DNA of 64,000 nucleotides from Minisyncoccota bacterium (lineage in GTDB: Bacteria > Patescibacteriota > Minisyncoccia > Phycocordibacterales > JAQTLZ01). A model generated the notes under the pieces. The model saw only the letters and a program-made list of their open reading frames with translations. It made no database searches and was not told the DNA's origin. Each line of letters begins with the position of its first letter. Positions within the stretch are counted from its first letter, which is position 1. The stretch spans positions 121,841-185,840 of the forward strand of contig JAQTLZ010000002.1 of NCBI GenBank assembly GCA_028714635.1. The letters run 5' to 3'. A program made the translations under genes and the position numbers. Below are positions 1 to 64,000 of the stretch, one piece after another.

Positions 1-381
1 AACACTACGGTTATTGTTACCGATCCATCCGCGCCTATCATTACTGTGACTGCGCCAAATGGCGGAGAGAATTGGAAAATAAACGCTACGCGGGCGATAA
101 CATGGAGAGACAGTAACTATAATTCCAGCGCAAAAATTGATTTGTACTTGGGCAAACAATTGCCCGTCGTGTGCGTAAAAGCTCCCTGCGGACCTTTCTT
201 TGAATCATCTACGTACGTACTTGATAAAAATATTCCAAATACCGGTGTCTATAATTGGATCGTAGGAACAGACATCGTTAATAACCCTATTCCGCCAGAC
301 AGTTATGGTCTTCGAATTTGTGTAAGCGGGACTGACAATTGCGACTTGAGCGATGAGCCGTTTACACTTATTAATAATTAA
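1..381 (+). CDS. 3' fragment of a secreted/cell-surface protein (beta-sandwich surface repeat); start lies upstream of the window
   Basis: Frame 1 is open from nt 1 to the stop at 379-381; track ORF 46..381 is its tail. The NGGENW..ITW..IDLYL pattern is typical of surface Ig-like repeats. Confidence 0.6.
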
Positions 382-392
382 TTATTCATAGT

Positions 393-1151
393 ATGCCCCT
401 TTTTTTTCTCGTTTTTGTCGTCGTCGTATTATTGTTTCTCTCGCTTAAGGTTTTGAAGGAGTACGAGCGGGGAGTCATTTTCTTTCTTGGAAAATCTACT
501 GGTATGCGAGGTCCCGGACTTATTATTCTCGTCCCCATTTTGGAAAAGATGACGCGAGTGGAGCTTCGTACTATCACGATGAATATTCCGTCCCAGAAAA
601 TTATTACCAAAGATAATGTGTCTATTGATATCGCCGCTGTCGCTTATTATCACGTCGTCGATTCAATAAAATCTGTCATTGCTATTGAAAATGTTGCAAG
701 CGCAGTCAATCAAATCAGTCAGACTACGGTGCGAAATGTCGTCGGGCGATTCAAGCTCGATGAGCTTCTTTCGCAGACTTCAGAGATCAATATAGACATA
801 AAAGATACGATAGACAGCCATACCGAGCCGTGGGGAGTGCAGGTCACCGCCGTAGAAATCAAAGACATTACGCTTCCTGATAACATGCAAAGAGCGATGG
901 CAAAAGAAGCTGAAGCAGAACGAGAAAGACGGGCAAAAATTGTTGCGGCAGAAGGAGAATTTCAGGCGGCGGTAAAGCTTGGCGAAGCGGCAGATATTAT
1001 TTCGGCTCACCCCGTAGCATTGCAACTGAGGACACTTCAAACAATGGCAGAGATTGCTACCGAGAGAAATTCTACAATTATTTTCCCAGCGCAATTCATG
1101 ACGACTGTTGCGGATGCGATGGCGACAATTCGACAGGATAACAAGAAATAG
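393..1151 (+). CDS. SPFH/band-7 (stomatin/prohibitin-like) membrane protein
   Basis: 252 aa. N-terminal TM helix, then [27 protein letters not shown] and an [11 protein letters not shown] coiled region, which are SPFH domain hallmarks. Confidence 0.9.
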
Positions 1152-1220
1152 ATCGATTCTCCTAGATTAAAGCTCGTAACTCTGGTATAACAAAGGGGCT
1201 CATTTATTGAGTTTTTAAAT

Positions 1221-1292
1221 GGTGGCTATGGTGTAGCGGCAGCACAAGAGCTTGTGGAGCTTTTAGTCTGGGTTCAACTCCCAGTAGCCACC
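1221..1292 (+). tRNA. tRNA-His (anticodon GTG) with genomically encoded G-1
   Basis: Manual cloverleaf: G-1 at 1221, acceptor GTGGCTA/TAGCCAC, D arm GTGT-AGCGGCA-GCAC, anticodon loop TTGTGGA, T arm CTGGG-TTCAACT-CCCAG, C73. CCA is not encoded (CAA follows). Confidence 0.9.
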
Positions 1293-1325
1293 CAAGGAAA
1301 CAAAACAGCCGAAAGGCTGTTTTGT

Positions 1326-1467
1326 CTTGGGTGGCTAAGTGAGCAACCAAGGTTGCTCACGTCTGGGAGTTGAAGCCCGATTGAGCACACCGCCCTTTTA
1401 AAACAAAAGGGCGGGGTCCAATCGGGGTACTGCTTCTGTAAGAAGCGACATCCCCAGTAGCCACCCA
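1326..1467 (+). ncRNA. tRNA-His-derived structured element containing copy A of the GUACWG/UGUAA motif
   Basis: Outer helix GGGTGGCT(1329-1336)/AGCCACCC(1459-1466). Hairpin 1339-1360. CTGGG(1363-1367)/CCCAG(1453-1457). P-a helix CCCGATTG(1376-1383)/CAATCGGG(1419-1426) enclosing hairpin 1391-1415. GTACTG 1427-1432. Hairpin CTTC-TGTAA-GAAG 1433-1445. Confidence 0.6.
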
Positions 1468-1545
1468 AACAAAACATGTAACCAGTCTCTCGGTATTTCG
1501 TCATTTTGAGTAAAGGTCGCATTACTCAATTCTTAGAAAAAAACT

Positions 1546-1803
1546 ATGTTGGGATATTGCGGAGGATATGGCGGGTATAGTTTTGATCTCTTCGGGCTGT
1601 TTTTGTGGATAATGGTCTGGGTGCTCATCATCGGTCTCGTCGTGAGACTTGTCCGCGAGCATCACTGGTTCCATTGGTTCGGCGCGCATCATTTGACTCT
1701 GAAAAATTCAGCCGCTCTTGAAATTCTAGATTCTCGATACGCGAAAGGCGAGATCAGTAAAAACGAATACGAAGAAAAAAAGGCCGACATTATGAAACAA
1801 TGA
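1546..1803 (+). CDS. SHOCT-domain small membrane protein
   Basis: 85 aa. Gly/Tyr-rich N-terminus, one TM helix, and C-terminal ALEILDSRYAKGEISKNEYEEKKADI typical of the SHOCT domain. Confidence 0.7.
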   Translation: MLGYCGGYGGYSFDLFGLFLWIMVWVLIIGLVVRLVREHHWFHWFGAHHLTLKNSAALEILDSRYAKGEISKNEYEEKKADIMKQ

Positions 1804-1952
1804 ATTTGACGACTATGATCCAGAAAAGAAAAAGCGGATATTACGTGCTTTCGGAAAAAACAAAAAAGAATCTCGGAGGTCCGTATAAAACTCATGGAGA
1901 AGCGGTGAAAAGATTGCGGCAGGTCGAGTTTTTCAAGCACAGAGGGAAGTGA
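1800..1952 (+). CDS. small basic hypothetical protein (50 aa), below the ORF-track cutoff
   Basis: Hand translation gives MNLTTMIQKRKSGYYVLSEKTKKNLGGPYKTHGEAVKRLRQVEFFKHRGK. Its ATG overlaps the SHOCT stop (ATGA at 1800-1803). A hairpin plus T-run follows at about 1998-2040. Confidence 0.45.
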   Translation: MNLTTMIQKRKSGYYVLSEKTKKNLGGPYKTHGEAVKRLRQVEFFKHRGK

Positions 1953-2042
1953 TCTTGGATTCTGCCTGTGAACAACTCATTTCGCTTGAAAAAAGTCTTG
2001 ATTTTCAAGCACTTTTTGAAGTGCCTTTTGCACTTTTCTTTT

Positions 2043-2071
2043 TTGACATACAGATGCTATAGGCATACAAT
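2043..2071 (+). promoter_or_regulatory. sigma70-like promoter of high-GC cassette 1
   Basis: TTGACA (2043-2048), 17-nt spacer, TACAAT (2066-2071). Downstream 5' UTR has an AGGAGGG Shine-Dalgarno site at 2129-2135. Confidence 0.6.
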
Positions 2072-2142
2072 TTTTTTGGGCGTCCCTAGAACAACTGTGT
2101 TCCGGGACATAGCGGGGGTTAGTTTTGCAGGAGGGTTCGGAG

Positions 2143-2610
2143 ATGGACAATGGAACAGAGGCAAAGTACGTGGACGTGGCTGATCGGCTTTGGGAGGAGA
2201 GGAATGCAAAAGACACCATTGTCAGGGACGATGGGTCTGTGATGGCGGTCTTCCGCGTCCTCGAAATCAATGCCCGTCGCAAGGCTCGCCGGGTGATCCT
2301 CGGGATCAAGTTTGTCGGCGGGAAGATTTTCCAGCAGCTCTTCGTGGTCAAGAAGGAGAAGGGTGCCACGGATATCTGTCACGGCGACCGCCTGATCGCG
2401 GTTCATTCCAGTTTCATGGACATCGCCGGGCTCGCCAAGGCTTCGTTGTCAGAGCGTCTCGAGAAGGCACTGGCAATTCTCGAAAACGTCGCTCACAGCA
2501 TCAGGCGCGATCCGGGCCTTCTGGAGAAGATTCGCAATCCCAAGGATTGCCGTTCGGTCAACACAGTGGGCGGGCAAAGGTGGGACAGGCGGCGGATAGC
2601 ATACGCCTAA
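2143..2610 (+). CDS. hypothetical protein (orphan, high-GC cassette 1)
   Basis: ATG at 2143 lies 7 nt after AGGAGGG. 155 aa with protein-like composition. The overlapping alternative-frame ORFs are Arg/Gly/Ser-rich off-frame products of GC-rich DNA. Confidence 0.6.
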   Translation: MDNGTEAKYVDVADRLWEERNAKDTIVRDDGSVMAVFRVLEINARRKARRVILGIKFVGGKIFQQLFVVKKEKGATDICHGDRLIAVHSSFMDIAGLAKASLSERLEKALAILENVAHSIRRDPGLLEKIRNPKDCRSVNTVGGQRWDRRRIAYA

Positions 2611-2653
2611 TTCGACTCAACCCTTCGGAGGGAACAGATTTTCGTTTCAGTCT

Positions 2654-2695
2654 CCCACGGCGGTCCGCAAGGATTGTCCGTGGGTTTTTATTTTT
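2654..2695 (+). terminator. rho-independent terminator
   Basis: Stem CCCACGG(2654-2660)/CCGTGGG(2678-2684) followed by TTTTTATTTTT. Confidence 0.7.
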
Positions 2696-2726
2696 CATGG
2701 GGTATACTTCTTTATATAGATAATCT

Positions 2727-3809
2727 ATGCATCTTCACAGGATTACCCACACTCTCGAGAAATATGAACGGCATATCTCATCAGGAATGCTCGTTTTTGG
2801 ATTTATTTTCGATTCGCTGACGCTTACTCGAATCGATAAATCTCGCGATCATATTATTCTTGCTTTCTATCTACTTCTCGTTCTTCTCTGTATATTTTTT
2901 GTAAATCTTTTTGAAGAGCGCCAATTAAAGGCGGGATTCCTGGAGAAAGCCCAGCCGTGGCTTCTCTTTGCAATCCAGTTTTCTTTCGGAGGACTTTTCA
3001 GCAATTTTATAATTCTTTACGCAAGAAGCGCTTCTTTTCTCTCAAGCTGGCCTTTTCTTCTCCTGCTTTTCGGGCTTCTTGTTGGAAATGAATTTTTCAA
3101 ACGACATTACGCTCGTTTTGCCTTTCACATGAGCGTGTTTTTTGTCGCTCTTTTTTCCTTCCTTATCTTCTTCATTCCTGTTGTCCTGAAACAGATGAGC
3201 GGAAGCATTTTCTTTTTGAGCGGACTTACTACTGTCGTCCTCTTTTTATTTGTCATGTACGAACTGTCTCGGTTTTTTCCGGAAAGGATTGAAGACAGCA
3301 AGAGGACGCTTACATTTAGCATAAGCATCATTTTTCTTCTCATTAACGTTCTTTATATTACAAATATCATCCCGCCTATTCCGCTTTCTTTAAAGGAGAT
3401 TGGTGTTTTTCATTCCATCTATCGCAAAAGCAGTACTGAATTTATAGTGCTTAGCGAAGAGCAAAAAGGATATGCATTCTTGCGTTCCTCCGACACGGTG
3501 AGTTTGAAGGAGGGCGAACCCGCGTATGTGTTATCGGCCGTTTTTGCCCCGACTGGCCTGTCTGTGAAAATCATCCATGATTGGCAATATTATGATGAGA
3601 AAGAGGGATGGGTATCTTCCGCGAAAATTCCTCTTACTGTGGTCGGAGGTCGGGAAGGAGGGTACCGTGTTTATTCAAAAAAGGAGAACATTTCACCAGG
3701 ACTTTGGAGAGTGAACGTAGAGACAGAGCGCGGGCAGGTGGTCGGTAAGATGAAATTTCTTGTTGAAAGAGTAACGACAAGCCCGCAACTCGAGTCTTCT
3801 TTGCGTTAA
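2727..3809 (+). CDS. polytopic membrane protein with a C-terminal DUF2914-like beta domain
   Basis: 360 aa. About 7 hydrophobic helices, then a soluble tail (IHDWQYYDEKEGW..GGYRVYS..PGLWRVNVETERGQVVG) resembling DUF2914. Confidence 0.6.
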   Translation: MHLHRITHTLEKYERHISSGMLVFGFIFDSLTLTRIDKSRDHIILAFYLLLVLLCIFFVNLFEERQLKAGFLEKAQPWLLFAIQFSFGGLFSNFIILYARSASFLSSWPFLLLLFGLLVGNEFFKRHYARFAFHMSVFFVALFSFLIFFIPVVLKQMSGSIFFLSGLTTVVLFLFVMYELSRFFPERIEDSKRTLTFSISIIFLLINVLYITNIIPPIPLSLKEIGVFHSIYRKSSTEFIVLSEEQKGYAFLRSSDTVSLKEGEPAYVLSAVFAPTGLSVKIIHDWQYYDEKEGWVSSAKIPLTVVGGREGGYRVYSKKENISPGLWRVNVETERGQVVGKMKFLVERVTTSPQLESSLR

Positions 3810-3851
3810 TTTGAGTATTCAAGAACTATTCAATAGGATATACTTTCTCTC

Positions 3852-5030
3852 GTGAAAGATTTCATTCGCATTCTTAAATCGCTCATCTCGAAAAGAAATA
3901 TTGCCGGGATGTGCGGATTATTTCTCTTCGGCCTTTTTTTCTTTGGTTTTAGCGCGTTTCATCCGAAAGTTCCTGTGGTAGCGGAGCAAAAAGAAATTGA
4001 TCTGGAAAAAGAAGATCCGAAAACGCTTGTGAAAGCGGTGCGATCCGCCCAAGCTGTTAAAAAGGAAAAATATCTGGTTTCAGCCTCTACTCCGCAATTT
4101 GTACTCCTTTCTTTTGATGGTTCGAAATCAGTAGATATGCTTCGCGAGACCTTGGATTTTGAAAGTCTTCTCTCTCAAGAAGGAAAACCGCTTCACTTCA
4201 CCTATTTCATCAACGCTGCCTATTTTCTAGGCCAGGGTTCCGCGTACTTGTATCAAGCTCCGGGACAGCCGGCGGGGAAATCGCTCATCGGTTTTTCTGA
4301 TTACGTGGCAGACATCTCCCTGCGAGTGGAGGGGTTTAATAAAGCGCTTGAGATGGGAAATGAAGTCGGCTCGCATCTTGCCGGGCATTTCAACGGCACG
4401 AGCTGGTCTGAAGCAGATTGGAAGCAGGAATTCAATTCTTTCAATCTGCTTCTTATAAATATGCAGAAAAATAATCCTTCAGTTTCCATACCGCAGGTGA
4501 ATTTCGGTCCCGATACTATCGTCGGACTTCGGGCGCCTGATTTGGGCGTGAATGCATCGCTCTATAAAGTGCTTCATGAGTATCATTTTCTGTATGACGC
4601 GAGCGGAGTAGCGTCGCTTTTGTCCCGAGATAATTGGCCGAAGAAAGATGGCTATGGGCTTTGGCATTTTCCGCTTGGCCGCGTATCTCTGGGGAAAAAT
4701 CATGTTTCGACGATTTCAATGGATTATAATTTATGGATGATGCAGTCCAATGTTCAGGAAGAGGCGGTAAAGGGGACAGAGCTTTGGCAAAAATATAAGG
4801 ATGATGTTGTTTCTGCCTATATGGATTATTTCAATTCTAATTTCGCCGAGAATCGCGCACCTGTTATTATTGGGCACCACTTCAATAAATGGAATGACGG
4901 GGTCTACTGGGAAGCGATGAAGACATTCGCCGAGAGTGTGTGCGGGCGGGAGAATGTGCGCTGTGTGACTTTTAAAGAGCTCGTAGAGTATTTAAATACA
5001 GAAGGTCCTCCACCTCTCGCAACTCAATAA
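3852..5030 (+). CDS. polysaccharide deacetylase-like (NodB/CE4-type) secreted protein
   Basis: 392 aa with a GTG start. N-terminal TM/signal, FVLLSFDGSKS and VGSHLAGHF motifs. TATACT at 3839-3844 lies 7 nt upstream of the start. Confidence 0.6.
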   Translation: MKDFIRILKSLISKRNIAGMCGLFLFGLFFFGFSAFHPKVPVVAEQKEIDLEKEDPKTLVKAVRSAQAVKKEKYLVSASTPQFVLLSFDGSKSVDMLRETLDFESLLSQEGKPLHFTYFINAAYFLGQGSAYLYQAPGQPAGKSLIGFSDYVADISLRVEGFNKALEMGNEVGSHLAGHFNGTSWSEADWKQEFNSFNLLLINMQKNNPSVSIPQVNFGPDTIVGLRAPDLGVNASLYKVLHEYHFLYDASGVASLLSRDNWPKKDGYGLWHFPLGRVSLGKNHVSTISMDYNLWMMQSNVQEEAVKGTELWQKYKDDVVSAYMDYFNSNFAENRAPVIIGHHFNKWNDGVYWEAMKTFAESVCGRENVRCVTFKELVEYLNTEGPPPLATQ

Positions 5031-5037
5031 AGAGCGG

Positions 5038-5046
5038 TGGTATACT
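5038..5046 (+). promoter_or_regulatory. extended -10 promoter giving a leaderless mRNA
   Basis: TGGTATACT ends 6 nt before the ATG at 5053. No Shine-Dalgarno sequence in between. Confidence 0.55.
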
Positions 5047-5052
5047 TCCGTA

Positions 5053-6720
5053 ATGACTCAAGCAGAAGCGCTGAAAATTTTAAAAACGGGAGCAAATATT
5101 TTTCTCACGGGAGAGCCAGGGAGTGGCAAGACGCATACTATAAATGAATATACGCGCTATTTGCGTCAATGCGGGATTGAGCCCGCTATTACCGCTTCGA
5201 CAGGCATTGCCGCGACCCATATCGGAGGAATGACCATTCATTCGTGGAGCGGGATTGGAATTCGGAAATTTCTCAATGGATATGATCTGGATAAAATTGC
5301 GACCAGCGAATATGTGGCAAAGAGGGTCCGCAAAGCCAAAGTGCTGGTGATAGACGAAGTCTCGATGCTTTCTCCGGAAACTCTCTCGATGGTTGACGCG
5401 GTGTGTCGGGAAGTGAAAGGGAATACTGACGCGTTCGGAGGAATGCAAGTGATTTTTGTCGGAGATTTTTTCCAGCTTCCGCCGGTTGTGAAAGCAGATG
5501 TGGAATCTGAAAGCCAGTTATTTGAAGAAGAAGCTCCTCCTCGCTTTGCATATGGTTCGCCTTCGTGGAGAAACGCGAAAGTGCTTACCTGCTATTTGAG
5601 CGAGCAGTACCGCCAGGATGATAGTGATTTTCTCTCGCTTCTCTCTGCGATTCGGCAAAATACTTTCGGCGACGCGCATAAAGAACATCTTGAAGCGAGA
5701 AAGATTGGAGAGAAGAAAATTTCAAAAGATGTGCCTCGGCTTTTTTCTCATAATGCGAATGTTGATCTTTTGAATGACCAGATGCTCGGAGCACTCTCTG
5801 AAGAACCGCATGTATATCTCATGACCTCGAGTGGGAAACCCTTTTTAATTGAGGCGTTAAAAAAGGGATGTCTCTCTCCCGAAAAACTTTCACTGAAAAT
5901 CGGCGCATCGGTGATGTTTACCAAAAATAATCCCAAAGAAGGATTTGTAAATGGAACACTCGGTACTGTTTCCGGATTTGAGTCGAGTTCAAATTTTCCT
6001 ATTGTACAACTTCGAAATGGAAAAAAGATCGTGGTAACTCCGCTCGAATGGTCCGTGGAAGAAAATGGAAAAGTGCGAGCGCAAATTTCACAGCTTCCTC
6101 TTCGTCTTGCATGGGCGATTACGGTGCATAAAAGCCAAGGGATGAGCCTGGACGAGGCGGTGATGGATCTTTCGCAGGTGTTTGAATACGGACAAGGATA
6201 TGTGGCCCTTTCCCGCGTGCGCCGACTTTCAGGATTGCATCTTCTCGGTTGGAATGCAAAAACATTTCAGGTGCATCCGGAAGTGCTCTCGAAAGATGAG
6301 TCATTTCGAATTGCGTCGGATGAGGCGGCAGAAATTTTCGGGAAAATTTCTGCCGCCGAGCTCGACAAAATGCACGACAATTTTGTGAAAATATCTGGAG
6401 GGAACAGGCCAAAGCCAAAGATCGGTAGCTCGGAAGTGAAAGGTGACCCCAGTAGCGAAGCTATGCTCGCTACGGGGCAAGGAAAGAAAACGCTCGAAAA
6501 AATAAGAGAAAAACATCCGAATGCCTATCGTAAATGGGATGAAGCCCAAGATAAACAACTCAAAGATTTATTTGCAGAAAAGAAATCAATCCCTGATCTT
6601 ATGAAATTGCTCGGAAGGAAAAAGGGTGCAATTCAGATGCGTCTTTTGAAATTCGGACTTATCGAGGATGATGGTTTTTCTTTAGCCTTTCAGAAGAAAA
6701 AAGCAAAAAAGAATGGATAA
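5053..6720 (+). CDS. PIF1/RecD-like SF1 DNA helicase with a C-terminal HTH-like tail
   Basis: 555 aa. Walker A GEPGSGKT, VLVIDEVSM, FVGDFFQLPPV, and TVHKSQG near the C-terminal core. Confidence 0.85.
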   Translation: MTQAEALKILKTGANIFLTGEPGSGKTHTINEYTRYLRQCGIEPAITASTGIAATHIGGMTIHSWSGIGIRKFLNGYDLDKIATSEYVAKRVRKAKVLVIDEVSMLSPETLSMVDAVCREVKGNTDAFGGMQVIFVGDFFQLPPVVKADVESESQLFEEEAPPRFAYGSPSWRNAKVLTCYLSEQYRQDDSDFLSLLSAIRQNTFGDAHKEHLEARKIGEKKISKDVPRLFSHNANVDLLNDQMLGALSEEPHVYLMTSSGKPFLIEALKKGCLSPEKLSLKIGASVMFTKNNPKEGFVNGTLGTVSGFESSSNFPIVQLRNGKKIVVTPLEWSVEENGKVRAQISQLPLRLAWAITVHKSQGMSLDEAVMDLSQVFEYGQGYVALSRVRRLSGLHLLGWNAKTFQVHPEVLSKDESFRIASDEAAEIFGKISAAELDKMHDNFVKISGGNRPKPKIGSSEVKGDPSSEAMLATGQGKKTLEKIREKHPNAYRKWDEAQDKQLKDLFAEKKSIPDLMKLLGRKKGAIQMRLLKFGLIEDDGFSLAFQKKKAKKNG

Positions 6721-7771
6721 AGCGCTTATTCAAAGATTGGAAAAAGCAATTTCAGAAAAAACATTTCCCGGATGCGTCTTGGGAATTGTTTCTCGTGATG
6801 GCAAAAGGAGCATTTTTCCAGTTGGGAATTTTACTTATGAAAAAGATTCTCCAAAAGTTACAGAAAACACGATATATGATCTGGCTTCAATTACGAAATC
6901 AATCCCAACTTCTTGTGTTCTTCTGAAACTCCTTGAAAAAGGGAAGGTGAATATCGAGGATAAAGTTACGGATTTCATTCCCGAATTCGGAAATTTTCCT
7001 GAAAAAAAAGAAGTTACAATCAAAAATCTTCTCACCTATACATTGGAGCTTCAAGTTCCTGGACTTTCGTCGCTTAAAGATAAGACTTCGGAAGAAATTG
7101 TTGCGGAAGTCGTGAATGCACCTCTCAAGTCTCGGCCCGGTTCAAGATTTTTCTACAACAACGCAACAGCGCTTCTCATCGGTTTTGTCATCCAGAAAAT
7201 TATAAAAGAACCGCTCGATATCTATGCTGAAAGGGAATTTTTTGCACCGCTCGGTATGAGTCGGACGACATTCCATCCGGAGCGATTTCCGAAAATGGAA
7301 ATCGCTCCAACAGAAATAGACGACTGGCGGGAGAGAGTAATTCAAGGTGAAGTTCATGATGAAAGCACCTTCACGCTCCAGAAAAAATATTTTTTTGGCA
7401 TTGCCGGAGCTTTTTCTACGGTTCCCGATTTTCTCAATTTTCAAGAGATGCTTTTGAATGGGGGAGTCAAAAACGGAAAAAGATATTTCTCTGAAAATAT
7501 GATTCAAAAAATGCATACCAACATGATGCCGGACGCGAAAGGTGAGCCAGTAGGCCTCGGCTGGAATATTTATAATCCTCTGTATATGGGCACCAAAACA
7601 AGCAAAGAAGTATTCGGCAAAACTGGTTTTACCGGCACTCTTGTTCTGACCGATCCAGTGAAAGGTGTTGGATTTACACTTCTTTCAAACAGAACTTTTC
7701 CAAAACGCCCAAAAGATTCAAATCTCATAAACGCCGTCAGAGGCGATATTGCAGACATAATTTTTTCATAA
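6713..7771 (+). CDS. serine hydrolase, beta-lactamase/transpeptidase-like family
   Basis: 352 aa. SxxK motif (ASITKS) and YxN motif (FYNNAT). Overlaps the helicase stop by 8 nt. Confidence 0.8.
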   Translation: MDKALIQRLEKAISEKTFPGCVLGIVSRDGKRSIFPVGNFTYEKDSPKVTENTIYDLASITKSIPTSCVLLKLLEKGKVNIEDKVTDFIPEFGNFPEKKEVTIKNLLTYTLELQVPGLSSLKDKTSEEIVAEVVNAPLKSRPGSRFFYNNATALLIGFVIQKIIKEPLDIYAEREFFAPLGMSRTTFHPERFPKMEIAPTEIDDWRERVIQGEVHDESTFTLQKKYFFGIAGAFSTVPDFLNFQEMLLNGGVKNGKRYFSENMIQKMHTNMMPDAKGEPVGLGWNIYNPLYMGTKTSKEVFGKTGFTGTLVLTDPVKGVGFTLLSNRTFPKRPKDSNLINAVRGDIADIIFS

Positions 7772-7872
7772 AAAAACAGCTGAAACTAAACTGTTATCTT
7801 GTCGTGTTATACTAAGGGCCGTTCTGTCCTTTTTGCTGTTTGGCCTCGGAATCTCTCTTGAAAGGAGGGGTT

Positions 7873-8958
7873 GTGAAGAATAAAAGTGTCACACACCCTT
7901 CGGAAAGGGTGGTTTTGAAGCGTGTCGCTTCTGTTGTGCTTCATGTTTACGCTCTCATCATGCTTATTGCGGTGGGGCTTAGCATGCAAGCAGTGCTTTC
8001 CGCTGTTTCAGCGTATCTTTTCATAAGATGCGTTATCGTCATCGTCCAGTTCGAGCGTGAAATAAGAAGAACTGACGAGGGCAAGGAGCGCAAGCATTTG
8101 AAAAAAGGAGACCGGGCAAAGCTCGCTCCCATTAACTGGGTGCGCAGTATCGGTTTCTTTAGCGTACACGTCGTCGGAATTGCAGGGCCTTTTGTGGTTG
8201 GCTGGAGTTGGTGGGCGACAGGCCTTGCGGTCTTTCTCTACTACCTCCGGATGTTTTTCATCACCGGTTTTTACCATCGGTATTTTAGCCACAAAAGTTT
8301 CAAGTCATCTCGTCGATTCGTTTGTATTATGGCGCTCTGCGGGGCAAGCGCTCTTCAGAGGTCCGCCACTTGGTGGGCAGCGGTGCATCGATGGCATCAT
8401 GCTCATTCGGATCAAGATGAGTCAGACAGGCACTCTCCAGTCGTTTGGAATATATTTGAGACGCATTTCGGCTGGCTCAACAGAAAGGGCGCAAAAATAT
8501 TCAAGCCTCTTTCTGATGAGTTCATGCAGGACCCAGTCTTTGTGAAAAGTCAGAAGTATCCATGGGTGTATCTCCCGGCCGTCATTATGGCCCTGGGGTG
8601 TTACATCTTGGGCGTGGTCCTTTCACACTGGTTCTATGATGTGAGCGGTGGGCAATTGCTTATCGCGTTCTTCACAAGCACGACAGCTCTCTATCACGGC
8701 ACAGCCTTTGTGAACTCTATCACGCACATGATGGGCGAACGGTCTCATGATACGAAGGACAACAGCGGAGATGTGTGGTGGCTCGTACTCTTCGTTCTCG
8801 GAGAGTGGAAGCATAATAAGCATCATCACGATCCGAGTGCCGCAAAAGAGAGTGAATGCGATCCGACCTATTGGGGGCTCCTTGTCCTCGAAAGGCTGGG
8901 GCTCATTTGGGATTTGATCCCGGAAAAGGAGGAAAGAGATAAGTTAAGGGCTGCTTGA
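7873..8958 (+). CDS. membrane fatty-acid (acyl-CoA/acyl-lipid delta-9 type) desaturase, high-GC cassette
   Basis: Three His boxes: HRYFSH, HRWHHAHSD and HNKHHH. GTG at 7873 is preceded by AGGAGGGG (7863-7870). The track start at 7840 is less likely. Confidence 0.8.
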   Translation: MKNKSVTHPSERVVLKRVASVVLHVYALIMLIAVGLSMQAVLSAVSAYLFIRCVIVIVQFEREIRRTDEGKERKHLKKGDRAKLAPINWVRSIGFFSVHVVGIAGPFVVGWSWWATGLAVFLYYLRMFFITGFYHRYFSHKSFKSSRRFVCIMALCGASALQRSATWWAAVHRWHHAHSDQDESDRHSPVVWNIFETHFGWLNRKGAKIFKPLSDEFMQDPVFVKSQKYPWVYLPAVIMALGCYILGVVLSHWFYDVSGGQLLIAFFTSTTALYHGTAFVNSITHMMGERSHDTKDNSGDVWWLVLFVLGEWKHNKHHHDPSAAKESECDPTYWGLLVLERLGLIWDLIPEKEERDKLRAA

Positions 8959-8975
8959 AAAAGCGCCCTTTTTTC
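8946..8975 (+). terminator. rho-independent terminator overlapping the desaturase stop
   Basis: AAGGGCTGC..GCGCCCTT stem followed by TTTTTT (8969-8974). Confidence 0.6.
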
Positions 8976-8996
8976 ATTCTCTTTATGATATTCTAA

Positions 8997-9632
8997 ATGC
9001 ATATTTTCATTACTATGCCGGAGAAGAAAAAGAAAAAATCGAAACATATCCACGTCAAAGATGTCTATTTTGCGGATATGGGCGGGAAGATGAAAAAGGG
9101 ATTTGGACGCTCTCTCGTTAGGAAAATTTTTCATCGGCCTGTTTTTAAGCGCGAAATTCATCACAAGACTTTCTCGGCAGATTTTAGCGCTACAAAACTT
9201 CGTTGGTACTCCAATCTTTTGAATATGTTCTACTTGAAGCTCGATGGTACCGCTTCCTGTTTTTTTACCGATGAAGGAACGCTCGTGATTATTTTCATGG
9301 TTTGGGGAGATCCCGATGCGGAAGAATTTTTCGAAATGCCGGAGATGAAAGGTGAATTTGTGGAGGATAGGGAAGCGACCCAGAAGAAAAAGAAAAAGAG
9401 TTTGAAGGTGGATAAGGATTCAGTGAAGGAGGAAGTGAAAGATGACGGGTATCACCTTCAATATGAAGAGACGTATAAAGATCACGGAAAAGAAGTGAGA
9501 ATGTTTGAGCATGTGATTTATTCCGGAATTGATAAGCTGGTTTTCCGGGCGATTGTCCCACCGAAAGTTTTGCCGGAGACTCTTGATGATATTTTGGCGA
9601 TTGCAAAGTCGCTTAGAATAAAGGTAACTTAA
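8997..9632 (+). CDS. hypothetical Lys-rich protein
   Basis: 211 aa with no recognisable motif. TATGAT at 8984-8989 lies 7 nt before the ATG (leaderless layout). Confidence 0.6.
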   Translation: MHIFITMPEKKKKKSKHIHVKDVYFADMGGKMKKGFGRSLVRKIFHRPVFKREIHHKTFSADFSATKLRWYSNLLNMFYLKLDGTASCFFTDEGTLVIIFMVWGDPDAEEFFEMPEMKGEFVEDREATQKKKKKSLKVDKDSVKEEVKDDGYHLQYEETYKDHGKEVRMFEHVIYSGIDKLVFRAIVPPKVLPETLDDILAIAKSLRIKVT

Positions 9633-9646
9633 TAAAAGACAGAGAA

Positions 9647-9689
9647 GCCCTGCCCGACGAAGTCGGGCAGGGCTGTTGCGTTTTTTTTT
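9647..9689 (+). terminator. rho-independent terminator
   Basis: Perfect 12-bp stem GCCCTGCCCGAC/GTCGGGCAGGGC with a GAA loop, then a T-run at 9681-9689. Confidence 0.8.
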
Positions 9690-9770
9690 CGTAACGAGTA
9701 GGGTAAAGAGCGGAAGGTAACGGCGAAAACCTTTAATTTCGCTACTGTTTTTTGTGGGAGGGCTAGTAAT

Positions 9771-10526
9771 ATGTCGCCTGTGAATAGTGATAGGGCATAC
9801 GTGCCAATTTACTTGGCACTGGACAAGAAGGACTGGGAGCAAGCATCTCCGCTCCTTCGCACGCTCGGCAATCGCATTGATGGAGTCAAGATCCATCGCA
9901 TCTGGGATGAGCTTGGCGCGAAATCTGTTTCGATGATTCGCGACCTTGGTGTCCCTGATGCCTGGGTTGATCTCAAGCTTTTTGATACGCCGGACACCGC
10001 GGCCGAACGCGCCGAACAGGTCAAGAAAGCTGGCGCCAAAATTTTGACCGTACACGCCAAGGGCGAAGTCGAAATGATGATGGCTGCGGTCAAGAACGGT
10101 CCGGAACTGGTTCTCGCCATCACGGAACTTACTTCGCTTACGGCGGAGCAGGTGGAAGTGGGCGGTGGCCTCACGCCTAAATCGGCCGTGCTTCATTGGG
10201 CGCGTGTTGCCAAGCTGGGGACTGTTGGTGGAGTCGTTACTTCCGCACTGGAAGTGGGCATGCTCTCGAAACGACCGGAACTCAAGGGTTTCGTTCTGGC
10301 TGTCCCGGGCACGCGCTCTGCGGGCGTGGACGTCAACGACCAGAAGCGTTCGGATACGCCTTACAACGCGGTGCTTGCGGGCGCAGGACTTATCGTCGCT
10401 GGTCGGCAGGTGACTGCCGCGGAAGACCCCGTTACCGCTATCGAAGCGCTTCGGGAAGAAGTCAACAAGGCGAGTGATGAGCGGCTTCGTCTCTTGCAGG
10501 AGATGGGAAAGAAGAAAGTCGCGTAA
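9771..10526 (+). CDS. pyrF: orotidine 5'-phosphate decarboxylase
   Basis: 251 aa. LALD, VDLKLFDTPDT (DxKxxD), ITELTS, VPGTR..NDQKR..TP and VAGRQVTAAEDP align with type-1 PyrF. GGGAGGG Shine-Dalgarno site lies 8 nt upstream. About 67% GC in a spot count. Confidence 0.85.
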   Translation: MSPVNSDRAYVPIYLALDKKDWEQASPLLRTLGNRIDGVKIHRIWDELGAKSVSMIRDLGVPDAWVDLKLFDTPDTAAERAEQVKKAGAKILTVHAKGEVEMMMAAVKNGPELVLAITELTSLTAEQVEVGGGLTPKSAVLHWARVAKLGTVGGVVTSALEVGMLSKRPELKGFVLAVPGTRSAGVDVNDQKRSDTPYNAVLAGAGLIVAGRQVTAAEDPVTAIEALREEVNKASDERLRLLQEMGKKKVA

Positions 10527-10539
10527 CAACCCGGCTCAC

Positions 10540-10570
10540 CCCGCCCATCGGCATTGTGCCGACGGGCGGG
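10540..10570 (+). promoter_or_regulatory. GC-rich intercistronic stem-loop between pyrF and the PRTase gene
   Basis: 14-position stem CCCGCCCATCGGCA/TGCCGACGGGCGGG (one mismatch) with a TTG loop and no U-tract. The track start at 10556 lies inside it. Confidence 0.55.
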
Positions 10571-10606
10571 AAAGCCGAAGACAGAAGACAAAGAAAGGAG
10601 AGTACC

Positions 10607-11431
10607 TTGCATAAGGACCAAATAAGTCAGACGGCGACGTCTCTGATCCATTTCGATCGAGACACGCCTGTGCTGGAAATCCTCCGTCTCTGTGGTGGAG
10701 TCTACCTCTGCCCTAAGGATGCGGCGGGGAAACGTGTCGGCCCGCTCGTTGGGTACGCTGGAAAAAGCCCGCGCCTGAAGACTAATCTCGTGGGGGATAT
10801 CTACGCGAATTTCTCCACGGCCGAGCGCTACTGGCACGTCATGGCTGAGTTCGCGCGGCGTCTCGTCGAGAACCCGAGATTCCAGGAGATTCTTCCGAGA
10901 CTGGACGGTCTCTGTGGGATGCCCATGGGCGGGATTACATATTCGTCGCACCTTGCGCGAGCATGTGATCGTACGGGGATCTTTCTGGAAAAGCTGGTCA
11001 CCGCGGTGGCGAACCCGATCGAGGGGACGAAGGAAGAGTCCATTCTGGTGGCCGGTCGCTGCGAGATTATCCTTGGAGCCAACTACGCGATCGTCGAGGA
11101 CGTTACCAATAACTTTTCCACCACGCTGAAAGCGATCGGTCTGATCGAAAAAGCTGGCGGAAAGGTCATTGCCATCTGCAGTATCCTGAACCGTTCACCG
11201 AAGCATACGTCTGACTTTCCGCTTCCGGACGGTCGGGAAATTCCGGTCATCTCGGCTTACCAAGAGCCGTTCCCGGAATTTGAGACGGATGACGAGGCCG
11301 TTGCGGCGGACATTGCCGCTGGAAACGTGATCTGGAAGCCAAAGGAAAATTGGCCCAAGCTCATGACCGCGATGGATGCTGCGCGTGAGACGGCGCTAGC
11401 GAATCAGTCGGACAAGCCGTCCGGTTCGTAA
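10607..11431 (+). CDS. type I phosphoribosyltransferase (orotate-PRTase-like)
   Basis: PRPP-binding loop YAIVEDVTNNFST. TTG at 10607 lies 6 nt after AAAGGAGAG. Substrate is not determinable by eye. Confidence 0.6.
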   Translation: MHKDQISQTATSLIHFDRDTPVLEILRLCGGVYLCPKDAAGKRVGPLVGYAGKSPRLKTNLVGDIYANFSTAERYWHVMAEFARRLVENPRFQEILPRLDGLCGMPMGGITYSSHLARACDRTGIFLEKLVTAVANPIEGTKEESILVAGRCEIILGANYAIVEDVTNNFSTTLKAIGLIEKAGGKVIAICSILNRSPKHTSDFPLPDGREIPVISAYQEPFPEFETDDEAVAADIAAGNVIWKPKENWPKLMTAMDAARETALANQSDKPSGS

Positions 11432-11459
11432 GTTGTATTCGAATCAATTGTTTCTTAGT

Positions 11460-11493
11460 GCAGAGTCGCTCGCCCGGACTCTGCGCTTTTTTA
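11460..11493 (+). terminator. rho-independent terminator
   Basis: GCAGAGTC(11460-11467)/GACTCTGC(11477-11484), then GCTTTTTTA. Confidence 0.75.
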
Positions 11494-11522
11494 TTTGTCT
11501 GAATTTTGTTACAGTTGCCAGC

Positions 11523-12434
11523 ATGAAATCAGAACTCATGAGTTTCCACACGAAAGACAAGCTTGAATTGCCGGGGCTTTTATATGAACCAGCACGAAAG
11601 AGTAATAAAGTAGCCATATTTCTTCATGGAAACGGCAATGGATCTGTTTTTAATAATCCTGTTTTGCAAAATACTATTGGTGACGCGCTGACGAAAAAGG
11701 GTATTGCTTATTTCCCATTCAACAATCGCGGGTCTGGGTATATCAGGAGTTTCAAAAAAATGGTGGACGGAAAGAAAGTCCGCCGGAATCTTGGCATGGC
11801 ATTTGAGCTTATTAAGGATTGTGTGATTGATATAGATGCCGCGCTTGCGGCCCTGCGCAAGCGCGGCTACTCCGAATTCTACTTACTCGGTGTTTCGACG
11901 GGAGCGAACAAAATCTGCGTCTACAACTACTACAAACCGAAAAATATTTTCTCAAAATTTATTTTACTCGCTCCAGGCGACGATGTCGGCGGGTATCTCG
12001 ATATGTGGGGTCCGCAGAAATTCGGCGCAATGCTTAAGATGTCGAAAGATAAGATCAAAGCAGGGAAGGGCGACGAGCTTGTTCCGCAAAATCTTTCCAG
12101 CTACAACTTTATTTCATTTAAATCTCTGTATGACATGATCAATCCCGATGGGAACTACAATGTTTTTCCGTATTTTGAAGTTTTGCATAATCTCGACCTA
12201 ACGAAAAAGAAAAAAATTTGGCGAGAATACCGGAGTCTCAAAAAACCAACCCTTGTTCTTATGCCAGGAAGGGACGAGTATTGTTATGGAAAGATAAAAG
12301 AAGTAGTGAAAATGCTCAAAGGAAATGGCAGCGCCACGAATTTCAATTTCAAAATTCTTCCCGGCTCATTGCACGGATTCTGGAAAAAAGAAAAAGAATT
12401 GGCAAAAATTCTCGCAGATTGGATTTTTGGGTAA
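11523..12434 (+). CDS. alpha/beta hydrolase
   Basis: FLHGNGNG oxyanion region and GVSTG nucleophile elbow (GxSxG). ATG at 11523 chosen because the track start at 11433 runs through the preceding terminator. Confidence 0.7.
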   Translation: MKSELMSFHTKDKLELPGLLYEPARKSNKVAIFLHGNGNGSVFNNPVLQNTIGDALTKKGIAYFPFNNRGSGYIRSFKKMVDGKKVRRNLGMAFELIKDCVIDIDAALAALRKRGYSEFYLLGVSTGANKICVYNYYKPKNIFSKFILLAPGDDVGGYLDMWGPQKFGAMLKMSKDKIKAGKGDELVPQNLSSYNFISFKSLYDMINPDGNYNVFPYFEVLHNLDLTKKKKIWREYRSLKKPTLVLMPGRDEYCYGKIKEVVKMLKGNGSATNFNFKILPGSLHGFWKKEKELAKILADWIFG

Positions 12435-12437
12435 AAA

Positions 12438-12482
12438 TAAAGCGCGCATAAACATCTGGGAACGTAAGGTGCGCGCTTTTTC
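12438..12482. terminator. bidirectional terminator hairpin
   Basis: AAAGCGCGCA(12438-12447)/TGCGCGCTTT(12470-12479) with A-run and T-run flanks, between convergent genes. Confidence 0.55.
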
Positions 12483-12613
12483 GGAGTTGTGGCCGCGGGG
12501 GCCTCTCGTCCGGTCATAATACGACTGCAAGCTGATCGAGTGGGACTCGATGGGTCTTGCATTTCTATAAAGTACGAAGTCGCGGCGCTCGTAGCTGGGC
12601 TGCTGTGGGTCAT

Positions 12614-13201
12614 TCAGGCCAGAACGACTTGACCGCGGCGGGCCGTCTCGATTGAGATCGGCTCGCACCTTTGCGTCGGCGCGTCTTCAGGCAACCTCGC
12701 ACAGGTGTCTTCCGGGGGCATCGGGATCGTCTCCACCTTGTAATTCTGGTGGAAGACCACCGATTTAGGCTGAATGATCGTGTCGTCGTCGATGGTGATT
12801 GTCGTCTTCGTGGCCGTGACCGACAACTTCGCATTTACGATCGAGATGAGGACCCAATGGAACTCTGCACCCTGTGGCATGAGAGCGATCCCTCGCTTCA
12901 TGATGGCGTCCAGTTCGGCGTGGAAGCTGGACTTTGCCACGATGAAGACCGGTGGCAACTCCTTCGGCTGAACGGCATTGGACGGCTGATGCGGGTTCCA
13001 GTGTGCGATTTCAACCTGGCACATCCTCGCTTCAGCGGGGACCGTTTCTCCGGCTGCGACCCGAATAGGATCCAGGGTGATGCTTCCCCCTGCACCGACG
13101 CCGATGTGGCGCTCTCCGAGCTTCTTTTGCAGCACTACTGCTTGCTGCGATACGGCTAACGATCGTTCCCGCATAACTGCCTGCCTTTCTCCCCATGTCA
13201 A
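12614..13201 (-). CDS. hypothetical protein (orphan, high-GC cassette); start may be the ATG at 13174
   Basis: 195-aa ORF with protein-like composition. The opposite-strand ORF 12671..13159 is Arg-rich and off-frame-like. Upstream on the minus strand are hairpin CCCCGT-CGAT-ACGGGG and GGGGAGAAAGG. Confidence 0.5.
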   Translation of the reverse strand: MTWGERQAVMRERSLAVSQQAVVLQKKLGERHIGVGAGGSITLDPIRVAAGETVPAEARMCQVEIAHWNPHQPSNAVQPKELPPVFIVAKSSFHAELDAIMKRGIALMPQGAEFHWVLISIVNAKLSVTATKTTITIDDDTIIQPKSVVFHQNYKVETIPMPPEDTCARLPEDAPTQRCEPISIETARRGQVVLA

Positions 13202-13301
13202 GCATGAGGTACTGTAATCTCCCCGTATCGACGGGGCAAACTTCTCTCATAATTCTATCTTTTTATCTCGCCTCACGCTATAGTAGGGGAAATAAATTTT
13301 T

Positions 13302-13889
13302 ATGCACACGCTTCTTGTTTTTGTTCTCCAGTGGAGTTACCTCGGTATTTTTGTCGTTGTCTTTGCCGAATCAGGATTTCTTCTGGGATTTTTTCTTCCT
13401 GGTGACTCACTTCTTTTTACCGCAGGACTTCTCGCTTCGCAGGGAATTTTTAATATTTGGATTCTCGTTCCTCTGATTGTCATCGGCGCAATTCTCGGAG
13501 ACAGTTTCGGTTATTACATGGGCAACAAATTAGGCCCGAAAATTTTCGTGCGGAAAGATTCATTTTTTTTCAAACAAGAGAATGTTGAAAAGACAAATCA
13601 TTTTTATGAAAAATATGGAGTGAAGACGATCATTCTCGCGCGATTCGTGCCGATTGTTCGCACTTTCGCTCCCATCTTTGCTGGTGTGGGTGGAATGAAA
13701 TACGCGACATTTCTTTCTTATAACGTGATTGGAGGATTTCTTTGGGGTGCTGGAGTGACTCTTGCCGGCTTTTTTCTCGGGCGAGCCTTCCCAGGAATTG
13801 AGCACTATCTCACTTATATTATTATCGCGATTATCCTCCTCTCTTTTGTTCCAATTCTCTTAGAGTATTTCAAGAAGCGAACAGCTTGA
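13302..13889 (+). CDS. DedA/SNARE-associated family membrane protein
   Basis: 195 aa. VFAESGFLLGFFLPGDSLLFTAG signature and multiple TM helices. Confidence 0.85.
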   Translation: MHTLLVFVLQWSYLGIFVVVFAESGFLLGFFLPGDSLLFTAGLLASQGIFNIWILVPLIVIGAILGDSFGYYMGNKLGPKIFVRKDSFFFKQENVEKTNHFYEKYGVKTIILARFVPIVRTFAPIFAGVGGMKYATFLSYNVIGGFLWGAGVTLAGFFLGRAFPGIEHYLTYIIIAIILLSFVPILLEYFKKRTA

Positions 13890-13950
13890 AAAGTTTTATA
13901 AAAGTTGTATAATAATCTCTTCAAAGAGTCCTTTCAGGAGGGTTGAAGAC

Positions 13951-14166
13951 ATGCCAGTAGACAAAGCGAAGTTGGAAAGAGAGATTCTCGCGGCTCTCCT
14001 CTTCAATCGTTGCATGATGACTGAGGGAGCGCTTCGCCAGAAACTTGGCACCTCTATTCCGTTGCCCGACCTTCTTGAGGTCAAACAAGACCTCATCGAG
14101 CGCGGTCTCATTGAAGAAGATCTGGGTGGGAGAAGTCCTACACTCATCCTTCTCGATGGGAAATAG
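13951..14166 (+). CDS. small winged-helix-like hypothetical protein
   Basis: 71 aa. AGGAGGG (13936-13942) lies 8 nt before the ATG. GC is elevated relative to neighbours. Confidence 0.5.
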   Translation: MPVDKAKLEREILAALLFNRCMMTEGALRQKLGTSIPLPDLLEVKQDLIERGLIEEDLGGRSPTLILLDGK

Positions 14167-14235
14167 TTTCCTCGCCATTCCAGGAGCCTCACCGCTTCTG
14201 GATTTTTGTTTTTAGCGTTATACTGGTATAAATTT

Positions 14236-14937
14236 ATGACCACTTTCGGCCTCATCCTTCTTTGTTTTTTTCTTTTTGTCGGCTACATTTCTATTTATCG
14301 AAGAAAAGATCTGTTTACTCCTACGCAGGATCGTATATTTTTCACGCATCTCGTTATCATCGTCTTATTTATTGCAGTGAGTATTGTGAATGCCTTTCAT
14401 CTCGTCGATTCGGTGAATGTGGGAGTCCACGATTTTCTGCAAACGTTTTGGAATTCGAGCTTTGATACGCCGATGATAATGGCTAGTTTCCTCGCCAGTC
14501 CTGAAACGCTTGCGATCCTTTCCTGCCTTCTCCTTATCGTCCTTCACTTTAGGCACGAGCGTACACTTTTCTTTTTCACTTTCATTTCGCTAGTAGGTGC
14601 CTTGGTTTCTAATCTCATTTTGAAAGATCTTTTCAAATTGGTTCGCCCTGCAGTTTCTCTCATTCCTGAAACTTTTTGGAGTTTTCCAAGCGGACATTCG
14701 ACGATGATCGTCGTGTTTCTTTCTTGTTTGTATTACTGCTGGACTCGGATGTATCCGAATGTGGGGAAATGGAAAAAGCAGGCCGCGCTCTTTGCCGTTT
14801 TTCTCCTTTCTCTCCTCGTTGGCTTCAGCAGGCTTTATCTCGGTGTTCATTGGCTCTCTGACGTCGTCGCCGGCTTTCTTCTCGGGCTTTTCTGGGTGAC
14901 TTTTGCATATTTGAGTCCTAGGCCAAAGTCTGTATAA
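14236..14937 (+). CDS. PAP2-family lipid phosphatase (undecaprenyl-diphosphatase/PA phosphatase-like)
   Basis: KLVRP, SFPSGHS and SRLYLGVHWLSDV motifs. ATG at 14236 is in frame with the track ORF starting at 14206. Confidence 0.8.
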   Translation: MTTFGLILLCFFLFVGYISIYRRKDLFTPTQDRIFFTHLVIIVLFIAVSIVNAFHLVDSVNVGVHDFLQTFWNSSFDTPMIMASFLASPETLAILSCLLLIVLHFRHERTLFFFTFISLVGALVSNLILKDLFKLVRPAVSLIPETFWSFPSGHSTMIVVFLSCLYYCWTRMYPNVGKWKKQAALFAVFLLSLLVGFSRLYLGVHWLSDVVAGFLLGLFWVTFAYLSPRPKSV

Positions 14938-14946
14938 TCTGGCTCA

Positions 14947-15813
14947 ATGATCCTTCTCGACGGAAAAAAAGTAAGTAAAGACAGGGCTCTTGAGCTGAAA
15001 GCGCAAGTTTCGGCTTTTAGAGTTGCTCCAACACTTGCCATTCTTCAAGTGGGGGATGATGAACGTTCGAGCGCCTATATCCGCCAGAAGAAACTTTTTG
15101 GAGAGAAAATTGGGTGCAAAGTGTTGCATGTTACATTTGAAAGCACTGTCTCGCATTCTGACATTATTGAAAAGGTAAGGGAATTGAATGCTGATATATC
15201 TGTCCATGGAATTATTTTGCAGTTGCCAATTCCTACTAATCTCGATTCGCGCTCTATTATTGAGGCGATTGATCCGAAGAAAGATGTAGACGGACTCCAC
15301 TCTGAAAACGCGAAAAAACTTACGGATGGAGATGTAAGCGGATTTATTCCTGCAACAGCCAAAGGGGTGATATCACTTCTTGATGCGTATAAAATTCCAA
15401 TTGCGGGAAAGAAGGCAACGGTAGTGGGACGCTCGGCTCTCGTGGGTACTCCGACAGCACTTTGTCTTACAAATCGCGGCGCGAATGTGACAGTGGTACA
15501 TCGCGCAACTGTGAATATTCCCGCAAAAACAAAACAAGCTGACATCCTTGTGGTTGCGGCAGGACATGCAAAGCTTATCGACGCTCGTCACGTTTCGGCA
15601 GGTCAGAGCGTTATTGATGTAGGAATCAATTTGGTGACGGGAGAAAAACTTGAGGATGAAATTCCCAAGAAAAAGTTGGTGGGTGATGTGGATTTTGATG
15701 AGGTGAAAGATATCGTTGGGGCTATTTCTCCGGTACCGGGAGGAGTGGGGCCGATGACTGTTCTTTCTTTGTTTGAAAATCTTATCCTCGCCTACGAAAG
15801 GGCTATTAATTAG
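14947..15813 (+). CDS. folD: bifunctional methylenetetrahydrofolate dehydrogenase/cyclohydrolase
   Basis: 288 aa with full-length FolD-like sequence (YIRQKKK-type N-terminus, GIILQLPIP, PVPGGVGPMT). TATAAT at 14933-14938 lies 8 nt before the ATG. Confidence 0.9.
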   Translation: MILLDGKKVSKDRALELKAQVSAFRVAPTLAILQVGDDERSSAYIRQKKLFGEKIGCKVLHVTFESTVSHSDIIEKVRELNADISVHGIILQLPIPTNLDSRSIIEAIDPKKDVDGLHSENAKKLTDGDVSGFIPATAKGVISLLDAYKIPIAGKKATVVGRSALVGTPTALCLTNRGANVTVVHRATVNIPAKTKQADILVVAAGHAKLIDARHVSAGQSVIDVGINLVTGEKLEDEIPKKKLVGDVDFDEVKDIVGAISPVPGGVGPMTVLSLFENLILAYERAIN

Positions 15814-15816
15814 TCG

Positions 15817-15825
15817 TGGTATAAT
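15817..15825 (+). promoter_or_regulatory. extended -10 promoter (TGGTATAAT)
   Basis: Perfect TGnTATAAT, 88 nt upstream of the ATG at 15914. Confidence 0.55.
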
Positions 15826-15852
15826 AGGAGAAAATATATTAGTAGTTAATTC

Positions 15853-15905
15853 ACCCTGTTAAATATCGCACTTCGCGCGATCCCGTAGACGGGATTTAAC
15901 AGGGT
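15853..15905 (+). ncRNA. compact three-way-junction RNA in the 5' UTR of the SIMPL gene (candidate cis-regulator)
   Basis: P1 ACCCTGTTAAAT/ATTTAACAGGGT (12 bp). P2 ATCGC-ACTTCGC-GCGAT. P3 CCCG-TAGA-CGGG. No unpaired junction nucleotides. Ends 8 nt before the start codon. Confidence 0.45.
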
Positions 15906-15913
15906 AAAAAAAT

Positions 15914-16726
15914 ATGGACGAAAATAAAATAGGAAGTGGAACGAGTGTAGATCACTCACGAGTAAAAAAAGCTCTCGCGCTTTTTCTGGTAATTGTTTCG
16001 ATATTCTTTGTTATAAAAACAGTCAATGAAGTAAAGAAGGGTGAGCTTATCGGAAGCGGTACAACAGCGACGAATCTCATTTCAGTTTCAGGAACGGGGG
16101 ATGTTTCGGCAGTTCCAGATATCGCAACTTTTTCTTTGACGGTTACGAACTCGAATAAATCCGTATCTGTCGCGCAAGGAGCAACCACAGAAAAAATGAA
16201 TTCGGTTCTCAAAGTTTTGAAGGATACCTATAAGATTGATGAGAAAGATATTAAAACGACGGGCTACGATATTCAGCCGAATTATGATTATGTCCAAAGC
16301 CTTTGTATTCAAGGAGATTGTACTTCAGGGCGGCAAATTCTTCGAGATTATTCAGTATCACAGAGCATAACGGTGAAGGTGCGTGATACTGCGAAGGCAG
16401 GAGATATTATTGCAGCTGTCGGACAACTCAATGTGAATTATCTAAGTGGCCTTACATTTAGCATCGATAACCAAGATGCGCTTAACGAACAGGCTCGAAA
16501 GAAAGCGATTGATCAGGCGAAAGCGAAAGCAGAAGTATTGGCGGGGGATTTGGGCGTGAAGCTTGTGCGAATCGTGAACTTTAGCGAGAACGGAAATTAT
16601 CCGATTGCATTTGATAGAGGAATGATGGCATCTGCGCCGATGATGGAGAAAGCAGTGGCACCCGACATTCCAAAAGGGGAGAACAAGATCACTTCAAACG
16701 TGACGATTACGTACGAGATACGCTAG
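15914..16726 (+). CDS. SIMPL/DUF541 family periplasmic protein
   Basis: 270 aa. TM anchor, then the SIMPL pattern (TFSLTV..., QARKKAIDQAKAKAEVLA, ITSNVTITYEI). Confidence 0.8.
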   Translation: MDENKIGSGTSVDHSRVKKALALFLVIVSIFFVIKTVNEVKKGELIGSGTTATNLISVSGTGDVSAVPDIATFSLTVTNSNKSVSVAQGATTEKMNSVLKVLKDTYKIDEKDIKTTGYDIQPNYDYVQSLCIQGDCTSGRQILRDYSVSQSITVKVRDTAKAGDIIAAVGQLNVNYLSGLTFSIDNQDALNEQARKKAIDQAKAKAEVLAGDLGVKLVRIVNFSENGNYPIAFDRGMMASAPMMEKAVAPDIPKGENKITSNVTITYEIR

Positions 16727-16749
16727 AACTAAGGATATTTTTGATAAGA

Positions 16750-16778
16750 AAAACTGCCGGTTCTGGCAGTTTTTCTTT
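16750..16778 (+). terminator. rho-independent terminator
   Basis: AAAACTGCC/GGCAGTTTT stem with a 6-nt loop, T-rich tail. Confidence 0.75.
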
Positions 16779-16847
16779 GTTGACTTCTTTTTTGAAAAGA
16801 GTACTATATATACGAACCCCGCGGGGTGTTTTTTAATCCAAAAAAAT

Positions 16848-17027
16848 ATGTCAAAACTCACTGAATATGTTAAAGACACACAAGCAGAATTGAAGCATGT
16901 AAGCTGGCCGACACGAAGCCAAGCTATTGCTTTTACTGTTGTTGTTATTCTCATTTCTATCGTCGTATCATTTTTCCTTGGACTTTTCGATTCACTTTTT
17001 CAGTATTTGCTTTCACAAATCGTTTAA
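16848..17027 (+). CDS. secE: preprotein translocase subunit SecE (59 aa, below the ORF-track cutoff)
   Basis: Hand translation gives MSKLTEYVKDTQAELKHVSWPTRSQAIAFTVVVILISIVVSFFLGLFDSLFQYLLSQIV. Canonical position upstream of nusG. Confidence 0.85.
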   Translation: MSKLTEYVKDTQAELKHVSWPTRSQAIAFTVVVILISIVVSFFLGLFDSLFQYLLSQIV

Positions 17028-17042
17028 CTTTTCCTCATAACT

Positions 17043-17588
17043 ATGGCAAAACAAAAAATAGACGAAGGGCGAAATTGGTATGTCATCCACACCTATGCTG
17101 GATATGAAAATGCCGTTGCTCGAAACCTAAAACAGCGCATCGAATCTCTTGGAATGGAGAACAAGATTTTCAACGTGCTCGTTCCAACAGAAAAGAAGAT
17201 CAAAATTAAAGGAGGGAAGCGAGTAGAGGAGGAAGAGAAAATTTATCCCGGATACATTCTTGTGGATATGATCGTGACTGATGATTCTTGGTACGTAGTT
17301 CGAAACACTCCTCGTGTGACCGGCTTCGTCGGCTCTGGAGTATACCCAGTTCCAATCGATCAGAAAGAAGTAGACGCGCTCTTCAAGAGAATGCAATCCG
17401 ATACCGTAAAGCACACGATTGATCTTGCTCCAGAAGACCATGTGATGATCGTTGACGGCCCATTCAAGGATTTGGACGGCAAGGTAAACGAGGTTGATCA
17501 GGAAAGAGGCAAGGTGAAAGTGCTTGTTTCGATGTTCGGACGAGAGACGCCAGTAGAACTCGACTTCCTTCAGGTCAAAAAGGCTTAA
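17043..17588 (+). CDS. nusG: transcription termination/antitermination factor NusG
   Basis: 181 aa. WYVIHTYAGYENAV N-terminal domain and a KOW motif (VDGPFKDLDGKV). Confidence 0.95.
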   Translation: MAKQKIDEGRNWYVIHTYAGYENAVARNLKQRIESLGMENKIFNVLVPTEKKIKIKGGKRVEEEEKIYPGYILVDMIVTDDSWYVVRNTPRVTGFVGSGVYPVPIDQKEVDALFKRMQSDTVKHTIDLAPEDHVMIVDGPFKDLDGKVNEVDQERGKVKVLVSMFGRETPVELDFLQVKKA

Positions 17589-17616
17589 AAAAGTTTAGCT
17601 GAAGCAAACTTTTTTA

Positions 17617-17658
17617 ACGTCGGGCTTTTTTCCTGAAATAATGAAAAAAGCCCGACGT
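17617..17658. terminator. 15-bp inverted repeat between nusG and rplK (terminator/attenuator)
   Basis: ACGTCGGGCTTTTTT/AAAAAAGCCCGACGT with a 12-nt loop. Preceded by a second hairpin, AAAAAGTTT..AAACTTTTT. Confidence 0.55.
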
Positions 17659-17709
17659 AAACTAGTTCAGTTGCAAATAAGAAGAAATTAAGATAACCTA
17701 CACACACTT

Positions 17710-18132
17710 ATGGCAAAGAAAGTAACAAAAAAATTGAAGCTTGTGATCGCCGGGGGAAAGGCAAACCCAGCTCCACCAATTGGCCCTGCGCTTGGTCAGG
17801 CTGGTATTAACATTGGGGAGTTCGTCACCAAGTTCAACGCTGCAACCAAGGATATGATCGGAGACCTCGTTCCCGTACAGGTTTTTGTATACGAAGACCG
17901 AACATTCTCTTTTGTCACCAAGACTCCTCCCGCATCGAGCCTTATCATGAAGGCGATCAAGATCGACAAAGGTTCAGGCAAGCCAAACACCTCAAAAGTA
18001 GGAAAGATCAGCCGAGCGCAGATCAAAGCAATTGCAGAAAAGAAACTTCCTGATTTGAATGCGAATGATTTGGCTGGGGCTATGAAGATTATTGAGGGAA
18101 GCGCCCGCTCAATGGGGGTTGATGTGATCTAA
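17710..18132 (+). CDS. rplK: 50S ribosomal protein L11
   Basis: 140 aa. [19 protein letters not shown] signature. Confidence 0.95.
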
Positions 18133-18224
18133 ATCACATCAACCGACCTTTTGAGACAGAATTCCGCGTATGCGCGGAAATTATGTCCAAAAGGTGTACT
18201 GCTCCTGTAAGGAGTTGATGTGAT
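18118..18224 (+). ncRNA. copy B of the GUACWG/UGUAA motif with flanking triple repeat
   Basis: GTTGATGTGAT (18118-18128, end of rplK), its complement ATCACATCAAC (18133-18143), P-a ACCTTTTG/CAAAAGGT (18146-18153/18188-18195), inner hairpin TTCCGCG..CGCGGAA, GTACTG 18196-18201, CTCC-TGTAA-GGAG 18202-18214, then GTTGATGTGAT again (18214-18224). Confidence 0.6.
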
Positions 18225-18240
18225 TGGATAAATAATGATA

Positions 18241-18278
18241 AAAAGCCCCGCGCCGTAAGGAGCGGGGCTTTTCTTTTT
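18241..18278 (+). terminator. rho-independent terminator
   Basis: GCCCCGC(18245-18251)/GCGGGGC(18262-18268), then TTTTCTTTTT. Confidence 0.8.
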
Positions 18279-18297
18279 CCTGTGATATAGTATTTTC

Positions 18298-20943
18298 ATG
18301 GAAAATTTTACTCCTAAAAATCCAGCCGAACTCGAACTTCAGCTCCAGAAGGCCAGCCAAACTCTTGGAGAATCTATTGCCGTTCCTTCTAAAATAGCAG
18401 ATACGCTTGGTATTTCTTTAGAAGACCTTAAGGTCAAGTTTCCTCGACGATACGAGGCGTATCTCAAGCTTATCCGAGCTGAGAAAAACAACCAGGAAAT
18501 TCCGCAAGAAGATCTCGAACATTTTCAAAAATGGATTCGAGCACTTAACAATCTTGATCGTTATATAGAATCACAAAAGACCGAAATCGGCAGAACCCTT
18601 CGTGAAAAACAAGTAGGCGTTTTCGAGGATATGAGGGATTTCGTGGAAGAGGGTGGCCAGGCTGGTTACGTTAAATTACCTACGGGATTTGGTAAGACTG
18701 TCATTTTCTCTCAATTCGTAGAGGCTCTTGGCTTACGTACACTTATCGCAGTCCCCAAGAAGAATCTTGTCCACCAAACAGCAAAAAGCCTTGAACGGTT
18801 CACTGATCTTGATGTTGGAAAACTGTATCAATATGCCAAAGAGCACGATAAGCCAGTGACGGTTAGTACATACCAATCGATGATAAAGGAAACTGAAGAT
18901 GGAGGATTAAAGCCGGAAGAGTACGACTGCCTTATCTTGGACGAAGCGCATAAAGCACTTGGGCCAAAAAGTGTTCACACCATTGAAAAGTTTGATCATG
19001 CGCTCCGGCTCGGATTCACAGCCACTCCGCAATATTCTGAAACAAAAGGAGTGCAAGATCTTTTGGAAACAGAAATCCACAGCATCTCGATCAAAGAGGC
19101 TGTGGACGATGGGGCGCTTTCCTCCTTTTCGGTCATTTTAGCAAGAACTAAAGTAGACCTTTCGAAAGTAAAGGTGAAATCTGACGGAGAATATGATGAA
19201 AAAGATTTGGAAAAAGCCATAAACGTAGCTTCCCGCAATATGGCTGCAATCAATCTTTATAAAAAGATGTTTAATGGAAAACACGCAATGGCCTATTGCG
19301 CTGGTGTCGAACATGCCCGGGAAGTTGCACGACTTTTCAACGAAGCTGGCATCAAAAGCGTAGCGGTCGCAGGTGAAGACCATCTTTCGGAAGAAGAAAT
19401 GTTGGATATCTTTGAAAAATTCCGTTCAGGAGAGATCAAAGTGATTACCAATGCTGATATTTTTGTCGAAGGATTCGATGAGCCGAAAGCTTCTGTGTGT
19501 CTCAATTTGCGCCCAACCGCATCACCGGTCGTGGCAGAACAGCGGGGCGGTAGAGTTTTGAGACTAGATCCTTCCGATGAGAATAAGCACGCGTTTATCG
19601 TTGACTTTGTTGATGAGGATGAGAAGGCAGATTCCATAAATATTTCTTTTGCAGAAGTTGCGGAAGCTTCTGAATTTCCTCCGAGGACAAACTCGCGTCT
19701 CGGAGAGGTCACTCCAGATCAAACTGAATCAGTTTCTCGCGAGAAAAGCGATATTGTCATCGAAGGGCTGGAGCTTGTAACTGATCCGAATGAAGTTATG
19801 AGGCTCGTACAGAACAAGGCGTCCAGAAAAAAAGGAACAAATGCCGAGCTAGAAGCTCAGGAAATACCGAAATGCCCGGAAGGATGGCTTGCCGTTTTGT
19901 ATTTTTCTGATGACCAACATAAAAAATATGGTTTAAAAAGATATATGGAACGTTCCATAATTTCTAGGGTAGAGCGCAAAAACGCGCATCTCTTCGGTCA
20001 ATTTAGAAGCGAGCGAAAAACGCAAGATACAGAGTGGTTTTTGTCGCCTGAAGCGCAGGCTCTTATTGAAAAGGATATGGCTTATCATGCGGGGTGGGAC
20101 TTGAAAGAGAGAGGATATACTTCTGGGCTTGAGCTCAGTAAAAGATTCGCTCTTTTTAGAGAAAAATTTCGACATTTGGAAGATGAAATATCAGAGGCGG
20201 ATCCGCAAGCGATAATTACCCGTACCTATCAGAGATTTTATTCTGCGGATGCAATAAAAGAAATTGAGGCTGTTTATGGCAAGTTTGCTCCAGAGGGATG
20301 GATTTATCGGGCGGATATCTTCCGTAAATATTTTGGCGGTAGTAAAACTGGGGGTGACGCAGGGAACAAGTTGGTGGAAAAGTTGAAGAAAGAGATGCCT
20401 GATGAAGTCGATGTGTTTGTGAATAGGCCAACTGGCCATAGTTTAGAGTTCTATTCGCCTCGTTTTGTTGAAGAGTTTGGGAAGAGAGATATAACCAGTG
20501 TCTACAAAAGCAAAGAAGAAAAAGCAAAGCGCATCGAGGATAAGAAGCGGGAAGGTCCTCCTTCGGGGTGGTTTCCTGTGAAAGATATTGTTATTTTGTG
20601 TCGAATTAAGGAACCTTTCCTCAGGCGCAAATTGAATGATATGGAGTTTTTGCACGATAATGAAATTAAAAATCTCGCTTTCGGCTTTAAGACGAACATA
20701 CTCTGTGCCACGGCAAAAATAATTCGCCAAATTATCCTGGATGATTGTAAACGTATCAAAACGGGAGAGCCGCCAGCTGGCTGGCAATCAACAGATGAGA
20801 TTTTACAGGCAAGAAGCTTAGAACTGCAAGATTTCTACTATAAACTTCTTTCTTTGCTGCCGACTCCAGAGACTATGAAGAGATATACAAAGAAAGGTGT
20901 CACTGACTACTATTTCAGTCCTGATTTTTTGGCAAAGTTATAA
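18298..20943 (+). CDS. SF2 DEAD/DEAH-box (ResIII-type) helicase with a repeat-containing C-terminal extension of about 430 aa
   Basis: Motif I PTGFGKT, motif II LDEAHKA, motif III FTATPQ, plus a helicase-C region. TGATATAGT -10 box ends 6 nt before the ATG. Confidence 0.8.
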   Translation: MENFTPKNPAELELQLQKASQTLGESIAVPSKIADTLGISLEDLKVKFPRRYEAYLKLIRAEKNNQEIPQEDLEHFQKWIRALNNLDRYIESQKTEIGRTLREKQVGVFEDMRDFVEEGGQAGYVKLPTGFGKTVIFSQFVEALGLRTLIAVPKKNLVHQTAKSLERFTDLDVGKLYQYAKEHDKPVTVSTYQSMIKETEDGGLKPEEYDCLILDEAHKALGPKSVHTIEKFDHALRLGFTATPQYSETKGVQDLLETEIHSISIKEAVDDGALSSFSVILARTKVDLSKVKVKSDGEYDEKDLEKAINVASRNMAAINLYKKMFNGKHAMAYCAGVEHAREVARLFNEAGIKSVAVAGEDHLSEEEMLDIFEKFRSGEIKVITNADIFVEGFDEPKASVCLNLRPTASPVVAEQRGGRVLRLDPSDENKHAFIVDFVDEDEKADSINISFAEVAEASEFPPRTNSRLGEVTPDQTESVSREKSDIVIEGLELVTDPNEVMRLVQNKASRKKGTNAELEAQEIPKCPEGWLAVLYFSDDQHKKYGLKRYMERSIISRVERKNAHLFGQFRSERKTQDTEWFLSPEAQALIEKDMAYHAGWDLKERGYTSGLELSKRFALFREKFRHLEDEISEADPQAIITRTYQRFYSADAIKEIEAVYGKFAPEGWIYRADIFRKYFGGSKTGGDAGNKLVEKLKKEMPDEVDVFVNRPTGHSLEFYSPRFVEEFGKRDITSVYKSKEEKAKRIEDKKREGPPSGWFPVKDIVILCRIKEPFLRRKLNDMEFLHDNEIKNLAFGFKTNILCATAKIIRQIILDDCKRIKTGEPPAGWQSTDEILQARSLELQDFYYKLLSLLPTPETMKRYTKKGVTDYYFSPDFLAKL

Positions 20944-21024
20944 TTCTCGTCTTCGTCTATACTTATATAGACCAAGAATTTATCGTATATGTTAAACTAA
21001 TTCCATTATCATCTCTTTATTTTT

Positions 21025-22878
21025 ATGAACAAAAAAGGATTTTTGCCGGTTCTCATTGGAATAATTATCGCACTTCTTTTAGTCGGCGGGGGAATATTCT
21101 ATTTTGTTAAAAAACAGCAAACGGTATCTTCCTCTGTTGATGCTGTTTCTACTGCTGATTGGAAAACATATGGAAACGAGAAAGACGGTTTTGAATTTCA
21201 GTATCCCCCAAAATTTAAAATTGACCCAAATGCTTCCGAAGTATTTTTCGACATAACAGGAGAAGATAATCAGGTATTTTTTAGTGCTTCTGCTGACCCG
21301 ATCGTGGATGCACATGGAGTACCTTTGACTTTCGAAAAGTGGCTCAAATATTATGGCTTTGACGAGGGGTACAAAAGAGAAAACAGAACAATCAACGGGA
21401 ATTCATGGCTACGTTTAGAAGGTTCGGGTCGCGGTAGGACTTTTTATATTCTCGTGAAAGGAAATATGATGTACAGCTTTATTATGGGCTATGGAGCTCA
21501 GAATCGGCCGGACTTGCTTTTGTTGCAGGATAAAATTGTTACCACTTTCAAATTTACCTCTAATTCCATCTCCACTTCCGATTGGAAAACATACAGAAAC
21601 ATAAAAGAAAGATTTCAAATGCAGTATCCTCCCAGTTGGAAGGTGGTTGAAAATGTTTCTGCTCCATATCTTGTAAAATTTGTTGATCCTCTTCGTGAAG
21701 CAAAGCCGGGTACCGATCAGTCGGAAGATATGGTCTTAGTAGGTACGGGCACAATAAAACCCGCTGACTGGGAGAAAGGCTCCGGTTCGGTTTTCTGGAA
21801 GCAGGATTATGTAACGGGGGAACGCTACGTAAGAATGTCAGCCTTTGATGAAACTTCAGAAAAAATTGAAGAAAAAATTCAGTCTAGTTTTAGATTTTTA
21901 GAAGAAAAGGCGGGATGGTCTAGCTATCGAAGTACAACAGATCAATTTGATATATCTTATCCCGGCCTCTCGGCTCTGAATTTTTGGAAATTAAAGCAAG
22001 AACCCATAGAAGTTTATACCAATAAGTTACTTTTCGATTCAAGAGGGTGTCTTATAAGTAATCAAAAAAATCCTCTTGAATATATTGGAAGCCCTCTTCT
22101 TGGTGGTATTCAATTTTGTCTTAATCAAAGCATTGATCGTTCGATGGGAAATGTTTCTCTCGATTATTACTACACTACATTTAAATTCGGGAAATTTTAT
22201 GTAATTCACCTCAAGTCTGAAGGTCTTTGCACAGCCGATTCTTCAAAATCCTCTGATATTTGCAGTCTTGATAACCCCTCTGTCCAGTCGCGCATAAGGC
22301 AAGATGGGGATGAAGTTGCACTGTCTTTCAAATTTTTGGAGCCAGATCAATCAAAAGCTGATTGGGATACGTCCCCGGCAGATTGGTTGGTTTATAAGCA
22401 CCCGATTTATGGGTATTCTCTCAAATATCCTAGGAGTTTCTCGAACCATGATAGAGGAGAATCAGGAGAGAATTTAATTCCGCCCAATGATTATTTTGAG
22501 GGAACCACATTTCATGGCGGAGCCAGTTTTATAACCGGTATAAATGATGTTGATGAAAAAAACTGTTCAATGATACCTTATCGTTCCACTCAAGAGCTGG
22601 CCCGTGTTGTGAAGGATGGGCAAGTCTATTATAAAATTCAAACGAGCACTATCATGGCGGGAGATCCAAGGGACAGAGATCTCACTATTCAATACAGCGC
22701 GTTTAAGAATAGGGTATGCTATCAACTTACATTGAGCATGTATATCGTGAATCCTTCATCTGTTTATTCCAATCCTGAAGAAATTCTCAATGCCCAAAAA
22801 CAGAATATTATAGTGGAAGAGAAGTTGAAAAAACTATTTGATGTGATTGCTCAGACTTTTGTTGTACCGGCTAATTAG
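21025..22878 (+). CDS. membrane-anchored extracellular repeat protein
   Basis: 617 aa. N-terminal TM, and four modules each opened by (D)W..Y.....F...YP (DWKTYGNEKDGFEFQYP, DWKTYRNIKERFQMQYP, GWSSYRSTTDQFDISYP, DWLVYKHPIYGYSLKYP). Confidence 0.7.
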   Translation: MNKKGFLPVLIGIIIALLLVGGGIFYFVKKQQTVSSSVDAVSTADWKTYGNEKDGFEFQYPPKFKIDPNASEVFFDITGEDNQVFFSASADPIVDAHGVPLTFEKWLKYYGFDEGYKRENRTINGNSWLRLEGSGRGRTFYILVKGNMMYSFIMGYGAQNRPDLLLLQDKIVTTFKFTSNSISTSDWKTYRNIKERFQMQYPPSWKVVENVSAPYLVKFVDPLREAKPGTDQSEDMVLVGTGTIKPADWEKGSGSVFWKQDYVTGERYVRMSAFDETSEKIEEKIQSSFRFLEEKAGWSSYRSTTDQFDISYPGLSALNFWKLKQEPIEVYTNKLLFDSRGCLISNQKNPLEYIGSPLLGGIQFCLNQSIDRSMGNVSLDYYYTTFKFGKFYVIHLKSEGLCTADSSKSSDICSLDNPSVQSRIRQDGDEVALSFKFLEPDQSKADWDTSPADWLVYKHPIYGYSLKYPRSFSNHDRGESGENLIPPNDYFEGTTFHGGASFITGINDVDEKNCSMIPYRSTQELARVVKDGQVYYKIQTSTIMAGDPRDRDLTIQYSAFKNRVCYQLTLSMYIVNPSSVYSNPEEILNAQKQNIIVEEKLKKLFDVIAQTFVVPAN

Positions 22879-22912
22879 AGTCTCTCCAGTGTTACCCTAT
22901 ATCTATCAACAG

Positions 22913-22940
22913 AAAATACTATCATATATGATAGTATTTT
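22913..22940. terminator. perfect palindromic bidirectional terminator
   Basis: AAAATACTATCATATATGATAGTATTTT, between convergent genes. Confidence 0.75.
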
Positions 22941-22976
22941 AGGAAAGGGAAAGGTCTACGTATAAGTGCTTTTTGA

Positions 22977-23906
22977 TTACATAGTGAAACCAGATGCAAT
23001 CATCTCACTAAGTTTCTTGCGCAGTATCTCATAACCATCGGGGATTTTTCTTCCTTGTTTTGTCTCCAGCATATGTTTTATGGGTCTTATAAGACCTGGG
23101 AATTTCGATCTTCTCAAGAGATCTTTGTCCTTTTGACCACTATAGAATGAGAAAGTCTGCTCTGCGAAAAGATTTCCATAATCCCACAAGCCAGCAAAAT
23201 CTGCTGCCGGATCTGCGATGTCGATATCTGAAAAATCAATAATGCCGGTTAAGGCTCCTGTGGTTTGGTCAAAAAGTATATGTTTGTTGTTTAAATCATA
23301 ATGAATTATTTTTGGTTCAAAGTCGAAAGACAGACCGAGATATTCATTGAACTGGTGTTCAACCCAGTCAACCTCTTTGTTTGTCAATTCAGGAAAAACT
23401 TTCTCTCGTAACTCTTTTAAAATTGATTCGATATTTCGCTTTCCCCACCAGTGCCCTTTCGGATCAGCCTTGAAACCGCAGTTTCTCAATATCTCCGTCG
23501 GCGTCGAATGTAAATCCGAAATAAATTTTCCTAATGCTTTGGCGATATCAGTTTTTTGAATTTCACTTTGTGAATTGAAAAGTTCAGGTTGCATTTCAGT
23601 ACCAGTCAGCATTTGATATCCACCAAAGCTCCTGTCTTTAGAAAGATAGATATATTTGGGAATGGGTAGCGTTACTTTTGTGAGTAGGTGTTCTAGGAAT
23701 TTTACCTCCACTTGAAAACGTCGAATATAATTCTCCGATTTAGGAAAACGGAAAATGAGCCTATCGTCCAAGACGATCACATTGTTATCCCATCCATGAG
23801 TGATCAATCTGGAATTTTGAAACGAAACTTCGGGGAATTCCTTTTTTATAAGCTCCAGATATTCTTCTTTTGTTCTTTCCATAACTATTTTTCCAAAGTG
23901 ACCCAA
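22977..23906 (-). CDS. aminoglycoside/choline-kinase-like phosphotransferase (APH family)
   Basis: 309 aa. Brenner motif IIHYDLNNKHILF and IIDFSDIDIADP. Confidence 0.75.
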   Translation of the reverse strand: MGHFGKIVMERTKEEYLELIKKEFPEVSFQNSRLITHGWDNNVIVLDDRLIFRFPKSENYIRRFQVEVKFLEHLLTKVTLPIPKYIYLSKDRSFGGYQMLTGTEMQPELFNSQSEIQKTDIAKALGKFISDLHSTPTEILRNCGFKADPKGHWWGKRNIESILKELREKVFPELTNKEVDWVEHQFNEYLGLSFDFEPKIIHYDLNNKHILFDQTTGALTGIIDFSDIDIADPAADFAGLWDYGNLFAEQTFSFYSGQKDKDLLRRSKFPGLIRPIKHMLETKQGRKIPDGYEILRKKLSEMIASGFTM

Positions 23907-24376
23907 GAATATTTCAAATCGCCAAACATTTTTTCTTCTCGGAAAGTTTCTTTCTTGAATTCGTTTTCGTATTCTGGGAAAAATGTGTCGGCTGGGATTT
24001 CAGAGTGAATGATTGTGAGGTAGAGCCTGTCTGCGAAGGGGAGTGCTTGTTTGTAAATTTCTCCTCCACCGATGACGAAGATTTCGGCCGCGCCTCCTTC
24101 AGAGGCGCGGCCTTTTTCGAGCGCCTCTTCGATCGTATTTGTCACAATGCACCCTTCCGCTTTGAAATCTTTATTTCTGGTGACGATGATATTTGCACGG
24201 CCGGGGAGCGCCCGTCCTATGGACTCATACGTTTTTCGTCCCATGATAATGGGATGCCCCATCGTAAGCGCTTTAAACCGCTTCAAATCCTCTGGAATCC
24301 GCCACAGAAGCTTATTTTCCGTGCCGAGGCCACGGGTTTTCTCGCTTATTCCAGCTATCATGTTTACTTTTGACAT
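23885..24376 (-). CDS. folA: dihydrofolate reductase
   Basis: 163 aa. LLWRIPEDLKRFKALTMGHPIIMGRKTYESIG and VIGGGEIY motifs. Its 3' end overlaps the APH gene start by 22 nt. Confidence 0.9.
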   Translation of the reverse strand: MSKVNMIAGISEKTRGLGTENKLLWRIPEDLKRFKALTMGHPIIMGRKTYESIGRALPGRANIIVTRNKDFKAEGCIVTNTIEEALEKGRASEGGAAEIFVIGGGEIYKQALPFADRLYLTIIHSEIPADTFFPEYENEFKKETFREEKMFGDLKYSWVTLEK

Positions 24377-24446
24377 AGTAGGGTAATTTCTTTTCTTATT
24401 ATTTTCAAACTGTAAACCTCTTACGAAATACTATATACTATTATCT

Positions 24447-25040
24447 ATGTCAGAAGCTAATATAAAAAAGATCTTAAGCAATACTGCTGATCTGAAAACT
24501 CGTTTTATCGGTGATTACAAGGAATTAAAGAAAATCGTCGACACATTTAAAAAAATCGGTTATCGAATTGTTTTGACTCAAGGCGTGTATGACCTTATCC
24601 ACGAAGGCCACGCAGCTTATCTTGAAAAAGCTCGCTCTTACGGAGATCTTTTGATTGTCGGCGTTGATTCTGATGAACTCACGAAGCAGAGAAAGGGGCC
24701 GAATCGCCCTATAGTTCCGCAACAAGAAAGAATGAAGATGCTTGTTCATTTACGGCACGTTGATATTGTGACGATACGCGAAGCGCATCACAAGATCGGC
24801 GATCTTATCCGTCTCGTGAAGCCTGATGTGCTCATTGTTTCGAAAAGCACCAGCGATTTTACGAACAAAATGGTCAACGAATATACGCCGTATTGCAAAA
24901 AAATTGTCTCTCTTATGCCGCAGGCAACCACTTCGACATCAGCTCGCGTTAGAAATCTTACTCTCGAAGGAGCAGAGAAACTGGCCGGAGAGATCTCCAA
25001 ACTCACTGAAAATTTCATATTTAAGATCAGGCAAGCGTAA
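24447..25040 (+). CDS. cytidylyltransferase-like nucleotidyltransferase (TagD/RfaE-domain-II type)
   Basis: 197 aa. GVYDLIHEGHAAYL (HxGH) and GVDSDE. TATACT at 24434-24439 lies 7 nt before the ATG. Confidence 0.75.
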   Translation: MSEANIKKILSNTADLKTRFIGDYKELKKIVDTFKKIGYRIVLTQGVYDLIHEGHAAYLEKARSYGDLLIVGVDSDELTKQRKGPNRPIVPQQERMKMLVHLRHVDIVTIREAHHKIGDLIRLVKPDVLIVSKSTSDFTNKMVNEYTPYCKKIVSLMPQATTSTSARVRNLTLEGAEKLAGEISKLTENFIFKIRQA

Positions 25041-25903
25041 TGAAAAAGGTTCTCGTCGCTTTTGTTCCGGTTATCCATCTCGGGTATCTCGATTTTTTCA
25101 AGAAGCATAACTGTCCGCTCTATGTCATTGGGTCGGAATTTTATGCTGAATTTCCAAAGTTGGAACGAGATGTCCGCGCTCTTTCTCCGGAAATAATTTC
25201 TACGGCACTTAAAGCGATAAAAATTCCGAGAGAAGTAGTTCTTCTTACCAAAAAGGATCTTGGAGATTTGAAAAAAGTTTCAATTGTCATGCCGGATGAT
25301 GAGCTCTCGAGGGAATTTGCAGAAAAGTATCTGAAGGGCACGAAAATTGATTTCGAATCAATCTTTTTGCGCTGGAATAAAATTATTACTACGTCGGAAT
25401 TTACAGTGCCTCCCAATCGAACTATTTCCTACGAAACTTTCGATAGAGAAATGTTTCCAAAGGTAAGAAAGGAAGCAAAAAAAAGTTCTGATTGGTGGAG
25501 GCAAAACGGCGCCATCCTTCTTCGAGACGGGAAAATCCTTGTGGAGAGCCATAATCGTCATCTTCCAACGGATTTAAGCATGGATGTTTTCGGCGATCCG
25601 CGGAGCAATTTTGATGCAGGGGAGAAGCTTACGAAAAAAATCGGAGGAATGGAGATAACTCCGAATGATCTCTCCACCGTCATCCATGCAGAAGCATCTG
25701 TTATTGGGATTGCAGCGAAAAAAGGGATTCCTCTCGAAGGGACATCGCTTTATTGCACCACTTTTCCTTGCCCCACTTGCGCGAAATTAGTTGCCGAAGC
25801 CGGAATTAAAAAAGTTTTCTATGAAAAAGGGTATTCAATTCTCGATGCCGAAAGAATTCTCCAGGCTTTCGGGATTGAAATAATTTTAGTAAAAGAAAAG
25901 TAA
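25040..25903 (+). CDS. dCMP deaminase with an N-terminal extra domain of about 150 aa
   Basis: C-terminal VIHAEASVI..TTFPCPTCAKLV zinc motifs (HAE / PCxxC). The N-terminal VPVIHLGY resembles a degenerate HxGH fold. TAATG overlap with the upstream gene. Confidence 0.8.
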   Translation: MKKVLVAFVPVIHLGYLDFFKKHNCPLYVIGSEFYAEFPKLERDVRALSPEIISTALKAIKIPREVVLLTKKDLGDLKKVSIVMPDDELSREFAEKYLKGTKIDFESIFLRWNKIITTSEFTVPPNRTISYETFDREMFPKVRKEAKKSSDWWRQNGAILLRDGKILVESHNRHLPTDLSMDVFGDPRSNFDAGEKLTKKIGGMEITPNDLSTVIHAEASVIGIAAKKGIPLEGTSLYCTTFPCPTCAKLVAEAGIKKVFYEKGYSILDAERILQAFGIEIILVKEK

Positions 25904-25905
25904 TC

Positions 25906-26358
25906 TCACTCCTTCTCTTCCCATTTGAACCCAAATTGTTTTTCCGCTTTCAGGTCGGGAGAAATAAGATGAGCGTGCAGATGTTGCACCGATGCTCCCG
26001 TGTATCTCGTGTCCCCGAATCTCATATGAAGTATGCCGCCGGGGGTTTTCTTTTTCTGTATAAAATCTTTCATCATACTGCGCAGTTCCTCCCACGCTTC
26101 TTTGGACATTTCTGTTATATCCGAGATATGTTTTCTATGGATAAAAAGGAGGTGAACTTTGGTATTTTTGTACGGATACATATTATCAGTGGCAATCCAG
26201 TAGGCGCCTTTTTGATGTATCGGCCTCTCGTGATGTTTATGGAGTTCTTCTTCGCAAAAAGGGCACACTTTTTGCTTAGCGATCTTTTTGATCACCTCCT
26301 CGTATACTCCACGCTTTGAGTTCGCGATATTTACGAAAGATTTTTTCGTTTTTGCCAT
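25906..26358 (-). CDS. HIT (histidine triad) family nucleotide hydrolase/transferase
   Basis: 150 aa. VQHLHAHLI histidine triad and an N-terminal CPFC. Confidence 0.8.
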   Translation of the reverse strand: MAKTKKSFVNIANSKRGVYEEVIKKIAKQKVCPFCEEELHKHHERPIHQKGAYWIATDNMYPYKNTKVHLLFIHRKHISDITEMSKEAWEELRSMMKDFIQKKKTPGGILHMRFGDTRYTGASVQHLHAHLISPDLKAEKQFGFKWEEKE

Positions 26359-26369
26359 ACAGATGATTT

Positions 26370-27281
26370 TTAAACTGGGGTCGGAATAATCATCGCTGGG
26401 TGAGGCTCGTAGTCGGAGAGCGTGAAATGTTCAGGTTTGAAATCAAAAATGTCTTTTATATTTGGGTCGAGTGTTACTGTTGGGAGTCGCTTTGGTTCTC
26501 GTTTCAAAAGTTCCTCGACATAGCTGTATTGGCTTTCGTAAATATGGGCGTCAGAAAAAGTGTGTACCAATTCTTTCATGGTGTAGCCGAGAAGCTGTGC
26601 CACCATCATACCGAATCCTGCATACTGAATGATGTTAAATGGCACTCCGACAGGGAAGTCCGCGCTTCTTTGGAAGTGATGAATAACAATTTCTTTTGTT
26701 TCGGGGAAAGCAAGAATGTGAATCCAGCCGTGGCATGGTGCAACCACTACTTTTCTTTTGAGGGTACTGTGCTGGATGGCGTATTGCGGGATCCATGGGC
26801 TTATAAAATGGGTTCGCAGGTATGGGCGTTCTTTCAGCTGTTTAATTACGTTTTCAATCTGGTTAAAGGGTGTTCCTTCTTTGGTAGGGAAGCTTGCCCA
26901 TGCCGCTCCGTATGAACCGTCTCCCAAATCTCCTTCGGGAAGTCCGAAGATGTCGCACTTTTCTTTGGTTACCCATCGTCCCCACCATTTACAGCCGAAT
27001 TTTTTCAACTCCTCATTGGTGCGAGCACCGTGAAGGAAAGCAATGTGTTCTGCGAGAGCTCCCTGGAAAAATTTTCCAGACAAGTCGCGTTCGGTGATAA
27101 CAGGAAAGCCGTTCTCGATAGGGTAGCGAAGCTGGACTCCCACGAGCATTTTCGCTTTTTCTCCCATTTTTCCGGTAGGAAGCCGGCTATGAATAGGAAC
27201 AATCTCGCGCCCCTCTTTCATTATCCTCCTTAGAATATCTTGATACTGGCTATCAGGAGTTCGGTCTTTGAGTGGTTTCAT
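26370..27281 (-). CDS. thyA: thymidylate synthase (ThyA family, somewhat divergent)
   Basis: VVAPCHGW catalytic Cys, QRSADFPVGVPFNIIQY and SDAHIY motifs. ATG at 27281 chosen (MKPLKDRTPDSQYQDILRRI). The upstream 33 codons of the track ORF look non-coding. Confidence 0.8.
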   Translation of the reverse strand: MKPLKDRTPDSQYQDILRRIMKEGREIVPIHSRLPTGKMGEKAKMLVGVQLRYPIENGFPVITERDLSGKFFQGALAEHIAFLHGARTNEELKKFGCKWWGRWVTKEKCDIFGLPEGDLGDGSYGAAWASFPTKEGTPFNQIENVIKQLKERPYLRTHFISPWIPQYAIQHSTLKRKVVVAPCHGWIHILAFPETKEIVIHHFQRSADFPVGVPFNIIQYAGFGMMVAQLLGYTMKELVHTFSDAHIYESQYSYVEELLKREPKRLPTVTLDPNIKDIFDFKPEHFTLSDYEPHPAMIIPTPV

Positions 27282-27345
27282 TGCAAGTATTATAGAGGGT
27301 TTTAAAAAGAAAAGAAAATCGCCACAATGGGTGCCCTCGCTATAC

Positions 27346-27373
27346 TTGACAATATAATCATATATGTTAAAAT
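27346..27373 (+). promoter_or_regulatory. sigma70-like promoter of the high-GC protease cassette
   Basis: TTGACA (27346-27351), 16-nt spacer, TAAAAT (27368-27373). Followed by hairpin TTCCGT..ACGGAA (27384-27403) and Shine-Dalgarno site GGAGGT (27424-27429). Confidence 0.6.
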
Positions 27374-27434
27374 AATACAAGATTCCGTCCTTTCAAAACG
27401 GAACATTTTGGGGAAACAAACGTGGAGGTGGAGC

Positions 27435-28235
27435 GTGAGAAAGATTCCGTTTGCTGTTGTCATTATTATGGTGGTTGTGGGGTTTGGTGCAGGCGCTTTC
27501 CTGCTCATCTCCCACGACATGGAGCGCGTGGAGAAAATACAAGCATTGGGGTTCAAGGGAAGGCTTGTTGGGGCAGATCGGCACATCGAAATTGCCGAGC
27601 ATCCGCCGGGCCAGTTTCTTCCAGGCTACACGGTCGGCCATATCATGTGCCGATCCTATTTTGAAAAGGACTGGCGTGTTGCTGGGACAGGCACGCAGTT
27701 TCCCGACGAGAGCGTCGTAACCGCTATGCATGTTTTCGGCAAGTGCGAGGAACAGAAGCGCTATTGGGGATTTCGCCCCCTAACTTCGGATACTATTCGA
27801 GGGAAGGGGCTAATCATACCAATCGTCTCGATGTCTCCTACGAAGGCAGGAGACGATTCAGCAATCTGTGTTCTCGGCAAGCCGGGCGAAGACGAATACC
27901 GAAATCCTTTTTGCGGCCTCTTCTCCGAGAAAGAGGACTTGACGGAGTTTCAAGAAGGTAAGGACGGCAAAATCAACGCCGTACCGTACCAGGTCAAAGT
28001 TCGGTTTCTCTCTCGTCCAGATGTCGTCCTACAGGGGCAATATCTCATGGATGCACGCCCTGGAGCACAGTATCTCCTGTTTCCCGTGCAGGGCGGGGTG
28101 GCATCTGGGGAGAGTGGCACTCTCGGTATCATCGAGGGCGATCAAACCAAGTTCCTTTTGCTTACACAGCAAAGGGCGCGTCGGTTTGGGGTCGCGTTTG
28201 TGGTGAACCGAAACCAACTTGTTCCGAAGAAGTAA
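27435..28235 (+). CDS. membrane-anchored trypsin-like serine peptidase candidate (high-GC cassette)
   Basis: GTG at 27435 after the Shine-Dalgarno site. TM helix. Putative triad contexts VVTAMHVF (His), GDDSAICVL (Asp) and ASGESGTLG (Ser). Confidence 0.5.
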   Translation: MRKIPFAVVIIMVVVGFGAGAFLLISHDMERVEKIQALGFKGRLVGADRHIEIAEHPPGQFLPGYTVGHIMCRSYFEKDWRVAGTGTQFPDESVVTAMHVFGKCEEQKRYWGFRPLTSDTIRGKGLIIPIVSMSPTKAGDDSAICVLGKPGEDEYRNPFCGLFSEKEDLTEFQEGKDGKINAVPYQVKVRFLSRPDVVLQGQYLMDARPGAQYLLFPVQGGVASGESGTLGIIEGDQTKFLLLTQQRARRFGVAFVVNRNQLVPKK

Positions 28236-28249
28236 GAAAGTAGAATAAA

Positions 28250-28293
28250 ATCCGCTAAACAGACATCCGATTTGTTTAGCGGATGTTTGTTTT
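28250..28293 (+). terminator. rho-independent terminator
   Basis: Perfect 12-bp stem ATCCGCTAAACA/TGTTTAGCGGAT, then GTTTGTTTT. Confidence 0.8.
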
Positions 28294-28396
28294 CCGGCGT
28301 TTTTTTATACAAAAAACATGCTAATATGGAAGAAATTAAGCATTTCTATGATTTAACTCCCGAAAGCCGAATATTACTCGATAATCAGCCATTTCT

Positions 28397-29668
28397 ATGA
28401 CTCAAAATTTAAAATTCATAAAGAAACAAGATCCGGCGGTCTATAAAGCGATAGTGGGGGAGGAAAAACGGGAAGCGGAAGGGCTTGAGCTCATTCCTTC
28501 GGAAAACTATGTTTCGCAGGCTGTGCTTGAAGCGAATGGCTCTGTTTTCACCAATAAATATTCTGAAGGATATATCGGGCGAAGATATTATGGCGGACAA
28601 GAATTTACTGATACAGTAGAGAAAATTGCTATCGAAAGAGCTTGCAAACTTTTTGGCGCAAAATATGCGAATGTTCAGACGCATTCTGGCGCACCGGCAA
28701 ACATCGGTCTCTATTTTGCTCTCATGAATCCGGGCGATACGATTCTCGGAATGGATCTCTCACACGGAGGGCACCTCACTCACGGACATCCTGTGACTTC
28801 GATTTCGAAAATTTTCAAATTCGTCCGCTACCAGATGAAAAATATCGAGACAGGTGAGATTGATTACGTGGGACTTCGGGAGACTGCGCTCAAAGAAAAA
28901 CCGAAAGTCATTCTCGCCGGCTATTCTGCATATCCGCGTGAGCTTGATTATGCGAAGTTTGTAGAAATTGCACGCGAAGTCGGCGCAGTCTGTGTGATGG
29001 ATATCGCTCATATCGCAGGACTCATTGCAGGCAAGGCGGTCAAGAATCCTTTTGATTATGGATTTGATGTGATGACGAGTACGACACACAAAACTTTGCG
29101 TGGTCCTCGCGGCGGTTTGATTTTGGTACGCGAGAATGAAGAGCTCGCAAAGAAAATTGATAAATCGGTTTTCCCCGGGCTTCAAGGTGGACCGCACATG
29201 CATACTGTCGCAGCAAAAGCAGTAGCGTTTGGTGAAGCACTGAAACCCGCTTTCAAAAAATATGCCGAGCAGATTCTCAAAAACGCGAAAGCAATGGAGG
29301 CGGTTTTCAAGCGAGAAAAAATTCGAATGATTACAGGTGGAACTTCAAATCATCTCATTCTCGCCGATGTGTGGGGCTCGCTCGACGTTTCTGGTAAAGA
29401 AGCGCAAACAGTACTCGATGAAGTGGGAATTACGCTCAATATGAATATGATCGCGGGGGATACAAGAAAGCCAATGGACCCATCAGGAATTCGCTTTGGT
29501 ACGCCAGCAATCACAACACGAGGATTTAAAGAAAAAGAATGTGCACGTGTCGCCGAATTGATTATTGAAACTCTAAAAAATAAAAGTGACGAAAAGAAAA
29601 AGAAAGCAATTCACACGGAAATAATAAAACTGGCAAAAAAGTTTCCGATACCAGATACATTCGTATGA
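28397..29668 (+). CDS. glyA: serine hydroxymethyltransferase
   Basis: 423 aa. LELIPSENY, GGHLTHG and TSTTHKTLRGPRGG (PLP-Lys) motifs. Confidence 0.95.
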   Translation: MTQNLKFIKKQDPAVYKAIVGEEKREAEGLELIPSENYVSQAVLEANGSVFTNKYSEGYIGRRYYGGQEFTDTVEKIAIERACKLFGAKYANVQTHSGAPANIGLYFALMNPGDTILGMDLSHGGHLTHGHPVTSISKIFKFVRYQMKNIETGEIDYVGLRETALKEKPKVILAGYSAYPRELDYAKFVEIAREVGAVCVMDIAHIAGLIAGKAVKNPFDYGFDVMTSTTHKTLRGPRGGLILVRENEELAKKIDKSVFPGLQGGPHMHTVAAKAVAFGEALKPAFKKYAEQILKNAKAMEAVFKREKIRMITGGTSNHLILADVWGSLDVSGKEAQTVLDEVGITLNMNMIAGDTRKPMDPSGIRFGTPAITTRGFKEKECARVAELIIETLKNKSDEKKKKAIHTEIIKLAKKFPIPDTFV

Positions 29669-29715
29669 TGTTATGATTTATAAGTCACTTTAATAACTAA
29701 TAAGTCAAATTAAAC

Positions 29716-30000
29716 ATGGAAGGTTATGAAATGGATCCAAAAGGATATTTAAAGCCCACGAAAGACCCTGGAGCGCCGTATTATATTCCCGGTCAGACGC
29801 CAAGTGGTGTAAAGTTTTTTATAAGTATGCCACTCAGCCCAGATGAACGAGTAGAAGTTCTCATACCAAAAGGAACAAGAGAGGAGGTGGAAGGTTGTAT
29901 TGAAAAGGTCTTTGCCGATATGAAGACTAAGGGAGTAACGATTAATGCTTATGTGATTCGCGAAATGGATTCGGAGCCTGAATCAAAAAAGCGCTTTTAG
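29716..30000 (+). CDS. hypothetical protein
   Basis: 94-aa ORF between glyA and tmk. No motif recognised. Confidence 0.5.
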   Translation: MEGYEMDPKGYLKPTKDPGAPYYIPGQTPSGVKFFISMPLSPDERVEVLIPKGTREEVEGCIEKVFADMKTKGVTINAYVIREMDSEPESKKRF

Positions 30001-30048
30001 ATTATTTCTTTTTTCCCAAGAAGTGTCCATTTTGCTAGTATTTTAGGT

Positions 30049-30723
30049 ATGAACAAACTCGGACGACTTATCATAATCGAAGGGCTTGATGGGGCAGGGA
30101 AAGCTGTTCAGACTAAGCTTCTTACCGAAGCTCTGCAAAAAGCTGGTAAAGAAGTGACGCTTTTTGATTTTCCTCGCTACACCACTTCGATGTTTGGAAA
30201 GTTGACCGGCGAAGCGCTTCAGGGCATGTACGGGGATTTCCGGAATATGTCCCCATTTCTTTCTTCGCTTCCGTTCGTGCTTGACCGAGCGACTGCAAAA
30301 AATGATATTGAGAAAGCGCTCGAGAAAGGAGATGTTATTTGCAATCGCTATACGCCTTCGAATCTCGCCTATCAATCTGCGAAACTCCCACCATCGCAGA
30401 GGAAAAAATTTGTAGACTTTTTAGAGAAAGCGGAATACGGGGAAATTGGAATTCCCAAGCCGGATGTTGTTTTCTATCTCTCCGTTCCCGTTGAGACCGC
30501 ACTTGGGCTCAATGCTCAAAAGCCAAAACGGGTGTATTTGAAAAAAGCTGGAGATAAAGACCAGCATGAAGACGACGAAATGTATCAAAAACAAGTAATT
30601 GAAGTTTATATGTCTTTCGCAAAAGAGAAAAAGAACTGGCATATCGTAGAATGTCTGAAGGGAGGCAAGCTTCTTTCACCGGAAGAAATTCATCTGAAAA
30701 TAATGGCAACACTCGCAAATTAA
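30049..30723 (+). CDS. tmk: thymidylate kinase
   Basis: 224 aa. P-loop IIIEGLDGAGKAV. TGCTAGTAT -10 box ends 7 nt before the ATG. Confidence 0.85.
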   Translation: MNKLGRLIIIEGLDGAGKAVQTKLLTEALQKAGKEVTLFDFPRYTTSMFGKLTGEALQGMYGDFRNMSPFLSSLPFVLDRATAKNDIEKALEKGDVICNRYTPSNLAYQSAKLPPSQRKKFVDFLEKAEYGEIGIPKPDVVFYLSVPVETALGLNAQKPKRVYLKKAGDKDQHEDDEMYQKQVIEVYMSFAKEKKNWHIVECLKGGKLLSPEEIHLKIMATLAN

Positions 30724-30738
30724 AGGTATCATCTAGCA

Positions 30739-31329
30739 ATGTCAGACCAAAATCTTCGATTCTTATTTGAAATAGCGACGCTCCGAAATCTCGACCGCTC
30801 ATGGAGGCAGTATATCGGTATGGATGTTGAAAGTGTTCTAGAACATATTGTTCGTGTGATGTTTCTCGCGCTTCTTATCGCCCGTAAAGAAGGGGTGAAG
30901 AATGAAGAGAAAATTATGAAAATGGTGCTTGTTCACGATCTTGCGGAAACGAGAACGAGCGATCATATGTATGTTCATAAGGTATATGTGAAAGCGGACG
31001 AGAAAAAGGCCGCCGACCATCTCTTTTTCGGAACGCTTTTTGGAGATTTGCGAAAAGATATCCTTCATGAGTATGAAGAGCGGAAATCTATTGAGGCGAA
31101 AATTGTAAAAGATGCCGATAATCTTGAATGCGATATGGAACTCAAAGAATTGGAAGCGAGGGGGTCTACAGTGCGAAAGAAACTCGCTTCTGGGAGGAGA
31201 CTGGTGCGAGACAAGAAACTCTACACCAAAACCGCACGGAAGCTTTGGGATGCGATTCAAAAAGCAGATGTGGATGAGTGGCATCTTACGAGTAATAAGT
31301 GGCTTAAGATTCCGAATGCTGGGAAATAA
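30739..31329 (+). CDS. HD-domain phosphohydrolase (YfbR-like 5'-deoxynucleotidase type)
   Basis: 196 aa. H..(V)HDLAETRTSD HD motif. Confidence 0.7.
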   Translation: MSDQNLRFLFEIATLRNLDRSWRQYIGMDVESVLEHIVRVMFLALLIARKEGVKNEEKIMKMVLVHDLAETRTSDHMYVHKVYVKADEKKAADHLFFGTLFGDLRKDILHEYEERKSIEAKIVKDADNLECDMELKELEARGSTVRKKLASGRRLVRDKKLYTKTARKLWDAIQKADVDEWHLTSNKWLKIPNAGK

Positions 31330-31332
31330 ACA

Positions 31333-33036
31333 ATGAAAGAGAAATTAGAAATTTCGGTAAAGAAAGCTCTGAAAACACTTTCTATTGAAGCGGAAAGTGT
31401 TTCTTTCGAGCACCCAACAGAAATTTCTCACGGGGATTATTCGACGAATATTGCTCTTGCACTTTCGAAACATTCAAAAGAAAATCCTCGGGTTTTGGCG
31501 GAAAAAATTGTGGGGGAAATTAATAAAAAACTTCCCAAAGAGATTCACAAAGTTGAAGTTGCCGGGGCGGGATTTATTAATTTTTTTCTTTCGAAGGAAT
31601 TTTTTGTAGAGCAAACGGCCGAAATTTTGGCGGAAGGCCAAAATTTCGGCCGAAACAGCTCTCTTAAAAAAGAAAAAGTAGTTATTGAATACACAAACCC
31701 AAATCCTTTCAAGCAATTTCATATCGGTCATTTGATGAATAATGCTATAGGCGAATCACTCTCGAGAATCGTCGATGCAAGCGGAGCTAAACTCACTCGC
31801 GTGAATTATCAGGGAGATGTTGGGCTTCATGTGGCGAAAGCTCTTTATGGAATGATGCACTCTTCACGCCCCCTTCCCAAAGAAGAATCACTCGAAAAGC
31901 AGATCGCATATCTTGGTGAATCCTATGTCGCAGGCGCGACTGCATATGAAGAAAATGAGGAAGCAAAAAAAGAAATTCAGGAAATAAATAAAAAAGTTTT
32001 TGAAAAAAGTGATAAGGAAATAAATAAGCTCTATGAATGGGGGAGAAAAATCAGTCTTGAAGATTTTGAGCGTCTGTATCAGAAACTCGGGACAAAGTTT
32101 GAGCATTATTTTTTTGAAAGCGAAGCTGGGGCGATAGGAAAGAAAATTGTGCTTGAATATCTTGAAAAAGGCGTTTTTGAGAAAAGTGATGGAGCTATTA
32201 TCTTTCCTGGTGAGAAACATGCCCTGCATACACGCGTTTTCATTAATTCACAAGGCTTGCCGACATATGAGGCAAAAGAGCTCGGAGTTTCGCAGATGAA
32301 ATATGACATGTATCGTTACGATCTTTCCTTGGTGGTTGCGGGAAACGAGATCAATGATTATTTCAAGGTACTTACAAGAGTGATCGCAATTTTGTACCCA
32401 GAACTTGCAGACAAAATAAAACATATACCAAATGGAATGCTTCGCCTTGCCAGCGGGAAAATGTCCTCTCGAAAGGGAAATGTGATATTAGGGAATGATT
32501 TGATTTCCGATGTCGAGAAATTAGTGGAAGAAAAAATGAAAGACCGCGAACTTCCAGCTGGTCAGAAAAAAGAAATTGTAGAAAAAGTGGCGATCGGCGC
32601 TATCAAGTATTCGATTCTTCGCCAATCACCCGGCAAAGATATTATTTTTGATCTTGATAAATCACTTTCATTCGAAGGAGATTCGGGACCATATCTGCAA
32701 TACACAGCAGTCCGCGCAAATTCTGTGCTAGAAAAAGCGAAAGAGATGAAAATCAAATCGAGCGCTAAAGATGGAGAAGGAGAAGTGAATCTTGTTGAAA
32801 AAATGTTGTATCGTTTTCCCGAAATTGTCGAGCTTTCTCTTAAAGAATACGCTCCACAATACATTGCGACATATCTCATCGAACTTGCGGGAGCTTTCAA
32901 TTCATATTATGGAAATACAAAAATTATCAATACCGATCCGGGTGTGTCATACAGACTTTCCCTTACGGAAGCTGTAAAAATAGTTCTCGCCAACGGCCTT
33001 AACCTTCTAGGCATACAAGTGCCTGAAAAAATGTAA
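31333..33036 (+). CDS. argS: arginine--tRNA ligase
   Basis: 567 aa. NPNPFKQFHIGH (HIGH) and MSSRKG (KMSK-like). C-terminal anticodon-binding domain ends in M. Confidence 0.95.
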   Translation: MKEKLEISVKKALKTLSIEAESVSFEHPTEISHGDYSTNIALALSKHSKENPRVLAEKIVGEINKKLPKEIHKVEVAGAGFINFFLSKEFFVEQTAEILAEGQNFGRNSSLKKEKVVIEYTNPNPFKQFHIGHLMNNAIGESLSRIVDASGAKLTRVNYQGDVGLHVAKALYGMMHSSRPLPKEESLEKQIAYLGESYVAGATAYEENEEAKKEIQEINKKVFEKSDKEINKLYEWGRKISLEDFERLYQKLGTKFEHYFFESEAGAIGKKIVLEYLEKGVFEKSDGAIIFPGEKHALHTRVFINSQGLPTYEAKELGVSQMKYDMYRYDLSLVVAGNEINDYFKVLTRVIAILYPELADKIKHIPNGMLRLASGKMSSRKGNVILGNDLISDVEKLVEEKMKDRELPAGQKKEIVEKVAIGAIKYSILRQSPGKDIIFDLDKSLSFEGDSGPYLQYTAVRANSVLEKAKEMKIKSSAKDGEGEVNLVEKMLYRFPEIVELSLKEYAPQYIATYLIELAGAFNSYYGNTKIINTDPGVSYRLSLTEAVKIVLANGLNLLGIQVPEKM

Positions 33037-33045
33037 TATACATAT

Positions 33046-33378
33046 ATGACTGAAGCAATTCCAGGACAAAATAGTGGGAATCCAAGATCGGCGGATAGAC
33101 AGGAGAAAATTAACGAGATGATTTTGGCACGCAATGGGGTGTTAGGATTAGTGAAAACTCCAAAGCAGAGAGAGATTGTTCGAGAAGAGAATCAGCAATT
33201 TATTATTCAACTCAGGAAAAACAACCCAGGGCGCGACACCCTTGCAAAATATCAAGCATGGCAGATTTTCTCAAGTGGCACAGATATCCAGGATGAGAAA
33301 GCTCCGGAGCTTGATTTCCCGGGAGAAGATTCTCTTATTGAATTTTATAAAAGACTTGAAGAAAAGTTGAAATCATGA
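33046..33378 (+). CDS. hypothetical protein
   Basis: 110 aa. TAATAT at 33034-33039 lies 6 nt before the ATG. ATGA overlap with maf. Confidence 0.55.
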   Translation: MTEAIPGQNSGNPRSADRQEKINEMILARNGVLGLVKTPKQREIVREENQQFIIQLRKNNPGRDTLAKYQAWQIFSSGTDIQDEKAPELDFPGEDSLIEFYKRLEEKLKS

Positions 33379-33953
33379 GAAAAATAATTCTCGCATCAGG
33401 TTCTCCGCGCCGGAAAGAAATTTTAGGAAGGCTCGGCATTCCTTTTGAGGTCGTGCAAAGCGATTTCCAGGAGTTTATTGATCCCAAAATATCTCCGGGT
33501 GCGTTAGCAGAAAAGCTCGCGATCGGAAAAGCAAAAGCGGTCGCTTTCAAATACCCCGACGCAATTATTATCGGAGCGGATACTGTCGTAGCGCTTCATG
33601 GCGAAGCGATGGGGAAACCCAAGACGCCAGAGGAGGCTGTGGCTATGCTCACGCGCCTTTCGGGAGAAACCCATTCGGTATTTACAGGCTTTACCATCAT
33701 GAGTACAAAGACAGGGAGATCAATCACTGACGTTTGTGAATCAAAAGTTACTTTCAAACAGCTTGATCCCGCTAGTATTGAAAAATATGTTATAAGCGGA
33801 GAACCATTAGAGATGGCTGGAGGCTACGCGATACAGAGTGGAGCGAAAGATTTCGTGGAAAAATACGAAGGAGATTACAATAACATTGTCGGACTTCCTC
33901 TTACTCTCGTGCGGAACGCTCTCAAGATGTTTGATGTCAGTGTGTCCTCATAA
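33375..33953 (+). CDS. maf: Maf-like nucleoside triphosphate pyrophosphatase
   Basis: 192 aa. ILASGSPRRKEIL, GADTVV and GGYAIQ motifs. Confidence 0.9.
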   Translation: MRKIILASGSPRRKEILGRLGIPFEVVQSDFQEFIDPKISPGALAEKLAIGKAKAVAFKYPDAIIIGADTVVALHGEAMGKPKTPEEAVAMLTRLSGETHSVFTGFTIMSTKTGRSITDVCESKVTFKQLDPASIEKYVISGEPLEMAGGYAIQSGAKDFVEKYEGDYNNIVGLPLTLVRNALKMFDVSVSS

Positions 33954-34000
33954 TATTTTTCTTGTTTGCGCAAGAGGTATAACTTGCTACTATTAATGCT

Positions 34001-34450
34001 ATGGAAGGAGATTACGAAAGAGAAGATGTGGAGAAATCGCTCCAGCCGGAGACGCCTCATTACCCTGCACGACCTCATTACTATGGCGATATTGTAAGGC
34101 AGGCACTTTTTGCTATCGGCATCATTATGATCATCGGCATGCCGATTTTTTCAGACAAAATCAGTTTCAGCGGTTTCTTCATCATTTTGGGAATTCTTGG
34201 CGTAAATCTTTTTGCCGGACTTACCAATCCCAAGCAGGCTGTGAGCATCTGGGGTGATTTCATCATCTCTTTTCTCGGTCTTGTTTTCTTTGAGCTCATC
34301 GCTTTTTTTTACTACGCGGCATATCACAGCGTTCTCGATCTCTATTTCTGGTTTAACCAGGTCATCAGCATTCTTTTCTTCGTTTCTCTATATTTTAGTG
34401 TCAAAACGCTCCGCGGAATGCTCACCGGCTCAATTGAGGAGGATAACTAG
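34001..34450 (+). CDS. small polytopic membrane protein, hypothetical
   Basis: 149 aa with four hydrophobic helices. Confidence 0.6.
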   Translation: MEGDYEREDVEKSLQPETPHYPARPHYYGDIVRQALFAIGIIMIIGMPIFSDKISFSGFFIILGILGVNLFAGLTNPKQAVSIWGDFIISFLGLVFFELIAFFYYAAYHSVLDLYFWFNQVISILFFVSLYFSVKTLRGMLTGSIEEDN

Positions 34451-34513
34451 TTTTACCTCGTAGAGAGGCTGTTCTTGTGCTAAAATTGCCTAATTGCAGG
34501 CGATTTTTCATCT

Positions 34514-37500
34514 ATGTCCGAGAAAGAAACAGACAAAAAAGTGAAAAGCCCTTTAGCTCTCCGTGAAGAGGAGATTCTTCGATTTTGGCAGGAAAAGAAA
34601 ATTTTTGAGAAGACAGAAGAGGCAGGCAGAGGGCAGAAGGAATTTGTTTTCTATGAGGGACCGCCGACCGCGAATGGTCGGCCGGGAATCCATCATCTCG
34701 AAGCTCGGGCATTTAAAGACATCATTCCTCGCTATAAAACGATGCGAGGATATCACGTGCGCAGAAAAGGCGGCTGGGATACGCATGGGCTTCCGGTTGA
34801 GCTTGAAGTTGAGAAAAAACTCGGTCTCAAATCAAAAAAAGAGATCGAACAGTACGGCATCGCTAGATTTAACGCGGAGTGCAAAGAAAGTGTTTGGAAA
34901 TACGTGGACGAATGGAAACAATTTACCGAGCGAATGGGGTATTGGATCGATCTGAAAAATCCCTACATCACTTACGAGCCTTCGTATATGGAATCGCTTT
35001 GGAATGTGATGAAGACGGTGGATGAGAAAAAACTTCTCTACAAAGATTATCGAATTGTACCGTGGTGTCCGCGTTGTGGAACTGCGCTGTCGAGTCATGA
35101 ACTTGCCCAAGGCTATGCAGAAGTAAAAGATATTTCGGTTTACGCGAAATTTGAGCTCGTCGATGAGCCGGGTACATTTGTGTTGGCGTGGACGACGACA
35201 CCTTGGACATTGCCGGGGAATGTTGCTCTCGCAGTTGGGCCGAAAATCAAATATGTGAAAGTAAAGATTGGGAATGAGTTCTTTATTTTGGCGAAAGAGA
35301 GGCTTTCAATTCTGAAAGACAAAGCGCACGAAATGGTGGAGGAGTTTGATGCCGGAAAGATTATCGGGAAATCCTACAAACCGCTTTTCAATGCTTTTTC
35401 TGACCCAAAAATCCTAAACAAAGAAAATGCGTGGAAAATTTATGGAGCGGATTTTGTCACAACAACTGACGGAACCGGAGTGGTGCATATCGCGCCCATG
35501 TATGGAGCAGACGATTTCGCACTTGCGACGAAAGTAAATTTGCCGAAATATCATACGGTTACTCCAGCAGGCGCTTTTAATGCAGATAAAAATCTTCCGG
35601 GAAACATTTCAGGCATTTCTATTTCTTCCGAAGAGGATCGTAAAAAAGGGAACATTGAGATCCTTAAATATCTTCAGGAAAAAAATCTCTATTTCGATAA
35701 AGAATCTCATGCGCATGAATATCCTTTTTGTTGGCGCTGTAAAACCCCGCTTATCTATTACGCCCGCGATTCCTGGTATATCAAAATGTCTTCTCTTCGC
35801 GACAAATTGGTAAAAGAAAATGAAAAGATAAATTGGGAGCCAGACTATATCAAAGAGGGACGTTTCGGAGAATGGCTTCGCGAAGTGAAAGATTGGGCGA
35901 TCTCCCGCGAGCGCTATTGGGGCACACCTTTGCCTGTGTGGGAGTGCCAAAAATGCAAAAAACGCGAAGTGATCGGCTCAATCGAGGCTCTCAAAGAAAA
36001 AACATCTCGAAAAAATAAATACTTTCTTGTCCGTCATGGGGAAGCGGAATCGAATTTGACTGGGAAGGTAAGCTGTCGGCCAGATGATCCTTACAAGCTT
36101 ACTGACAAGGGAAGGGAACAAGTCGAGACCACAGCTAAGGCCCTTAAAAAGAAAAAAATCGATGTCATTTTTGTTTCTGATTACATTCGGACAAAAGAGA
36201 CAGCAGAAATTATCCGAGAAGCTTTGAATATTTCTCCTGACAAAGTCATCATCGATGCCCGGCTTCGCGAAGATAATATCGGAGTGTACCAAGGCAAGAC
36301 CTGGAAAGAATATCAGGATGAATATCCGTATCTCGAGCGATTCGTAAAAACTCCAGAAGGCGGAGAGACGCTTGCGGAAGTAAGAAAAAGATCTGGAGAT
36401 TTTCTGTTTGATATTGATTCTCGCTTTGCCGGAAAAAATATTCTGATTGTAAGCCATGATACCCCGATGACTCTGATTCTGGCAGTGGCGCAAGGCTGGA
36501 CGAAGGAAAGAATTCTGCTCGGTCACGAGAGAAAAACTCCCGAACCTTTCTATTTTCTGCCAGCAGAGCTTCGAGAGATTTCTTTTTCTCCCTATCCTCA
36601 CAATGATGACTATGAACTCGATCTTCACCGCCCGTTTATCGATGAAATAAAATTTCCTTGCGACTGTGGCCTGCCCCCTGGCCGGGCAGGCGGCCAGGGC
36701 GGAGAGATGAAACGAGTGAATGAAGTAATGGATGTCTGGTTTGATTCAGGCGCAATGCCGTTCGCCGAGGACCACTATCCATTCGAGAATAAAAAGTGGG
36801 TGGAGAAAGAAGGATTTCCGGCAGACTATATTTCTGAAGCGATTGATCAGACTCGCGGATGGTTTTATACGCTTCATGCTGTGGGAGTGCTTATGGGTTT
36901 CGGCAAGGCGTATAAAAATGTTATTTGTCTCGGGCATATTTTGGATAAGGACGGACAAAAAATGTCCAAATCAAAAGGTAACACGGTAAATCCGTGGGAG
37001 ATGATGGACAAGTATGGCGCTGATCCCCTTCGCTTTTGGATGTATGGCGTCAATCAGCCGGGCGAATCAAAAAACTTCGACGAGAAAACAGTTGATGAGG
37101 GAGTGAAAAAAGTATTCAATTTGCTTTTGAACGTTCTTTCTTTTTACGAGATGAATTCTCCCCAAGAGTTCGAAGTAAGCAAGCCGGGCGCAAGCGAGAA
37201 TGTCTTGGATAGATGGATCGAAGCGAAATTTGCCGAGCTCCTCGCTACAGTAGAAACCGGACTCGATGCGTATCGAGTATTTGAGCCTGCCCGCGCAATT
37301 CGCGATTTTATGGCTGACCTTTCGCAGTGGTATTTGAGGCGTTCTCGTGATCGATTTAAAAGTGATGACGTCTTAGATAGGACGAATGCAGTCCAAACAA
37401 CGCGCACGGTCCTTCTTCAATTGGCGAAACTTATGGCTCCGTTCACTCCGTTTGTTGCGGAAGATGTCTATCGAAGACTCAGGGGCGAGAAGGAGAGTGT

Positions 37501-37984
37501 GCATATGGAAAGCTGGCCAAAGAGAGAAAAAATAGATTCCAAACTTCTGAAAGAAATGGAAGCGGTGAGAAATCTTGTGTCACTCGGGCTCGAAGCTCGC
37601 TCGAAAGCGCTTATCAAGGTCCGCCAGCCGCTCGCGAAGATAACAGTGAAGGCCGAGAAAATGTCTCCAGAACTCGTCGGACTTATGAAAGATGAATTGA
37701 ATGTGAAGGAAGTGATGTTTGATGCGAAACTTTCTTCGAATGTTCTTCTCGATATTGTCATAACTCCTGCGTTAAAAGAAGAAGGAGAATATCGAGAACT
37801 TCTGCGAGTTATCCAAGATTTTAGAAAAGAAAAGAAGCTTCAAGCGAGCGACAAAATTTCGCTTTTTCTGACTGCACCGAAAGAGATCCTGGCAATTGTA
37901 AAAAAATTTGAAACTGAAATAAAAAAGGTTTGCAATGTTACCGGCTTTGAAACGAGGGAAGGCGAGTTTGAGCTTAAGCTGTAA
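34514..37984 (+). CDS. ileS: isoleucine--tRNA ligase with an inserted histidine-phosphatase (PGAM-type) domain
   Basis: 1156 aa. PPTANGRPGIHH (HIGH), KMSKSKGN, and WCPRCGT / CWRCKT zinc knuckles. Insert LVRHGEAESN...LIVSHDTPM at about 36017-36616. A 10-aa GC-rich insert lies at 36671-36700. Confidence 0.9.
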   Translation: MSEKETDKKVKSPLALREEEILRFWQEKKIFEKTEEAGRGQKEFVFYEGPPTANGRPGIHHLEARAFKDIIPRYKTMRGYHVRRKGGWDTHGLPVELEVEKKLGLKSKKEIEQYGIARFNAECKESVWKYVDEWKQFTERMGYWIDLKNPYITYEPSYMESLWNVMKTVDEKKLLYKDYRIVPWCPRCGTALSSHELAQGYAEVKDISVYAKFELVDEPGTFVLAWTTTPWTLPGNVALAVGPKIKYVKVKIGNEFFILAKERLSILKDKAHEMVEEFDAGKIIGKSYKPLFNAFSDPKILNKENAWKIYGADFVTTTDGTGVVHIAPMYGADDFALATKVNLPKYHTVTPAGAFNADKNLPGNISGISISSEEDRKKGNIEILKYLQEKNLYFDKESHAHEYPFCWRCKTPLIYYARDSWYIKMSSLRDKLVKENEKINWEPDYIKEGRFGEWLREVKDWAISRERYWGTPLPVWECQKCKKREVIGSIEALKEKTSRKNKYFLVRHGEAESNLTGKVSCRPDDPYKLTDKGREQVETTAKALKKKKIDVIFVSDYIRTKETAEIIREALNISPDKVIIDARLREDNIGVYQGKTWKEYQDEYPYLERFVKTPEGGETLAEVRKRSGDFLFDIDSRFAGKNILIVSHDTPMTLILAVAQGWTKERILLGHERKTPEPFYFLPAELREISFSPYPHNDDYELDLHRPFIDEIKFPCDCGLPPGRAGGQGGEMKRVNEVMDVWFDSGAMPFAEDHYPFENKKWVEKEGFPADYISEAIDQTRGWFYTLHAVGVLMGFGKAYKNVICLGHILDKDGQKMSKSKGNTVNPWEMMDKYGADPLRFWMYGVNQPGESKNFDEKTVDEGVKKVFNLLLNVLSFYEMNSPQEFEVSKPGASENVLDRWIEAKFAELLATVETGLDAYRVFEPARAIRDFMADLSQWYLRRSRDRFKSDDVLDRTNAVQTTRTVLLQLAKLMAPFTPFVAEDVYRRLRGEKESVHMESWPKREKIDSKLLKEMEAVRNLVSLGLEARSKALIKVRQPLAKITVKAEKMSPELVGLMKDELNVKEVMFDAKLSSNVLLDIVITPALKEEGEYRELLRVIQDFRKEKKLQASDKISLFLTAPKEILAIVKKFETEIKKVCNVTGFETREGEFELKL

Positions 37985-37991
37985 GTCTCTC

Positions 37992-38585
37992 ATGCATCAT
38001 ATCTACCAAACAGAAGGGTTTGTTATCGGCGGGACGAATGCCGGCGAGGCAAATCGATATCTCAAAATTTTCACACTTGATTTCGGCATGATCTCTGGTT
38101 CTGCTCAAGGAATCAGACATTTAAAATCAAAACTTCGCTACAGCCTCCAGGATTTTTCCTACAGTTCAGTTTCTTTGGTGAAAGGGAAAGATGTTTGGAG
38201 AGTGGTGAACGCAGAAAAAAAGGAAAATCTCTGGGAACTTTTTCGCAAAGAAAAAAGGAAACTTGAAATTTTCGCCCGCTCTCTTTCGCTTCTCAAAAGA
38301 TTTTTACACGGAGAAGAGAAAAATGAGGCATTGTTTCGTCTTTTTTCTTCCAGCTGTTTCTACCTTGCGAAATCAGAGACTCTTTCTCCAGAGGACCTGC
38401 GTAATTTCGAGTATGTTTTAGTGCTTCGAATTTTGCATAATCTCGGCTATCTCAAAAAACTTCCCATACTTTCGCCTTTTTCGGAGACGGACGCGTGGAA
38501 TCAAGACATTCTTCGAGAAATGGAAGGACACAAAGCGCTTGCACTCGCCGAGATAAATCGCTCATTTACAGAAAGTCACCTCTAG
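37992..38585 (+). CDS. recO: DNA repair protein RecO
   Basis: ATG at 37992 (MHHIYQTEGFVIG...). OB-fold N-terminus typical of RecO. Confidence 0.75.
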   Translation: MHHIYQTEGFVIGGTNAGEANRYLKIFTLDFGMISGSAQGIRHLKSKLRYSLQDFSYSSVSLVKGKDVWRVVNAEKKENLWELFRKEKRKLEIFARSLSLLKRFLHGEEKNEALFRLFSSSCFYLAKSETLSPEDLRNFEYVLVLRILHNLGYLKKLPILSPFSETDAWNQDILREMEGHKALALAEINRSFTESHL

Positions 38586-38624
38586 ATTTGTGGTATAATC
38601 CACTACAATCGTTTCTTATTCCCC

Positions 38625-40565
38625 ATGAACCAAGAAAAAGAAGAGAAAAGCAAAATAGATCTGCTTGAGAAAAAGCTCTACAATCGCGATGCGAAACCAT
38701 GGGTTCCGCGCCGAAGAGTTTTACCGCACGAATCTTCAGAAACTCCGAAGGAATGGGATGATTCAAAAGACATAGAGCCGGAGCTCGATTCTCGTGAAGA
38801 TACGCCTGATATGACGCACCGAATTCCAATCTTCCAGAAGATATTCATCGCTTCCGTTCTTTTTTTTATTGTTGCCTCCGCTTTTGGATTTTATATGTAT
38901 TTTCTTGGAGGAAATACTGTTTCTGCGGATAATATTTCCATTTCGGTACTCGGCCCCGTATCAGTCGGAGGGGGAGAGCCGCTTCCGCTCGATGTTACAA
39001 TACAAAACAGGAATAAATCGCCCCTGGAAGCTACAAGTTTGGTCATCACCTATCCTGACGGAACAAAATATGCCAAAGATCTCAGCATCGATTTGCCTCG
39101 GGAGCGCGATGATATCGGTGACCTGGCATCGGGAGACATCTCACATTTTAGAATAAATCCGGTTCTTTTCGGCGAAGAGGGCTCAACGAAAGCGATAAAA
39201 TTCAGTCTCGAGTATCGCATCCGGGATTCGAACGGAATTTTCAACAAGGATTTTACGTATAATGTTGGAATCACTTCGACTCCGATCACCCTTACCATCG
39301 ATTCTTTGAAAGAAATAAATTCCGGCCAGAGCGTGGAAATTACCGCAACTTTGGTTTCAAACTCGCCAGGAGTCATTAATCATTTGCTTTTGAGCGCGAG
39401 CTACCCATTCGGTTTCAGTTTCCAAAGCGCAAATCCAAAGCCGGTGTATCAGAATGCTCTGTGGGATTTGGGTGATGTTGAAACTGGCGGGAAGAGAACA
39501 ATAAAGATACGAGGACAATTGGACGGCCAAGATGGCGAAGAAAGGATTTTTAAGTTCAGTGCCGGACTTCCAAGCGGAAAAAATAATAAATCGATTGGAG
39601 TCGCTTTTCTTTCGGCGTCCGATTCGATAACTATCCAGAAGCCGTTCATCGGTCTTAGCTTAGCTCTCGATGGAAACACATCCAAAGACGCGGTTGTGAA
39701 AAGCGGGCAAACAGTCCGGGCGAAAATAAGTTGGTCAAATAATCTCGCTTCTCAAGTGTTGAGCGGTGCGGTGATAGTGAAATTCAGCGGGAATCTTTTG
39801 AACAAGTCTTCCGTGATTCCGGAACAGGGTTTTTATCGCTCGAGCGATAATACGATTACTTGGGATAAAACAACGAACAACGAACTCCTTGCTCTGGATC
39901 CCGGCGCAGAAGGAAGTCTCGCCTTTCAATTTTCAACATTGCCCCTTGTGCAGGGCGGCGTCTCGATAAGAAACCCTGAGCTTCGCATTGAGGTGAGTGC
40001 GAAGGGGAGCCGCGTTTCCGACAGGGATGTTCCGGAAGAAGTTGATGCGCTCGTTACTCGCAATATAAAAATTTCTACTGATTTGAATCTTTCTTCCCGT
40101 CTCGTGTATTCAATCGGTCCGTTTGAAAATTCCGGACCTCTTCCTCCTCGGGCTGATCAGAAGACCACCTATACCGTGCTTTGGGGCGTGACCAATTCTT
40201 CCAACTCGGTATCTGGAGCGAAAGTTTCTGCTGTTCTGCCTTCGTATGTGGATTGGAAAAATTTGGTAAATCCTTCTTCTGAACAGGTCTCTTTCAATCC
40301 CGTGAGCCGTGAGGTAGTATGGAACCTCGGGAATGTGAAAGAAAATACCGGCGTAACCGCTTCGCCTCGTTCTGTCGCTTTCCAAGTTTTTTTCCTTCCA
40401 AGTGTGAGCCAGATCGGTGCAAGCCCCGTCATGATAGGGGACGCGACTCTTTCTGGAGTTGATGACTGGAATGGAGATGATGTTGGTTCAAGAAACAGAG
40501 CGTTGACCACCGAAATCGTAAGCGATCCAAATTATTCCGAGGGACAGCAGAAAGTGGAGCAATAA
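38625..40565 (+). CDS. large membrane-anchored extracellular protein, hypothetical (beta-rich)
   Basis: 646 aa. Charged N-terminus, one TM helix, then a long Ser/Thr/Val/Asn-rich region suggestive of tandem beta-sandwich domains. Confidence 0.65.
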   Translation: MNQEKEEKSKIDLLEKKLYNRDAKPWVPRRRVLPHESSETPKEWDDSKDIEPELDSREDTPDMTHRIPIFQKIFIASVLFFIVASAFGFYMYFLGGNTVSADNISISVLGPVSVGGGEPLPLDVTIQNRNKSPLEATSLVITYPDGTKYAKDLSIDLPRERDDIGDLASGDISHFRINPVLFGEEGSTKAIKFSLEYRIRDSNGIFNKDFTYNVGITSTPITLTIDSLKEINSGQSVEITATLVSNSPGVINHLLLSASYPFGFSFQSANPKPVYQNALWDLGDVETGGKRTIKIRGQLDGQDGEERIFKFSAGLPSGKNNKSIGVAFLSASDSITIQKPFIGLSLALDGNTSKDAVVKSGQTVRAKISWSNNLASQVLSGAVIVKFSGNLLNKSSVIPEQGFYRSSDNTITWDKTTNNELLALDPGAEGSLAFQFSTLPLVQGGVSIRNPELRIEVSAKGSRVSDRDVPEEVDALVTRNIKISTDLNLSSRLVYSIGPFENSGPLPPRADQKTTYTVLWGVTNSSNSVSGAKVSAVLPSYVDWKNLVNPSSEQVSFNPVSREVVWNLGNVKENTGVTASPRSVAFQVFFLPSVSQIGASPVMIGDATLSGVDDWNGDDVGSRNRALTTEIVSDPNYSEGQQKVEQ

Positions 40566-40571
40566 AAAGAA

Positions 40572-41876
40572 ATGGCTGATTCAAAAAAAGAGAATAATAA
40601 AATGGAAAATATTATCGCGCTTTGCAAGCGGCGTGGTTTTGTCTATCAGAGTTCAGAGATTTACGGTGGACTTGCTGGGATGTGGGATTATGGACCCTAT
40701 GGAGTGGCACTTCGAAATAATATAAAAAAGCTCTGGTGGAAGAGGTTCGTGGACGATAGAGAGGATATGTATGGAGTCGATGCTTCTATTTTAATGCGAC
40801 AAGAAGTCTGGCAAGCATCTGGGCATGCCCGTGGATTCGCGGATATGCTTGTTGATTGCACGAAATGCAAGCGCCGTTTCCGTGTTGATCATCTCGAAAA
40901 CAAAGAAGTGTGCCCTGAATGTGGAGGGAAGCTCGGTGAAGCGCGCCAATTCTATATGATGCTCGAAACTCATCTTGGGGCAGTGCAGGACGAATCTTCG
41001 CTGTCGTATCTTCGTCCAGAAACTGCCCAGGGGATGTTTGTGAATTTCAAAAACATTGTTGATTCATTTCATCCAAAACTTCCTTTTGGAATGGCACAAA
41101 TTGGAAAAGCTTTCAGGAATGAAATTGCCCCAAGGGACTTCATTTTCCGTCTTCGCGAACTTGAACAAATGGAAATCGAATATTTTGTCAGGCCTACTGA
41201 TTGGGAAAAATATTTCGAAGAATTCCGCCTACAAATGCACGAGTGGGTAAAAGATATCGGTTTGCAAAAACCTCACGTCCATGAGATTGAGATTAACGCA
41301 GAAGATCGAGCCCACTATTCAAAACGCACGATTGATTTTGAGTTCGATTTTCCTTTTGGCCAGAAAGAACTCTATGGCCTCGCATATCGAACGGATTATG
41401 ATCTTACTGCTCATAAGCTGGATTATTTAGATGAAGAGACAAAAACACGCATTATTCCTCATGTAATTGAACCATCTTTTGGACTTGATCGCACGATGCT
41501 TGCCATTCTTTCTGATGCCTATACTGAAGATGAACTTGGCGGGGAAGTGCGAACGTATTTGAAACTTTCGCCAAAAATCGCACCGGTCAAAGTGGCCGTC
41601 TTTCCGCTTCTCAAAAATAAGCCGGAATTGGTGGCGAAAGCACGAGAAGTATTTGCGATGCTTAAAAAAGAAATCGGCGCAGTTGAATTTGACGACAACG
41701 GCAATATCGGCAAGCGCTACCGCAGGCAAGATGAGATCGGCACTCCGTACTGTATCACGATCGATTTTGATACTATTGAAAAAGATGCTGGCGTAACAGT
41801 TCGCGATCGCGATACTGGAAAGCAAGAAAGAGTCGCACTCGAAGAAATTAGCAAAAAATTACAAGGTATTGTATAA
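40572..41876 (+). CDS. glyQS: glycine--tRNA ligase (homodimeric class II type)
   Basis: 434 aa. RRGFVYQSSEIYGG, RPETAQG and FRNEIAPR motifs. Confidence 0.95.
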   Translation: MADSKKENNKMENIIALCKRRGFVYQSSEIYGGLAGMWDYGPYGVALRNNIKKLWWKRFVDDREDMYGVDASILMRQEVWQASGHARGFADMLVDCTKCKRRFRVDHLENKEVCPECGGKLGEARQFYMMLETHLGAVQDESSLSYLRPETAQGMFVNFKNIVDSFHPKLPFGMAQIGKAFRNEIAPRDFIFRLRELEQMEIEYFVRPTDWEKYFEEFRLQMHEWVKDIGLQKPHVHEIEINAEDRAHYSKRTIDFEFDFPFGQKELYGLAYRTDYDLTAHKLDYLDEETKTRIIPHVIEPSFGLDRTMLAILSDAYTEDELGGEVRTYLKLSPKIAPVKVAVFPLLKNKPELVAKAREVFAMLKKEIGAVEFDDNGNIGKRYRRQDEIGTPYCITIDFDTIEKDAGVTVRDRDTGKQERVALEEISKKLQGIV

Positions 41877-41941
41877 CTACTCTAGTTAGTCGTTCCTGTG
41901 ATTTTCCTTCCGTTTACCCGTCTTCTTAAGGAGATTCAAGC

Positions 41942-42484
41942 ATGCCTGCCGCATTTTCCGCTCCAGTAAAGTTTGATCAAAAGCTTTGGTTATACCGCCT
42001 AACCGAATGTGTTCTCGGGGAGATTGGGGCTAACGAAGGCGGAGTAGATACCATAATGGATCAGCAGCTAGCGTTTGTGGCGGCCTTAAAAGAGGTCTGT
42101 CTCACGCACTCTGTGAAGTTTGCTCCCGAACTTAATCTTGTTCGGTCGTTTGAAGTCCTCATATCTGGGCGCTTCTACATTTGTGAAATATTTCGGCTCC
42201 TCTCTAATATCGGAACCGAAGGATTGCTCGAAATCGCCCGGGAATACGAGCGCATCCCCACCGGAATGTTGGGTGCCGGGCTTGTAGCGTTGAAACACGC
42301 TCCACAAGTGCCCACCGACAATTGGGTTGTGTGTCCGGGAGAAAGGGAGTCAGCGCCCGAAGAGGGTGGTCATCTTATGACTTATGTGATTCACCGTGAT
42401 GGTGATGGCGCAGAAGTCTACTTGAACTCTCTTGGTAACGGTTGTACCAGAGGCGCTTACGCGATGTTTCTGCGTGAAAAATAA
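41942..42484 (+). CDS. hypothetical protein (orphan, high-GC cassette)
   Basis: 180 aa. AAGGAG (41928-41933) lies 8 nt before the ATG. No motif recognised. Confidence 0.6.
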   Translation: MPAAFSAPVKFDQKLWLYRLTECVLGEIGANEGGVDTIMDQQLAFVAALKEVCLTHSVKFAPELNLVRSFEVLISGRFYICEIFRLLSNIGTEGLLEIAREYERIPTGMLGAGLVALKHAPQVPTDNWVVCPGERESAPEEGGHLMTYVIHRDGDGAEVYLNSLGNGCTRGAYAMFLREK

Positions 42485-42580
42485 CGTGCTTGACTGTTAC
42501 ATGGCTCTCCCATTCCCGGCAAAAGGATTGAGAGAGTTTTTTTCTTGTCTCTTTCTCTATTTTTCTGTAAGCTGAACACT

Positions 42581-43849
42581 ATGAAATATTCTAAAAAAGT
42601 ACTGCCGAACGGTCTTCGGATTATCACAGTGCCGATGAAAGATAATCCCACCGCGACAGTTATGGTGCTTGTTGAAGCCGGCTCGAAATATGAAACGAAA
42701 GACAAAGCCGGGATTTCTCATTTTCTCGAACACATCTGTTTCAAGGGCACGGAAAAACGCCCATCCTCTTTTCACATCACTCGCGAGCTTGATCAGATCG
42801 GAGCGACGTATAATGCATTCACCAGCCAGGAATTTACCGGCTACTACGCCAAAGCTCGTGCTGAAAATCTTCCAGAGATTCTAGATATTATTTCCGATCT
42901 CTATTTGAATCCTGTTTTTCCCGAAAAAGAAATTGAAAAAGAAAAAGGCGTTATCGTCGAGGAGATTAATATGTACGAAGATACTCCTCAAGATCATGTG
43001 CAGGATATGTTCGTAAAGCTCTTGTACGGTGATCAGCCCGCGGGATGGAATGTCGCCGGGACAAAAGAAGTCGTCACGCGCCTTAAACGCGATGATTTTG
43101 TGAAATATCGGAATAAACATTATGTCTCGAGCGCGACGACCATTGTGGTTGCGGGGCATATTGATGAAGAGAAGGTTATCTCCGAAATAGAAAAGTTATT
43201 TAAAAATATTTCTCGTACTCAAAAAGATGGAAAGCAAAAAGTTATAGAGAAACAAAAAGCGCCGGCAATTTTACTCAAAGAAAGAAAAGGCGATCAAGCG
43301 CATCTTGTGCTCGGCGTGCGCACCTTTGATGTGTATGATAAAAAAAGCAGAGTGGCGAATCTCTTGGCAGGAGTCTTGGGCGGGGGAATGAGCTCGCGTC
43401 TTTTCCAGAAACTTCGGGATGATTTGGGAATTTGTTACTACGTTCACGCCGGGAACGACGCTTCGACTGATCATGGGTATTTTTCTGTCTCGGCTGGGGT
43501 AGATGTGAACAGAGTTGAAGAAGCAATCGGAGCCATACTTGCTGAACTCAAAAAAGCAAAAGAGGAGCTTGTCTCTCTCGAGGAATTAAACCGCGTCAAA
43601 GAATACATCATCGGGCATCTCTATCTCGGACTCGAATCCTCGAATTCTCTTGCGAATTTCTATGGTTTTCAGGAGGTCCTCAAGCGTTCAATCCTTCGTC
43701 CAGAGGAAGTAGTGGCAGAACTCAAAGCCATAACGCCAGAACAGATCCAAACTATCGCAAAAGAAATTTTCCGTGATGAGAGGCTCAACCTCGCTCTCAT
43801 TGGTCCATACTCGGATTCCAAAAAATTCTCTTCGGTTGTAAAGTTCTAA
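42581..43849 (+). CDS. M16-family (pitrilysin/insulinase-like) zinc peptidase
   Basis: HFLEHICFKG inverted zinc motif (HxxEH). ATG at 42581 (MKYSKKVLPNGLRI). Confidence 0.9.
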   Translation: MKYSKKVLPNGLRIITVPMKDNPTATVMVLVEAGSKYETKDKAGISHFLEHICFKGTEKRPSSFHITRELDQIGATYNAFTSQEFTGYYAKARAENLPEILDIISDLYLNPVFPEKEIEKEKGVIVEEINMYEDTPQDHVQDMFVKLLYGDQPAGWNVAGTKEVVTRLKRDDFVKYRNKHYVSSATTIVVAGHIDEEKVISEIEKLFKNISRTQKDGKQKVIEKQKAPAILLKERKGDQAHLVLGVRTFDVYDKKSRVANLLAGVLGGGMSSRLFQKLRDDLGICYYVHAGNDASTDHGYFSVSAGVDVNRVEEAIGAILAELKKAKEELVSLEELNRVKEYIIGHLYLGLESSNSLANFYGFQEVLKRSILRPEEVVAELKAITPEQIQTIAKEIFRDERLNLALIGPYSDSKKFSSVVKF

Positions 43850-43890
43850 ATACCTTTGAAAAGGCCTGTCTTGGGTGATATGATACCCGT

Positions 43891-44961
43891 ATGAACAATG
43901 AGCCCCAAAATACCCTCATTCATATCTCCACGGGCACGATCATTAAAAGTCTCCTGTTTATTATCCTTGTCCTCGCCCTCTATTTTTTAAGAGATATCGT
44001 TCTCATTATTTTGACGGCGATCGTCATTGCATCAGCTATTGAACCAGCGACTCGATATCTTGTAGAGAAAAAAATTCCTCGGACGTTCTCTGTCGTTATT
44101 CTCTATGTACTTGTTATTTTTGCTCTTGCAGCTGTCTTTTATTTCCTTCTACCGACCCTTCTTTCAGAGACGACAAGTTTCTTGGAGAGAATAAACTCCA
44201 TCGATGTCCTCGGATCTTTGAAAGAACAAGGAATACTCTCTCCTGACAATCCGCTCCAAGGCCTTTCTTCGCAGTTTAATCTGCAAGGAGTTATCGGCTC
44301 TGTTCGGGGAGTGGTGAACCAGTTTTCGAGCGGGTTCTTTAATACTGCAAGCATCCTTTTCGGTGGAGCGCTTTCTTTCATTCTCATATTCGTGCTCTCT
44401 TTCTATTTTGCGGTGCAGGAAGACGGAGTGGAAGATTTTCTTCAAGTAGCATCGCCTATTCGGTATAAAAATTATGTAACGGATTTGTGGAAGCGTTCAC
44501 AGAAGAAGATTGGCCTCTGGCTTCAAGGCCAGCTTCTTCTCGGGCTTCTTGTCGGAGTTTTGGATTTTCTTGGCCTTACTATTTTCGGAATTAAGCATGC
44601 GCTTCTTCTCGCGGTCCTCGCAGCACTTTTGGAGATCATTCCGCTTTTCGGCCCAATTCTCTCTGCAATTCCAGGTGTTGCTATCGCGTTTGTGAGCGGA
44701 GGTACCCCGCTTGCGCTTTTAGTGCTTGCTTTGTACGTCATTGTTCAGCAGTTTGAGAATCATCTCATCTATCCTTTGGTGGTAAACAAAATAGTGGGTA
44801 TTTCGCCGATTCTTGTTATCATTTCGCTCCTTGTCGGTTGGAGACTTGCGGGATTCCTTGGGGTGCTTCTTTCTGTCCCGGTCGCGGCGGTATTCATGGA
44901 ATACTATTCTGATGTGCGAAAGAATAAATTCGGGCACCTCACCAAGGTGAGGGAAGGGTAG
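43891..44961 (+). CDS. AI-2E/PerM (UPF0118) family transporter
   Basis: 356 aa, 7-8 TM helices, LLEIIPLFGPILSAIP signature. TGATATGAT -10 box ends 6 nt before the ATG. Confidence 0.8.
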   Translation: MNNEPQNTLIHISTGTIIKSLLFIILVLALYFLRDIVLIILTAIVIASAIEPATRYLVEKKIPRTFSVVILYVLVIFALAAVFYFLLPTLLSETTSFLERINSIDVLGSLKEQGILSPDNPLQGLSSQFNLQGVIGSVRGVVNQFSSGFFNTASILFGGALSFILIFVLSFYFAVQEDGVEDFLQVASPIRYKNYVTDLWKRSQKKIGLWLQGQLLLGLLVGVLDFLGLTIFGIKHALLLAVLAALLEIIPLFGPILSAIPGVAIAFVSGGTPLALLVLALYVIVQQFENHLIYPLVVNKIVGISPILVIISLLVGWRLAGFLGVLLSVPVAAVFMEYYSDVRKNKFGHLTKVREG

Positions 44962-44977
44962 GGACCCGTCCCGCAAG

Positions 44978-45030
44978 ACCTTGAGTGTTTTGTAATCAAA
45001 AAGCGAAAGGTGTACAGCTCCTGTAAGGAG
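44978..45030 (+). ncRNA. copy C of the GUACWG/UGUAA motif, upstream of metG
   Basis: P-a ACCTT(44978-44982)/AAGGT(45007-45011) enclosing hairpin TTTTG-TAAT-CAAAA. GTACAG 45012-45017. CTCC-TGTAA-GGAG 45018-45030. Confidence 0.55.
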
Positions 45031-45051
45031 GAATATCAAAGACATAATTTC

Positions 45052-46482
45052 ATGGCAGAAAAGAAATCCTTTTATATCACGACGACTCTTCCGTACGTGA
45101 ATTCTGATCCACATATCGGTTTTGCCGCGGAAATTGTACACGCTGATATTCTGGCTCGCTACGCGCGTCTCATGGGCCAAAGCGTTTTCTTTAATACCGG
45201 TACGGATGAACATGGCATAAAAGTGTATCGAAAGGCCGAGGAAGAGGGAATTTCTACTCAAAAATATGTTGATGAAAAAGCAACGCATTTTGAAAGCCTA
45301 AAACTTTCTCTCAACTTGAGTTTCAATAGTTTTATTCGCACTACGGACGCGAAGCATAAAAAAGCGGCGGGAAGCTTTTGGGAGGCCTGTGCTGCTTCCG
45401 GCGACATCTACAAAAAAGCCTACAAAATTAAATATTGCGTCGGCTGTGAACTTGAAAAGACAGAATCGGAACTTATAAACGGCAGATGCGCGATACACCC
45501 GAATTTAGAGCTCGAGATTATTGAAGAAGAAAATTATTTTTTTAGATTTTCAAAATATCAGAAAGTGCTTCTGGATTTGTATGAAAAAAATCCAGAATTT
45601 GTTGTTCCGGCAACGCGTCTACACGAGATAAAAGCATTTGTTGAAAGGGGACTTGAAGATTTTTCAATTTCCCGTTTAAAAAGCAAAATGCCGTGGGGAG
45701 TGGATGTTCCTGGAGATGAAGAGCATGTTATGTACGTTTGGTTTGATGCACTTGTGAATTATATTGATGTTATCGGCTGGCCAGAAAATGAAACCGAATT
45801 TGCAAAATGGTGGCCAGGAATTCAAATCGCTGGGAAAGACAACCTTCGTCAGCAATCGGCAATGTGGCAGGCGATGCTTCTCTCCGCGGGGCTTCAAAAT
45901 TCAAAACAAATAATCCTTCGCGGGCACATAATTAGCGGCGGGCAAAAAATGTCCAAGTCCCTAGGCAATGTCATAAGCCCTACTGATCTGGTAAAAGAAT
46001 ACGGCACGGATGCTGTGCGCTATTTCCTTGCTAGGGAAGTGAATCCGTTTGAAGATAGTGATGTAACGCTCGAGCGTATTAAAGAAGCCTATAACGCGAA
46101 TCTTGCGAATGGCTTGGGGAATCTCGTCGCTCGAATAATGAAAATGGCACAAACAAATTTAGAAAAGGCGCCGAAAATTCCAGAGGATCCAATCCCAGAA
46201 ATATTTAAAAAAGCCATTGAAAAATACGATATAAAAACCGCGGCGGACTACGTATGGAAAGAAATCGCGGTGCTTGATTCGATCATTCAAGAAGAAGAGC
46301 CGTTCAAGCTTATAAAAACGAACAAAGCAGAGGCGATAACCATTATTGAAGATCTCTGCGTCCGTCTCTACACAATCGGCAGAATGTTAAATTCAATATT
46401 GCCCGAAACGTCAGAAAAAATTAAATCCGCGGTGAAGGCAAACAAAATGCCCGAAGTTTCTCTTTTTCCGAGGAAGGAATAA
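45052..46482 (+). CDS. metG: methionine--tRNA ligase (short form)
   Basis: ATG at 45052 (MAEKKSFYITTTLPYVNSDPHIGF = HIGH region), and KMSKSLGN. The track start at 45010 reads through the RNA motif. Confidence 0.95.
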   Translation: MAEKKSFYITTTLPYVNSDPHIGFAAEIVHADILARYARLMGQSVFFNTGTDEHGIKVYRKAEEEGISTQKYVDEKATHFESLKLSLNLSFNSFIRTTDAKHKKAAGSFWEACAASGDIYKKAYKIKYCVGCELEKTESELINGRCAIHPNLELEIIEEENYFFRFSKYQKVLLDLYEKNPEFVVPATRLHEIKAFVERGLEDFSISRLKSKMPWGVDVPGDEEHVMYVWFDALVNYIDVIGWPENETEFAKWWPGIQIAGKDNLRQQSAMWQAMLLSAGLQNSKQIILRGHIISGGQKMSKSLGNVISPTDLVKEYGTDAVRYFLAREVNPFEDSDVTLERIKEAYNANLANGLGNLVARIMKMAQTNLEKAPKIPEDPIPEIFKKAIEKYDIKTAADYVWKEIAVLDSIIQEEEPFKLIKTNKAEAITIIEDLCVRLYTIGRMLNSILPETSEKIKSAVKANKMPEVSLFPRKE

Positions 46483-46490
46483 AGCGAATA

Positions 46491-46519
46491 TTGACAACAC
46501 TTTCTTTTTTCTATCTAAT
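46491..46519 (+). promoter_or_regulatory. sigma70-like promoter of a high-GC cassette
   Basis: TTGACA (46491-46496), 17-nt spacer, TCTAAT (46514-46519). Then hairpin AGCTGA..TCAGCT (46530-46545) and Shine-Dalgarno site GAGGAAGGG (46557-46565). Confidence 0.55.
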
Positions 46520-46572
46520 CTATCCAGTGAGCTGATGAATCAGCTTTGGCCTTTTGAGGAAGGGATTCCCCC

Positions 46573-47199
46573 ATGTTAGATAATTGGATCGCGGTGCTTT
46601 TCGTGGTAATGGCTGTTGTTCTATGTCTCGTCGTTCTGTACATTACGATCCTTGCCGTGAAGAATCCGAAGCTTACACTGAAGGCAACATTACGATTCCG
46701 GGAGTACGCAGATCTCGGGGTTCTGCAGGTACCGGCGGATTACAATCATAGGACGTATTTGGCATCCTGTGTTCAAAGGAATGGAGACGAGTGGGATTTC
46801 GATTCAGGTGCAACAGACGCTAATTTCCCGACGCCGAGTCGTATCTTGCGTCCAGGAGACAGGCTTCGTGTCCGAATTTGGGAGCAGATAGGAGGTACCA
46901 ACTCCCATACACGGATGGAGTTTCTCGATAGTCTCGGCGCCGTCTATCCGGGCGTTCAGGGTATTTGTCTCTTGTGTGAGGAGATGGAGCCGAAGTTGCC
47001 ACATCACCATTCCAATTTGTGGTTCGGCTCGTATGATCGGCCGGAGAACCTTTTTCAAGACGAGCGTGGTAATCAGATGTTTATGCGCGCGCTTGTCGTG
47101 AAAGATCCCGATTCGATCTTTCTGTGTCTCTGCTCATTCGGTTCCCCTTCGGATGACAATGAGATGGGACTTATCGTTTGTTTTACCGAAGCGGGCTAA
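46573..47199 (+). CDS. membrane-anchored hypothetical protein (orphan, high-GC cassette)
   Basis: 208 aa with an N-terminal TM helix. No motif recognised. Confidence 0.6.
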   Translation: MLDNWIAVLFVVMAVVLCLVVLYITILAVKNPKLTLKATLRFREYADLGVLQVPADYNHRTYLASCVQRNGDEWDFDSGATDANFPTPSRILRPGDRLRVRIWEQIGGTNSHTRMEFLDSLGAVYPGVQGICLLCEEMEPKLPHHHSNLWFGSYDRPENLFQDERGNQMFMRALVVKDPDSIFLCLCSFGSPSDDNEMGLIVCFTEAG

Positions 47200-47340
47200 G
47201 TGTCGCTTTGTGCACGAAACGTTTACTACTGAACCGCCTTTCCGAAAGGAATAGGAGGTTCTTTTATTTATTGGACAAAACTTCAGTTAGATCCTAGTAT
47301 TCTTAATAGGAAACGTGGTGTTTCCGGAAAGGAGTTTGCA

Positions 47341-47619
47341 TTGGAATACGAAATACAGTTGAAAGACAACTCGGTTCCTGGAACGCATCTGACATTACCA
47401 GGTTCCTACGAGTTCTTTGGCCCGTTCGGTTCCATCCAACAGGCTGAAGATCTTCTGAGAGCAAAAGGTTGGAGGCGGACAGAGCGTCTTGATCCCAACA
47501 TTTTGTGCGAGCCGATTATTGTGGAATGGCTGGGGTTGGCACCTCATTTGGTGATGACCATCAATACTATTCCAGAACGGTCTCGCAAATCTCCGGAAGT
47601 TTTGCCTGCTGCCGCGTGA
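47341..47619 (+). CDS. small hypothetical protein (orphan, high-GC cassette)
   Basis: 92 aa. TTG start 6 nt after GGAAAGGAG. Upstream TTGGAC-18 nt-TAGTAT (47271-47300) and hairpin GGAAAC-GTGGT-GTTTCC (47309-47325). Confidence 0.5.
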   Translation: MEYEIQLKDNSVPGTHLTLPGSYEFFGPFGSIQQAEDLLRAKGWRRTERLDPNILCEPIIVEWLGLAPHLVMTINTIPERSRKSPEVLPAAA

Positions 47620-47634
47620 AGTCTCAATTTTTCG

Positions 47635-47674
47635 AATGCCTGGCGTGAGTTCATCGCGCTAGGCATTTTATTTT
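47635..47674 (+). terminator. rho-independent terminator
   Basis: AATGCCTGGCG/CGCTAGGCATT stem (one G-U pair), then TTTATTTT. Confidence 0.7.
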
Positions 47675-47689
47675 GTTAAAATTGAGCGA

Positions 47690-48529
47690 ATGAAATTTCA
47701 ATTTGTAGATATTCATACTCATGTCAATTTTGTTGCGTTTGAGAAAGACCGTGAGGAGGTTATTCAACGTGCCTCGGATGCGGGAGTTGCGATGATAAAT
47801 GTTGGTACGCAGGTTGATACTTCAAAAAAGGCTATTGAGATGGCTGAGAAATATGAGAATTGTTACGCAATTGTCGGGCTTCACCCAGTTCATACTTCCA
47901 GATCTTTTCATGATGAAAAGGAACTAGGTGAAGGTGGAAAAGAATTTACTTCAAGAGGTGAGCAATTTGATACGAGCGTTTATCGAAGCATGCTGAAGCA
48001 TCCGAAAGTAGTGGGGATAGGGGAATGCGGACTCGACTACTATCATCTCGATGAGGAATCAATAAAAATCCAGCGGGAGAATTTCGAAATGCAGATTGAT
48101 TTGGCGAATGAAGCGGGGAAGTCCCTGATGCTTCATGTTCGCTCGAATAAAGAATCGGGGAAAAGTGCTTATAAAGATGCACTGGAGATTTTGAAAGCTC
48201 GGGCAAAAGTAAAAGGAAATTTTCATTTCTTTGCTGGCTCATGGGAAGAAGCAAAAGAAATTCTTGATTTTGGTTACACAATTTCTTTTACGGGGGTAAT
48301 TACGTTTGCCAGAGACTATGACGAAGTGATAAAAAACGCTCCGCTCGATATGATTATGTCCGAAACGGATGCTCCGTACGTTTCTCCCGCGCCATTTCGT
48401 GGAAAAAGAAACGAGCCTGCTCATGTGAGGGAAGTGGTGAAGAAAATTGCTGAAATTCGGGGAGAGGATTATGAGAAAGTACCAGCCCAGCTTGCCGAAA
48501 ACGCGGGACGCGTTTTCGGTCTTTGGTAA
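47690..48529 (+). CDS. TatD-family metal-dependent hydrolase/DNase
   Basis: 279 aa. VDIHTHVNF and GECGLDYYH motifs. TGTTAAAAT -10 box ends 7 nt before the ATG. Confidence 0.9.
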   Translation: MKFQFVDIHTHVNFVAFEKDREEVIQRASDAGVAMINVGTQVDTSKKAIEMAEKYENCYAIVGLHPVHTSRSFHDEKELGEGGKEFTSRGEQFDTSVYRSMLKHPKVVGIGECGLDYYHLDEESIKIQRENFEMQIDLANEAGKSLMLHVRSNKESGKSAYKDALEILKARAKVKGNFHFFAGSWEEAKEILDFGYTISFTGVITFARDYDEVIKNAPLDMIMSETDAPYVSPAPFRGKRNEPAHVREVVKKIAEIRGEDYEKVPAQLAENAGRVFGLW

Positions 48530-48672
48530 TTGCAATAGGCCATTTCCTATGCTAATCTAGTGCCAACTCTCGCTAGATACGCCCTTACAGACGTATCTCA
48601 AAGGTCCATGGTGAGGGTCTTTGTTTTGCCAAAATTCTTGTCAAAACAAAATTAATCTTAACGATAAAACTC

Positions 48673-49182
48673 ATGAGTGAAATAGAAAAAGATGAAGCGG
48701 TAGAAAGTGAGGCGCGGATCTACGAAGTGGGCTACCACATCGTTCCGCTTGTAGCAGAGGAAAATGTTCCCAAAGAAGCAGGAGATGTAAAATTTCTTAT
48801 TGAAAAGCAAAAAGGAGTTATAATCTCTGAAGAGCTTCCAAGACTTCATCCTCTTGCGTACACGATTGCAAAAACGGTAGCAGGAAAGAAGCGTATCTTC
48901 GACAAGGCATATTTCGGTTGGATAAAATTTGAAGCAGACGCGACAGCGCTTCCAGCAATTAAGGAGGCGATGGAAGCAAATGAAAACGTGCTTCGGTTCT
49001 TACTTATTAAGACTGTTCGAGAGAACACGCTTGTATCTATGCAGAAAATCATTTCCCAAGCTCGAATGGATAAGGAAGGAGGGGAGAAGAAAGCTCCGGG
49101 AGTTGGCGCTACGGCGGAAAAAGACAAAAAGCCAGTTTCTGTAGAAGAATTGGATAAATCTATCGACGAACTCCTTAAATAA
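48673..49182 (+). CDS. rpsF: 30S ribosomal protein S6 with a C-terminal acidic/Lys-rich extension
   Basis: YEVGYHIVP...HPLAYTI...GWIKFEA S6 core. Operon context rpsF-ssb-rpsR. Confidence 0.85.
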   Translation: MSEIEKDEAVESEARIYEVGYHIVPLVAEENVPKEAGDVKFLIEKQKGVIISEELPRLHPLAYTIAKTVAGKKRIFDKAYFGWIKFEADATALPAIKEAMEANENVLRFLLIKTVRENTLVSMQKIISQARMDKEGGEKKAPGVGATAEKDKKPVSVEELDKSIDELLK

Positions 49183-49321
49183 GTATGTATCCCGTAGTAG
49201 AATTTCAGGTTGTTCCAAGTTACTGGCAATAATCTACCACGGGAGTACAATGATGTTATTAAACATAAATTGATTTTGGGGAAGTTTTTGGAACAAAAAC
49301 GACCTAAAATTTCACTACGGG

Positions 49322-49798
49322 ATGTATCTCAACAAAGCATTCGTCATTGGAAATCTTACTCGCGATCCAGAAGTGCGTGCGCTTCCTTCAGGAATTCAGG
49401 TTTGCAGTTTCTCTGTAGCTACCAACTCTCGTTTTAAAGATAAAAGCGGAGCGTGGCAGGATAAAGCGGAATATCACAATATTGTGGTCTTCGGTAGATC
49501 TGCAGAGACAAGCGCACAGTATCTCAAAAAGGGAAGTAATGTGCTTGTGGAAGGCAGAATGCAGACACGAAGCTGGGATGACAAGGCAACAGGAGCAAAA
49601 AAGTATCGAACAGAGATCGTTGCAGAAAGAGTGCAGTTTGGGAATCGGCCAGCTGGCGGTGCAGGTGCTCCAATGGGAGGCTCTGCAGCAAGTACGGTCG
49701 CGCCAAAAGGCAAAGCTCCGGCAGGGGATGATGCTCCACCACTCGATACCATTCAGTATCCAGAAGAAGACATCAATACGGAAGATATTCCGTTCTAG
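49322..49798 (+). CDS. ssb: single-stranded DNA-binding protein
   Basis: 158 aa. MYLNKAFVIGNLTRDPE OB fold, Gly/Ala-rich linker and an acidic tail ending in DIPF. Confidence 0.95.
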   Translation: MYLNKAFVIGNLTRDPEVRALPSGIQVCSFSVATNSRFKDKSGAWQDKAEYHNIVVFGRSAETSAQYLKKGSNVLVEGRMQTRSWDDKATGAKKYRTEIVAERVQFGNRPAGGAGAPMGGSAASTVAPKGKAPAGDDAPPLDTIQYPEEDINTEDIPF

Positions 49799-49821
49799 TA
49801 TTAAAAATTAAATTTCAGATT

Positions 49822-50025
49822 ATGAATAAGCAATGTTTTTTCACCAGTAACAATATTAAATATATTGATTACAAGGATACAGAAATTCTCAAGAAATTTT
49901 TGAATCCTCATGCTCGAATGATTTCTCGAAAGAAATCAGGGGTGTGTTCAAAGAGCCAGAGACAGCTTGCAGAGGCTATTAAGCGAGCTCGATTTATGGC
50001 GCTTTTGCCGTATTTGACTCGATAA
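49822..50025 (+). CDS. rpsR: 30S ribosomal protein S18
   Basis: 67 aa. IDYKD..LKKFL..ISRKKSGVC.KSQRQLAEAIKRARFMALLPY. Confidence 0.95.
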   Translation: MNKQCFFTSNNIKYIDYKDTEILKKFLNPHARMISRKKSGVCSKSQRQLAEAIKRARFMALLPYLTR

Positions 50026-50050
50026 TCGTCAAGAGTAGTGAGAGAAAAAG

Positions 50051-50080
50051 AAAACGGCACTCAGACGAGCTGCCGTTTTT
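50051..50080. terminator. bidirectional terminator hairpin
   Basis: AAAACGGCA..TGCCGTTTTT, between convergent rpsR and the CDP-alcohol transferase gene (overlaps the latter's 3' end). Confidence 0.65.
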
Positions 50081-50684
50081 CGATTTCTTCTGCCCATTTT
50101 TCGTAATGTGCTAGGAGAAGTCCGTCTGCCTTTTTATAGTACCAGAATTGACTGTAGAGAGTTAAAACTATTGCTATGACTCCTCCAATCACGCTGGTCC
50201 AGAATGCGGCAGTATGAATGTACTCTGGCGCGGTACTTCGTAGGACACCAACTGCTCCGATGAAAAGGTATTGAAATACTGCTTTCACTTTTCCCGGCAT
50301 GTCAGCATCGAAACTAATTCCGAGCTTCTCCATTCTCCACCTAAGTACCCCTATCTCTACTTCACGCTGCATTATGATTAGCGCAGTAGGTATTACCGGA
50401 AGGGGGTACTCCCAAGAGTAGTCATACAAGAGTTCAGCAGTGAAGATTTTATCCGAAATGGAATCAATCTGACCGCCAGACTTGCACTTTCCTCCCAGGC
50501 GCTTTGCGACTACGCCATCCAGTATGTCGCTCACCACAACTCCGAGCATTACCAGCAACACTTCCTTCCAACCTGCTTTGTGCAGGTTGAGGTAAATCAT
50601 GTAAGGCCCGAAGAAGACGGGCCGAGAGGCTGAGAGCACGAATGCGATCATTACAGCCACTATCCTGCCCGTCTTCCTTAGCAT
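50061..50684 (-). CDS. CDP-alcohol phosphatidyltransferase family protein
   Basis: 207 aa. DGVVAKR..G..IDSISD (DGxxAR..G...D...D), polytopic. GGAG lies 8 nt upstream of the ATG. Confidence 0.75.
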   Translation of the reverse strand: MLRKTGRIVAVMIAFVLSASRPVFFGPYMIYLNLHKAGWKEVLLVMLGVVVSDILDGVVAKRLGGKCKSGGQIDSISDKIFTAELLYDYSWEYPLPVIPTALIIMQREVEIGVLRWRMEKLGISFDADMPGKVKAVFQYLFIGAVGVLRSTAPEYIHTAAFWTSVIGGVIAIVLTLYSQFWYYKKADGLLLAHYEKWAEEIEKRQLV

Positions 50685-50745
50685 TTTTTGGTCTCCGTGG
50701 GTTTTCTGAAAACTAATGTATCACAACAAAAAAATTAGTAAAATG

Positions 50746-50779
50746 AAAAAGCCCCGCCCTGAAAAGGGCGGGGCTTTTT
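50746..50779. terminator. bidirectional terminator
   Basis: GCCCCGCCCT-GAAA-AGGGCGGGGC perfect 10-bp stem flanked by A-run and T-run. Confidence 0.8.
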
Positions 50780-50786
50780 GTTCGTG

Positions 50787-51359
50787 TTAGTTATTAGCTC
50801 GCTCTACATAATCTCCTGTCTCGGTATTCACTCGGATAGTTTCACCTTCTTTAATAAAGAGGGGAACATTCACGGTTGCGCCATTCTCCAAAATCGCGAT
50901 CTTATTCGCACCGCTTGAGGTATTGCCTCGCACTGCATCAGGAGCTTCTTTTACTTTGAGTTCCACTTTGATAGGGAGCTTCACTCCGATAATCTTTTCA
51001 TCAAAAACCATCGCTTCAATAGTGGAGTTAGCTTTGAGAAATCTCCCGCCAGGGCCGATCATGTCAGCTGCAAGCTGGAATCGCTTTGAGGGGTCGTTTA
51101 CCTCGCAGAACCAGTACTCGCCCTTGTTCAAATAGAGGAATTTTACATCCTTGTAATCAATTTCCGCCTCTTCCACCTTATCTGTGGTGTGGTAGGAAAC
51201 TTCCGTTACTCGGCCGTTGATAAGGCTTTTGATCTTCACAGCATTCACCGGCTTTCGCTGTTGTTTACGGAAAACGTGAGAATCAATCACTTCAAAAGGC
51301 TCACCATCGTGAATAATGTATTTGTGAACTGTCGCTTCGTTGTATTCAAGCATTGCCAT
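50787..51359 (-). CDS. efp: elongation factor P
   Basis: 190 aa with full-length EF-P-like sequence (three OB/KOW-like domains). Confidence 0.9.
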   Translation of the reverse strand: MAMLEYNEATVHKYIIHDGEPFEVIDSHVFRKQQRKPVNAVKIKSLINGRVTEVSYHTTDKVEEAEIDYKDVKFLYLNKGEYWFCEVNDPSKRFQLAADMIGPGGRFLKANSTIEAMVFDEKIIGVKLPIKVELKVKEAPDAVRGNTSSGANKIAILENGATVNVPLFIKEGETIRVNTETGDYVERANN

Positions 51360-51472
51360 GGGAATAGGGTAGGCTTAATTCGTAATGCCAAGAGTTTACA
51401 GGAAAAACAGAAAAAGTCCATTAAAAACTCAAACCCAAGCCTTTTTGAATCCGCCGAGTTTGAAACCGGATT

Positions 51473-51748
51473 TCAGAAAAGGGGAAGTGCACTTGTACAC
51501 TCGAAAGCTCCATAAATCGACGTTTCGATAACTCCAAGTATTAAGAAAAAAAGCACTACACTAAGAAGTCCATAGGCAATGGACGTCGGTATATCTTTTC
51601 TCGAAGAGAACATTCCAAAGAAAACTATACCTAAACTCAAACAAGCAGCGAACACTGGCCAACTTGCACAGGAATGAAAAAAGAATTCTATACTTAAGAA
51701 AATCAATGACAATAATCCTCCAATAACTATCACTATCTTGCCTTTCAT
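51473..51748 (-). CDS. small membrane protein, hypothetical
   Basis: 91 aa with three hydrophobic helices. Confidence 0.5.
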   Translation of the reverse strand: MKGKIVIVIGGLLSLIFLSIEFFFHSCASWPVFAACLSLGIVFFGMFSSRKDIPTSIAYGLLSVVLFFLILGVIETSIYGAFECTSALPLF

Positions 51749-51781
51749 AAATATGCACGTGAATTACATTCCTCTAATAAA

Positions 51782-52852
51782 CTACTCTTCCTTCTCTTCT
51801 GTACCCGTTGTCGGAGCTCCGTGCATCAAGAGGTAATTCTCATCAGCGAGATTTTTTGTGATTTCTTTGAGGATCGCTCCAGAGACTTTTTTGTTTTCTT
51901 TCAGAAATTGCCTTGTTGCATCATATCCTCGTCCGAGCTTTTCCTCGCCGTAGTTGTAGGATGTTCCGCTTTTTTTGATGATTCCCATTTTCTCTCCGAG
52001 TGCGATAAGTTCGCCTTCACGAGAAATTCCTTCATTGTACATAAGGTCGAATTCTGTTTGTTTGAATGGTGCCGCTACTTTATTCTTTACTACCTTTGCT
52101 CGCACGCGTCCTCCGACGATTTCCTCACCTTTTTTGATCTGGGCGATTCGGCGGATATCGATTCGTACCGATGTGTAGAATTTGAGCGCCTTTCCTCCCG
52201 GAGTTGTCTCTGGATTTCCAAACATGACTCCGATCTGCATTCGGATTTGGTTTATGAAAATGACGATGGTCTTTGAGTGGGCGACAATAGCGGTCAATTT
52301 GCGGAGCGCTTGCGACATAAGTCGAGCTTGCTTGCCGACGTGAGATTGTCCCATGTCTCCTTCAATTTCGTCTTTCGGTGTAAGAGCAGCGACAGAGTCG
52401 ATGACAATGACATCGATCTTTCCGCTTCGCACCAGCGATTCTACAATCTCGAGCGCTTGCTCTCCTGTGTCCGGCTGTGAAAGAAGAAGCTCTTTGATGT
52501 TTACGCCAAGCCGAGCAGAGTACTGTGGGTCCATCGCGTGTTCAGCGTCGATGAATGCGCAGATTCCGCCTTTCTTTTGCGCCTCTGCAATAACGTGAAG
52601 CGAGAGGGTGGTCTTTCCAGATGATTCGGGGCCGAAAATTTCGATGATTCTTCCTCGAGGAAGTCCTCCAATACCAAGTGCTGCATCAAGCCCGATAGAG
52701 CCGGTAGAGATAGCGTCTACGCTCACTTTAGGCCTGTCGCCAAGCTTCATGATCGCCTCATCGCCGAATTTGGTGCGAATCGCGTCCAATGTGTCTTCAA
52801 TATTCACCCCTATCTGTTTTGCCTCCTTTTTCTCCTTTTTTACGAATGCCAT
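51782..52852 (-). CDS. recA: recombinase RecA
   Basis: 356 aa. GPESSGKTT Walker [10 protein letters not shown] and the L2 loop region. Confidence 0.97.
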
Positions 52853-52949
52853 GTGTTTGTATGATCTGATAATGATAATAAAAGCTGTCGTTACAATCTT
52901 CCACTATTCTATCAAACGCTCGGTTTACCCGCCATAAATTTTTTCGTAT

Positions 52950-53309
52950 TTAATTTACGGCGGGTTTGTAAACTATTTGCAAAATTTTCTCTGCTGTTTT
53001 CTTAAATTGGTTCTCTACGCGGATTTTTATGATATTCAGTCCAGGCATAAGTACCCGCTCTTCTTTGAAGTTTCCGGCTTCGTCCATAACAATCGGATTA
53101 TCGTCGAGAGAAATATTTGTCGCGTCGGACACTTGTCCGGAAATAGTAATGGTCGAAGAGGCAACGGTCTCTCCGTCAATGGGGGAGGAGATTCTGATCT
53201 CGGGCCCGCTTAAAAGTTTTCTTGATTGATACCCTGCGTAGCCGAGAAATCCTGCCAAGAAGAGTATGACAAGGATCAATTTCACATAGAATTCTATCCC
53301 ACGTTTCAT
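52950..53309 (-). CDS. membrane-anchored hypothetical protein (small beta domain)
   Basis: 119 aa. TM helix plus an Ig-like segment. TAATG overlap with the ftsK stop. Confidence 0.55.
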   Translation of the reverse strand: MKRGIEFYVKLILVILFLAGFLGYAGYQSRKLLSGPEIRISSPIDGETVASSTITISGQVSDATNISLDDNPIVMDEAGNFKEERVLMPGLNIIKIRVENQFKKTAEKILQIVYKPAVN

Positions 53310-55558
53310 TACAGTAGTTCTTTGGGAGTGGCTTCTTCCGAAGTATCGTCTTCTCCGATTTCTTCTCCTGCATCACTCGCGTCTCCTCCCATTACTTCTC
53401 TGGCCTTTGCTCCGCTTCCCGCGCCGATTACTCCGTTTTCTTCAAGCATGTCGATGAGGCGCGCTGCTCTCGCATACCCGACTCGCAGTTTCCTTTGGAG
53501 GTATGAAGTGGAAGCTTTCCCAGCTTTGAGCACTATCTCGCGCGCCTCTTCGTAGAGAGGATCTTCGTCGGCAGGATTTTCACCGTCTTCGAGATTAGAA
53601 GAAAAGGCAACATTTTTTTCAAGAGCTTCCGGAGAAAGGTTTATCTCGTTCGGCAATTCATCTTTGTATTGATCGACGATAAATTTCACCACATTCTTCA
53701 CTTCGCTTTCTGAAATAAAAGGAGATTGAAGCCGGAGCGGTTTGGACATTTCTCCTGAAAGATAGAGCAGGTCTCCGGCACCAAGGAGTTTCTCTGCTCC
53801 TCCCGTATCAAGAATGGTTCGAGAGTCAATTTGCGACGAGACCTGGAGTGCTACTCGAGCGGGGATGTTCGCTTTGATAAGTCCTGTGATGACGTCTACC
53901 GAAGGACGTTGGGTGGAAAGTATAAGGTGAATTCCAACAGCTCGGCTCATTTGCGCGAGGCGAACAATAGACGCTTCAAGTTCTCGTGGATAGGTGGTCA
54001 TGATGTCAGCGAGTTCGTCGAGAACAATGACGATATACGGCATTGTTTCTGGGAGCTGACCCGATTCGACTGGAGCTGTTTCGCCTTTATGTGCTTCCAG
54101 CATTTTTTTCTGTGCTGGAGCAAGGATATTTTTATGGTATGACTCAATGTCACGCACAGACTCCGCCTCAAGAATGTCATAACGGCGATCCATTTCTTTC
54201 GCTGCCCATTTGAGGGAGAGGATGGCTTTCTTCGCTTCGGTAATTACGGGAGTGAGAAGGTGGGGAATTTTGTTATACAAAGTGAGCTCAACACGCTTCG
54301 GGTCTATCATAATAAATCGAAGGCTTTCAGGAGAGTTCCGGTAGAGAAGGGAAGTGATGAGCGCGTGGATCGCCACTGATTTTCCAGAACCAGTCGAACC
54401 GGCGAGGAGGAGGTGTGGCATTTTTGCGATGTTTCCAAAATGTGCTTTTCCAGAAACGCTTTTCCCGAGGCCGACGAGAAGAGCTTTTTCAGAAGACTGA
54501 AATTCTTCCGTGCCGAGAATGGTCCCAAGTCCGACAGTTGTCTTATCGCGGTTTGGTATTTCAATTCCAACGAGCGATTGGCCGGGAATCGGTGCTTCGA
54601 TACGGATGCTTTTTGCTGCAAGCGAGAGCGCAAGATCATTCTGAAGTGCGACGATCTTCGAGAGCTTTACTCCTTCGGCGGGCTTGAGTGAATATCGAGT
54701 GACCGAGGGGCCGATCGATATTTCATCCATCTCCACAGTGATTCCAAAGTTTTGGAGGGTTCTTTTTATGATATTCGCATTCGCTTTTATATCTCCCACT
54801 CCAGGCTTTCCCTTGTCCTCCTCAAGAAGAGAGAGTGGGGGAGGGGTGAAGGGTCGCATGCTTATGTATGACTTATGAGGAGCATCCATTTCCTCCTTTA
54901 CTTTTCGCGATAGTGGAGGAGTGTCTCCGGGCTTTTCAATTTTGTAAACCTTCTCGGCGTCATCATCATTTGGCACTTCTTTCGCGAGCTTCATCCGCAT
55001 TTCGTCCTTTTTGGTGAGTCCAAGCACGCTTACCTTAACTTCCTTCTCCTGCACCTCTCTTTTTTTGAACAAAGAAACAAACCAAGACCACTGAAGCGGA
55101 GTATCGAGAATTACGAGAAGGGAAATAATAATGACCACAAAGAGAAGGAAGACGCTTGCGTAGAAGTCAAAAAATGTAAGGAATGGGGTTGAGACGATTT
55201 TCCCGACGATCCCAGCTCGAAAAGGAGCGAGGAGATCGAGGACTCCGAGACCTGCGAAAAAGAAAAAGAGCGAACCAAGTATTCTCGAAAGGACAAAATG
55301 CCCGGTAGCTTTTTTGATCGAAGAAAATCCGAGAAGGATAAAGAGAAGGGGAATAAGAAAATATCCGATGCCGAGGAGGAAGGCGAAGAGTTCATAGATT
55401 GCTTTGCCTACGGGCCCGGCTTTATCCGCACTCGCGAGCAAAAAGAATACAGCTATAGCAAAAAAAACAAGACCAAGTATTGTTTGGGAGGTCTCTTCCT
55501 TTAATCGCAAGGAAGATCTTTTTTCCTCATTTTTTTTCGCCATAATTCTCATCATCAT
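53309..55558 (-). CDS. ftsK: DNA translocase FtsK/SpoIIIE
   Basis: 749 aa. N-terminal TM helices, AGSTGSGKS Walker A, VIVLDELADIM, and a C-terminal gamma winged helix (YLQRKLRVGYARAARLID). Confidence 0.95.
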   Translation of the reverse strand: MMMRIMAKKNEEKRSSLRLKEETSQTILGLVFFAIAVFFLLASADKAGPVGKAIYELFAFLLGIGYFLIPLLFILLGFSSIKKATGHFVLSRILGSLFFFFAGLGVLDLLAPFRAGIVGKIVSTPFLTFFDFYASVFLLFVVIIISLLVILDTPLQWSWFVSLFKKREVQEKEVKVSVLGLTKKDEMRMKLAKEVPNDDDAEKVYKIEKPGDTPPLSRKVKEEMDAPHKSYISMRPFTPPPLSLLEEDKGKPGVGDIKANANIIKRTLQNFGITVEMDEISIGPSVTRYSLKPAEGVKLSKIVALQNDLALSLAAKSIRIEAPIPGQSLVGIEIPNRDKTTVGLGTILGTEEFQSSEKALLVGLGKSVSGKAHFGNIAKMPHLLLAGSTGSGKSVAIHALITSLLYRNSPESLRFIMIDPKRVELTLYNKIPHLLTPVITEAKKAILSLKWAAKEMDRRYDILEAESVRDIESYHKNILAPAQKKMLEAHKGETAPVESGQLPETMPYIVIVLDELADIMTTYPRELEASIVRLAQMSRAVGIHLILSTQRPSVDVITGLIKANIPARVALQVSSQIDSRTILDTGGAEKLLGAGDLLYLSGEMSKPLRLQSPFISESEVKNVVKFIVDQYKDELPNEINLSPEALEKNVAFSSNLEDGENPADEDPLYEEAREIVLKAGKASTSYLQRKLRVGYARAARLIDMLEENGVIGAGSGAKAREVMGGDASDAGEEIGEDDTSEEATPKELL

Positions 55559-55759
55559 ATCATATTTTCTTTTTCTTTTGGCGCGGATTTGCTTTATAAC
55601 TTTAAAACTTTACAACTTTATAACAAAATCTCGTCAATAGACGGGTTTGTTTGTCCGATATATAATGGACACTAAGAATCAGAAAAAAATCTCCAAAAAT
55701 CTCCAAAAATTGATAAAGGACAGGTAAGGGAAGTGTAAAAGACAATAAAAGACACAAGA

Positions 55760-56617
55760 ATGGAAGAAAAAAACAATAGTAATTCAAATAACCGAAGTTA
55801 CGATTCTTCACCCAGGAATGAAGAAAATAAGGGATTTTCGGGTAATGAGATTAAAACGCAAGATGGGCACTTTGATTTCTTGTCTCAGAAGTCTCAAAGA
55901 CTTTCCACTGCCCTTTATATGCTCACTAACCTTTTTGAGCAAAACGACCCTCTTCGTTTCAAGCTCCGGGAGATGGCCGTAAAGCTCGTATCGGACACAA
56001 TGTGTCTCATACATTTATCAATAAAAGAAAGAGATCAGAAAATAAAAACAACATATTTTCTCGCGACAGAGATACTCTCTCTGTGCGAGATTGGTTATGC
56101 ATCCGGAATGATGTCGGAGATGAATCACCTCATCTTGAAGAAGGAATTTGGGCTTTTTACAGAGACTTTGCAGTCGAAAAGAGTTCGAAAAGATGAAGAA
56201 AATACTTTCACTATTCCAAGCAATTTTTTCAGCGTGAATGAAATATCGGACAATCATTCCGGGACGCTTCTGAAAGGAGGCAGTTTCGAAAAGGATATAA
56301 TCAAGAATCTTTCCACGGGAGACAAAAGACCCCTCTTGGGTTATAAAGGACATTATAAAAGACATATAGATGTAAAAGACAATAATGTCCTTTATAAAGA
56401 CATCCAAAGGACAGCGCCTGCTGTTGATAGAAGAGAAATGATATTAAAGGCTTTTAGAGATAGAAAAGAAGGCTCGTTGACCATAAAAGACATTGGGGAG
56501 GTTATAAAGGACTGCAGCGAAAAAACTATTCAGAGACAGCTCATTGATATGGTTAAGAATGGTGTCCTAGAGAAACATGGCGAAAGACGATGGAGTTCTT
56601 ATTCTATTAAGAAATAG
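55760..56617 (+). CDS. hypothetical DNA-binding protein (helical N-domain plus C-terminal winged HTH)
   Basis: 285 aa. C-terminal LTIKDIGEVIKDCSEKTIQRQLIDMVKNGVLEKHGERRWSSY resembles a wHTH. Confidence 0.5.
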   Translation: MEEKNNSNSNNRSYDSSPRNEENKGFSGNEIKTQDGHFDFLSQKSQRLSTALYMLTNLFEQNDPLRFKLREMAVKLVSDTMCLIHLSIKERDQKIKTTYFLATEILSLCEIGYASGMMSEMNHLILKKEFGLFTETLQSKRVRKDEENTFTIPSNFFSVNEISDNHSGTLLKGGSFEKDIIKNLSTGDKRPLLGYKGHYKRHIDVKDNNVLYKDIQRTAPAVDRREMILKAFRDRKEGSLTIKDIGEVIKDCSEKTIQRQLIDMVKNGVLEKHGERRWSSYSIKK

Positions 56618-57399
56618 GATAGCTTAGAATAAACATCTTGATTGCGCGCTCCCTACCATACATGTTCAAAAGTGATCTTGGTCACAATTTACTCTGTTCT
56701 ACGTCATTAAGGGTAGTCATACCCTATTTGGATTGACTTTAAGCCCCTAAATGAGTAGAATCATTGAATGTTGAAATACAACAAAAAAAGGGCCACATAA
56801 GGCCATTTTGGCGTTTTTCAACAATCCTTCTACGGGTGGTTTAATAAGGTCTTATTTTGGGGAAACTGCAGAAATCAGTTATCCACATAAGCCTTATTTT
56901 ACAGCTACGATATGGGGATATATAATTGAGCGGTGAGATAATTTCGCATTCAATTTGCGCAATTTATCCGGATACTGTTCTGTTATATTTGTCCGAGAGA
57001 ACGAAACAGATCATTGACATTTTCATAGAGAGTCCTATTTACAGAATTCCTTATTCTTCCACTCTTTCTATATGAAAGAGGGACACGACATGTTTACGGT
57101 AAGTATTTCAGACCAAAATTCGTTAACTACTTTTTTCATCTTGTGTCGATATATGAGATGGGGAAAATAGTGTAGTTAGAGAGAGTGCTTTGCAAGAAAT
57201 TGCAAAGTTACATATTGAATCATTATCGTTTCCGCATTGAAAAATGTTGAGACGAGATTGATTAAAAGCGCAAATGCATTTTTAGTTCTTAAGTCGAGAC
57301 TGAAATGTGTTTCGCACATTACGCAATCAGGAATAATTTTTTTCTTCATTCATTATTAATAATCTGAAGAGAAAGGTATTTCCAAAAAATTAATAAAAT

Positions 57400-59343
57400 A
57401 TGAATTATAAAACAAAGAGAGTAGTTGCAGGAGTTCTCGGTTTGGCAATGGCAGTCTCAATGGTTGCTGCTGCTGGAGGAGCTCTTACAGCTTTGGCTTC
57501 GTTCGACGTAAACCTTACTGTCGGCTCAACAGGAGCAGATGTAACGGCACTTCAAAACTGGCTTATTGAGAACGGATTTCTCAGTATCCCAGCTGCGACT
57601 GGCTACTTCGGTCCTTTGACCCAATCAGCAGTTGCTGCTTATCAGACAAGTGTTGGTATTACACCAGCAGCTGGTTATGTAGGTCCAATCACTCGAGCTA
57701 AGCTCAACGCGGGCGGTTCAGTTTCTGGAAACTTCCCAGCAGGTTGTACAAGCGCTTCAGGTTACAGCAGTGTAACAGGATTGCCTTGCGCACCGATTGG
57801 TTTCCCAGCAGGATGTACTTCAGCTTCAGGATTTAGTTCAACAACTGGACAGCCATGTTCGGGTGGTGGATCTTTCCCAGCAGGATGTACTTCAGCTTCA
57901 GGATTTAGCACAACAACCGGAATGTCATGTTCTGGCGGTTCATCAGGAGGTGGTTCACTTTCTGGTGGCGCAGGTGAAATAACAGTAACTGCTAAGACAG
58001 CTGGTACAGAAACCACTGTTGGCGAAGGAAAAGAGGAAAAGGTCCTCGGTATGGAGATAGAGGCTGATGATAACTCTGATGCTGAAATCACTTCTATGCG
58101 ACTTATCGCTACTGTTGACACCGATGGAGCAACAAGATTCAACCGATATGTTGACGAAGTAAAGGTATATATGGGAAGCAAAGAGGTAGGTTCATTGGAT
58201 TCATCTGATTTCTCACGAGATGCAGCTGAATTCACTGGAACCATTTCTCTCCATGGTGCCGTCGTACAGAAAGGCGAGAAAGTTCGATTCTATGTCGCTT
58301 TTGTCGCTAACAACATTATTGATTCTGATGATCTAGACAATACGATCAATCTCGTCGTAAGTCGAATCCGATTTACTGACGCTACAGGAGCAATCCTCAC
58401 AAATGAGGACATTGATACTGATGATGTGACCGTATCTTTCGAAGACGCAACAGAAAGTGATGGAGCAAAGGTGCAATCAGACTCTTCTACACCTGATGCA
58501 CAGATTTTGAAAGTTGAAGATAATAGTAGTTCAGAAGAATACCATATCTTCTCATTCAAGATTAAGTCAGACTCAGGCGCATCTGATATGGAGGTCACAT
58601 CGCTTCCTATCAACCTCTCAATCTACAACGCATCTACTACAGCTATCAACACGGAAGACTTGATTGATGATATGTATGTGATGATTGGTGGAAAGAAGTA
58701 TGATGATTACACATTCGACAACACAAGTATTGCTACAGCTAGTACAGAGACCGCTATAGCTACCTTCACCATAGACGAAGGAGATCTAACAGTTGACGGT
58801 GGTACTACTGAGCAAGCTAAGGTGTACGTCAAATTCGGTAGACAAGAAGACAAATACGCTGCTGCTGATACAACAGTTACAGCTTCTGTCGTCGGTTCTA
58901 CTATTGACGCAGAAAACTCTAACGGTGATACCATTGACTTGACTGGTACTGTCACTGGAAAGACAATGACAGCTGCTATTTCTGCTGCTGAAGTCACAGA
59001 CTTCACTTGGGCAGTAGGAACTGGCGGAACATACATAGACTTCTTCTTCACAGTAACAGCTGGCGATGAAGACTTCGATGTTCTTACAGCAAGCATTGCT
59101 TCTTCTACATCTGGTAATGCAACAACATCTTCTGGAACTCTCACAAAGAGCTCTGGCGATGATGTAACTAGCATTTCAGGAGGATTCACTGTCGCTTCTG
59201 GAGATACAACAACGTTCAAAGTTAGATACTTGGTAACAGGTTCTAACGGAACAATCTCAACAGTAACGATTACTTCTGTGGCTGGACAAGAGGTACCTGA
59301 CAACAAACAGGAATCTCCTACAGCAACAAGAAACGTTTACTAA
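57400..59343 (+). CDS. secreted peptidoglycan-binding-domain protein with Cys-repeat and Thr/Ser/Asp-rich beta region
   Basis: 647 aa. Signal/TM, PG_binding_1-like segment (GADVTALQNWL..GYFGPLTQSAVAAYQ), and three FPAGCTSASG(F/Y)S..TG..C repeats. Confidence 0.75.
   Translation: MNYKTKRVVAGVLGLAMAVSMVAAAGGALTALASFDVNLTVGSTGADVTALQNWLIENGFLSIPAATGYFGPLTQSAVAAYQTSVGITPAAGYVGPITRAKLNAGGSVSGNFPAGCTSASGYSSVTGLPCAPIGFPAGCTSASGFSSTTGQPCSGGGSFPAGCTSASGFSTTTGMSCSGGSSGGGSLSGGAGEITVTAKTAGTETTVGEGKEEKVLGMEIEADDNSDAEITSMRLIATVDTDGATRFNRYVDEVKVYMGSKEVGSLDSSDFSRDAAEFTGTISLHGAVVQKGEKVRFYVAFVANNIIDSDDLDNTINLVVSRIRFTDATGAILTNEDIDTDDVTVSFEDATESDGAKVQSDSSTPDAQILKVEDNSSSEEYHIFSFKIKSDSGASDMEVTSLPINLSIYNASTTAINTEDLIDDMYVMIGGKKYDDYTFDNTSIATASTETAIATFTIDEGDLTVDGGTTEQAKVYVKFGRQEDKYAAADTTVTASVVGSTIDAENSNGDTIDLTGTVTGKTMTAAISAAEVTDFTWAVGTGGTYIDFFFTVTAGDEDFDVLTASIASSTSGNATTSSGTLTKSSGDDVTSISGGFTVASGDTTTFKVRYLVTGSNGTISTVTITSVAGQEVPDNKQESPTATRNVY
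57733..57945 (+). repeat. three tandem 69-72-nt coding repeats
   Basis: Units start at 57733, 57802 and 57874. Units 2 and 3 share an identical 35-nt stretch, TTCCCAGCAGGATGTACTTCAGCTTCAGGATTTAG. Confidence 0.85.
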
Positions 59344-59385
59344 TCTCTTGTGACTTATTGGGCCCAAAAGCCTAATGAGATGATT

Positions 59386-59417
59386 ACAAAACCGCCCTTC
59401 GGGGCGGTTTTGTTTTG
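59386..59417 (+). terminator. rho-independent terminator (first of a tandem pair)
   Basis: AAAACCGCCC-TTCG-GGGCGGTTTT, then GTTTTG. Confidence 0.8.
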
Positions 59418-59450
59418 TCTGGTTTCTCATATAAAGTTGGAAAGGCCTTA

Positions 59451-59487
59451 AAAGCCCCGCCGAGCTTGCTCTCGGCGGGGCTTTTTT
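59451..59487 (+). terminator. rho-independent terminator (second of a tandem pair)
   Basis: GCCCCGCCGAG/CTCGGCGGGGC 11-bp stem, then TTTTTT. Confidence 0.8.
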
Positions 59488-59526
59488 GTGGATGTTTTCT
59501 TCCGAGATGGATGGTACACTATTCGT

Positions 59527-59685
59527 ATGTGGAAATACTTCGATAAGACCTTTTTTAAGTTTCTGATAGGTTTTTTGGTCATTCTGACCGCCAGTTTTCT
59601 CCTCCTCATTTTCACCAACGCCTATAAGATAAAAATCGAAGCGCAATCCCAATTCGCCAATCCTCCTTTAGTGCAAGATCAATGA
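59527..59685 (+). CDS. small membrane protein (52 aa), hypothetical
   Basis: The ATG at 59527 lies 6 nt after TGGTACACT (59512-59520). One TM helix. ATGA overlap with the next gene. Confidence 0.5.
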   Translation: MWKYFDKTFFKFLIGFLVILTASFLLLIFTNAYKIKIEAQSQFANPPLVQDQ

Positions 59686-62600
59686 GACGGCGAGGGTTAC
59701 AAATTTTTCTCCTCATTTTTTCTTCTCTCTGCATTTTCAATATAAACTCTGTAAAAGCGGAGACCGTCATCACCGATTCAGAAATTTCTGTCGATACCAC
59801 ATGGACAAAAGTAAATAGCCCCTATATTATTTCAGGCGATTTGATTATCGATTCAGGCGTGACTCTCACAATTGAACCAGGAGTTATTGTGAAAATGGAA
59901 AACAGCGCTTTGTATGTAGATGGGAAAATCGTCGCGGAAGGCACTGAAAACGAGAAGATATACTTCACCTCGTTTGCAGACGATTCTCTCGGAGGAGACA
60001 CGAATGGCGACGGTGCTCTCACGACACCATCGGAATTCGATTACGACGGCATCAGGTTGTGGGGAAGCGACCCTGGATCACATTTCTCTCATGCAGTTTT
60101 CCAGTATGCTTCAATAGCTCTCGATTTCGATACCACTACTGCCACACTGGATGCTGTCTCCATCGAGCATGGCAATGGAGGAATCTCTGCCTTTAATGCA
60201 GATATTTCTCTTAAAAATTCTCATCTTTTCGATCTTTCATTTGATGCAGTTGATGGATATGGCGCGAGTAAGATACTCGTTGCTTCAAGCATTATCGAAG
60301 ATCTTCAGGGCTCTGCTTTTGGCATGTATAACGACTCGATGCTCATACTCAAAGACTCGACGATAAAAAATCTTCAAGATGGAACTGGTGTGATCTTATT
60401 CGATTCTTTTGCGGATATTCAAGATTCGACTTTTGAAAATATTACTCGGGATGCGGTGGGTGTCTACAATTCGAAGCTTACTTTCAAGGATTCTTCAGCC
60501 AAAGATAATGATTGGGGTTCTGCAATTTATGCGCAAGGCACAAGCGATGTCACCATTTCAGGAAGTTCATTCGACGGCGGTTTCAATTCGGGCGTTGAAT
60601 TTTATGGAAACAGCTGGAGCGGACAACATTCTTCTTTTTCTGTATCAAACTCGACTTTTCAAAATTATCTTTATGCCGGAATAAGTGCGGGGGATATTGT
60701 TTCCGGGAGTATCGCTTCAAGCACAATTCAGAAAAATTTTATCGGTCTTGATGTGTGGAATATCCCGTTGCTCATAAGCGGAAGTGCAATAAAAGAGAAT
60801 GATCTTCTGGGACTTTGGAATGAATCGGATGAAAAAGTAGTTGATGCAAAAAATAACTGGTGGGGAGATGTAGGAGGCCCGTACGAAGAAGTTGGGAATC
60901 CGCTTGGATTTGGAAATGAGGTAATGGGAGCTGTTAATTACACGCCATGGCTTAGCGAAGATCCATTTTTAGTAATAGAGCCGGAGTGCTGTTCAAGCGT
61001 TGCATTTTTGCCGGGAATCGAGGGAAGTAGGTTGTATAAGCAGGGCCTGATTTTTGAAGACCAGCTTTGGGAGCCGAATTACTATAGCGATGTAGAGGCT
61101 CTTCATTTAGATGCAAATGGAAAAAGCAAAGACCCTTCGGTTTACACAAAGGACGTTATTGATAGTGTAAATATTGCGGGTACAAAAATTTACCGAAGTT
61201 TCATGGATGAGATGGATGGTTTGAAAACCGCAGGCACAATATCAGATTGGGAACCGCTTCCGTATGATTGGCGGCTTTCCGCGGATGATACGGTGGCGAA
61301 TCCTGTGAAGCTCGCAGGCGGGGGTACATATTCGATGGTTGCCCAAATTGAAAATCTGGCGGCAAATTCGAAAACGGGGAAAGTCACGCTCATCGCGCAC
61401 AGTATGGGAGGAATTGTAAGCAAAGCGCTTATCAAAGCACTTGAGGCAAAAGGGGAGGCGGGACTTATCGATAAGTTAATTCTGGTCGCCTCTCCGCAGA
61501 TCGGTACGCCACAGACAATTGGTTCGCTTCTGCACGGATACGGAGAAGAACTTTTCCACGGACTTCTGGCGGGCGCAGCCACAATGCGAACATTTGGCGA
61601 GAATCTTTCCGGAGCGTATCAGCTTTTGCCTTCTGCAGAATATTTTACAAAAGTGTCGGATCCGGTTGTTACATTTGATCCATCAATCGATACCGTTTCA
61701 GATTTCAGACAAAAATATGGAGAAAGTATTTCCACCAAAGCAGGACTTCAGAATTTTCTTCTTGGAGCAGATGGCAGAGCAAAACCATCGGCAGAAGATA
61801 TTACCTTGCCGAATATTTTGAATTCTACAATTCTCACAAATGTAAATACACTTCATGACAATATCGATTCATACCAAATTCCGTCGGACATTGCAGTAAC
61901 GCAAATTGCCGGTTGGGGATTGGATACGATAAAAGGAATTAAATATCAGACGAAAGATGTAACAGTCTGCGCCGATAAAGGAGCCTGTCAGACGAATAAA
62001 GAATTGGACATGCGACCAATCTTTACGGAAGATGGAGATGGGACGGTGGTGGTGCCAAGTGCGGCGAAGTTGAATACGAGTAAATATTTTTTTGATTTTC
62101 CCCTCTATAACTCGCAATTTAATATATCTCTTGAACATAAGAACATTCTCGAGTCTTCTGTAATTCTCGATTTTCTAAAAAACAAAATTATCGAAGCGAC
62201 AAGTTCTGCTGATTTCATTACTTCCACAGAACCAGATCCAGTTGATCTTGGCAAACAGATTCGTCTTTCTGGTCACTCGCCGATTTCACTAGATCTCTAT
62301 GATAGCGACGGTCATCACACGGGCCTTATCTCTATTCCTAATTCAGATTTTAATTACGCAGAAGAACAAATTCCGAATAGTTATTATTTTGAACTTGGCG
62401 ATGGGAAGTATGTAGGATTCCCAGATGATAATTCCACAAATGTAAAAATATCTGGCACTGGTATTGGAACTTTTACCCTCGATATTGAACGAGTGGTAGG
62501 AGGCCAGACAACCACAACTTCTTCATACGCGGATATTCCCGTTTTCCCAACAACGCAAGCCTCTCTTCTCGTATCTGCGACTTCCACCACGCTTTCACTA

Positions 62601-62924
62601 GATCTCGATGGGAATGGTGCAGTGGATTTCAATCTAGCTCCGACGCAAGAGCTTGATTCAATCGCGTATTTCAAAGTAATGAAGAATATCATTGCTTCTC
62701 TCAACTTATCTCCTGGCGTTACCAAGCCTCTTCTTGCTAAAATTGATAATGCGATAAAGATGCTTCAGAAAAGCAAGGTGTCAAATGTCCAGAAAAGAAT
62801 TTCTAGTATGTTGCATCAGATAGAAATAAAAAATAAAAAGAAAGTGAATAAAAAAATTGATTCTATCGACGCACAATTCTTGGTTACTATGCTTACTAAT
62901 TTATTAGATAATCTCCCAAAATAA
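59682..62924 (+). CDS. secreted beta-helix (PbH1-repeat) protein fused to an LCAT-like alpha/beta-hydrolase (phospholipase/acyltransferase) domain
   Basis: 1080 aa. Signal peptide. Repetitive Ser/Asp/Gly-rich beta-helix-type turns at residues about 30-400. PYDWR and IAHSMGG (GxSxG) motifs typical of the LCAT/PDAT lipase family. Confidence 0.7.
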   Translation: MRRRGLQIFLLIFSSLCIFNINSVKAETVITDSEISVDTTWTKVNSPYIISGDLIIDSGVTLTIEPGVIVKMENSALYVDGKIVAEGTENEKIYFTSFADDSLGGDTNGDGALTTPSEFDYDGIRLWGSDPGSHFSHAVFQYASIALDFDTTTATLDAVSIEHGNGGISAFNADISLKNSHLFDLSFDAVDGYGASKILVASSIIEDLQGSAFGMYNDSMLILKDSTIKNLQDGTGVILFDSFADIQDSTFENITRDAVGVYNSKLTFKDSSAKDNDWGSAIYAQGTSDVTISGSSFDGGFNSGVEFYGNSWSGQHSSFSVSNSTFQNYLYAGISAGDIVSGSIASSTIQKNFIGLDVWNIPLLISGSAIKENDLLGLWNESDEKVVDAKNNWWGDVGGPYEEVGNPLGFGNEVMGAVNYTPWLSEDPFLVIEPECCSSVAFLPGIEGSRLYKQGLIFEDQLWEPNYYSDVEALHLDANGKSKDPSVYTKDVIDSVNIAGTKIYRSFMDEMDGLKTAGTISDWEPLPYDWRLSADDTVANPVKLAGGGTYSMVAQIENLAANSKTGKVTLIAHSMGGIVSKALIKALEAKGEAGLIDKLILVASPQIGTPQTIGSLLHGYGEELFHGLLAGAATMRTFGENLSGAYQLLPSAEYFTKVSDPVVTFDPSIDTVSDFRQKYGESISTKAGLQNFLLGADGRAKPSAEDITLPNILNSTILTNVNTLHDNIDSYQIPSDIAVTQIAGWGLDTIKGIKYQTKDVTVCADKGACQTNKELDMRPIFTEDGDGTVVVPSAAKLNTSKYFFDFPLYNSQFNISLEHKNILESSVILDFLKNKIIEATSSADFITSTEPDPVDLGKQIRLSGHSPISLDLYDSDGHHTGLISIPNSDFNYAEEQIPNSYYFELGDGKYVGFPDDNSTNVKISGTGIGTFTLDIERVVGGQTTTTSSYADIPVFPTTQASLLVSATSTTLSLDLDGNGAVDFNLAPTQELDSIAYFKVMKNIIASLNLSPGVTKPLLAKIDNAIKMLQKSKVSNVQKRISSMLHQIEIKNKKKVNKKIDSIDAQFLVTMLTNLLDNLPK

Positions 62925-63337
62925 TGAGTCATCGAAAAATTCTAGGGACACTGGTAGTCATAATAACTTTATTGTTTGGCATCGGTTTGTCATTGATGTA
63001 TCCGAATAATATTGGATTGTGTTCTATTGGAGAAAGGTGTGTTTACGATTCAGTATTTTATCTCTGGAAACCTCTACTCTTCAGTCTAATACCTGTTCTT
63101 TTAGTATTGATCTTATTCCTATTTCTTTCAGATAAATTTTTCAATATTTGGTGGAAATTTGCCCTTGTTTATTTTATTCTCGCTTTTTTGTGGATTTCGA
63201 CAACACCCATAATGTGCCGCAGTCTTATCTGTTTTGACCGTGAATATGTGGCGATAGTTTCTGGAGTCGGATTTCTTATCGTTAGTTTCATTATAATCAT
63301 TACAAAAACTGTTCTTCTTCGCAGGAAAAAGATTTAA
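62924..63337 (+). CDS. polytopic small membrane protein, hypothetical
   Basis: 137 aa with four TM helices. TAATG overlap with the upstream gene. Confidence 0.6.
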   Translation: MSHRKILGTLVVIITLLFGIGLSLMYPNNIGLCSIGERCVYDSVFYLWKPLLFSLIPVLLVLILFLFLSDKFFNIWWKFALVYFILAFLWISTTPIMCRSLICFDREYVAIVSGVGFLIVSFIIIITKTVLLRRKKI

Positions 63338-63390
63338 AACTCGTACCAAACTTTTGCGCTCAAAGGTTCTTTGTTTGGGTGGGTGAGCGT

Positions 63391-63438
63391 AGTTAACATA
63401 TGTTAACTATTGCAATCTTAGTTAACATAGCATATAAT
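63391..63438 (+). promoter_or_regulatory. operator palindromes plus -10 box of the HTH-Doc operon
   Basis: 18-bp perfect palindrome AGTTAACATATGTTAACT (63391-63408). Half-site repeat AGTTAACATA (63420-63429). TATAAT (63433-63438) lies 6 nt before the ATG. Confidence 0.6.
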
Positions 63439-63444
63439 CGACCC

Positions 63445-63711
63445 ATGGAAAATAAAGGAACCAAGAAACTCTTATCGACCGCTGAAGTGGCTAAAATCCT
63501 TGGAATTAGTCGTGTTGCTGTATTTAAGAAGATTCAAAGTGGTGAAATAAAAGCCCAAAAAATCGGCCGAAATTATGTTATCGAAAGCACTGATTTGAGT
63601 GCAGCTCTCGGTGTTATTTTATCTCCTGAAAGGAAAAAAGAGATTGAGAAATCAGTTGACAAAACAGTGAAAGAATACGGTGAAGCTCTCAAGATGCTGG
63701 GTAAAGAATAA
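63445..63711 (+). CDS. excisionase-type HTH DNA-binding protein (putative antitoxin)
   Basis: LLSTAEVAKILGISRVAVFKKIQSGEIKAQKIGRNYVI is an HTH_17/MerR-like motif. Start taken at the ATG at 63445. Confidence 0.7.
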   Translation: MENKGTKKLLSTAEVAKILGISRVAVFKKIQSGEIKAQKIGRNYVIESTDLSAALGVILSPERKKEIEKSVDKTVKEYGEALKMLGKE

Positions 63712-63716
63712 TTGCC

Positions 63717-64000
63717 ATGAGAATACTTTCAGTCGCCGATGTTGAATATATTGGTTACGATCTGGCAAAGAAGCTTATGGCGTTTGATGAGCCCATTCCC
63801 GATTTTGTCACTCGTTATCCAGATGTTTTGGAACGATGTCTTATTGCCCCTTTCCAAACATATGATAATCGAGATTTGTATCCGACCCTCATAAAGAAAT
63901 CAGCCATTCTTTTTTATCTCATGATTAAAAATCATCCTTTTCAAAATGGGAATAAAAGAATTGCTGTAGCAACATCACTTTTCTTTTTAGCTGATAACGA
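63717..64000 (+). CDS. Fic/Doc family toxin (death-on-curing type), 3' end outside the window
   Basis: Hand translation gives MRILSVADVEYIGYDL...IKNHPFQNGNKRIAVA, which contains the Doc-type Fic motif HPFxxGNKR. The ORF runs off the window. Confidence 0.75.
   Translation, partial: MRILSVADVEYIGYDLAKKLMAFDEPIPDFVTRYPDVLERCLIAPFQTYDNRDLYPTLIKKSAILFYLMIKNHPFQNGNKRIAVATSLFFLADN

Follow-up and report, generated by a model that had tools for sequence, protein, structure and literature searches.

The 64,000-nt stretch of DNA that we analysed, called the window below, carries a tRNA-His gene, the rplK gene for ribosomal protein L11 and a permease gene that precedes metG, and one copy of a structured motif lies at or just beyond the 3′ end of each (copies A, B and C; Table 1). 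On re-reading the sequence, we found all three copies where a preliminary description had placed them, all on the + strand, and its helices also proved right: P-a pairs CCCGAUUG with CAAUCGGG in A and ACCUUUUG with CAAAAGGU in B, P-b pairs CUUC with GAAG in A and CUCC with GGAG in B and C, and UUGAG is common to the three. A 19-nt pattern, GTACWGCTYCTGTAAGRAG, occurs without mismatch at 1427, 18196 and 45012, each time on the + strand; dinucleotide-preserving shuffles gave a chance expectation of 0.04 matches in the window, and 0 of 100 shuffles reached four. When a covariance model was run over the whole window with filters off, it returned exactly three copies (B 59.6, C 57.9 and A 53.4 bits), the next-best match scoring 11 bits. 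Single-sequence folding recovered both the P-a and the P-b hairpins (z = -5.5 for A, -6.7 for B and -2.3 for C). Our analysis covered the window, the at least 120 loci listed for the pattern and the corresponding loci of relatives; L-numbers are locus labels. X1 denotes the host sequence 5′ of an insert, X2 its direct copy and X′ its inverted copy.

Table 1. Features of the three copies and of the adjoining genes in the window.
Feature	Position	Strand	Basis
tRNA-His gene	1222..1293	+	ARAGORN and Rfam tRNA model
Copy A X1, 3′ part of tRNA-His, T-loop to trailer	about 1273-1309	+	sequence
Terminator-like hairpin ACAAAACAGCC-GAAA-GGCUGUUUUGU	1300..1325	+	read from sequence
Copy A X′a CTTGGGTGGCTA	1326..1337	+	reverse complement of TAGCCACCCAAG, tRNA-His acceptor 3′ strand and trailer
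Copy A hp1 GUGAGCAAC-CAAG-GUUGCUCAC	1338..1362	+	fold
Copy A X′b and junction CTGGGAGTTGAA-G	1363..1375	+	reverse complement of tRNA-His T-loop and T-stem 3′ strand
Copy A core: P-a 1376-1426, linker GUACUG 1427-1432, P-b CUUC-UGUAA-GAAG 1433-1445	1376..1445	+	pattern, fold, covariance model
Copy A X2 CCCCAGTAGCCACCCAAACAAAACA	1452..1476	+	direct repeat of tRNA-His T-stem 3′ strand, acceptor 3′ strand and trailer
rplK (ribosomal protein L11)	17710..18132	+	Pfam families of the gene product
Copy B X1, last 12 nt and stop codon of rplK	18117-18132	+	comparison with relatives
Copy B X′ ATCACATCAACC(G)	18133..18145	+	sequence, fold; absent in relatives
Copy B core: P-a 18146-18195, linker GUACUG 18196-18201, P-b CUCC-UGUAA-GGAG 18202-18214	18146..18214	+	pattern, fold, covariance model
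Copy B X2 GTTGATGTGATTGGATAAAT	18214..18233	+	ancestral rplK end (V D V I G stop), by-eye comparison with empty sites L122 and L123
Terminator, after the ancestral spacer 3′ of copy B X2	about 18243-18275
Copy C, 95-nt insert	44948..45042	+	alignment with relatives L124 and L126; covariance model
Copy C UGAG	44948-51	+
Copy C hp1	44951-44972	+
Copy C CGCAAG	44972-77	+
Copy C P-a	44978-45011	+
Copy C linker GUACAG	45012-17	+
Copy C P-b	45018-30	+
Copy C tail GAAUAUCAAAGA	45031-42	+

The core of the motif is a three-way junction, in which a closing stem, the long variable hairpin P-a and the hairpin P-b meet and the linker G-N-A-C-W-G joins P-a to P-b. It runs in the order AAG, P-a, G-N-A-C-W-G and P-b, the last being a hairpin of 5-6 bp with an invariant UGUAA loop. 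Compensatory changes in the stems had been claimed from three sequences, and the covariation found in 136 copies shows that they are real. In 61 hand-selected copies both sides change in all 8 outer P-a pairs (the outer variants include ACC/GGU, CCC/GGG, AGG/CCU, CUG/CGG and AGC/GCU), and paired cells amount to 89.9%, compared with 71.5% in shuffles and 38-55% in slid controls. Across the 136 copies both sides change in 19 of 19 modelled pairs and 89.7% of cells are paired, against 67.3% after shuffling (0 of 500 shuffles reach the observed value) and 39-54% with slid partners, although relatedness among many copies, and an alignment fitted to the model, mean that there were fewer independent events than these cell counts suggest. 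At least eight types of P-a and a dozen types of P-b occur. Thirty-four of the 136 copies fall outside the seed pattern and are therefore unbiased for P-b; there the hairpin is kept by other pairs (UUCG/CGAA, CGUC/GACG, CCGC/GCGG, AUCC/GGAU, ACCC/GGGU, AGUC/GACU, AACC/GGUU and GUCG/CGAC), while the UGUAA loop, its C-G closing pair and the linker stay fixed.

The five outer P-a pairs contain G-U and A-C in a ratio of 16:2, and the short forms of P-a contain tandem G.A/A.G pairs (UGAG...CGAA). Both features argue that the structure is read on this strand and looks like RNA; from sequence, it might also be formed by single-stranded DNA of the top strand. We rejected a coding reading, under which GUACWGCUYCUGUAAGRAG would give V-Y-C/S-S/F-C-K-E/K, because P-a lengths are not multiples of three (48/37/28 by residue modulo three) and the variation is compensatory. 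At L005 and L014 the upstream ORF reads through the element. A hammerhead-like reading of the apical UGAG...CGAA was discarded as well, since half of the hammerhead core (CUGA) is absent and the motif is simply one of tandem G.A pairs.

The preliminary description had recognised no known RNA family in the motif, and a search of the window with Rfam 15 agrees. At the gathering threshold the whole window returned tRNA only, and at E <= 10 nothing relevant overlapped copies A and B, the best overlapping match being the trpB motif, which scored 29.4 bits against a threshold of 59 and was driven by the downstream terminator. The 19-nt pattern, run against 185,579 species genomes, gave at least 120 loci, and we estimate that chance alone would yield about 35 matches over all phyla; viral contigs were not matched by it. 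Among the matches listed, almost all lie in Patescibacteria MAGs, from Paceibacterota/Parcubacteria through Kaiser-, Nomura-, Zambryski-, Taylor-, Yonath- and Azambacteria to MAGs labelled Saccharibacteria. At every listed locus a hairpin precedes the pattern, its 3′ strand abutting GUAC and its 5′ strand preceded by CGCAAG or (U/C)GAA(G/A). Scanning with a covariance model, a check that had been proposed with a model of the three original copies, brought up additional copies: model R1 found 136 in 710 kb made up of 100 of the listed loci, which confirms the earlier view of a dispersed element. Recent paralogous copies with differing flanks (L050, L030) and tandem arrays (L022, L026, L034) occur. 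Our literature search returned no relevant described Patescibacteria repeat or RNA motif and no account of this element, which would thus appear to be a previously uncatalogued, structured small insertion element found across Patescibacteria. The AU-rich P-a, and hairpins being common in intergenic DNA, might suggest chance, low-complexity sequence or ordinary terminators. The excess of the pattern (3 against 0.04 expected), its range (at least 120 listed loci, nearly all in one phylum) and covariation far above the controls refute this reading, to which we assign a negligible probability.

By comparison with close relatives, the copies are insertions, and they are able to decay. The window itself is matched by assembly GCA_028711105.1, a Candidatus Pacebacteria MAG. 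Two relatives encode L11 proteins that are 96-98% identical to that of the window and one residue longer, ending in ...GVDVIG, and their copy-B site is empty (L122, L123): rplK reads GT.GATGT.ATTGGATAA and is followed directly by a short spacer and a terminator. In the window this region reads GTTGATGTGAT-C-TAA (X1, ...GVDVI*), ATCACATCAACC (X′), G, the core and GTTGATGTGATTGGATAAAT (X2), and a like spacer and terminator follow X2. The comparison with the empty sites identifies X2 as the ancestral end of rplK; X1 is a new copy of the gene end, made with the insertion. Copy B was thus inserted five codons before the old stop codon, with a target duplication of 11 nt (20 nt with one indel) that restored the reading frame. 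Likewise, the copy C site of the relatives L124 and L126 reads ...AAGG and then C(G/T)TAA with no insert between them, followed by metG, and the 95-nt insert of the window entered two codons ahead of the stop codon that the permease gene originally had. The last codons of the permease are now derived from the element, and its present stop codon TAG (44959-44961) lies in the hp1 loop of copy C, within the element. These empty sites put copies B and C inside the ends of rplK and the permease gene, so that the intergenic placement given to all three in the preliminary description is too simple. The alignment of copy C with L124 and L126 gave no clear target duplication, which counts against a mobile element.

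The tRNA-His locus adds turnover to this picture. One relative (L127) has there a copy with an intact core, a differing P-b (ACCC/GGGU) and about 130 nt of extra hairpins in place of hp1, and the X2 and X′b of this copy match the tRNA-His of the window, not L127's own tRNA. The other relative (L128) retains a decayed relic only, ...GTGGTATGCTTTTAAGAGATGAAGCCATCCCCAGT... Gain, turnover and decay on the time scale of close relatives fit an insertion element.

Two features had escaped the preliminary description, namely that the flanks copy host gene ends in direct and inverted orientation and that the element is strongly linked to the 3′ ends of tRNA genes. We compared the first 60 nt downstream with the 220 nt upstream of each of 127 evaluable copies. 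Exact direct repeats of at least 10 nt accompany 37.8% of copies but 1.9% of permuted controls, and inverted repeats of at least 9 nt accompany 24.4% and 6.4%, respectively. Where present, the duplicated host sequence X1...X2 measures 10-49 nt, with 49 nt at L034. The inverted copy X′ often lies directly 5′ of the core, and X′ and X2 together form the closing stem. A closing stem that would be built anew from direct and inverted copies of each target is the unusual feature of this family. In copy B, X′ is the perfect reverse complement of both X1 and X2 and can pair either with X1, as a 12-bp hairpin with loop CUAA, or with X2, as the closing stem. The rplK end is duplicated in four genera (the window, L013, L026 and L040), and X1 and X′ form a perfect stem in each of them. 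For four genera to carry a copy at exactly this rplK position, either the site must be strongly preferred or the copy must be old and its stems maintained, a point against mobility. Other direct repeats cover about 46 nt over the start of a glycosidase gene (L005; L014 is similar), the start of msrA (L105), 35 nt at L094 and the 5′ 40 nt of a tRNA-Gln (L020). Copies sit at the extreme ends of genes and are only somewhat more often in the same orientation as neighbouring protein genes than in the opposite one (about 60:40). Those that we call class 1 have the layout UGAG-hp1-CGCAAG-core, without X′b, and adjoin protein-gene ends or partial tRNA copies at other positions (L003, L046).

A same-strand tRNA gene lies within 400 nt upstream of 51 of 139 copies (37%), with a distance peak at 50-90 nt, and these tRNAs represent 17 identities. 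The order is stereotyped: tRNA; trailer with a terminator-like hairpin; X′a; (N)AG, hp1, GUG; X′b; GAAG, core, A; X2. X′a is complementary to the acceptor 3′ strand with its discriminator and trailer, X′b to the 3′ strand of the T-stem and to the T-loop. X2 repeats 18-26 nt of the tRNA exactly, beginning at position 56/57 and ending a few nt beyond the discriminator. Throughout, X′ is a perfect complement of X2 and was not copied from the tRNA's own 5′ strands. At L084, for example, the T-stem 5′ strand of tRNA-Arg is CUGGG, against CCAGG in the element. Copy A follows the same rule. The host sequence copied around it is the 3′ part of tRNA-His; its X2 repeats 16 nt exactly, plus an extension; its X′a pairs with the trailer AAG, whereas the leader of tRNA-His does not pair there and differs from X′a, which was thus not copied from the 5′ end of the tRNA. 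The hairpin between tRNA-His and X′a is the apex of a long palindrome formed by X1 and X′, a layout equally found after tRNAs in other genomes, and hp1 takes the place from which the D and anticodon domain would branch off in a tRNA, as does the homologous hairpin in other copies.

In class 2 copies, X′a-hp1-X′b-core-X2b-X2a thus reproduces acceptor-type and T-type stems in tRNA order, with hp1 in place of the D and anticodon domain and the core in place of the T-loop; copies B and C lack these tRNA-order stems. Neither ARAGORN nor the tRNA model called a tRNA at the tRNA-like copies, whose T-loop is not canonical. One copy at L084 is a chimera with its 5′ arm from a Val-like tRNA and its 3′ arm from tRNA-Pro, which shows that copies recombine with each other.

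These arrangements bear on the earlier proposal of a functional RNA, a generic processing or regulatory module. Such a host-beneficial structured RNA might act in 3′-end processing, stability or termination, or as a tRNA-like decoy or sponge displaying the T-stem and acceptor of the tRNA next to it; its copies would spread by duplication and be kept by selection. The strong conservation of loops and linker in many lineages, the precise tRNA-like layout after tRNAs of 17 identities, the position of copy B in the rplK 3′ UTR before the terminator and the occupation of the rplK site in four genera, with a perfect X1:X′ stem in each, would all suit this view. Nevertheless, two loci are empty in close relatives without any replacement, the copy at L128 has decayed to a relic, the X2 of L127 mismatches its own tRNA, and about 40% of the copies that are not linked to tRNAs run antisense to the neighbouring genes. 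Moreover, perfect stems that extend into the non-conserved trailer look like recent templated copying, not like long-term compensation. We consider a host RNA unlikely, and an insertion element fits the orientation of the copies, the absence of B and C from relatives and the decayed copy better. The core is conserved over several candidate phyla within Patescibacteria, an observation that would also fit a host function.

A catalytic function seems very improbable to us. From sequence, a small ribozyme or intron-like RNA could be imagined that splices itself out of host transcripts or serves as a 'repair' cassette in trans-splicing, X′ being the guide, the core the catalyst and X2 the replacement 3′ exon. 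This would account for the X′-core-X2 layout, in which X′ is complementary and X2 identical to the upstream gene end, for inserts within coding ends and partial tRNA copies, and perhaps for class 1 copies starting with (G)GUGAG and all ending in G. However, models of group I introns (Intron_gpI), group II introns and self-cleaving ribozymes were unmatched by copies A and B even at E <= 10, the core comprises merely about 60-80 nt, and the unspliced genes are already intact, which makes splicing unnecessary. A group I intron, on which PMC13011429 was checked, fits neither the size nor the covariance models, and group II introns are reported to be absent from Patescibacteria (PMC13011429).

Further candidates were set aside. 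A T-box-like cis-regulatory leader of metG does not suit a core that is also found after rplK and tRNAs and that relatives lack upstream of metG. TIGR-Tas guide arrays and IS110 bridge RNAs were dismissed because their layout, 8-12 nt spacers flanked by box C/D motifs beside a Tas or IS110 protein (PMC12045711), is not seen here. The template and variable repeats of diversity-generating retroelements (DGRs) have the wrong geometry for this element, and its repeat differences are not adenine-specific.

The best reading of our data is a small (about 70-170 nt), non-autonomous element family whose conserved core is the motif and which, among the matches listed, is found almost only in Patescibacteria. 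We regard it as probable that this family is a mobile, structured insertion element. It would probably spread via a sense-strand intermediate, either RNA or single-stranded DNA, and the invariant 3′ module (linker and P-b) is a putative recognition or priming site of a mobilising enzyme. Insertion may take place at staggered nicks of variable spacing, leaving target duplications of variable length, after which the nascent strand would snap back on the target copy and create X′. The variable repeat lengths suggest nicks at variable spacing, as in target-primed synthesis, and argue against a transposase with a fixed stagger; the perfect X′, set apart from X1 by a 4-nt loop (copy B) or by a hairpin apex (tRNA copies), is what snap-back synthesis would leave. 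Yet a single snap-back does not account for the interruption of X′ by hp1, and after tRNAs the terminator-like hairpin lies between X1 and the insert, so that the repeat is not a simple flanking duplication. This specific combination of target-primed and snap-back chemistry is a tentative and rather doubtful proposal. In tRNA-linked copies, RNase P and RNase Z may be able to free the element from read-through transcripts by way of the tRNA-like scaffold. Target genes survive, either through the duplicated segment, which rebuilds their end, or through a stop codon contributed by the element. Copies A, B and C differ in P-a subtype, so that there was no recent burst from a single master copy, a point against mobility.

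A scan of 20 window proteins found neither a reverse transcriptase nor a transposase. Clustering of 766 ORFs from the at least 120 listed loci returned as recurrent families housekeeping proteins and a Y1/RAYT transposase with its own repeats. This transposase bears on another possibility, that the element is a single-stranded DNA recombination site of the REP, PATE or attC-like kind, with hairpins for an HUH or tyrosine recombinase. The element is composed of hairpins, its structure is strand-specific, its orientation is largely independent of neighbouring protein genes, and Y1 (IS200/RAYT-like) transposase genes occur at 5 of 120 listed loci. However, the RAYT-like gene of L086, the one locus examined, is flanked by its own, differing palindromes GGTACGAGGTCCGACCTCGTACC, the window has no Y1/RAYT-like gene, and tandem sheared G.A pairs and G-U pairs are typical features of RNA. 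IS200/IS605-type insertion is generally described as occurring without target duplication, unlike the element, where repeats of 10-49 nt are common. A site of this kind is improbable in our judgement.

In a bolder version of the mobile reading, the family would correspond in bacteria to SINE-type retroposons or be a natural RNA of the 'guide-catalyst-replacement exon' type. Such a structured RNA would draw on tRNA transcription and on tRNA-processing enzymes and, on insertion, take up copies of part of its target in both orientations. We deem this version improbable, if slightly less so than a recombination site. If true, it would mean a locus-specific, tRNA-mimicking scaffold and a mode of RNA-mediated mobility or transcript repair undescribed in bacteria.

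Patescibacteria have genomes of roughly 1 Mb that are thought to be poor in repetitive or mobile DNA, and a phylum-wide element of this kind would be an unrecognised source of genome variation and of annotation error in them. It would remodel gene ends, as in the window, where L11 has lost its last residue and the permease has gained four, and it would mark tRNA 3′ flanks and create tRNA-like scaffolds there. The element would also be a useful marker for strain comparison and a tractable case of a small RNA or DNA structure that copies its target in direct and inverted orientation. Should the tRNA mimicry be functional, it would bear on tRNA processing or on tRNA-targeted conflict in these episymbionts.

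Several known systems share part of this architecture. Like bacterial small interspersed repeats (MITEs, ERIC, BOX/RUP, Correia and Rickettsia palindromic elements), the element is short, non-coding, multi-copy and hairpin-forming, intergenic or tolerated at or inside gene ends, and present or absent between relatives. It differs in having no conserved terminal inverted repeats, its terminal stems being host sequence that differs at each locus (for instance the rplK end or tRNA 3′ ends), and in target duplications that, instead of the fixed length of a MITE, range from 0 to 49 nt (none in C, 11-20 nt in B, 49 nt in L034). Its core, moreover, is kept by covariation with invariant loops, and it strongly prefers tRNA 3′ ends. 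With REP/REPIN sequences and their RAYTs and with IS200/IS605-derived PATEs, it shares dispersed hairpins recognised as a structure on one strand, and RAYT-like genes occur in these genomes. However, the palindromes at the RAYT-like gene of L086 are unrelated to the element, so that no cognate transposase is apparent there. Duplications are common in the element, and we know of no REP or PATE insertion that duplicates or inverts 10-49 nt of its target.

The attL/attR sites left by integrases at tRNA genes resemble the tRNA-linked copies in that a partial direct repeat, reaching from the T-loop to a few nt past the 3′ end, stands downstream of an intact tRNA; the att-like repeat of L003 starts in the anticodon or variable region. 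Unlike integrated elements, the insert measures about 130-160 nt with no integrase or other coding capacity, the repeat is joined to a structured core inside a pseudo T-loop, an inverted copy of the repeat is present too, and insertion also takes place in the ends of protein genes (rplK, permease). tRNA-like structures (the tRNA-like domain of tmRNA, viral TLS, mascRNA) compare with class 2 copies, in which acceptor-like and T-like stems stack in the order of a tRNA and a side hairpin is placed at the 7/49 junction, and the tRNA-like domain of tmRNA is likewise a three-way junction of an acceptor stem, a long helix and a 5-bp hairpin. In contrast to them, the element has a UGUAA pentaloop for the canonical T-loop, no anticodon arm and an acceptor helix that extends into the trailer, and class 1 and rplK-type copies do without the scaffold.

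Finally, SINEs and other target-primed retroposons are, like this element, non-autonomous, with tRNA-like structure, flanking duplications of variable length and some truncated copies. Duplications of this type are seen here at a site that is empty in relatives (copy B, 11-20 nt) and, at 10 nt or more, in 38% of copies, and the conserved 3′ stem-loop could serve as a recognition site by analogy with SINEs. Copies without the P-a 5′ strand occur at L062, L077, L078, L093 and L112, loci that were seeded by the 3′ pattern; among matches found by the covariance model alone, 5′- and 3′-truncated copies both occur, with no clear excess of 5′ truncation. The differences from SINEs are that the element is bacterial, has no A-tail and had no reverse-transcriptase partner among the proteins scanned, and that its tRNA-like part is not inherited but copied from the local target.

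Several loci near tRNA genes bear more than one element copy (see table). Two of them hold tandem arrays of complete element units 3' of a tRNA gene, with a period of about 139 nt in L022, and every unit in both arrays has a pseudo acceptor stem and a pseudo T stem of its own, together the closing stem built from copied host tRNA 3' sequence. At L084, two element cores lie downstream of tRNA-Pro, the first being followed by the 3' end of another, Val-like tRNA. The 5' arm of the second core is complementary to the end of this Val-like tRNA and its 3' arm is identical to tRNA-Pro; this second copy is a product of recombination between elements of different tRNA loci. At L078, two copies stand tail to tail and adjoin an antisense tRNA-Ile. 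One has no P-a 5' strand, and in the other both the linker (GGGCAG) and P-b (UUCC/GGAA) are variants.

In L127, a relative with a copy after tRNA-His, about 130 nt of additional, nearly perfect hairpins, e.g., GCCGGAAATTTTTA...TAAAAATTTCCGGC, occupy the exact position of hp1, the side hairpin 5' of the core, in other copies. Their accumulation there points to some palindrome-generating process acting locally.

The stretch directly 3' of copy B is a variable island, since the rplK-DHFR interval contains three genes in the window versus a single small ORF in two close relatives lacking this copy (L122 and L123). The gene following rplK is not rplA (L1) in any of these three genomes. Between nusG and rplK, L122 has an inserted GIY-YIG ORF, found neither in the window nor in the other relative. 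No connection was found between the element and the PIF1-like helicase gene of the window.

Features discussed, by position in the window or in numbered loci (L) from other genomes
Feature	Sequence	Position	Strand	Length	Location
PIF1-like helicase gene	window	5053-6720		555 aa	~3.6 kb downstream of copy A
Variable island	window	18298-23906			directly downstream of copy B
ResIII/DEAD helicase	window	within 18298-23906		881 aa	between rplK and DHFR gene
Unannotated protein	window	within 18298-23906		617 aa	between rplK and DHFR gene
APH-family phosphotransferase	window	within 18298-23906			between rplK and DHFR gene
GIY-YIG ORF	L122	1215-1439		74 aa	
Tandem array	L022	2255-2605	-		
Tandem array	L034	600-800			
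Two cores	L084	6430-6730			
Two copies	L078	2040-2240	-		
Extra hairpins	L127	2480-2595			
Duplicated glycosidase start	L005	~5380-5520			
Duplicated glycosidase start	L014	~330-470			
Y1 transposase gene and preceding palindromes	L086	3117-3270, 3282-3935			

In two genomes (L005 and L014), duplication of the start of a glycosidase gene has created, in an identical pattern, an upstream ORF that opens with the first 12 codons of the gene itself, runs without a stop across the whole element and terminates shortly 5' of the real start codon. Two typical copies lie on a contig labelled Acidimicrobiales (L012, JBLIMJ010000002.1), which could be a mis-binned Patescibacteria contig or a rare case outside the phylum.

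At L086, three copies of the perfect palindrome GGTACGAGGTCCGACCTCGTACC precede a Y1 (IS200/RAYT-like) transposase gene, and similar genes are present in L001, L054, L088 and L108. The L086 gene and its palindromes are a REP-like system separate from the element.

Follow-up and report, generated by a model that had tools for sequence, protein, structure and literature searches.

An apparently intact histidine phosphatase nested in the isoleucyl-tRNA synthetase of Patescibacteria

Bacterial aminoacyl-tRNA synthetases are usually thought to be limited to charging, editing or tRNA-binding domains. The insertions known from the class Ia enzymes, namely the CP1 editing domain, the CP3 zinc knuckles, the leucine-specific domain of LeuRS and the ARD2 INS of IleRS, are nested in surface loops so that the Rossmann fold is kept, and their functions lie in aminoacylation, editing or tRNA binding. 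In T. thermophilus IleRS a zinc motif is part of CP3 (PMC7191050), and a 2026 preprint on the evolution of IleRS domains deals with the nested organisation of the enzyme. Among the type-2 enzymes, mupirocin hyper-resistant IleRS2 carries the G/AXHH signature, described in IleRS2 only, and the IleRS2 enzymes of that study have no enzyme domain in CP3 (Brkic et al. 2023, PMC10485003). Type-2 C-terminal domains take the place that a C-terminal zinc-binding domain has in IleRS1. Precedent for an extra enzymatic domain in an IleRS comes from the curated model NF040702 (ileS_w_GNAT), in which that domain is an N-acetyltransferase and belongs to a family other than the histidine phosphatases. A CobC-like phosphatase joined to a nucleic-acid enzyme is known from the bifunctional RNase H/acid phosphatase NF005567 (Rv2228c type), although this is an end-to-end fusion and the partner enzyme is a different one. 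NCBIfam holds no dedicated model for a phosphatase-containing IleRS, and PhoE, PspA, Rv2419c and CobC, small members of branch 1 of the histidine phosphatases, are free-standing proteins.

Unlike the known class Ia insertions, the insert of the synthetase considered here is a recognisable enzyme from an unrelated superfamily, and the active site that it brings is intact. Its gene lies in a window of 64,000 nucleotides, the whole stretch of DNA that was analysed, from a Minisyncoccota contig (Table 1). The Pfam tRNA-synt_1 match of the protein falls in two stretches, with a His_Phos_1 match between them. The host had been called an IleRS in the initial annotation, which was made from the letters alone, and TIGR00392 (ileS) agrees: despite the insert, it scores 879.6 bits against a cut-off of 621.4, likewise in two stretches. 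The top solved relatives are the IleRS2 structures 8c8w and 1ile (E ~1e-240), compared with 1e-95 for the IleRS1 structure 1ffy; P. megaterium IleRS2 structures, the GVHH mutant 8c8w among them, are the closest. Furthermore, an AlphaFold model of the whole protein (pLDDT 90, pTM 0.83) retrieved only IleRS matches in Foldseek, IleRS2 structures being the best.

Conservation was assessed in two samples, the 120 best full-length orthologues (55-60% identity) and 81 aligned phosphatase domains from 80 species-level genomes. In the orthologues H61 of the GXHH signature is invariant and G58, I59 and H60 are at least 90% conserved; the GIHH of the query aligns with the GVHH of the hyper-resistant mutant 8c8w. 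With IleRS2 structures as the closest ones, DUF5915 at the C-terminus and a G/AXHH signature, the query is, judged by its sequence, a type-2 IleRS, and it shares the last two traits with the hyper-resistant IleRS2. The editing motifs WTTTPWT and GTG.VH (GTGVVH in the query) are invariant in the orthologues, as are K816, M817 and K819 of the KMSKS loop, with S818 and S820 at least 90% conserved. The cysteines C478/C481 and C716/C718 of the zinc knuckle, where they are missing from an orthologue, go missing together. The host IleRS is complete, with its GXHH and KMSKS motifs and its CP1 editing, anticodon-binding and type-2 C-terminal domains, and charging of tRNA-Ile is expected to be normal.

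Table 1. Features of the ileS locus, with positions counted from the first nucleotide of the window
Feature	Position	Strand	Basis
argS (arginyl-tRNA synthetase), conserved upstream neighbour	31333..33036	+	Pfam annotation of identical contig
ileS, type-2 isoleucyl-tRNA synthetase (by sequence) with nested phosphatase, 1156 aa	34514..37984	+	single ORF, TIGR00392
GXHH variant of the class I HIGH signature, G58-I59-H60-H61	34685..34696	+	PGIHHLEAR
CP1 editing domain, ~aa 200-405, apparently intact	35111..35728	+	matches 1wk8, 1ue0 (aa 200-404)
CP3 zinc knuckle, first half, C478-x-x-C481	35945..35956	+	Cys in 104-105/120 orthologues
Nested histidine phosphatase (His_Phos_1), aa 500-698, ~199 residues	36011..36607	+	PF00300; alignment to insert-less IleRS
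RHG motif, R507-H508-G509, predicted phospho-accepting histidine	36032..36040	+	sequence conservation
R559, predicted second phosphate-pocket arginine	36188..36190	+	120/120 orthologues, 81/81 domains
E586, predicted general acid	36269..36271	+	sequence conservation
H648, second catalytic histidine (SH/TH motif)	36455..36457	+	120/120 orthologues, 81/81 domains
CP3 zinc knuckle, second half, C716-x-C718	36659..36667	+	Cys in 104/120 orthologues
Gly-rich loop GLPPGRAGGQG, aa 719-729, largely query-specific	36668..36700	+	orthologue column counts
KMSKS loop, K816-S820	36959..36973	+	motif match
Anticodon-binding and type-2 C-terminal domains	37208..37927	+	Pfam Anticodon_1 aa 899-1041, DUF5915 aa 994-1138
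recO-like gene, conserved downstream neighbour	37935..38585	+	Pfam RecO_N

An insert of about 200 aa had been placed at 36000-36620, where the connection is short in typical IleRS, and alignment narrows this to the borders in Table 1. Alignments to 8c8w and to insert-less relatives break at aa 497-500 and 698-705, between the flanking IleRS motifs PVWECQKCKK (aa 474-483) and LDLHRPFIDE (aa 702-711), and query residues 497 and ~698 correspond to residues 478 and ~483 of 8c8w. The insert stands in for a loop of ~3-5 residues at the tip of the CP3 zinc knuckle, the assignment to CP3 following the domain borders of PMC7191050 and PMC7955072.

Its reading as an intact PGAM-type histidine phosphatase is upheld by Pfam, structure prediction and database matches alike. 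His_Phos_1 (PF00300) matches aa 504-666 with E = 7.9e-37 and 127.3 bits against a cut-off of 21.7, which is far beyond chance. AlphaFold predicted the insert alone with a pLDDT of 95.7 and a pTM of 0.92, and in this model the alpha/beta fold of the superfamily is complete. Foldseek matched the model to PspA, PhoE, Rv2419c (GpgP), CobC, TIGAR and dPGM, all top matches being small histidine phosphatases, with a probability of 1.00 for PspA, PhoE, GpgP, CobC and dPGM. By sequence, the best match in the PDB is PspA (4ij5, E 1.5e-14), and PhoE (1ebb/1h2e) was also found. The insert has the same fold and size (~190-210 aa) as PhoE/YhfR (1h2e, 1ebb), PspA (4ij5), Rv2419c (4pz9), CobC (6e4b) and 6s2q; of these, 4ij5 is a phosphoserine phosphatase, 4pz9 a glucosyl-3-phosphoglycerate phosphatase, 6e4b an alpha-ribazole phosphatase and 6s2q a mycobacterial hydrolase. 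To these small branch-1 enzymes the Foldseek matches have E values of 1e-12 to 1e-14 and TM scores of 0.65-0.76 at just 22-31% identity. The phosphatase belongs to this small PhoE/PspA/CobC/GpgP-like branch, from whose free-standing members it differs in being nested in a synthetase or, in sister lineages, coupled to ileS.

The hallmark motifs recognised at the outset are both present, LIVSHDTPM at aa 644-652 (nt 36443-36469) and RHG at aa 507-509, within KYFLVRHGEAESN (aa 502-514, nt 36017-36055), and both catalytic histidines are invariant. R507 and H508 occur in 120/120 orthologues and 81/81 domains, and G509 in 118 of the 120. At E586 there are 117 Glu and 3 Asp in the orthologues and 79 Glu and 2 Asp in the domains; E618 is found in all 120 orthologues and N514 in 119. 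The insert has, as read from its sequence, the branch 1 catalytic core that it shares with the small phosphatases (the RHG histidine, a second arginine, an acidic residue and a second histidine), and the predicted catalytic set R507/H508/N514/R559/E586/H648 is essentially invariant in the 120 orthologues and in the 80 genomes, which are of Paceibacteria/Parcubacteria. The nested phosphatase is apparently active. Phosphatase-family similarity and conserved catalytic residues, the two points on which the initial annotation made its reading depend, were thus both found.

Neither the nested nor the stand-alone forms of the domain reach the threshold of a characterised NCBIfam equivalog (dPGM, GpmB, PspA, CobC). 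With the nested form, dPGM_arch reaches 79 bits (cut-off 225), GpmB 57.9 (cut-off 261), PspA 71.3 (cut-off 350) and CobC (TIGR03162) 82.6 (cut-off 162.9). For the stand-alone forms, the best NCBIfam match is the short archaeal-type dPGM, with 82-102 bits against 225, and they likewise fall below the PspA and CobC cut-offs. Since all curated subfamily thresholds are missed, no substrate specificity can be transferred to the nested domain. The best phosphatase-containing NCBIfam match of the insert is NF005567 (85.5 bits, below the cut-off of 326). Against NF040702 the query scores 312.6 bits, with a cut-off of 1999, and it contains no acetyltransferase match.

The architecture is widespread. 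PF00300 lies at the same insertion point in 120/120 of the best full-length homologues, in the kind of orthologue alignment that had been proposed for fixing the insertion point and its spread. When homologues of the insert were clustered at 50% identity, 102 of the 150 nearest representatives had IleRS flanks. Relatives of the nested domain occur in at least 567 genomes; the nested form was confirmed in the best 80 (80/80) and may be present in hundreds more. Intact nested-type proteins of 1115-1215 aa are the rule in the full-length homologue search, which disposes of the split genes suggested by a query of insert plus flanks that had returned only fragments of at most 525 aa. About ten shorter matches (890-966 aa, phosphatase at residue ~260-300) looked like IleRS without an editing domain; they begin at query residue ~200-300 in BLAST and were rejected as N-terminally truncated gene calls.

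Several variants were seen among the homologues. The phosphatase occurs in tandem, with copy numbers of 1, 2 or 4, and at a second insertion site, and in one protein (P0354) the His_Phos match is followed by a GNAT match. Among the 150 nearest representatives, there is a C-terminal phosphatase fusion of ArgRS (P0370) and one fusion with Sua5/YrdC (TsaC), and no ValRS, LeuRS or MetRS carries the phosphatase. The idea that the domain also resides in other synthetases was dropped, as the long synthetase-flanked proteins in this set are all IleRS but for the one ArgRS fusion. The GC content of the insert (0.42-0.45) lies within that of the remainder of ileS (0.39-0.49). Because orthologues of just 55-60% identity have the insert in common and its composition does not depart from that of the gene, the insert is, on sequence grounds, ancient and not a recent foreign insertion, as had been supposed from composition alone.

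The closest stand-alone homologues are proteins of ~190-195 aa, and nine of the ten examined are encoded directly upstream of an insert-less ileS, with stop/start overlaps of 4-11 nt in several pairs. These loci of sister lineages have the order argS-hp-ileS-recO and are otherwise collinear with the window. RecO lies downstream of ileS in 63/80 nested-type loci and in most stand-alone-type loci long enough to show a downstream gene; it is not annotated in one of them (L016). The conserved block around ileS also contains the unrelated smpB, recO and M16 peptidase genes, and with so long a syntenic block the adjacency of phosphatase and ileS is by itself weak evidence of functional coupling. The two forms differ in charge. 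The stand-alone proteins are strongly basic (net +15 to +33, pI ~10), more so per residue than the neighbouring ArgRS, IleRS and RecO at all loci but one, and the form of L016 is not basic; the nested domains are roughly neutral, low-GC hosts included. Part of this gap is a lineage effect, since the proteins of the stand-alone lineages are generally basic. In a neighbour-joining tree, nested and stand-alone forms make up one Patescibacterial family against cyanobacterial outgroups, and the ArgRS fusion P0370 clusters with the stand-alone genes; the tree leaves the direction and number of nesting events unsettled.

The explanation favoured here, to which we give a probability of about 0.5, is that the protein is bifunctional, a complete type-2 IleRS with a nested phosphatase that derives by relocation from a stand-alone gene. 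A gene lying between argS and ileS, as in sister Patescibacteria, and translationally coupled to ileS would later have moved into ileS, where a whole phosphatase of ~190 residues now separates one half of the CP3 zinc knuckle from the other. If it works like other members of the superfamily, this phosphatase would hydrolyse phosphomonoesters via a phospho-His508 intermediate, with the phosphate held by R507, R559 and H648 and E586 acting as the acid. For its physiological role, the proposal that comes close to an even chance is an independent phosphatase of small molecules, which the cell would produce 1:1 with IleRS and keep next to it without chemical channeling. The copy number of 1, 2 or 4 and the second insertion site speak against an exact spatial coupling of the domain with the active site of IleRS. 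The roles suggested at the outset, namely hydrolysis of a phosphorylated nucleotide or alarmone, tRNA end healing and sensing, are speculative. That the domain acts instead as a metabolite sensor or as a true phosphoglycerate mutase is very doubtful.

The high positive charge of the stand-alone forms suits a polyanionic, RNA-like partner better than a small-molecule role. It is in line with an unlikely but still substantial alternative, in which the domain is a tRNA- or RNA-end phosphatase that frees IleRS-bound tRNA of a 2'/3'-terminal phosphate, or of a toxin-added pyrophosphate, just before charging. The stand-alone versions, with their exceptional basicity, would then find RNA by themselves, and neutral nested domains are what is expected if IleRS now supplies the affinity for RNA. 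Moreover, all the fusion partners found (IleRS, ArgRS and Sua5/TsaC) are tRNA enzymes, and in yeast IleRS the CCA/A76 pocket is formed in part by the CP2-CP3 linker (PMC7955072), a segment that immediately precedes the insert. On the other hand, the nearest solved relatives of the insert are all small-molecule enzymes, the L016 protein and the lineage effect weaken the argument from charge, and there is no clear reason for healing tRNA-Ile alone. We also know of no member of the histidine-phosphatase superfamily that acts on RNA ends.

A broader version of this idea, somewhat less probable, makes the domain a dedicated partner of IleRS that sustains charging under attack, by stripping phosphate from a KMSKS loop modified by a HipA/HipT-type kinase or from a toxin-modified tRNA 3' end. 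The tRNA toxins would phosphorylate or pyrophosphorylate the CCA end, and the basic, translationally coupled stand-alone form would be the ancestral free partner. If true, it would make this IleRS the first case of a synthetase that carries its own repair or immunity enzyme.

Very unlikely, in our estimate, is that the domain is a core metabolic enzyme, such as a cofactor-dependent phosphoglycerate mutase or a phosphoserine phosphatase, whose fusion to IleRS was an accident of genome compaction. Fusions of neighbouring genes are frequent in reduced genomes, the varying copy number and fusion partners suit a passenger domain, and archaeal-type dPGM is the best NCBIfam match of the stand-alone forms, with 79 bits for the nested one. 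However, the dPGM, GpmB, PspA and CobC cut-offs are all missed ~2-fold or more, and a domain of ~190 aa would, to judge from its length, be devoid of the longer segment of the 250-aa mutases. In these mutases, of which E. coli GpmA is one, the extra substrate-binding residues lie in that segment.

No more probable than this, and perhaps slightly less so, is the proposal that the phosphatase erases an inhibitory phosphorylation of IleRS itself, for example on the KMSKS serine. Protein phosphatases do occur in the superfamily, SixA, PGAM5 and Sts-1 among them, and the best PDB sequence match of the insert is a phosphoserine phosphatase. In other class I synthetases, this serine is the target of HipA/HipT-type kinases, HipA acting on S239 of GltX (KLSKR) and HipT on S197 of TrpS (KMSKS) (PMC6581861), and the query retains KMSKS with its conserved S818. 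The GNAT domain after the phosphatase in P0354 suggests, in addition, that further modifying domains have been recruited to the site. Yet the substrate of PspA is free phosphoserine and the PspA cut-off is far off (71 bits against 350), there is no PADLOC match for the domain, and phosphorylation of IleRS or Hip-like kinases in the host organisms are supposition.

Two further readings can be set aside as extremely improbable and, for practical purposes, as refuted by conservation, namely that the module is non-catalytic, with a structural or regulatory role, and that it is an artefact, be it an assembly chimera, an intein-like element or an opposite-strand gene. In their favour, no other IleRS subdomain varies as much as CP3, which accepts different folds (PMC7191050), and an antisense ORF of 216 aa (35978-36628) spans the insert. 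Against them, the catalytic residues stay invariant over deep divergence, the same architecture recurs in hundreds of assemblies made independently, the reading frame is unbroken with the insert kept in the mature frame of all orthologues, the full protein has no Hint, intein or homing-endonuclease match in Pfam (E <= 0.01), and the antisense ORF has no family match. A component of anti-phage defence was likewise rejected, as neither the insert nor a stand-alone form (P0079) matched a PADLOC-DB profile.

A literature search for fusions of IleRS or other synthetases with histidine phosphatases, Patescibacteria included, returned no description of the nested or the ileS-adjacent form, in keeping with the earlier remark that a synthetase with an internal histidine phosphatase was not known to have been described. 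PMC10485003 and the 2026 preprint on IleRS domain evolution mention neither the phosphatase nor Patescibacteria. The nested phosphatase-IleRS therefore appears to be a real and widespread bifunctional architecture that has gone undescribed. A second enzyme, unrelated to IleRS and intact in its active site, is associated with the synthetase in two ways, either nested in a loop or, in sister lineages, encoded directly upstream, and the nested form has been retained over deep divergence. This pattern points to a partner activity of IleRS for which the literature searched gave no description. The physiology of Patescibacteria is little known, and they are not culturable alone. For these tiny-genome bacteria the architecture offers a concrete, testable handle.

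Proteins of the nested type are common among public metagenome proteins and are annotated automatically as merely 'class I tRNA ligase family protein'. Counts of the PGAM family in metabolic reconstructions could take the IleRS insert for a mutase of glycolysis. CP3 turns out to be a place where a class I synthetase permits the grafting of domains. A smaller peculiarity of the query is its Gly-rich loop, in which 116-118 of the 120 orthologues have gaps at positions 719-726 and 728-729, and G727 falls in a conserved Gly column (112/120). One homologue (P0050) has a longer loop at this place.

The ileS gene of the window is one long open reading frame (ORF), and its product is an isoleucine-tRNA ligase according to the NCBIfam model TIGR00392 (879.6 bits against a cutoff of 621.4). 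The match to this model falls into two stretches about 200 residues apart, and in Pfam tRNA-synt_1 flanks a histidine-phosphatase domain, His_Phos_1 (aa 504−666, E = 7.9e-37), on either side, with Anticodon_1 and DUF5915 after them. The initial annotation of an IleRS with an internal phosphatase domain is confirmed; the motifs that it quoted were found where it placed them, and its remark that the insert resembles the host gene in composition holds, as GC is uniform over the insert and the remaining gene.

The best solved relatives of this protein are type 2 IleRSs, namely, Priestia megaterium IleRS2 (8c8w and 8c8v) and the Thermus thermophilus enzyme (1ile), with E about 1e-240, while the match to IleRS1 (1ffy) is weaker (E about 1e-95). 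AlphaFold models the full-length protein with confidence (pLDDT 90, pTM 0.83), and the model superposes on the IleRS2 structures. The KMSKS and editing-site motifs are present and conserved, and the class I HIGH signature is replaced by a GIHH tetrapeptide of the noncanonical G/AXHH kind, which is conserved across 120 aligned orthologues (H61 invariant; G58, I59, and H60 at least 90%). The G/AXHH motif is functional in IleRS2, where it confers hyper-resistance to mupirocin (Brkic et al., PMC10485003). Nothing in the sequence or in the model suggests a disabled synthetase.

Features of the ileS region and its surroundings (window positions; aa numbering of the IleRS)
Feature	Position (nt)	Strand	Residues	Remark
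thymidylate kinase, HD_3/YfbR-like hydrolase, argS, unannotated 110-aa ORF, Maf nucleotide pyrophosphatase	30049-33953			upstream of ileS
149-aa ORF	34001-34450			between maf and ileS
ileS	34514-37984	+		one long ORF, 1156 aa, with nested phosphatase
GIHH	34685-34696	+	58-61	in place of HIGH
CP3 zinc knuckle, first half	35945-35956	+	478-481	C478-x-x-C481
phosphatase insert	36011-36607		500-698	between the zinc-knuckle halves
antisense ORF	35978-36628	-		216 aa
CP3 zinc knuckle, second half	36659-36667	+	716-718	C716-x-C718
Gly-rich loop	36668-36700		719-729	GLPPGRAGGQG
KMSKS			816-820	present and conserved
class II synthetase (tRNA-synt_2b/HGTP_anticodon)	40572-41876
MetRS-like class I synthetase	45010-46482

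When aligned with 8c8w, residue 497 pairs with residue 478 of the solved structure and residue ∼698 with ∼483, and the alignment with insert-less IleRSs of related genomes breaks at 497−500 and resumes at 699−705. Locally, the insert-less sequences read ...GSIEELKEKADKDYR and then LTDLHRPGIDE..., and the window's enzyme reads ...GSIEALKEKTSRKNK, 199 aa, and LDLHRPFIDE.... These breaks define the borders of the insert listed in the table. By the IleRS domain borders published for the fungal (Candida albicans and Saccharomyces cerevisiae) and T. thermophilus enzymes (PMC7191050, PMC7955072), the insert sits within the CP3 zinc knuckle. CP3 is the most variable subdomain of IleRS (PMC7191050), and the CP2−CP3 linker, just upstream of the insertion site, contributes to the pocket for the CCA end in the yeast enzyme (PMC7955072). 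The four cysteines of the knuckle are kept in about 104 of the 120 orthologues (alignment A2) and are replaced together in the others; therefore, the ability to bind zinc has apparently disappeared more than once, with the phosphatase insert retained. The Gly-rich loop that directly follows the second half of the knuckle has gaps at 9 of its 11 positions in 116−118 of the 120 orthologues, G727 falling in a conserved Gly column, and the fragment P0050 has a longer loop in its place.

By sequence, the insert matches PspA (4ij5, 1.5e-14) and PhoE (1ebb and 1h2e). Modeled alone with AlphaFold, it reaches a pLDDT of 95.7, and its nearest solved folds are the mycobacterial hydrolase 6s2q, PspA, Rv2419c, PhoE, TIGAR, a riboflavin-pathway phosphatase, and CobC. 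The insert belongs to the small-phosphatase branch of the histidine-phosphatase superfamily. None of the curated NCBIfam equivalog thresholds is reached, as the scores are 85.5 bits for RNase H/acid phosphatase (cutoff 326), 82.6 for CobC (162.9), 79 for archaeal dPGM (225), and 71.3 for PspA (350), and homology is no guide to its specificity. The antisense ORF that spans the insert almost exactly is without a Pfam match and reads as noncoding.

PF00300 occurs in all of the 120 best full-length homologues (55−60% identity, 1115−1215 aa), whose alignment has R507, H508, R559, E618, and H648 invariant and N514 (119 of 120), R626 (118 of 120), and E586 (117, with Asp in the other three) nearly so. 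With GTDB species represented by one genome each, a scan recovered at least 567 relatives, and all of the best 80 of these carry the insert as a single stretch, in the order IleRS-N, phosphatase, IleRS-C, with argS on the upstream side in 58 and recO on the downstream side in 63. Each of the 81 domains aligned from these 80 genomes has the catalytic residues (79 Glu and 2 Asp at the E586 position). The record titles of the scan name Paceibacterota, Parcubacteria RAAC4_OD1_1, Nomura-, Taylor-, Jorgensen-, and Vogelbacteria, and Minisyncoccia. When the insert alone was used as the query, 102 of the 150 nearest 50%-identity cluster representatives had IleRS flanks, and the rest of the close relatives are 185−205 aa long.

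Nine of the 10 stand-alone homologues examined are encoded between argS and an insert-less ileS (935−993 aa), and at four of these nine loci the phosphatase gene and ileS overlap by 4−11 nt at the stop and start codons. The gene order around the stand-alone form is smpB, argS, the phosphatase gene, ileS, recO, a DUF11/CLIPPER protein, a class II synthetase, and an M16 peptidase, and the window matches these surroundings. Thus, the main difference between the two types of genomes is the placement of the phosphatase, as a gene of its own before ileS or as a domain inside the ileS product. A rough neighbor-joining tree, which informs on grouping and not on polarity, joins the nested and stand-alone forms in one family apart from cyanobacterial outgroups. 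The tenth homologue, P0057 (locus L010), is not at ileS and adjoins a MazG-like pyrophosphohydrolase, an HD/YfbR-like 5′-nucleotidase, and a ThsB-TIR protein, neighbors that possibly hint at a nucleotide substrate.

These comparisons show that an intact synthetase and an intact phosphatase active site share a single polypeptide, and that their genetic link is old. Public databases already contain proteins with the nested form, listed under generic names; among the NCBIfam models, one is dedicated to GNAT-containing IleRS and none to the phosphatase-containing one, and no description of the fusion was found in the literature searched, recent work on IleRS evolution included. Each of the two component families is familiar; the novelty lies in their nested combination and in the conserved pairing with ileS.

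Several relatives vary this arrangement. Two tandem phosphatase domains occupy the CP3 site in the IleRSs P0261, P0374, P0364, and P0381, and at least three, probably four, do so in P0250. In P0284, a second copy is inserted after the KMSKS region, ahead of the anticodon-binding domain. The IleRS fragment P0354 matches an IS200-like Y1 transposase domain (340−461), His_Phos_1 (680−854), and a GNAT acetyltransferase (935−1063), and could be a gene invaded several times or an artifact of assembly. Phosphatases of the same subfamily also have other fusion partners: P0370 (689 aa) is an ArgRS extended at its C-terminus by the phosphatase, and P0366 (387 aa) joins the phosphatase to a Sua5/YciO/YrdC domain. 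Like ArgRS, the latter partner is a tRNA-related enzyme that forms adenylates.

If the domain follows the mechanism of its superfamily, it would hydrolyze phosphomonoesters via phospho-His508. The leading view, to which we assign a probability of about 0.45, is that of an independent small-molecule phosphatase coproduced with IleRS, ranked first because all of the solved relatives are small-molecule enzymes and because both copy number and fusion partner are variable.

A phosphatase acting on RNA or tRNA ends is a rather unlikely reading, which takes second place on account of the fusion partners, which are tRNA enzymes, and of a contrast in charge. The median pI is 9.8 for the stand-alone forms and 6.1 for the nested domains. 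Those stand-alone forms that adjoin ileS (loci L002, L006, L007, and L013−L016) have net charges of +15 to +33 and a pI of about 10, with the exception of L016 (pI 6.5), and per residue the stand-alone phosphatase is more basic than the neighboring ArgRS, IleRS, and RecO in all loci but one. The nested domains are about neutral, and slightly acidic even where the host GC is below 36%. This contrast, which is partly a lineage effect, fits a need to bind a polyanion, RNA for instance, that applies to the free form and not to the tethered one.

Next in rank, the domain might erase an inhibitory phosphate on IleRS itself, a reading modeled on HipA/HipT, which phosphorylate GltX and TrpS at the serine of KMSKS (PMC6581861). 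A true mutase or a metabolite sensor is less likely.

Regarding the surroundings in the window, the 149-aa ORF between maf and ileS has no family match and looks membrane-spanning from its sequence. Two more synthetase genes are found nearby, and the region is therefore rich in aminoacyl-tRNA synthetases, with argS, ileS, the class II enzyme, and the MetRS-like enzyme together.

Follow-up and report, generated by a model that had tools for sequence, protein, structure and literature searches.

The gene for methionyl-tRNA synthetase (MetRS), metG, in the DNA analysed here, a window of 64,000 nucleotides from a Minisyncoccota bacterium, is preceded by a leader (44962-45051) in which a hairpin pairs CUCCU, an anti-Shine-Dalgarno-like sequence, with AAGGAGG, a word that resembles a Shine-Dalgarno (SD) sequence. 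The same motif occurs at two other places in the window, and the three occurrences are referred to below as copies A, B and C, copy C being the one ahead of metG. The question raised by this locus, which a sequence-only reading of the window had posed, is whether the motif modulates the expression of metG or is only a passenger there. A passenger is favoured, since the unit is absent at three related junctions and occurs in many contexts and in both orientations. The explanation that we consider probable is that copy C is a lineage-specific insertion of a structured repeat found throughout the phylum, that it is a passenger with respect to metG, and that the family to which it belongs is mobile or duplicative.

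The anatomy of copy C

Copy C is a complete “type 1” unit of the repeat family (44948-45031), and the coordinates of its parts are given in Table 1, together with those of copies A and B and the adjoining genes. The sequence-only reading had described a basal helix of 5 bp with an inner hairpin, followed by a terminal hairpin that pairs GCUCC with GGAGG, and both elements are present, the first as the arm P1 and the second as the hairpin P2. The base helix of P1 pairs ACCUU (44978-44982) with AAGGU (45007-45011), its inner hairpin is UUUUG-UAAU-CAAAA (44988-45001), and GA at 44983-84 forms tandem G.A pairs with GA at 45005-06. That reading had also taken copy C to be a trimmed version of the motif. 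This proved incorrect, because copy C carries the 5' module GUGA-[H0]-GCAAG (44947-44977), where H0 is an additional hairpin, and is therefore a full unit. The 5' boundary was placed on the basis that all type 1 units begin with (G)GUGAG and that the junctions with target duplications put the edge before UGAG.

The hairpin H0 overlaps the final codons of the upstream permease ORF, and its loop and stem contain the present stop codon of the AI-2E permease gene (TAG, 44959-44961). The motif had been described as filling almost the whole permease-metG spacer, but part of the spacer lies outside the unit, the stretch at 45032-45051 being an unstructured A/U-rich linker. The folding energy of 44962-45051 is unremarkable compared with shuffled sequences (z = -0.89), and copy C is the best of the three window matches to the covariance model of the family, R1 (44973-45032, 68 bits, E = 7.6e-15; best background match 10.7 bits). 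Run without filters, R1 detects three units in the window and no more (68 bits for copy C, 52.7 for copy B and 47.5 for copy A), the next match scoring 10.7. A 22-mer and a degenerate 19-mer each have two or three sites in the window (1427, 18196 and 45012), compared to none in shuffles. The triple flanking repeat is missing from copy C, as had been noticed from the sequence, and its flanks contain no direct or inverted repeat that reaches 8 nt. A scan of 44700-45200 detected no promoter-like site or terminator in the metG leader.

Table 1. Positions of the repeat units, their parts and the neighbouring genes in the window.
Feature	Coordinates	Strand	Basis or remarks
tRNA-His	1222..1293	+	source of the tRNA sequence within copy A: 3' part, 1280-1295
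Copy A (type 2), after tRNA-His	1327..1468	+	R1 47.5 bits; fold z = -8.7
Copy A, 5' parts	1327-37; 1339-60; 1363-74		antisense acceptor strand TTGGGTGGCTA; H0; antisense T-stem/T-loop CTGGGAGTTGAA
Copy A, 3' parts	1376-1426; 1427-32; 1433-45; 1453-68		P1; GUACUG; P2; direct copy of the tRNA 3' end CCCAGTAGCCACCCAA
Target copy X, present rplK end	18118..18128	+	GTTGATGTGAT; able to pair with X', like the downstream copy
Copy B, 96-nt insertion within the rplK end	18129..18224	+	empty sites L210, L211; R1 52.7 bits; fold z = -8.7
Copy B, 5' parts in order	new stop 18130-32; 18133-43; 18146-95		C-TAA; X' ATCACATCAAC, then CG; P1
Copy B, 3' parts in order	18196-201; 18202-14; 18215-24		GUACUG; P2; duplicated target TTGATGTGAT
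Old rplK end TGGATAA	18225-31	+	directly after copy B
AI-2E family permease gene	43891..44961	+	Pfam; lengthened by the copy C insertion
Mismatch-free stretch against L121, 155 nt	44941..45095	+	next longest identical run 65 nt
Inserted segment of copy C (~95 nt)	44948..45042	+	unit plus tail of 11-12 nt; alignment A2 with L121-L124, empty-site sequences
Flanks of the inserted segment			left ..ACCAAGG; right CATAATTTCATG
5' consensus GGUGAG	44946..44951	+	unit proper from U44948, behind the target G
Hairpin H0	44951..44972	+	GGGAAGGG-UAGGGA-CCCGUCCC; each type 1 unit folds here, with a differing stem
Junction GCAAG, H0 to P1	44973..44977	+	columns >90% conserved in alignment A1
P1 arm	44978..45011	+	fold; compensatory changes at all 8 base-helix pairs
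Junction GUACAG	45012..45017	+	family consensus G-[U/G/A][A/U]AC-N-G; invariant in A1
P2 hairpin CUCC-UGUAA-GGAG(G), the “anti-SD/SD” of the sequence-only reading	45018..45031	+	hairpin 45018-45030 plus G45031; UGUAA loop and closing pair kept, stem covaries
A/U-rich linker, unstructured	45032..45051	+	comparison with L122, L123
metG (MetRS, 476 aa), true start ATG 45052	45052..46482	+	homologue and structure alignments

The start of metG and the insertion ahead of it

If metG began at GTG 45010, as one reading has it, the hairpin would be part of the coding region and would encode VYSSCKEEYQRHNF, the translation that precedes M15 of the long product. The ORF is open from 45010 in the metG frame, and in two other loci (L117 and L005) a short upstream ORF runs through the module in the same frame (..DKVYS(S/F)CK..). 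The MetRS homologues and the solved structures, however, start at the position of M15 (in the structures, their own residues 2-4 align to residues 17-18 of the long ORF), and an N-terminal extension is not common to the homologues. The product from ATG 45052 has 476 aa, which matches the homologue lengths of 473-479 aa (the closest homologues, at 91, 87, 80, 76 and 72% identity, have 476, 476, 473, 475 and 479 aa); exact-sequence look-ups of the window's own MetRS and L11 gave no match. Relatives also lack the segment, the differences in length within P1 and H0 are not multiples of three, and the covariation of the helices is that of RNA-type pairs. Judged from these comparisons, metG begins at ATG 45052 and the start at 45010 is wrong, as the sequence-only reading had suspected and as the alignment of the MetRS N-terminus with homologues, the check that it proposed, confirms. 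The junctions of the relatives agree, and the coding interpretation is almost certainly mistaken.

The interpretation of the leader as a cis-regulator of metG, in which P2 sequesters the SD AAGGAGG and opens on a signal (ligand, temperature, tRNA or protein), draws on the presence of the unit in the metG leader and on the pairing of an SD-like word by P2. These are features of the known leader regulators of aminoacyl-tRNA synthetase (aaRS) genes, such as T-boxes and SD-sequestering operators, which lie before an aaRS gene and have a hairpin that pairs an SD-like word. The SD-like word of copy C, however, is not conserved and ends 20 nt from the start codon (the distance reported from the sequence, which is correct), and the unit is absent at orthologous loci. 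For an SD-sequestering operator or an RNA thermometer the spacing would be 5-10 nt instead of 20, the SD/anti-SD pair would be conserved, and the leader would not be absent from three relatives (L122-L124). No specifier or T-box elements are present. The copy C unit has a length of about 85 nt, the segment 44800-45200 has no T-box match in Rfam at E up to 10, and no other Rfam leader matches either.

There is no SD-like word 4-20 nt before ATG 45052, which is normal for the window: only a handful of its 56 long + strand ORFs have one, in agreement with the earlier remark that such words are scarce, and the genome hardly uses SDs. The stem of P2 is CUUC/GAAG in copy A, as had been observed, and around the UGUAA loop the stems of other family members are UUCC/GGAA, ACCC/GGGU, UCCC/GGGA, GCGCC/GGCG, GAGUC/GACUC, UUCG/CGAA and GGUCG/CGACC; CUCC/GGAG occurs in none of the seven distinct rplK-adjacent units that were found independently of the search pattern. 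The claim that the hairpin is conserved for its structure and not for an SD function is thus borne out. Since the sequence of the P2 stem varies freely, AAGGAG is not a conserved Shine-Dalgarno, and the resemblance of copy C to a ribosome binding site is a by-product of a freely covarying stem. In the mechanism that we propose, the CUCC/GGAG pairing is no more than the P2 stem of the family, AAGGAGG, at 20 nt from the ATG, is too distant for an SD role and is also base-paired, and metG would most likely initiate from the unstructured A/U-rich 20-nt linker, as seems to hold for most genes of this SD-poor genome.

The contigs that encode the four closest MetRS proteins (L121-L124) are syntenic in this region, with genes for an M16 peptidase, the AI-2E permease, metG, TatD, S6 and SSB. 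The closest relative, L121 (MetRS 91% identical), has a 90-nt spacer with the unit as in the window, and this unit is matched by R1. The model finds none in the other three, whose junctions read ..AAGGCTTAA TCTC ATG (L122, MetRS 87%), ..AAGGCGTAA TTCTTTCACG GTG (L123, 80%) and ..TAA GAT ATG (L124, 76%). Since the upstream gene in these three relatives ends 3-10 nt ahead of the metG start, copy C is a recent insertion of about 95 nt, common among the four only to L121. The window junction can be divided as ..ACCAAGG / TGAGG...GGAGGAATATCAAAGA / CATAATTTC ATG, and without 44948-45042 it would read ..AAGGCATAATTTCATG. The last segment (CATAATTTC, 45043-45051) is the pre-insertion junction and contains the old permease stop (TAA, 45045-45047); the empty-site sequences that align to the window linker are CTTAATCTC ATG in L122 and CGTAATTCTTTC..GTG in L123. 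The permease has 356 aa in the window and in L121, compared to 353, 353 and 348 aa in L122-L124, and it now ends in ..K-V-R-E-G*, compared to ..K-A* without the insertion. No convincing target duplication is found at copy C, where ACCAAGG and ATCAAAGA show a weak resemblance of at most about 7 nt. The unit thus entered the permease gene at its final sense codon, with ..AAGG on one side and C(N)TAAT on the other, and separated a permease stop and a metG start that were once 3-10 nt apart, with the probable effect that two formerly abutting genes were uncoupled and four codons were added to the permease.

One observation speaks against a mere passenger. Of 3931 sites aligned between the window and L121, 13.7% differ, yet there is no difference at all in the 155 nt from 44941 to 45095, a block that takes in the unit and the linker as well as the first 44 nt of metG. 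This identity would be compatible with the unit being functionally linked to the metG start; alternatively, it could reflect strong constraint on the unit and the initiation region, or a recent exchange. A pairing between the unit and the metG start was considered as an explanation of the block and rejected, because the fold of 171 nt is no better than shuffles (z = -1.6) and the alternative pairing is weak. The substitution-free block notwithstanding, the unit is missing at the same junction in three relatives, its P2 sequence covaries freely, and elsewhere the module lies after tRNAs, after rplK and antisense to its neighbours. The regulatory interpretation is therefore very improbable, and the unit most likely plays no role in the control of metG; regarded as a metG regulator, copy C is ordinary and the result is mostly negative.

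Copies B and A, which together with copy C provide three comparisons of filled with empty or altered sites, have different junctions. The 96 nt of copy B separate GATGTGAT from TGGATAA at the end of rplK. In the sister genomes L210 and L211 the L11 proteins (98 and 96% identical) have 141 aa, the gene ends in GTNGATGTNAT TGG ATAA (VDVIG*) and is followed by a terminator, and R1 finds no unit there. The strand X' of copy B is an inverted copy of the preceding 11 nt, and its pairing with the downstream target copy closes a three-way junction (z = -8.7). The rplK-end site is also occupied in distant genomes (L014, L032, L046, L143, L160 and L164), and in rplK-end units all three strands change in step with the local rplK sequence. 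Copy A follows tRNA-His, with a terminator-like hairpin in between. Its target-derived strands rebuild the acceptor and T stems of tRNA-His, with H0 in the place where the D and anticodon arms would be. The unit is present in L212 and is a decayed relic in L213, which has a unit elsewhere, so that the family would appear to undergo gain, loss and decay between close relatives.

A covarying three-helix fold across Patescibacteria

A collection of species-representative genomes was scanned with the pattern GTACNGCTYCTGTAAGRAG, and the family was found on at least 120 contigs, nearly all of them from Patescibacteria. Among the 80 matches listed, about 29 are from Saccharibacteria, and the others are from Paceibacterota, Kaiser-, Nomura-, Zambryski-, Taylor-, Yonath- and Lloydbacteria and other MAGs, along with two that are titled Acidimicrobiales and Chromatiaceae and are probably mis-binned. 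The first 122 members were gathered by a pattern that fixes most of P2. An alignment of 87 units (A1) is the source of R1, which detects 134 units in the fetched loci, about 32 of which the search pattern had missed. Among 2.9 million viral contigs there was no exact match to the 19-mer, and a looser pattern picked out five loci, none of which holds a real unit. Rfam returned only tRNA-His for the whole window at gathering thresholds, and only chance matches around the three copies when E was allowed to reach 10, and no description of the motif in Patescibacteria was found in Rfam 15 or in the literature searched. The family is new to Rfam and to the literature searched, and is an unusual variant of the small bacterial repeats.

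A unit has the consensus 5'-UGAG-H0-GCAAG-P1-GUACNG-P2(UGUAA) and a length of about 85-110 nt, and most units are of type 1, with the 5' module GUGA-[hairpin H0]-GCAAG. Compensatory changes are found in all three helices, P1, P2 and H0. At the base of P1, all eight pairs show changes on both sides, and 90.8% of the cells are paired compared to 76.7% in shuffles (none of 500 as high), while in slid controls the pairing falls to 37-54%. Pairs 2-7 of the H0 stem are 89-100% paired, compared to 42-56% when shuffled, with three to five pair types each. Variants of the junction GUACAG among the model matches are GGAC, AUAC and AAAC. The orthologous units at a GH1-gene locus (L005 and L015) show the same degree of divergence as their flanks, though through compensatory changes. 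The tandem G.A pairs favour the + strand, and P1 has 12 G.U compared to 17 A.C, the A.C cases all being from one subfamily. Because of the tandem G.A pairs, the tolerance of G.U and the compensatory evolution, the unit is likely to be used in single-stranded form, probably as RNA, and the fold in that form, most likely RNA, appears to be kept by selection. Two structural readings were rejected: one in which circular permutation makes H0 the capped closing helix of type 2, because type 2 units carry H0 too, and one in which CUGUAAG is an anticodon loop, because the closing pair covaries.

The loop and junction nucleotides are invariant across the classes of the phylum. Selfish repeats do not usually show such conservation, and it suggests that the partner of these nucleotides is conserved or that their role is catalytic. 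It could be supposed that the family is a domesticated host RNA module, comparable to REP sequences, which would be of use at any place where it is transcribed, as a 3'-end stabilizer, as a terminator or insulator between genes, or as the binding site of a conserved Patescibacteria protein, with duplication secondary. Type 2 would then form part of a tRNA-shaped RNA processed by tRNA enzymes, and copy C would insulate or stabilize the permease and metG messages. The phylum-wide conservation of these nucleotides amid covarying stems, the compensatory evolution at the GH1-gene locus, the lack of substitutions in copy C compared to 13.7% in its flanks, the frequent position of units just after genes and tRNAs, and the reconstruction of the neighbouring tRNA's acceptor and T stems by the target-derived strands of type 2, where H0 takes precisely the place of the D and anticodon arms, are all consistent with such a role. 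On the other hand, close relatives lack the units recently gained in the window and do without them, copy A decays in L213, about a third of the copies are opposite to the upstream gene, and no promoter or terminator is conserved with the unit. We regard domestication as rather doubtful, and return to the probable explanation of an inserted, mobile or duplicative repeat.

Sites of the units and the possible route of entry

Units are found after tRNAs, after rplK, before other genes and between convergent genes, and nested and tandem copies occur. For about 55 of the 122, a tRNA is found no more than 400 nt away, and the unit usually follows it on its own strand at a distance of 100-190 nt. By crude ORF calls, 70 units share the strand of their upstream neighbour and 38 lie opposite to it, and 23 of 125 units are antisense to both neighbours; the readings of orientation and junctions were partly manual. 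A type 1 unit opens with UGAG behind a target G and closes with P2, and 2-3 target nucleotides are missing at its junctions. It is usually found inside a partial copy of the neighbouring gene, with the intact gene adjoining. What is copied can be the 5' part of a tRNA as far as the D or anticodon loop, its 3' part from the anticodon or T loop onwards, or, where the neighbour encodes a protein, its first 12-14 codons. Units have direct repeats of 10-49 nt on their flanks, copied from the adjoining gene, and the target duplications range from none or at most about 7 nt (copy C) through 10-11 nt (copy B) and at least 16 nt (copy A) to as many as 49 nt elsewhere.

A second arrangement was observed at many tRNAs that lack the module, where antisense and sense copies of the 3' end lie downstream around an insert GAG(G/U)CGGGGUCGCG..GUGACC. 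This second family also fills the rplK site, and it nests in units of the first family.

No transposase, integrase or reverse transcriptase was seen adjoining any copy, and the mobility of the family is therefore deduced solely from the patterns of presence and absence and from the target duplications. The search for an autonomous element led to two inverted units of L056, which flank no noteworthy ORF. The nearest known kinds are REP/REPIN sequences, MITE-type repeats and the att duplications of tRNA-targeting elements, and the family lacks some defining traits of each. The REP, BIME and REPIN sequences of proteobacteria are, like the present units, short, non-coding, hairpin-forming and present in many copies, mostly just after genes, and besides being mobile they can influence termination or the stability of mRNA. 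They are, however, GC-rich palindromes of 20-40 nt which bear a GTAG/CGTC tag, are conserved at the level of the genus and owe their movement to RAYT transposases, whereas the family described here has units of about 100 nt with three covarying helices, is conserved across the classes of a phylum, and has no such tag and no identified transposase. An identity with REP/REPIN was rejected on this difference of architecture. MITEs (Correia/CREE, ERIC, RUP and BOX) share with the family the character of small non-autonomous insertions, non-coding and in many copies, which differ between close genomes, form nested and tandem arrangements, and may introduce stop codons or lengthen ORFs, which copies B and C have done. 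The element-specific terminal inverted repeats and the target duplication of fixed length which define MITEs are both absent from type 1, while the “inverted repeats” of types 2 and 3 derive from the target itself, of which they are copies, and the duplication varies from about 10 to 49 nt.

Elements that integrate at tRNA genes by means of tyrosine integrases (attL/attR) leave the tRNA intact and have behind it a directly repeated copy of its 3' portion, which starts in the T or anticodon loop, and a direct repeat of this kind, reaching from the T loop or anticodon loop to beyond the 3' end, is present here as in an att duplication. There are, however, only 80-170 nt between the repeats, with no integrase or kilobase cargo, an additional inverted copy of the tRNA end is present, and the same architecture is found at the end of rplK. 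Derivatives of IS200/IS605 have conserved subterminal hairpins that are read by one TnpA, and they insert 3' of a fixed target of 4-5 nt with no duplication. Type 1 units have a precise 5' end and no duplication, but the stems differ among copies A, B and C and the targets share only a G. The TIGR arrays of Tas guide RNAs, which have been reported in CPR, consist of two alternating repeats of 8-12 nt in tandem with 9-nt spacers (PMC12045711); an identity with these arrays was rejected because the anatomy of the unit differs from that description.

The families of hammerhead and twister ribozymes and of group I introns also combine a conserved fold and conserved junctions with covarying stems, variants of architecture and many copies in unrelated contexts, and group I introns are associated with tRNA genes in Patescibacteria. 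On this analogy the unit could be a mobile element that works by catalysis or by way of RNA, such as a new small ribozyme that cleaves or inserts itself, or an RNA resembling an intron, and it would enter exposed tRNA loops and mRNA ends, with fixation in DNA secondary. The ends are precise (UGAG after the target G on the 5' side, P2 on the 3' side) and type 1 shows no target duplication; the insertion points in the tRNA copies are in the D-, anticodon- and T-loop regions; the junction nucleotides are invariant, as they are in small ribozymes; and Patescibacteria are rich in self-splicing group I introns (PMC13011429). Against this, no reverse transcriptase or group II introns have been reported in Patescibacteria (PMC13011429), and the interrupted copies are pseudo-fragments that adjoin intact genes. 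The insertions are not cleanly removable: since 2-3 target nucleotides are lost at type 1 sites, excision would not restore the gene. There is no sign of cleavage or splicing, no Rfam ribozyme or intron matches, and the unit is too small for the P3-P9 core of a group I intron (Rfam Intron_gpI). Little credence can be given to a catalytic element of this type.

For the mobile or duplicative repeat that we favour, the best guess is that units enter by recombination or by template-switch copying, with no dedicated enzyme encoded close by. The direct-inverted-direct arrangement of the target copies, together with long palindromes centred on terminators, suggests snap-back or template-switch copying, and recombination following the uptake of DNA is a possibility. 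Saccharibacteria are naturally competent (PMC10187176). A process at the level of RNA, or one that an enzyme guides, is conceivable. A bolder proposal, which we hold tentatively and consider unlikely, is that the family is an undescribed mobile RNA or single-stranded DNA of about 100 nt with three helices, invariant junctions and no element-encoded protein, which inserts after a G in exposed tRNA loops and at gene ends, and whose types 2 and 3 build a closing helix, and even a mimic of a tRNA, from sense and antisense copies of the target. If this were true, insertion would have to proceed by a new chemistry, ribozyme-like or guided by RNA, or the signature GUGA/GCAAG/UAC-N-G/UGUAA would be read by a dedicated enzyme of the host.

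For the annotation of these genomes, the 45010 start of metG and similar extensions of ORFs through units should be rejected, and in the source genome the 3' ends of the permease gene and of rplK are the products of insertion. The finding has a wider interest in that a covarying three-helix repeat is common to Saccharibacteria and Paceibacterota, is gained and lost between close relatives whose genomes are very small, and is tied to tRNA fragments. It provides a handle on how reduced, competent genomes gain and tolerate non-coding insertions, and it may indicate an RNA-binding or nucleic-acid-processing activity that is common to the phylum.

Copy C and the surroundings of rplK

The copy of the structured repeat that precedes metG (copy C) lies in a block of 155 nt, at 44941-45095 of the window, that shows no differences from L121, the closest relative carrying this copy, although 13.7% of sites differ over the 3.9-kb alignment of the two sequences. 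The block takes in the unit itself and the A/U-rich linker that follows it, and it extends 44 nt into metG; the next longest identical run between the two sequences is 65 nt.

In the region that contains copy B (17043-20943), the order is nusG, rplK, copy B, a terminator at 18240-18272 and then a helicase-like gene; rplK has no adjoining rplA. The interval between nusG and rplK is only a 120-nt spacer in the window, whereas in L210, the sister genome without copy B, it holds a 74-amino acid ORF with a GIY-YIG domain (1215-1439).

A second cargo family and tandem units

A second structured "cargo" family, of the form ..GAG(G/U)CGGGGUCGCG-[A/U-rich hairpin]-(C/U)GUGACC, sits in the same frame as the first-family motif, a frame made up of target, inverted target, cargo and target copy. 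Its members are located 3' of tRNAs and 3' of rplK, and are also found nested within first-family units. Units also occur in tandem, in arrays of two or three, each unit with an inverted copy and a direct copy of the sequence that precedes it. A different tandem repeat, of a 72-nt sequence present twice with 86% identity, lies at 57801-57944 of the window, inside the long ORF 57400-59343.

Locations of second-family members, tandem arrays and sister-genome units in the compared loci
Feature	Locus	Position
Second cargo family	L049	6736-6870
Second cargo family	L004	4875-5000
Second cargo family	L129, L145, L148, L151, L158, L163	directly 3' of rplK
Second cargo family, nested	L103; L152/L155	
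Tandem array	L027	2263-2602
Tandem array	L040	minus strand
Tandem array	L032	4816-5078
Tandem array	L164	after rplK
55-bit unit and copy A relic	L213	1052-1127 and 2130-2215

Sequences linked to tRNA genes

In the sister genome represented by L213, copy A is reduced after tRNA-His to a decayed relic (..GGTATGCTTTTAAGAGATGAAGCCATCCCCAGTTACAG), and a 55-bit unit lies between rplS and an SPFH gene. On the minus strand of L092, within about 230 nt around the unit, a tRNA-like gene is present in two parts, 5' GCGAGTG.. and 3' ..CACTCGCA, and between them lie an entire tRNA-Gly and a type 1 unit (one with the 5' module GUGA-[hairpin H0]-GCAAG). The arrangement represents either a tRNA that is split or interrupted or a pair of leftover fragments. 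In six loci (L036, L038, L044, L075, L082 and L021), many tRNAs are followed by an antisense copy that makes a long, nearly perfect palindrome together with the tRNA 3' end, its trailer and a bidirectional terminator. The hairpins predicted there have folding energies as low as -90 to -110 kcal/mol.

Genome assignment and translation initiation

Window positions 1-2252 are identical over 2252 aligned nt to JAQTSW010000039.1, from a Candidatus Pacebacteria MAG (GCA_028711105.1). Two units were found on contigs (L012 and L062) from MAGs labelled Acidimicrobiales and Chromatiaceae, which are probably mis-binned Patescibacteria contigs.

In only a handful of the 56 plus-strand ORFs of at least 100 amino acids in the window does a Shine-Dalgarno-like word precede the first start codon by 4-20 nt. 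Initiation in this genome seems to be largely independent of Shine-Dalgarno pairing.
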